Under the pieces are notes generated by a model. It was not told the DNA's origin. It worked only from the letters and a program-made list of their open reading frames with translations, and made no database searches. Positions 1 to 12,153 of a stretch of 12,153 nucleotides of DNA are shown here, piece after piece. Where the stretch lies: positions 1 to 12,153 of the forward strand of contig JAEOSZ010000084.1 in assembly GCA_016840095.1 (NCBI GenBank). Reading direction: 5' to 3'. Position numbers and translations under genes: made by a program. The DNA is from Candidatus Heimdallarchaeota archaeon. GTDB lineage: Archaea > Asgardarchaeota > Heimdallarchaeia > Heimdallarchaeales > Heimdallarchaeaceae. Each line of letters opens with the position of its first letter. The stretch's first letter is position 1.

Positions 1-141
1 ATAAAATGCACCGATAAAGCCTTCATCTTCGATTGTTTGAAGATAACCTTCCTTTTGTAAACCTTCTCGTGCAAAAGCTTCTTTATTCAATGCTTCAAAT
101 TGAATCCAATCTTTTTCATTGAATTTTCTGAACTCAAGCAT
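1..141 (-). CDS. 5' part of a probable GNAT-family N-acetyltransferase (runs off the left edge)
   Basis: My translation from ATG at 141: MLEFRKFNEKDWIQFEALNKEAFAREGLQKEGYLQTIEDEGFIGAFY, open to position 1. The N-terminus (xxFRxxxxxDxxxxxxLxxEAF) is typical of GNAT beta1-alpha1. TATA-like TTTTATTA at 165-172. Acetyl-CoA motif A lies outside the window. Confidence 0.6.
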   Translation of the reverse strand, partial: MLEFRKFNEKDWIQFEALNKEAFAREGLQKEGYLQTIEDEGFIGAFY

Positions 142-190
142 AATAATACTTCAGTATAATTTACTAATAAAATAGTTTTGATGAAAAGGA

Positions 191-526
191 TTAAATTCCT
201 TCTATCTTGAAATCTTCTCCAAATTCCATTTCATCTTCTGTAATTTCAACTACCATTCGTGATAATTGTTTATACATTTCAAAATACTGATATCCTCTAG
301 TTGTGCTCTTATATATTATTGAAGGTCTTTTCTTAGGATTTTCGAATTTTACCATAAGACCTCTTGATAGCATGAATTGAACAATACTTTTTGCCCGATC
401 TATAGGTAAATTTGCTCTTCTAGCAATTTGAGAAATACCAGCTTCCCCATAATATTGTAAAGCGGAAATTATTTCTGCATAGATGTCATATCTAGTTCTG
501 TTGCTTACTGGCATTTCTATCAACAT
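191..526 (-). CDS. Archaeal winged helix-turn-helix transcriptional regulator (HTH_45/ArnR1-like)
   Basis: RTRYDIYAEII...ISQIARRANL...MLSRGL...YKSTTRGYQY fits the archaeal wHTH pattern RxxxxIxxxIL...TxIxxxxNL...LxxxGL...YxxTxKG. Acidic C-terminal tail. An alternative start at 514 is possible. Confidence 0.8.
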   Translation of the reverse strand: MLIEMPVSNRTRYDIYAEIISALQYYGEAGISQIARRANLPIDRAKSIVQFMLSRGLMVKFENPKKRPSIIYKSTTRGYQYFEMYKQLSRMVVEITEDEMEFGEDFKIEGI

Positions 527-549
527 TTAGTAGTTAAGAAATTGGTTTT

Positions 550-578
550 AAAAAGATTGGGCCTCCTATGAAGCCCAA
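550..578 (-). terminator. Hairpin plus U-tract terminator after the bactofilin-like gene
   Basis: Minus-strand RNA UUGGGCUUC-AUAG-GAGGCCCAA (9-bp stem with one G-U) followed by UCUUUUU, 24 nt downstream of the stop codon at 603-605. Confidence 0.6.
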
Positions 579-602
579 GCTTCTCAAATAGGTTTGCTTA
601 AA

Positions 603-1799
603 TTATTTATACTTCGCGGAGGGGTCAGCATCAATGTCTTTTGCTTCAAGTTTCCCAACTTTAGAATCTTCACCAAGTTTGACCTTATTGGCAATAATGT
701 GATCTACGCGTCCACCATCGTCTACAACAACTGTATCAGCTTTCACAATCCCTCTTACTCTGGAATCTTCTCCAACATATACATACTTGGCTGAAGTTTC
801 CTCAGCAATTAAACCGCCTTCAACTTTGATTTCATTTGCTTCAAGCATTATGGCAGTTAATGATCCATTAACCTCTAAATCTCCTTCTAATTTCAAATCT
901 CCATCAGCTTTGGTTGAACCATTAACCTTTAGCTCAGTTCCAAAAGCATTTCCATTAATCTTGAATGCACCATTAACTTCGATTTTGTTGAATTTGAAAT
1001 TATCTCCAACAGTAGTAGCTCCATTTATAGTTAGATTTTGAACTACTGATTCATCTCCAAAACCACATGCACCATTACAACTGACAACTGGTGATACAAC
1101 ACTTCCTGTACATTTAAAGGAACCACTAACATTTAGCACCCTCTCTGCTTTGGAACTTTCCATTCTTGCAGAGCCACTAATTTCTGCAGTTTTTGAGATT
1201 AGTTCATAACATCTCAAGGAACCACTTACATCCACCTCAGGAACTTCTAATATACCTTCAATTTTGGCTGAACCTGATAGTTGAAATTCTTCACTTGCAG
1301 ATACGTTAGCTTGAGCTTTTAAAGATCCATTAACTTCAAGTTCTTCTGTGATTATATCCATACCATGTTTAGCTGAACCGTTTATTTCATATTCATTGAT
1401 CTTTGCTAAACCATGAACAACACAAGAACCATTAATCTCTACATCATCACCTGTAAGATCTTTATCAACTTCTAAAGCTCCATCTATATTAGCTGATTCA
1501 CATTCTAAAGAACCAACAACGATAAGTTTAGAACCATTTCTTGAACCACGACTATCCACTCTCACTTCTTGAGTTTTAACATCACCATCAATTTCAAGAT
1601 AACCATTAGAATGCCTAATTTCTGTAGATTTAACTGAACCATGAATTAGTACATCTCCTCTACTGATCAATTTACCCTTAATTGTTAATTCCTCAACACT
1701 TTTTGGAATATTTATTGTTGCTCCATCTAGTACTTCTAAATCCCCATCAACGTGGGTTAAGTCTATCTCTTCGTCTTCTTTGACTACTGTTTTTCCCAT
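603..1799 (-). CDS. Long bactofilin-like (polymer-forming cytoskeletal family) beta-helix protein
   Basis: The whole 398 aa consists of ~16-18-aa repeats such as VEINGSCVVHGLAKINE, LEVNGSLKAQANVSASEE, VDVSGSLRCYELISKT, IEVNGAFKINGNAFGTE. The C-terminal VYVGEDSRVRG...VKLGEDSKVGK is bactofilin-like. No signal peptide or TM segment. SD GGTGA at 1806-1810. Confidence 0.8.
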   Translation of the reverse strand: MGKTVVKEDEEIDLTHVDGDLEVLDGATINIPKSVEELTIKGKLISRGDVLIHGSVKSTEIRHSNGYLEIDGDVKTQEVRVDSRGSRNGSKLIVVGSLECESANIDGALEVDKDLTGDDVEINGSCVVHGLAKINEYEINGSAKHGMDIITEELEVNGSLKAQANVSASEEFQLSGSAKIEGILEVPEVDVSGSLRCYELISKTAEISGSARMESSKAERVLNVSGSFKCTGSVVSPVVSCNGACGFGDESVVQNLTINGATTVGDNFKFNKIEVNGAFKINGNAFGTELKVNGSTKADGDLKLEGDLEVNGSLTAIMLEANEIKVEGGLIAEETSAKYVYVGEDSRVRGIVKADTVVVDDGGRVDHIIANKVKLGEDSKVGKLEAKDIDADPSAKYK

Positions 1800-1805
1800 T
1801 CATAA

Positions 1806-1852
1806 TCACCTGACTACTTGTTTCTAAAAAATTACTCTCTTCTATATTTAAA
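1806..1852 (-). promoter_or_regulatory. TATA box (TTTAAATA, 1845-1852) and archaeal SD (GGTGA, 1806-1810) of the bactofilin-like gene
   Basis: Minus strand reads ...ctttTTTAAATAtagagag...gtcaGGTGAttatgaATG. Confidence 0.6.
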
Positions 1853-1859
1853 AAGAAAC

Positions 1860-1874
1860 GACACAAGTTGTGAC
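1860..1874. promoter_or_regulatory. Palindromic putative operator GACACAAGTTGTGAC
   Basis: G-n-CACAA-g-TTGTG-n-C inverted repeat 7 nt upstream of the TATA box. Confidence 0.4.
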
Positions 1875-1932
1875 CAAAAAGTGTACCCAAGATATTATCA
1901 AAAGAAGTGAAAAATGCAAAAAAATAGGATTT

Positions 1933-3750
1933 TTAGTCTGTCTGTGAAGCTAGGGAATCAGCTGTAGATTTAACTATCTTCTCTTCCCAGAGCCTTCTCA
2001 TCTCTGCACTAGTTTCTAATAGATCATCTAATTTACCTTGAGAATCTATTTTTCCATCTTTGAGAACAATAACATTATCTGCTCTACGCAGTGCAATTGG
2101 TCTGTGAGAAACGGCCAAACAAGTTGAAACCCCACTTCTTTCAAATACTCTTTTCCATAGTTTCTGTTCAGTTTCAACATCAAGGGCACTTGAAAGATCA
2201 TCAAAGATATAGATTTCTGAATCTCTAGCAAACATTCTAGCAGCTGCCAAACGTTGTCGTTGACCTCCAGATAATTTAACTCCTTTTGGACCAATTACTG
2301 TATCCAATCTATTTTCAAATTCTTCTACTTCTTTTTCGATTACAGCTAGTTTCAAAGCTCCTTCGATATCTACTGATTCCTCAGGTAATCCCATAAGGAT
2401 GTTTTCTTTGACTGTTTCACTAAAAAGTCGTGGAACCTGTGATGTAAACGCTGTTATTGGTGGTACGAAGAAATCATCTGGTTTTTCAACTTCTTTTCCA
2501 TTCCATATTAGTGCGCCTTCATCTTTAGGCAACAACCCAATTAAGGTTCGTAGAAGAGTTGTTTTTCCTGAACCAATTCTTCCTGTGATAACGATGAAAG
2601 ATCCTTTAGCAATTGAAAAATTGATATCTTTAATTCCTTTGTCGGAATCAGGATAAGTATAAGATAAATTCTTCACTTCGAAATTAATTAATTTATTCTC
2701 TTCTTTAATTGACAAGGCTGGAATTTTTGGATAGGATTCTTTGATGTAAATTGGGCCATGTCTTACTAAGTTAAATTCTGTAACATCTGGATCTTCACTC
2801 TTGATTAGTTTAAACATTCTCTCAAGTGAAACCTTAGTACGAATATATCTAGGAACTAAATCTCCCATATTCCAGATGAACTCTCCTAATTCCCCTAGAA
2901 GTCCAATGAAAAATGCTAAATCACCTATAGAGAACATAGCTCCTTGCATGTTTTTTACAACAAGTAAAAGGATTGTTCCTATAGCTAAATAGACAGTAAC
3001 ATAGTAAATAGAGTGAAGTAATCGATGGAAGAATTCATCCTTTACTTCAGCAATTCTCCTCTCTCGGTTAATTTCACCGAAGTATTTTAACACGTTATCT
3101 TCAGCTGTTGCAACCTTAATAGATTGAACTGATCTAAAGATTTCTCCAATTGTACGTGTTACTGCACCTGCTGCTTTTCTACGAGCTTTTCTTAACTTAG
3201 TAAATACTGGCCTTGTAAAGAAGACAAGTATCATCATAAATATGAAGGGGATGCCTACAAATATTGTTACTTTCCAGTTAATGTCTCCCATTAAATAGAA
3301 TGAAATTCCAGTGAATATTCCTAAACTAAAGAAGGAAGTAAGATGATATACAAACCACATAACTTCCTCAATATCTCCTCTGAATCTAGAAACAGCTTCA
3401 CCCGGAGAATCTGGAAGAGCAACTGCTCCAGGCTTTTTGAAGATACCAAGTAGCATGTTTCTTCTTATTAATACCCTACTAGCTAGTACGAAAACCCACA
3501 TCGTGAATATAAAAACGAAATCTCCAACAAGTCTCAAACTAAGAGTCATAGGTAGCACTAAGAGCACTAGAATCCAGATATTCACATCAATATTCCAACC
3601 AGGAATTCCTTCTAGTTTATTGAAAATTTCTCTTATCACTATCGCTGCAGCTAAAGGCTGAATGAAGAACACTATATCTGAGAGAAATCCTGCAAAAACC
3701 AAACCTGGTTTATATTTAATGGCTTTCCAAGCTACTCCAAGTACTCTCAT
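1933..3750 (-). CDS. ABC exporter half-transporter (TMD-NBD), subunit with non-canonical Walker B
   Basis: N-terminal TM domain with [10 protein letters not shown]. Walker [11 protein letters not shown]-loop SQ, signature LSGGQRQR, Walker B IYIFDD, D-loop SALD, switch SHR. ATGA overlap with the upstream gene at 3747-3750. Confidence 0.95.
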
Positions 3751-5564
3751 TTTAACAACTCCTCAATTTCTCCGGTTTGTAGCAAATGATAAAATTTAGA
3801 TTGTGTATTTTTTGCTAAGACCTCTCTTTTTCCATATTCGATAATTTTGCCTTTATCAATGATTAAGATGTCATCAACTTTTTCTAGAGTTGCTAAACGA
3901 TGAGCAATTATTATCCCAGTTCTATTAATGAGTAGTTTCTCAATTGCTTGATCAAGCAGATGTTCTGTAGCAGGATCTAATCTTGATGATGCTTCATCTA
4001 AAACCACCAAATTTGGACTCTTGATAAAAACTCTAGCTAAAGCCAATAATTGTGCTTCTCCAGCTGAAATTCCTTGTTCACTTGAAGATATTATTGTGTC
4101 TAAACCTTCAGGAAGTTTCTCTAACCAATTACCTAATCCTATATCAAGTAATATAGATTCAATTCTAATATCTGGTATTCTATTATCAAATAAAGTCACA
4201 TTTTCTCTTACAGATGCTTGGAACAGCTCTACATTTTGTGTAACATATGAAATTTTATCCCTTAAATCAGGAAGAGAAATATCAGTGATTTTTATATCAT
4301 TTAACCTAATATCTCCTTCAGTGGGTTTAGCATCATATAATCTGAAGATAAGTCGTGATATTGTGGTCTTTCCTGAACCTGTGTGACCAACAATCCCTAG
4401 GGTTTGCCCTGGCTCAAGTTTGAAGGAGATATCATTAAGCACATAATCATCTTCAACATAGGCGAAGCTAAGATCATTGAATTCAATAGCTAAAGGACCT
4501 CCAGAAAGTGTTTGATCTCCTGTATCATGAATTTTGGTTTCCATGTCGAATAGTTTATTGATTCTATCAATTGATGCCCCTGCTCGTTGTAGGTCTTGCA
4601 TCTGTCTTGTTATAACAAATATGGGTCTAAGTAAAATTCCGGCAAATACCTGAATCAAGAATACTGTACCTAGAGATAATACACCTGCTTTAACTAAAGG
4701 GATACTAGGTGCAAAGATTAGAGTGTTGATAAGTGCTATTACTCCCCAGATAGCCATTACAAAAACTTGACCTCTATACAATGCTCTGCGAAAAGCTTTG
4801 AAATCCTTTCTTGAAGCATCATAGAACTTGCGCATAGAGTTTTTTATACCATCATTGGCTCGTATATCTTCTATTGCACTTAGACTTTCTTCAATAGTTC
4901 CATACATATCTGCACTTGTTTGTCTTTGATCTTCCCAAGCCTTGACAGAGAAGTTCCTTAAAACATACATTACAACAATAGCCAATAGAGTGAAAGCTGT
5001 AAAGGATAAACCAATTATCCAATGTTTAGTGAAAAGGACAGCTAAAGATCCAATTATTACCAATAACGAAGTGACCAATTGAACTGCAAATTGTGATAGA
5101 AATGTAGCTAGTGTATTTACGTCACCATCAATTCTTTCAATCATCTCTCCTGGTTTATGCTCGTTATGAAAGGTCATATCTAAACTAACGCAATGGTTAG
5201 TTAGATCAAATCTCAGCATATTGGTTGCTGACCAAGAAAGACTTTGACTTAGGTAAACAGATCCTAAAGTAATAACTTGTTGGATTACCATCAAAATAAT
5301 ATAAGCGATAGCCAAGAGTATGAGAACCCTAGTAACAGTGTTAATACTTACTAAGGGAATTTGCATTCCTTCCCAATAAAAACCAACATCTTGTAAAGGA
5401 ACACCTCTAGTTGCTAAATTGATGAAGCTTTCAATAACTAAAGGGGAGAAGATTAGAAGAGAGGTTCCACTAGCCAATAGAAGGGCTAACAATAGCACTC
5501 TTTTCTTGAAAGGTGCAAGGTACTTTTTCTGTACATCCCAGTATTTTTGTAGTGGAACTTTCAT
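3747..5564 (-). CDS. ABC exporter half-transporter (TMD-NBD), subunit with degenerate signature
   Basis: TM domain with [11 protein letters not shown]. Walker [11 protein letters not shown]-loop TQ, signature ISAGEAQ, Walker B VVLDE, D-loop SRLD, switch AHRL. Confidence 0.95.
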
Positions 5565-5590
5565 GGTCTTGGTTATCCAACTTAAGAGAC

Positions 5591-5598
5591 CTTATAAA
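5591..5598 (-). promoter_or_regulatory. TATA box of the ABC operon (likely leaderless transcript)
   Basis: TTTATAAG 26 nt upstream of ATG 5564, with no SD in between. Confidence 0.6.
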
Positions 5599-5614
5599 TT
5601 TAATCAAAAACGAT

Positions 5615-5643
5615 AAAAAAAAGACTCTTGCATTTGCAAGAGT
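5615..5643 (-). terminator. Hairpin plus U8 terminator immediately after the DUF2834-like gene
   Basis: Minus-strand RNA UAA-ACUCUUGC-AAAU-GCAAGAGU-CUUUUUUUU: perfect 8-bp stem starting right after the stop codon. Confidence 0.7.
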
Positions 5644-6369
5644 TTACTGTTCAGGTAATCGTGGTCTCATACTTAGGTAAAGAAAACTACCAAACAAGGG
5701 TATACAGAATAAAATGAATAGTTTCCAATTGTTCCAATTCCTTCGTTTCATGTCACTCCAAATGACTATTGGAAAGAATAAGGTTAACAATGCAAAGTCT
5801 ATTGTTGATAATTGTATGAGTCTGACATTTAGAAAGCTATCTACAAATACTCCCCATTTCCCATAAATGCTTGCTGCAATTATTCCGTACATAACTATTG
5901 CTCTACCTAATTCTGATAAAATGATACCTAAGATACGTGAATCAATTATTTTGATAAATAGTGATTTCTTAGTTTTGAGTTTCTTTTTTCTTACTCCTCT
6001 TACTGCAAAGTATGGCATCATTAAATACATGCCTAATCCAAACGAACCTAATACAAAAGGCCATGATGGAATGAATCTTTCTCTATTTTCCACTAAAAGA
6101 ATTACTGCATAAAGTAACGCCCAAACTCCTACCATCATGAAGATACTCCATTCTATTGGATTAGATTTTCCATATGCTATGGTGAAATCACCAAATCCCG
6201 GATCTCCAGGTTGTTTCGAAGGAGCCCATATAAACATGTAAAGTAGAACTCCAATCCAAACTACTAAAAACAATAAGTTTGGAGTTAGAAAATCTTTCCA
6301 AGGAACTTTGAAATCTTTGAGTAGGTTTCTTTGTTTTTGTTCAGTTATTTCTGGTTCTGAATTTTCCAT
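5644..6369 (-). CDS. Multi-pass membrane protein, DUF2834-like family
   Basis: About 6-7 hydrophobic segments. Motifs YxFIWAP, NPxxWxIFxxVGVW, IPSWPFxLGSFxLGxYxxMPYFAVR, DSR, DFxLL, DMKRR and IPLFGxxLYLxxRP match my recollection of this family. SD GGAG at 6378-6381. Confidence 0.65.
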   Translation of the reverse strand: MENSEPEITEQKQRNLLKDFKVPWKDFLTPNLLFLVVWIGVLLYMFIWAPSKQPGDPGFGDFTIAYGKSNPIEWSIFMMVGVWALLYAVILLVENRERFIPSWPFVLGSFGLGMYLMMPYFAVRGVRKKKLKTKKSLFIKIIDSRILGIILSELGRAIVMYGIIAASIYGKWGVFVDSFLNVRLIQLSTIDFALLTLFFPIVIWSDMKRRNWNNWKLFILFCIPLFGSFLYLSMRPRLPEQ

Positions 6370-6397
6370 TTTTAATTCTCCGTATGAGATTTAATTG

Positions 6398-7036
6398 TCA
6401 TGTGTTGAATGCTCTGTCTCCTGCATCTCCTAAGCCTGGAACAATGTAGCCCTTATCATTCAGTTTATTGTCGACTGCTCCAGTTACGATAATCGACTCA
6501 GGAAATTCTTCATGAATTCTATCGATTCCGTATTGTGATGCAATTGCGCATAAGATGATAATTTTGAGAGGTTCTTTGTTTTTAATTTCTCTAAGCGTAA
6601 ATAATAGGGTAGAACCGCTAGCAATCATCGGATCAATTACTATGGCAATTTTATCATCAAGATGAGGGATATTACCATATAAAGAATGAATTTGAAACTC
6701 TTTTCCATCCTTTTGTAGTTGTTTTCCTCTTGATGCGGAAATTATTCCTACTTGGGCTCTGTCAAATACCTCTAACACTCCCTCAGACATAGGTACTGCA
6801 GCTCTCAAAATAGTAATAATCACAATGTTATCCTTGATTCTCTTAAAATCAGCTGTTCCTAAAGGAGTTTCAATTGAGACTTCTTCAGTATCTAGGAATC
6901 TTGAAGCTTCATACGCTAGATATTTGCCAATTTGCTGAAGATTTCTTCTAAAATCTGCAGGTATTGTCTCTTTATTTCTTATTTTTCCTAGGATTTCAGA
7001 AATAAGGACATTCCTCTCACTACCATTAATTAGCAT
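6398..7036 (-). CDS. upp: Uracil phosphoribosyltransferase
   Basis: IRNKET...FRR...LAYE, ETPL, ILRAA, PRPP-binding IDPMIASGST, and uracil-binding C-terminus YIVPGLGDAGDR. Confidence 0.95.
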   Translation of the reverse strand: MLINGSERNVLISEILGKIRNKETIPADFRRNLQQIGKYLAYEASRFLDTEEVSIETPLGTADFKRIKDNIVIITILRAAVPMSEGVLEVFDRAQVGIISASRGKQLQKDGKEFQIHSLYGNIPHLDDKIAIVIDPMIASGSTLLFTLREIKNKEPLKIIILCAIASQYGIDRIHEEFPESIIVTGAVDNKLNDKGYIVPGLGDAGDRAFNT

Positions 7037-7117
7037 CCAAAACTACTATTTGCTGGCTAGAATAAATATCTTGTTCAAAAACAAGCATTTTGCTTATCTT
7101 TAATCTTCAATGATTTC

Positions 7118-7711
7118 TTATTTTTTCCTAATTTTTGGGAATAAAGTTCCTGTAGTTTTTTGATATTCCCTATATGAATCTCCAAATCTTCTGATTAGAT
7201 CTTTTTCCTCAAAGTATATCATTATTGGTGTATAAATAACAATGAAAACAGTTAGTAAAATAACAAGGAACCAAGAGTTTAGAGCCAAACCAAGAGCTGG
7301 GAACATAGGTAACTCACCAGCAGTTTGAGGGTGTCTAATATGATTGTAAATCCCCCCATACATCTCAGTTTCTTTGGAAGGAGATAGAGTTTCTTTTCCT
7401 GCATCTTTTACACCTATATAAATTAAAACTCCTCCTGGTATGAATATTGCTAAACTTAATACTAAACCTAACCACCATAGATTGAAGATTCTCCAATCAA
7501 GAGCGGGAATCGGGAACCATATCCAGAGAATAGGAGTTACGACTGCTATCAGTTCAAAGAAAGAAGCGACTAACCTTAGATTCTTACAAAAAATCCATGC
7601 CTTATCTCCCATTTTTTCACTCAGTTTAGCTGGTCTGAGACTAAAAAAATATATCACTGAAAAGAGGAAGAGAGACGAAACAAACAATGCTAGGTTTATC
7701 CACTCATACAT
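7118..7711 (-). CDS. Isoprenylcysteine carboxyl methyltransferase / phospholipid methyltransferase (ICMT/PEMT) family membrane protein
   Basis: GIYNHIRHPQ (GxYxxxRHPxY-like, Y replaced by T) and EEKDLIRRFGDSYREYQKTT...FP, with several TM segments. Starts 2 nt after the upstream stop. Confidence 0.85.
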   Translation of the reverse strand: MYEWINLALFVSSLFLFSVIYFFSLRPAKLSEKMGDKAWIFCKNLRLVASFFELIAVVTPILWIWFPIPALDWRIFNLWWLGLVLSLAIFIPGGVLIYIGVKDAGKETLSPSKETEMYGGIYNHIRHPQTAGELPMFPALGLALNSWFLVILLTVFIVIYTPIMIYFEEKDLIRRFGDSYREYQKTTGTLFPKIRKK

Positions 7712-7713
7712 AT

Positions 7714-8715
7714 TTATCCCCTGAACTTTACTTTACCAAACTTTGAAACCCAATCATTTTCATCAAACATCTCTAGAATAAAGATATTTTCTAGATTATC
7801 TCTGAGGAAGTAAACTTCTTTTCCAAGTTCCTCAGCAAACTTAACCTCTATGTATACTCCTCTCCCAACAAAATATCCTCCTTCATGTTCCACTGCGGAA
7901 AATACAATTATGTCACATCTACTTAGGAGATCAAGACATTTTTTCATTATCTCTTTGCCAGAATCTTTTTTCCATTTCTTCTCATATTTTGCAGGATTTA
8001 TTATGTCTGCTTTTGGAAAAACGTTCTTTATCAGTTTAAGTTCCTGTTTCTCTTGCTTCTTTCCATAGATGTTCATCGAATGCGCATAGTATATCTGTGG
8101 AATAACTCTGTATTGTTTCCTTTTGTAGAGTTCGAGTAGAATACAAGCAGAATAGAATGCATCATAACTTGCTCTATGTGCCTCCAACTCACTGATTTTT
8201 TCTTCAAGTTCTTTGTTAATAATAATGCTCTCTGAAGTACTATCAAGAAGTTTCTTCTTTGAATAAGCTAAATTATAAATTCTATTTCGATTTTTCTTTC
8301 CAGATGGTCTAATATATTCTGAAGCTGTGAGCATTATGCAGGGAGTTACTTTTGTTTTGGTGTTTTTTTCGTTAATATTCCAAGGATCTTGTTTCAGAAA
8401 CTTATCAAGATCAAATGAATTATTGTAAGCAGCAACAAATTTACCAGATAGAATTTGCCGTACTTCCTCAATTACAGTGGGCAAATCTTTCTTAGCATTC
8501 TGAATTTCTTCAACTGATAGTACTCCTTTAGTGAATATCCATGAATTTCGAAGATTATCATCCCAGGATTCAGTATCGTAATGAATTAATGATTGGTAAA
8601 CTTGAGTAATCTTTTGTTTCAAAACATTGGCTCGCATAATTGATATTTCCACTACAAGATCTTTAGGTGATCCATCAAGACCAGTTGTTTCAATATCCAA
8701 AACATAGATATCCAT
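7714..8715 (-). CDS. DEDDh 3'-5' exonuclease fused to a C-terminal nucleoside 2-deoxyribosyltransferase/DUF4406-like domain
   Basis: ExoI LDIETTGL (D7, E9), ExoII AYNNSFD (D102), ExoIII HRASYDA (H180, D185). Residues ~207-304: IYYAHSM...IINP...MKKCLDLLSRCDIIVF...GRGVYIEVKFAEELGKEVY. Confidence 0.8.
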   Translation of the reverse strand: MDIYVLDIETTGLDGSPKDLVVEISIMRANVLKQKITQVYQSLIHYDTESWDDNLRNSWIFTKGVLSVEEIQNAKKDLPTVIEEVRQILSGKFVAAYNNSFDLDKFLKQDPWNINEKNTKTKVTPCIMLTASEYIRPSGKKNRNRIYNLAYSKKKLLDSTSESIIINKELEEKISELEAHRASYDAFYSACILLELYKRKQYRVIPQIYYAHSMNIYGKKQEKQELKLIKNVFPKADIINPAKYEKKWKKDSGKEIMKKCLDLLSRCDIIVFSAVEHEGGYFVGRGVYIEVKFAEELGKEVYFLRDNLENIFILEMFDENDWVSKFGKVKFRG

Positions 8716-8786
8716 TAGGATACAAAATCAGCTAATCCTTTAAGTTTTTACCCCTCCCTAAAGAAAGTGATGAAAATAAGAAGAAT

Positions 8787-9332
8787 TTAGTGTGATCCTC
8801 TATAATCAGGGTAAATTTTCATCCCAGCTCGAATAGGTATCTTGAGGATATTCTCATCTGGAGTAAGAGAGCAGTTCCAATTATCATTGTAAGCACACAA
8901 AGGATTGTAGGCAGTATTAAAATCAATTACCCATTCTTCTTTTGAGATCTTCTCTATTTCTACATACCTTCCTATCTTGTAGGATTCTTCTCCTGTTGTT
9001 GTGTCTTTGAAAGGCACGAATAGGTAATCTCCATCAAGTGGTTTGAAAACAGTGAGTTGGTTGGTTTGTCCTTCCAATTCAAATTCGATATACCCATAGC
9101 GACTATATCTCCTGTTATCATATCTTGTAGTGGAAATAGTTATTTCACTATGCTCATCAAACTTCTTCATTTTGAAAACAATTTCATATTTTTTATCTAT
9201 TGGAAAATATGGTATTTCCTTGAAATCTTGTTTTTGTTCCTCAGTTAATGGAGAATGTGGAGATTTTTTGAAAAGAATATTATTTCTCTCTCTGACTCTT
9301 TCAATTTTTTCTCTATGAGTCTTTTGTGGCAT
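8787..9332 (-). CDS. DUF1684 family protein
   Basis: SPL, YFP, LFVPFKDxTxGxESYxxGRY, DFNxAYNPxCAYNxxxxC, ENxLxIPIRAG. Confidence 0.9.
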   Translation of the reverse strand: MPQKTHREKIERVRERNNILFKKSPHSPLTEEQKQDFKEIPYFPIDKKYEIVFKMKKFDEHSEITISTTRYDNRRYSRYGYIEFELEGQTNQLTVFKPLDGDYLFVPFKDTTTGEESYKIGRYVEIEKISKEEWVIDFNTAYNPLCAYNDNWNCSLTPDENILKIPIRAGMKIYPDYRGSH

Positions 9333-9377
9333 AGGATAAAGGGTTAATTATGCTTTTTTAAAACTATGTTTGAACAA

Positions 9378-9671
9378 TTATTCAGGTGGATATTTTCTAT
9401 TAACTATTTCAAAAATTTCATTGGCTATTTCTTGAGAACCACCTGAGTCATCCCAGACGCTAGTTGGGGCAAAGATATACCAAAGCTTAGAAATTTCTCC
9501 AAATTCTCCATTCCTTATTTTCTGAATAATGTTTTGAATATAGATGCCTACATCTTCACAAGTATCAAAGTAAGAAAATGTTGTTTGATTTCCATAAGAT
9601 ATCATTTCTTTTGCAGCTTTATCTAGCAGAAGAAGAAGTTCATGTATTTCTTTGTCCTTTGTTTCTTCCAT
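9378..9671 (-). CDS. Small acidic helical hypothetical protein (LWxIFAPTxxWDD motif)
   Basis: 97-aa ORF filling the gap between neighbours, with TATA-like CTTATAAG 24 nt upstream (9696-9703). Confidence 0.7.
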   Translation of the reverse strand: MEETKDKEIHELLLLLDKAAKEMISYGNQTTFSYFDTCEDVGIYIQNIIQKIRNGEFGEISKLWYIFAPTSVWDDSGGSQEIANEIFEIVNRKYPPE

Positions 9672-9705
9672 AGTTTAGGACGTTTGTTTTCTTCACTTAT
9701 AAGGG

Positions 9706-9726
9706 TGATTAGATGATTAGATGATT
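9706..9726. repeat. 8-bp tandem repeat (TGATTAGA) x2.6 between divergent promoters
   Basis: tgattaga tgattaga tgatt read directly from the sequence. Confidence 0.75.
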
Positions 9727-9773
9727 CAATTAGCTTTAAATACCGCTTTTGACAAATACTTGACTTGATTGAC

Positions 9774-10676
9774 ATGAGTGGAGGATTGCGATCCGTTTTT
9801 TGGGGAATGTCACTAGTTTTGTTTTTAGCTTGTTCTAGTGGTATTCAAACTCAAGCAGTTACTTGGACTAATTACGGTTCAATGTATGAATATTCAGAGG
9901 AAAGCACTCGTATTATCTATCAAGATGGAAAGAAATACGATGAGGGAATTTTCACAGATTCATTAATGGTATGGAATGTGACTACTGTAGGTGATAAAGT
10001 ATATTTTCAGACTAATTTTACTCCTTATTTTATGGGATTAATGCATTTTGAAACACAACAAGAATATGATGAATATTTGGAAAAACATTATTGGTGTGAT
10101 AGTAATGAAGGTAATATGACTATTGCATATTCAGTTGTAGATACAGATTTTTGCTTTGTAGACATGCTGGATTACACTATAGCTTATAATGCTACTATTA
10201 CTGATTTTGATATTAGATTTATCTATCAGAAAATGTATGGTTTGTTCCTTCCGGTTAACCATTCTTTATTCAATTTTAAAACAGAATATACAACTCTACT
10301 TCATACTGAAGGGGTAATTCATGATGTTGTCTTTGAAGAAGAAGATTCTTTTGTATTGGATAAAATGAAGTATGATGGGTATTATCTGTCCTTAGAGTAT
10401 GTATACTATTATCACAGTGTTGGTATTAATGTACGAAGTGAGCGTACAATAGTAGTAATGTATTCCTTGAAGGGAGAGCTATACTACTATGGATTCAGTG
10501 AATTTATACGTAATGATGATAATAACGATAGGATTCAATATTATGAAGCATCATTCACATTAGATGCACCATACAGAGAAAATGGTGTACGTCGAATTAG
10601 TTTTGCTAGTCCAATAATTGTCATAGGGTCAATAGTTATTGCAACTTACATCTTGACTAAATGGAGAAAAAAATAA
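9774..10676 (+). CDS. Secreted, C-terminally membrane-anchored surface (glyco)protein of unknown function
   Basis: Signal-peptide-like MSGGLRSVFWGMSLVLFLACSSGIQTQA. Tyr/Phe/Asp/Glu-rich body, five N-x-S/T sequons, C-terminal TM helix plus KWRKK. ATG 9774 is preferred over TTG 9765. TATA TTTAAATA at 9735-9742. Confidence 0.75.
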   Translation: MSGGLRSVFWGMSLVLFLACSSGIQTQAVTWTNYGSMYEYSEESTRIIYQDGKKYDEGIFTDSLMVWNVTTVGDKVYFQTNFTPYFMGLMHFETQQEYDEYLEKHYWCDSNEGNMTIAYSVVDTDFCFVDMLDYTIAYNATITDFDIRFIYQKMYGLFLPVNHSLFNFKTEYTTLLHTEGVIHDVVFEEEDSFVLDKMKYDGYYLSLEYVYYYHSVGINVRSERTIVVMYSLKGELYYYGFSEFIRNDDNNDRIQYYEASFTLDAPYRENGVRRISFASPIIVIGSIVIATYILTKWRKK

Positions 10677-10682
10677 TACCAT

Positions 10683-10702
10683 TCTCTTTTTTTCTTGATT
10701 TT
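10683..10702 (+). terminator. Oligo-T terminator of the surface protein gene
   Basis: tctctttttttcttgatttt just after the stop codon. Confidence 0.45.
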
Positions 10703-10716
10703 ATACTAAACATTGT

Positions 10717-10766
10717 CTTTGCTGCAAGGTTACCTTTTCGTAAGGGCATCCTTCTTGGAAGGGAAT
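10717..10766. repeat. Three tandem 16-17-bp units, each an inverted repeat C(C/T)TT-N5-AAGG
   Basis: CTTT-gctgc-AAGG-tta / CCTT-ttcgt-AAGG-gcat / CCTT-cttgg-AAGG-gaat. Units 2 and 3 are 13/17 identical. Confidence 0.55.
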
Positions 10767-10903
10767 TAAATTAACGATTTTTGATATGAGAGAAAACTGC
10801 TTTAAAATTTTGCATCTGAATGGTCAATCATCAATTCTTTGTCATCCCAGAAATTTAACTGGTAAATCAGAAATATAATAAGTGTAAATTCTGAAGGATA
10901 TAC

Positions 10904-11359
10904 ATGTCACAAAAAAATGTTAGAACTGGTTGGTTTTTCAGAGATTCAGCACCTCCTAACGACAATGCTCATTTTGAAAACATGGCTAGGTGTGTTTTCC
11001 AGGCAGGGCTAAGCTGGCAGCTTATAGCAGATAGGTGGTCCAATTTTAAGAAAGCATTCAAAGATTTTGATATAGAAACAGTAAGTAAATTTGATGAAGA
11101 TGATATTGAATGTTTGCTTCAAGATTCAGGAATAATAAGAAACAGAGCAAAAATTGAAGCGGTAATAATTAATGCAATAGTCTTTTCTGAAATTAAGGAA
11201 GAGTATGGATCATTCAGAGATTTTGTGGATAATCTTGATACATCTGAAAACTATAAACATGTTAAGAAGGAGTTATCCAAACGTTTTGAGCGAATGGGTC
11301 CGAAAACATCCATGGTATTCTTGTATAGTATAGGAGAAAATATTAAACATGAGGATTAG
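10904..11359 (+). CDS. Short DNA-3-methyladenine glycosylase I (Tag)-like HhH protein
   Basis: FE...FQAGLSW...FKKAFKDFDIETVSKF...LLQDSGIIRNRAKIEAVIINA...GSF...LSKRFERMGP..FLYSIG. Lacks the YHDxEWG segment, so the symbol tag is withheld. Confidence 0.85.
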   Translation: MSQKNVRTGWFFRDSAPPNDNAHFENMARCVFQAGLSWQLIADRWSNFKKAFKDFDIETVSKFDEDDIECLLQDSGIIRNRAKIEAVIINAIVFSEIKEEYGSFRDFVDNLDTSENYKHVKKELSKRFERMGPKTSMVFLYSIGENIKHED

Positions 11360-11368
11360 TGGAGGTAT

Positions 11369-11740
11369 TCAGAATACTAACACTATGAAATCAACTATTG
11401 CTAGAGTTATTGTTATTAGCGCAGAAGTAACCAATACAGCTAGTAGCACTTTGTATTCTTTCTTTCCGTAAATACCTATTGCATTTACAATGGCGTAGAG
11501 TATTAGCCCTAGTGCAAATAAGAAAACATACAATCCCCAAGTTAACTCTAGTATTAATGCTATTCCCCCAACAATTGCTAGAGTCGACATTATAAACTCA
11601 GCTGTGATATGAAATAATCTTTCAAAGGGATGTTCAATAAACAAGTTACCTTTCTTTTTTAGAAGCACTGTTATCCAGAGTAAAGCAGTGATAGTACCTG
11701 CACTAATTGAAAAGACTCCTGATATTATTTCTAGAATCAT
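11369..11740 (-). CDS. Four-TM hypothetical membrane protein (FHxxAE motif)
   Basis: Four hydrophobic helices, with FHITAEF and LGLILYAIVNAIGIY. TATA-like element at 11764-11771. Convergent with the Tag-like gene, 9-nt gap. Confidence 0.75.
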   Translation of the reverse strand: MILEIISGVFSISAGTITALLWITVLLKKKGNLFIEHPFERLFHITAEFIMSTLAIVGGIALILELTWGLYVFLFALGLILYAIVNAIGIYGKKEYKVLLAVLVTSALITITLAIVDFIVLVF

Positions 11741-11824
11741 GTTTTCTTGTATAACCTACTTTGTTATATTATTTTCTCAAAATGTGTAAACTTTGAAAAT
11801 CTTCTTTCATTATCATTTGAAGTT

Positions 11825-11853
11825 AAATAAAGAAAAAGAGGAAAAAGAAAAAT
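11825..11853 (-). terminator. Oligo-T terminator after the NuoN-like gene
   Basis: Minus strand atttttctttttcctctttttctttattt directly after the stop. Confidence 0.55.
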
Positions 11854-11856
11854 AGA

Positions 11857-12153
11857 TTATACTATAAGTGCTATTTTGCTCACAATTAGATCTGGCCATA
11901 AACCAAGAACTATTAGAACAACTACAATTATAGCTAAAGCTATTTTTTGGAATATTGGTATTTTTATCTTGCCTGTATCTTCACCATCTGGTTCATCAAA
12001 GAGCATTTTCTTTAGAATATACATATATCCTCCTAAAGCTAGCAAGGAGTTAATGATAGCCATAATTACTAACAGAATACTGTTGATAAACATTAAAGGA
12101 TTAACAGCGTTAGCTCCACCATTGAAGGTTGCAAGAATTACCATTAGTTTTGA
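11857..12153 (-). CDS. C-terminal part of a NuoN/MrpD-like proton-conducting membrane subunit (starts beyond the right edge)
   Basis: The frame is open to the edge: SKLMVI... (end of the PPxxGFxSK motif), then AIINSLLALGGYMYILKKMLF and terminal LGLWPDLI, as in NuoN-type C-termini. The parent complex (Nuo/Fpo, Mrp, Mbh) cannot be determined here. Confidence 0.75.
   Translation of the reverse strand, partial: SKLMVILATFNGGANAVNPLMFINSILLVIMAIINSLLALGGYMYILKKMLFDEPDGEDTGKIKIPIFQKIALAIIVVVLIVLGLWPDLIVSKIALIV

Follow-up and report, generated by a model that had tools for sequence, protein, structure and literature searches.

A Heimdallarchaeaceae protein joining a DEDDh exonuclease to an NDT/DNPH1-like domain with an altered active site

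Introduction

DNPH1-type enzymes act on 5'-dNMPs, and these are the products that DEDDh exonucleases release. The conserved catalytic residues of DNPH1 are Tyr24, Asp80, and Glu104; a role in protonation of the leaving group and in water activation/hydrolysis of the covalent intermediate has been proposed for Asp80, and the backbone NH of Gly100, which lies four residues ahead of the glutamate, binds the 5'-phosphate (PMC10483697). It is also already known from computational work that SLOG domains of phages can be joined to a 3'-5' exonuclease (PMC9503650).

Here we describe a protein encoded on the reverse strand of contig JAEOSZ010000084.1 from a Candidatus Heimdallarchaeota archaeon (family Heimdallarchaeaceae, assembly GCA_016840095.1), in which a DEDDh exonuclease is followed by a domain that resembles nucleoside 2-deoxyribosyltransferases (NDTs), DNPH1, and MilB. 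The window, i.e., the whole stretch of DNA that was analyzed, is 12,153 nucleotides long and has a G+C content of ~33%. An earlier sequence-only reading of this DNA proposed a two-step enzyme that releases nucleotides from 3' ends and then removes the base, with modified nucleotides or modified viral DNA as possible targets; such an architecture is not known to have been characterized. Our literature searches (for DUF4406, for fusions of NDT with exonuclease, and for Heimdallarchaeota in combination with these) returned no paper describing the fusion protein.

The fusion gene and its distribution

The coordinates of the gene, its domains, its key codons, and its neighbors are given in Table 1. 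The sequence-only reading placed the exonuclease and the C-terminal domain in one reading frame, and the sequence, read directly, agrees: the 333-residue ORF (7714-8715) runs through the domain junction with neither a stop codon nor a frameshift. The spacer in front of the start codon is the likely place of the gene's own putative promoter.

Table 1. Features of the fusion gene and of its surroundings in the window
Feature	Position	Strand	Details and evidence
Whole gene (P0001), DEDDh exonuclease / NDT-like fusion	7714..8715	(-)	333 aa; ATG at 8715; stop TAA 7714-7716
Exonuclease domain, residues 1-198	8122..8715	(-)	Pfam RNase_T, PADLOC DEDDh, conservation, structural matches
Exonuclease catalytic codons	D7 8695-8697; E9 8689-8691; D102 8410-8412; H180 8176-8178; D185 8161-8163	(-)	Each checked individually
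Predicted NDT/DNPH1-fold (DrHyd-class) domain, residues 200-333 (~130 aa)	7717..8118	(-)	AlphaFold model, Foldseek, structural searches, hhalign, clade conservation
C-terminal domain codons	Y209 8089-8091; H212 8080-8082; E222 8050-8052	(-)	Sequence
C-terminal domain codons	C260 7936-7938; G286 7858-7860; E290 7846-7848; D321-W322 7750-7755	(-)	Sequence
Intergenic spacer, 71 bp, upstream of start codon	8716..8786	(-)	Putative promoter site
DUF1684 gene and 97-aa gene of unknown family	Before the fusion gene		Window
PEMT/ICMT-like methyltransferase gene	2 nt past the stop of the fusion gene		Window
upp, 241-aa unknown gene, two ABC exporter genes	Further downstream of the fusion gene		Window
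Tag-like 3-methyladenine glycosylase gene	2.2 kb upstream	Opposite to the fusion gene	Window

A search of 5.8 billion proteins identified ~60 clusters of proteins with the same architecture, 330-340 residues long, which cover the query over its full length at 45-84% identity; where a source gives a name, it is Heimdallarchaeota, Heimdallarchaeaceae, or "Asgard group." Close homologs are fused proteins, not pairs of unlinked genes, and the fusion, which the sequence-only reading had left open to doubt on this point, is genuine. In an alignment of 41 fusion homologs, the linker between the two domains is conserved as well. Among 201 sampled genomes of the phylum, the full-length fusion was found only in the family to which the window belongs, where it is present in two genera: 10 of the 16 genomes of the window's own genus and both genomes of a second genus. 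None of these 12 genomes has an internal stop in the gene. No copy of the fusion turned up in two closed genomes from a third genus in the sampled phylum, and members of the sister family in the same sample have only a stand-alone exonuclease with ~36% identity. An assembly error or chimera can be excluded, because the full-length form recurs without interruption in ~60 independent clusters drawn from many assemblies and in 12 genomes of two genera. We regard the fusion as a lineage-specific gene that has been inherited vertically.

The exonuclease domain

Judged by its motifs and profile matches, the N-terminal half is a member of the DEDDh (DnaQ-like) superfamily of 3'-5' exonucleases, which has an RNase H-like fold. 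The Pfam model RNase_T (PF00929) matches residues 5-190 with an E value of 6.4e-6 and a score of 27.2 bits, above the gathering cut-off of 24. The generic DEDDh model of PADLOC matches the same half (E 6e-12), as do the PADLOC model PDC-S48 and a phage PHROG annotated as "DNA polymerase exonuclease subunit." Foldseek matches of this domain include DnaQ domains, 3'hExo, the DinG exonuclease, Orn, RNase T, and ExoX. The five residues that had been picked out by eye as an intact DEDDh set (D7, E9, D102, H180, and D185) were confirmed codon by codon, and all five are invariant in the 41 aligned full-length homologs; together they supply the Exo I (D-x-E), Exo II (D), and Exo III (H-x4-D) residues, i.e., the full set. 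When NCBIfam was searched for a subfamily, every match of the exonuclease half fell far below its cut-off.

Fold and family of the C-terminal domain

The sequence-only reading assigned the C-terminal domain to the superfamily that includes NDT, DNPH1, and MilB on the basis of the pattern IYYAH...NP...M..CL...D..VF...G.GV..E...A, and it located the domain at nt ~7804-8097. The pattern is there, with its key residues present in all 41 fusion homologs, and the range is right, corresponding to residues 207-304. The assignment also withstood a check at the level of the fold. Modeled alone with the family alignment, the domain reached an AlphaFold pLDDT of 91.9, and it is predicted to have an NDT/DNPH1-type flavodoxin-like alpha/beta fold with three layers. 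Its significant Foldseek matches in the PDB are solely DNPH1, nucleoside 2-deoxyribosyltransferases, and MilB (best E value, 3.6e-5). Upon structural re-alignment, the Z scores were 10.2 for the NDT-like protein of E. faecalis (7m5h), 9.8 for the NDTs of Desulfotalea psychrophila and Chroococcidiopsis thermalis, 9.0 for human DNPH1, and 8.4 for MilB. In a comparison with 48,161 representative chains that was independent of Foldseek, eight chains had a Z score of 8 or higher and all eight belong to the NDT superfamily; TIR domains scored 7.8 at most, DprA/SLOG 6.8, LOG-like proteins 6.1-6.4, and YpsA 5.9.

PF05014 is the sole Pfam family that the C-terminal domain matches recurrently (in 34 of the 41 fusion homologs), and its scores remain below the gathering cut-off of 28.8 bits, both for the whole protein (21.8 bits, residues 237-310) and for the domain alone (24.3 bits, E 3.5e-5). 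An hhalign comparison of the clade with an archaeal PF05014 profile, constructed from 28 bona fide proteins from Asgard genomes, gave a probability of 95.9% and an E value of 5e-9 over 94 columns. The hhalign comparison supports the likeness to the NDT superfamily, and what the PF05014 score withholds is membership in the sequence family only. A phage PHROG annotated as "nucleoside 2-deoxyribosyltransferase" also matches the C-terminal half (E 1e-6). Searching PDB sequences with the family profile produced marginal matches only (7m5h, E 0.18), which served for residue pairing and not as a measure of significance. SLOG cluster models were matched weakly by single members of the clade. An HMM alignment also paired the G-x-G-x-x-E motif, at low strength, with a LOG-like chain. 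Neither Pfam nor NCBIfam has a model that covers the clade. The window's genome encodes a separate PF05014 protein that does pass the threshold (C28:19852-20133); the C-terminal domain therefore represents a distinct paralogous clade.

Active-site positions of the C-terminal domain

Residue equivalences for this domain rest on profile alignments. In the hhalign alignment, Y209 takes the place of the catalytic Tyr that follows strand 1, C260 that of the Asp, and E290 that of the nucleophile Glu, which opens the helix behind strand 4; this reproduces the earlier placement of E290 at the nucleophile position and of C260 at the acid/base position; an HMM alignment to 7m5h gives the same pairing for the Tyr and the Glu (Y209 and E290). 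The positions that are invariant in the 41 fusion homologs include Y209, Y210, H212, E222, P241, W248, C260, F272, G284, G286, E290, and A294. Among more distant relatives (the wider clade, with identities of 32-65%), Y209 is retained in 47 of 47 sequences, H212 in 46 of 47, Y217 in 46 of 49, and both E222 and G286 in 49 of 49. The sequence-only reading had staked its case beforehand on the conservation of E290, and this residue is found in 41 of 41 members of the fusion family and in 48 of 49 of the wider clade.

The general acid/base Asp of the superfamily (Asp80 in DNPH1, Asp62/72 in NDTs) is absent from the C-terminal domain, where the aligned position is Cys260. In the wider clade, this position is Cys in 43 of 49 sequences, Phe in 3, and Tyr in 3. 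Because Phe or Tyr occupies it in 6 of 49 sequences, position 260 cannot be catalytic across the clade; the tolerance of Phe and Tyr implies that the acid/base role is either located elsewhere or not needed by the substrate. By their position, His212 and Glu222 are candidates for this role. The nucleotide-specific DNPH1/Rcl subfamily is characterized by a phosphate-binding loop that follows strand 1 (G-S-x-R-G-G) and by a Ser that the partner subunit contributes. This loop is also missing: the C-terminal domain reads A211-H212-S213-M214-N215-I216-Y217 at this place, i.e., AHSMxIY, as opposed to GSIRGG in the DNPH1-like archaeal sequence L040. Judging from its spacing alone, four residues ahead of E290, and not from a computed alignment with DNPH1, G286 may be the equivalent of DNPH1 Gly100. 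In sum, the domain keeps the Tyr-Glu pair and the Gly, is without the Asp and the GSIRGG loop, and adds an invariant His212 and Glu222.

The wider clade and its architectures

When 1.84 billion representatives were searched exhaustively with HMMER, 613 matched, and the architectures were counted in the best 150 of these 613. Among these best 150, the C-terminal domain is found in 58 clusters, 39 of which consist of stand-alone proteins of about 120-170 residues; the family represented in the window is one cluster of the 58. Two clusters (P0066 and P0139) have the reverse order, with the NDT-like domain followed by the exonuclease, and in three (P0120, P0135, and P0178) the NDT-like domain stands between an N-terminal region and a DEAD_2 helicase-like region. 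P0066 matches the window's protein in both halves, with 52% identity in the NDT-like half and 36% in the exonuclease half (E ~1e-40 each). Since these matches occur in reverse order, fusion between these two domain families has taken place on at least two occasions.

Other relatives show further arrangements. In another Asgard genome (L013), the exonuclease and the NDT-like domain are encoded by adjacent convergent genes, and this split pair adjoins genes for HEPN RiboL-PSP and nSTAND3 (a STAND NTPase). A different Asgard genome (L014) encodes a fusion of the NDT-like domain with a DUF2270 membrane domain, and this gene adjoins Schlafen AlbA_2 and Abi_C genes; P0139 adjoins an MmeI-type restriction-modification gene. 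Stand-alone members in Kariarchaeaceae lie in a series of small genes of the same orientation, among them one for a DNA methyltransferase, and those in Hodarchaeales lie near ribosomal genes. A stand-alone phage member was found in a replication module (DnaB-ParB-RusA-X), downstream of DnaB and ParB, with RusA on one side of it and additional early genes on the other; the evidence for the domain in phages comes from a single metagenomic contig family. Neither a tblastn search of 50,697 phage records with the C-terminal domain nor a scan of contigs from viruses gave a match. The domain represents a clade of the NDT/DrHyd superfamily that has no name and is present in Asgard archaea and in at least one phage.

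Genomic neighborhood

In other members of the window's genus, the order of the genes around the fusion is kept, with insertions and deletions. None of these neighbors is found around the orthologs in the second genus (48-49% identity), which are surrounded by genes for a Na+/H+ exchanger, an MFS transporter, a methyltransferase, and a histidine kinase. We considered a functional link to upp, Tag, or DUF1684 and rejected it: the synteny is confined to the window's genus and is lost around the second-genus ortholog. As a consequence of this loss of linkage, the neighborhood says nothing about function. A location in a defense island was another candidate, and it is unsupported in this genome, as the genes around the fusion are ordinary in both genera and PADLOC gave no match for the C-terminal domain and the neighboring genes, matching only the exonuclease half with generic models. 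In Heimdallarchaeaceae, the fusion gene is not in a defense island and has stable, ordinary chromosomal surroundings.

Possible functions of the fusion protein

The explanation that we favor, with a probability of roughly 40%, is a bifunctional enzyme in which the exonuclease frees 5'-(d)NMPs and the NDT-like domain then cleaves their glycosidic bond. Catalysis by the C-terminal domain, its substrate, the coupling of the two domains, and their physiological role are what we infer here, on a background of observed architecture, intact exonuclease motifs, fold, residue equivalences, conservation, and recurrent joining of the domains. The DEDDh domain would take nucleotides off 3' ends as 5'-monophosphates. 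The C-terminal domain would bind the mononucleotide, and Glu290, held by Tyr209, would break the N-glycosidic bond, leaving a free base and (deoxy)ribose 5-phosphate. The clade-specific His212 or Glu222 might compensate for the absent acid/base Asp (now Cys260); alternatively, the substrate might have a good leaving group, for example an alkylated or otherwise modified base. The protein could then serve to destroy or salvage the nucleotides that are cut from the ends of DNA or RNA, much as DNPH1 sanitizes the nucleotide pool.

We favor the bifunctional enzyme because the C-terminal domain lies nearer to enzymes than to sensors in structure space, because its Tyr-Glu catalytic pair is near-invariant, because the products of the exonuclease chemically fit the substrates of DNPH1-type enzymes, because the two domains are repeatedly fused or adjacent, and because stand-alone forms are abundant, which implies an autonomous activity of the C-terminal domain. 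The main difficulty is the missing catalytic Asp. The two-step enzyme of the sequence-only reading is carried by the architecture, the fold, and the residue positions, and it is held back by the lack of this Asp and of the DNPH1 phosphate loop. A conserved Glu in the TIR-DrHyd-SLOG class also serves ligand binding in non-catalytic sensors (PMC9503650), which counts against a bifunctional enzyme too. Other observations on the same side are that PF05014 is matched only below its gathering score, that the glycine-rich phosphate loop of DNPH1 is replaced, and that no conserved neighbor gene points to nucleotide salvage.

As the main alternative, it is possible, although in our view unlikely, that the protein is a sensor-regulated exonuclease, in which the NDT-like domain, like SLOG in ThsA, is a non-catalytic or slow-turnover module for nucleotide binding that senses a small nucleotide and switches the exonuclease on or off. 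The ligand might be an NAD+/ADP-ribose derivative, a signaling nucleotide, or a pool metabolite. The clade is indeed fused to varied output-like modules (the exonuclease, the DEAD_2 helicase-like regions of P0120, P0135, and P0178, and the DUF2270 membrane domain of L014); however, 39 of the 58 clade clusters among the best 150 of 613 representatives are small stand-alone proteins without an output domain. Loss of the catalytic Asp is compatible with a role in binding only, whereas Tyr209 and Glu290, the catalytic pair of NDT and DNPH1, are nearly invariant across the deep clade. Phage SLOG fusions to 3'-5' exonucleases and helicases have been read as sensor-effector pairs (PMC9503650), but the structure of the C-terminal domain is nearer to the enzymes NDT, DNPH1, and MilB (Z 8-10) than to SLOG/TIR sensors (Z 6-8). 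Finally, some relatives adjoin defense-type genes (L013, L014, and P0139), whereas the Heimdallarchaeaceae gene has a stable non-defense chromosomal setting.

Another alternative, which we consider decidedly unlikely, is that the NDT-like domain acts not on released mononucleotides but on the polynucleotide itself or on NAD+. In the former case, a 3'-terminal or single-stranded nucleotide, as presented by the exonuclease or helicase partner, could have its base removed or exchanged by the domain; in the latter case, the domain could be an NADase or an ADP-ribosyl-type enzyme, like other DrHyd/TIR members. The partners of the domain do handle nucleic acid (the DEDDh exonuclease in both orders and the DinG/XPD-like helicase regions), and the stand-alone phage member sits between RusA and other replication genes. 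There is also a precedent in the NDT-like effector of retron Ec86, which binds msDNA directly (bioRxiv 10.1101/2023.08.16.553469). On the other hand, the known pockets of NDT and DNPH1 are closed mononucleotide sites at the dimer interface (PMC10483697), and neither a DNA-binding surface nor an extra DNA-binding domain was identified in the protein. A cationic leaving group, such as nicotinamide or an N-alkylated base, needs no acid and might explain the change of Asp to Cys, Phe, or Tyr, but the data contain no specific pointer to NAD+. Still more doubtful is the specific version that makes the domain an N-glycosidase or transglycosylase directed at nucleic acid, with action on a 3'-terminal or single-stranded base handed over by the exonuclease or, in the sister fusions, by the helicase. 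If true, such an enzyme, with a deoxyribosyltransferase fold and a Tyr-Glu-His/Glu active site without the classical Asp, would establish a new class of enzymes for base excision or base exchange in DNA/RNA.

A C-terminal domain that is catalytically dead and serves an ordinary DnaQ-like exonuclease as a structural or oligomerization module would suit the missing acid/base Asp, the Pfam match that stays below threshold, and the nature of NDT-family domains as dimerization units, but the pattern of active-site conservation makes it very improbable, as the polar residues Y209, H212, E222, and E290 are strictly conserved down to ~32% identity, including in stand-alone proteins.

Under any of these readings, the domain belongs to an unnamed NDT/DrHyd clade with an altered active site, in which the Asp is replaced by Cys and an invariant His and a second Glu are present; its candidate activities are those of an enzyme, a sensor, or a sponge. 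Should the coupled bifunctional reading be true, the excision of nucleotides from nucleic-acid ends and their destruction would for the first time be united in a single-chain enzyme, and the protein would represent a prokaryotic counterpart of the pool sanitation by eukaryotic DNPH1, physically tied to the nuclease that produces its substrate. Among archaea, the Asgard lineage is the one that is usually regarded as nearest to eukaryotes. In practical terms, the stakes are moderate: only two genera have the fusion, and its function is one that we infer.

Comparison with known systems

In its N-terminal half, the protein shares the fold and the complete DEDDh motif with DnaQ-like exonucleases, such as the epsilon subunit of Pol III, ExoX, Cas2-DEDDh, the N-terminal exonuclease of DinG, and 3'hExo. 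It differs from them in having an added NDT-like domain, and its profile matches fit no specific subfamily. The C-terminal domain has its best structural matches in NDTs (PF05014; the enzymes of L. leichmannii and C. thermalis and 7m5h of E. faecalis), with Z scores of 9.2-10.2; in contrast to NDTs, it scores below the gathering cut-off of PF05014 and is without the catalytic Asp. Enzymes of the NDT/DNPH1 superfamily are obligate homodimers, each active site being completed in trans.

With DNPH1/Rcl and the CMP hydrolases MilB/BcmB, the domain shares the flavodoxin-like NDT fold (Z 8.4-9.0), and it has equivalents of the Tyr after strand 1 and of the Glu at the start of the G-x-x-x-E helix (PMC10483697). 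By analogy, the substrate class of these enzymes, 5'-(d)NMPs, would be what the fused exonuclease of the Heimdallarchaeaceae protein produces. However, sequence identity is only 13-17%, Cys260 takes the place of Asp80, and AHSMxIY, with its invariant His212, takes the place of GSIRGG. The domain also has features that DNPH1 and MilB lack: the invariant Glu222, a C-terminal beta extension with a conserved D-W, and the fusion to the exonuclease.

The phage SLOG fusions of the TIR-DrHyd-SLOG class are similar in architecture: in them, too, a 3'-5' exonuclease, a helicase, or HNH is combined with a Rossmannoid domain of this class, and stand-alone forms occur in phages (PMC9503650). Unlike in these fusions, the C-terminal domain ranks with DrHyd/NDT (10.2) and not with SLOG (5.9 for YpsA and 6.8 for DprA), and its host gene is a chromosomal Asgard gene; the published interpretation of the phage domains as sensors is itself a proposal (PMC9503650). 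Compared with all of these systems, what appears to be new is an NDT/DrHyd clade with an altered active site and its lineage-specific fusion to an exonuclease in Heimdallarchaeaceae.

Genes flanking the fused exonuclease

The gene encoding the fusion of a DEDDh exonuclease with an NDT-like domain has a neighborhood that varies in part among the compared loci of its genus. Directly downstream is a PEMT/isoprenylcysteine-methyltransferase-like gene, which begins 2 nt past the exonuclease stop; therefore, the two are probably co-transcribed. The same position is occupied by this gene in some members of the genus (L008, L011, L012, and L056), and other members (L001 and L002) have a divergent acetyltransferase instead. 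On the upstream side, the window and loci L001, L010, L011, L012, and L056 have a DUF1684 gene between the exonuclease gene and the gene for a 97-aa acidic protein; in L002 the 97-aa gene is directly upstream with nothing between, and L008 does not have it. Neither the 97-aa protein nor the 303-aa product of the divergent gene in the window matched any family. Farther upstream, at a distance of 2.2 kb and on the opposite strand, is a gene for a Tag-like glycosylase, whose linkage to the exonuclease gene is conserved within the genus only. This glycosylase gene is tandemly duplicated in a related genome (L001).

The window also encodes a protein with bactofilin repeats, a polymer-forming cytoskeletal domain seen here in an Asgard archaeon; its counterpart in L056 is 44% identical.

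Features of the window and the compared loci
Locus	Position	Strand	Feature	Remarks
Window	603-1799	-	398-aa protein	three bactofilin repeats (PF04519)
Window	7118-7711	-	PEMT/isoprenylcysteine-methyltransferase-like	membrane protein
Window	9378-9671	-	97-aa acidic protein	same strand as exonuclease gene
Window	9765-10676	+	303-aa protein	divergent gene; signal peptide, C-terminal membrane anchor
Window	10904-11359	+	Tag-like 3-methyladenine DNA glycosylase I, 151 aa	PF03352, E 2e-28
L013	5605-6177	+	stand-alone DEDDh exonuclease	G171, distant Asgard genome
L013	6597-6983	-	stand-alone NDT-like protein	G171
L014	4356-5342	+	DUF2270 integral-membrane/NDT-like fusion, 328 aa	
L016	5522-6157	-	stand-alone orthologous exonuclease	sister family
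L016	6114-7571	-	485-aa protein	HhH and RNase_H_2 (PF13482)
L017	1396-1956 (G000 contig 28, 19852-20133)	+	separate PF05014 protein, 186 aa	passes PF05014

The two domains in other contexts

The window's own genome encodes a separate PF05014 protein, which carries a GVGMEI motif and has a zinc-ribbon-like CxxC...CxxC in its C-terminal tail. Elsewhere, the NDT-like domain is fused to other partners. The DUF2270 fusion in L014, another Asgard locus, is flanked by Schlafen AlbA_2 and Abi_C-like genes and looks like a sensor and membrane effector arrangement. Four protein clusters (P0120, P0135, P0178, and P0117), one of them from Hodarchaeales, join the NDT-like domain to a DEAD_2 helicase-like region; no obvious Walker A motif was seen when these sequences were read by eye, and the helicase-like part may be degenerate.

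The exonuclease also occurs unfused. In the sister family (L016), its orthologue overlaps the end of the HhH/RNase_H_2 gene, and the two may form a two-nuclease operon. In L013, stand-alone exonuclease and NDT-like genes are convergent and adjoin each other; genes for a HEPN RiboL-PSP-like protein and an nSTAND3 NTPase lie beside them. The separate-gene pair is possibly a defence-island counterpart of the exonuclease/NDT-like pair.
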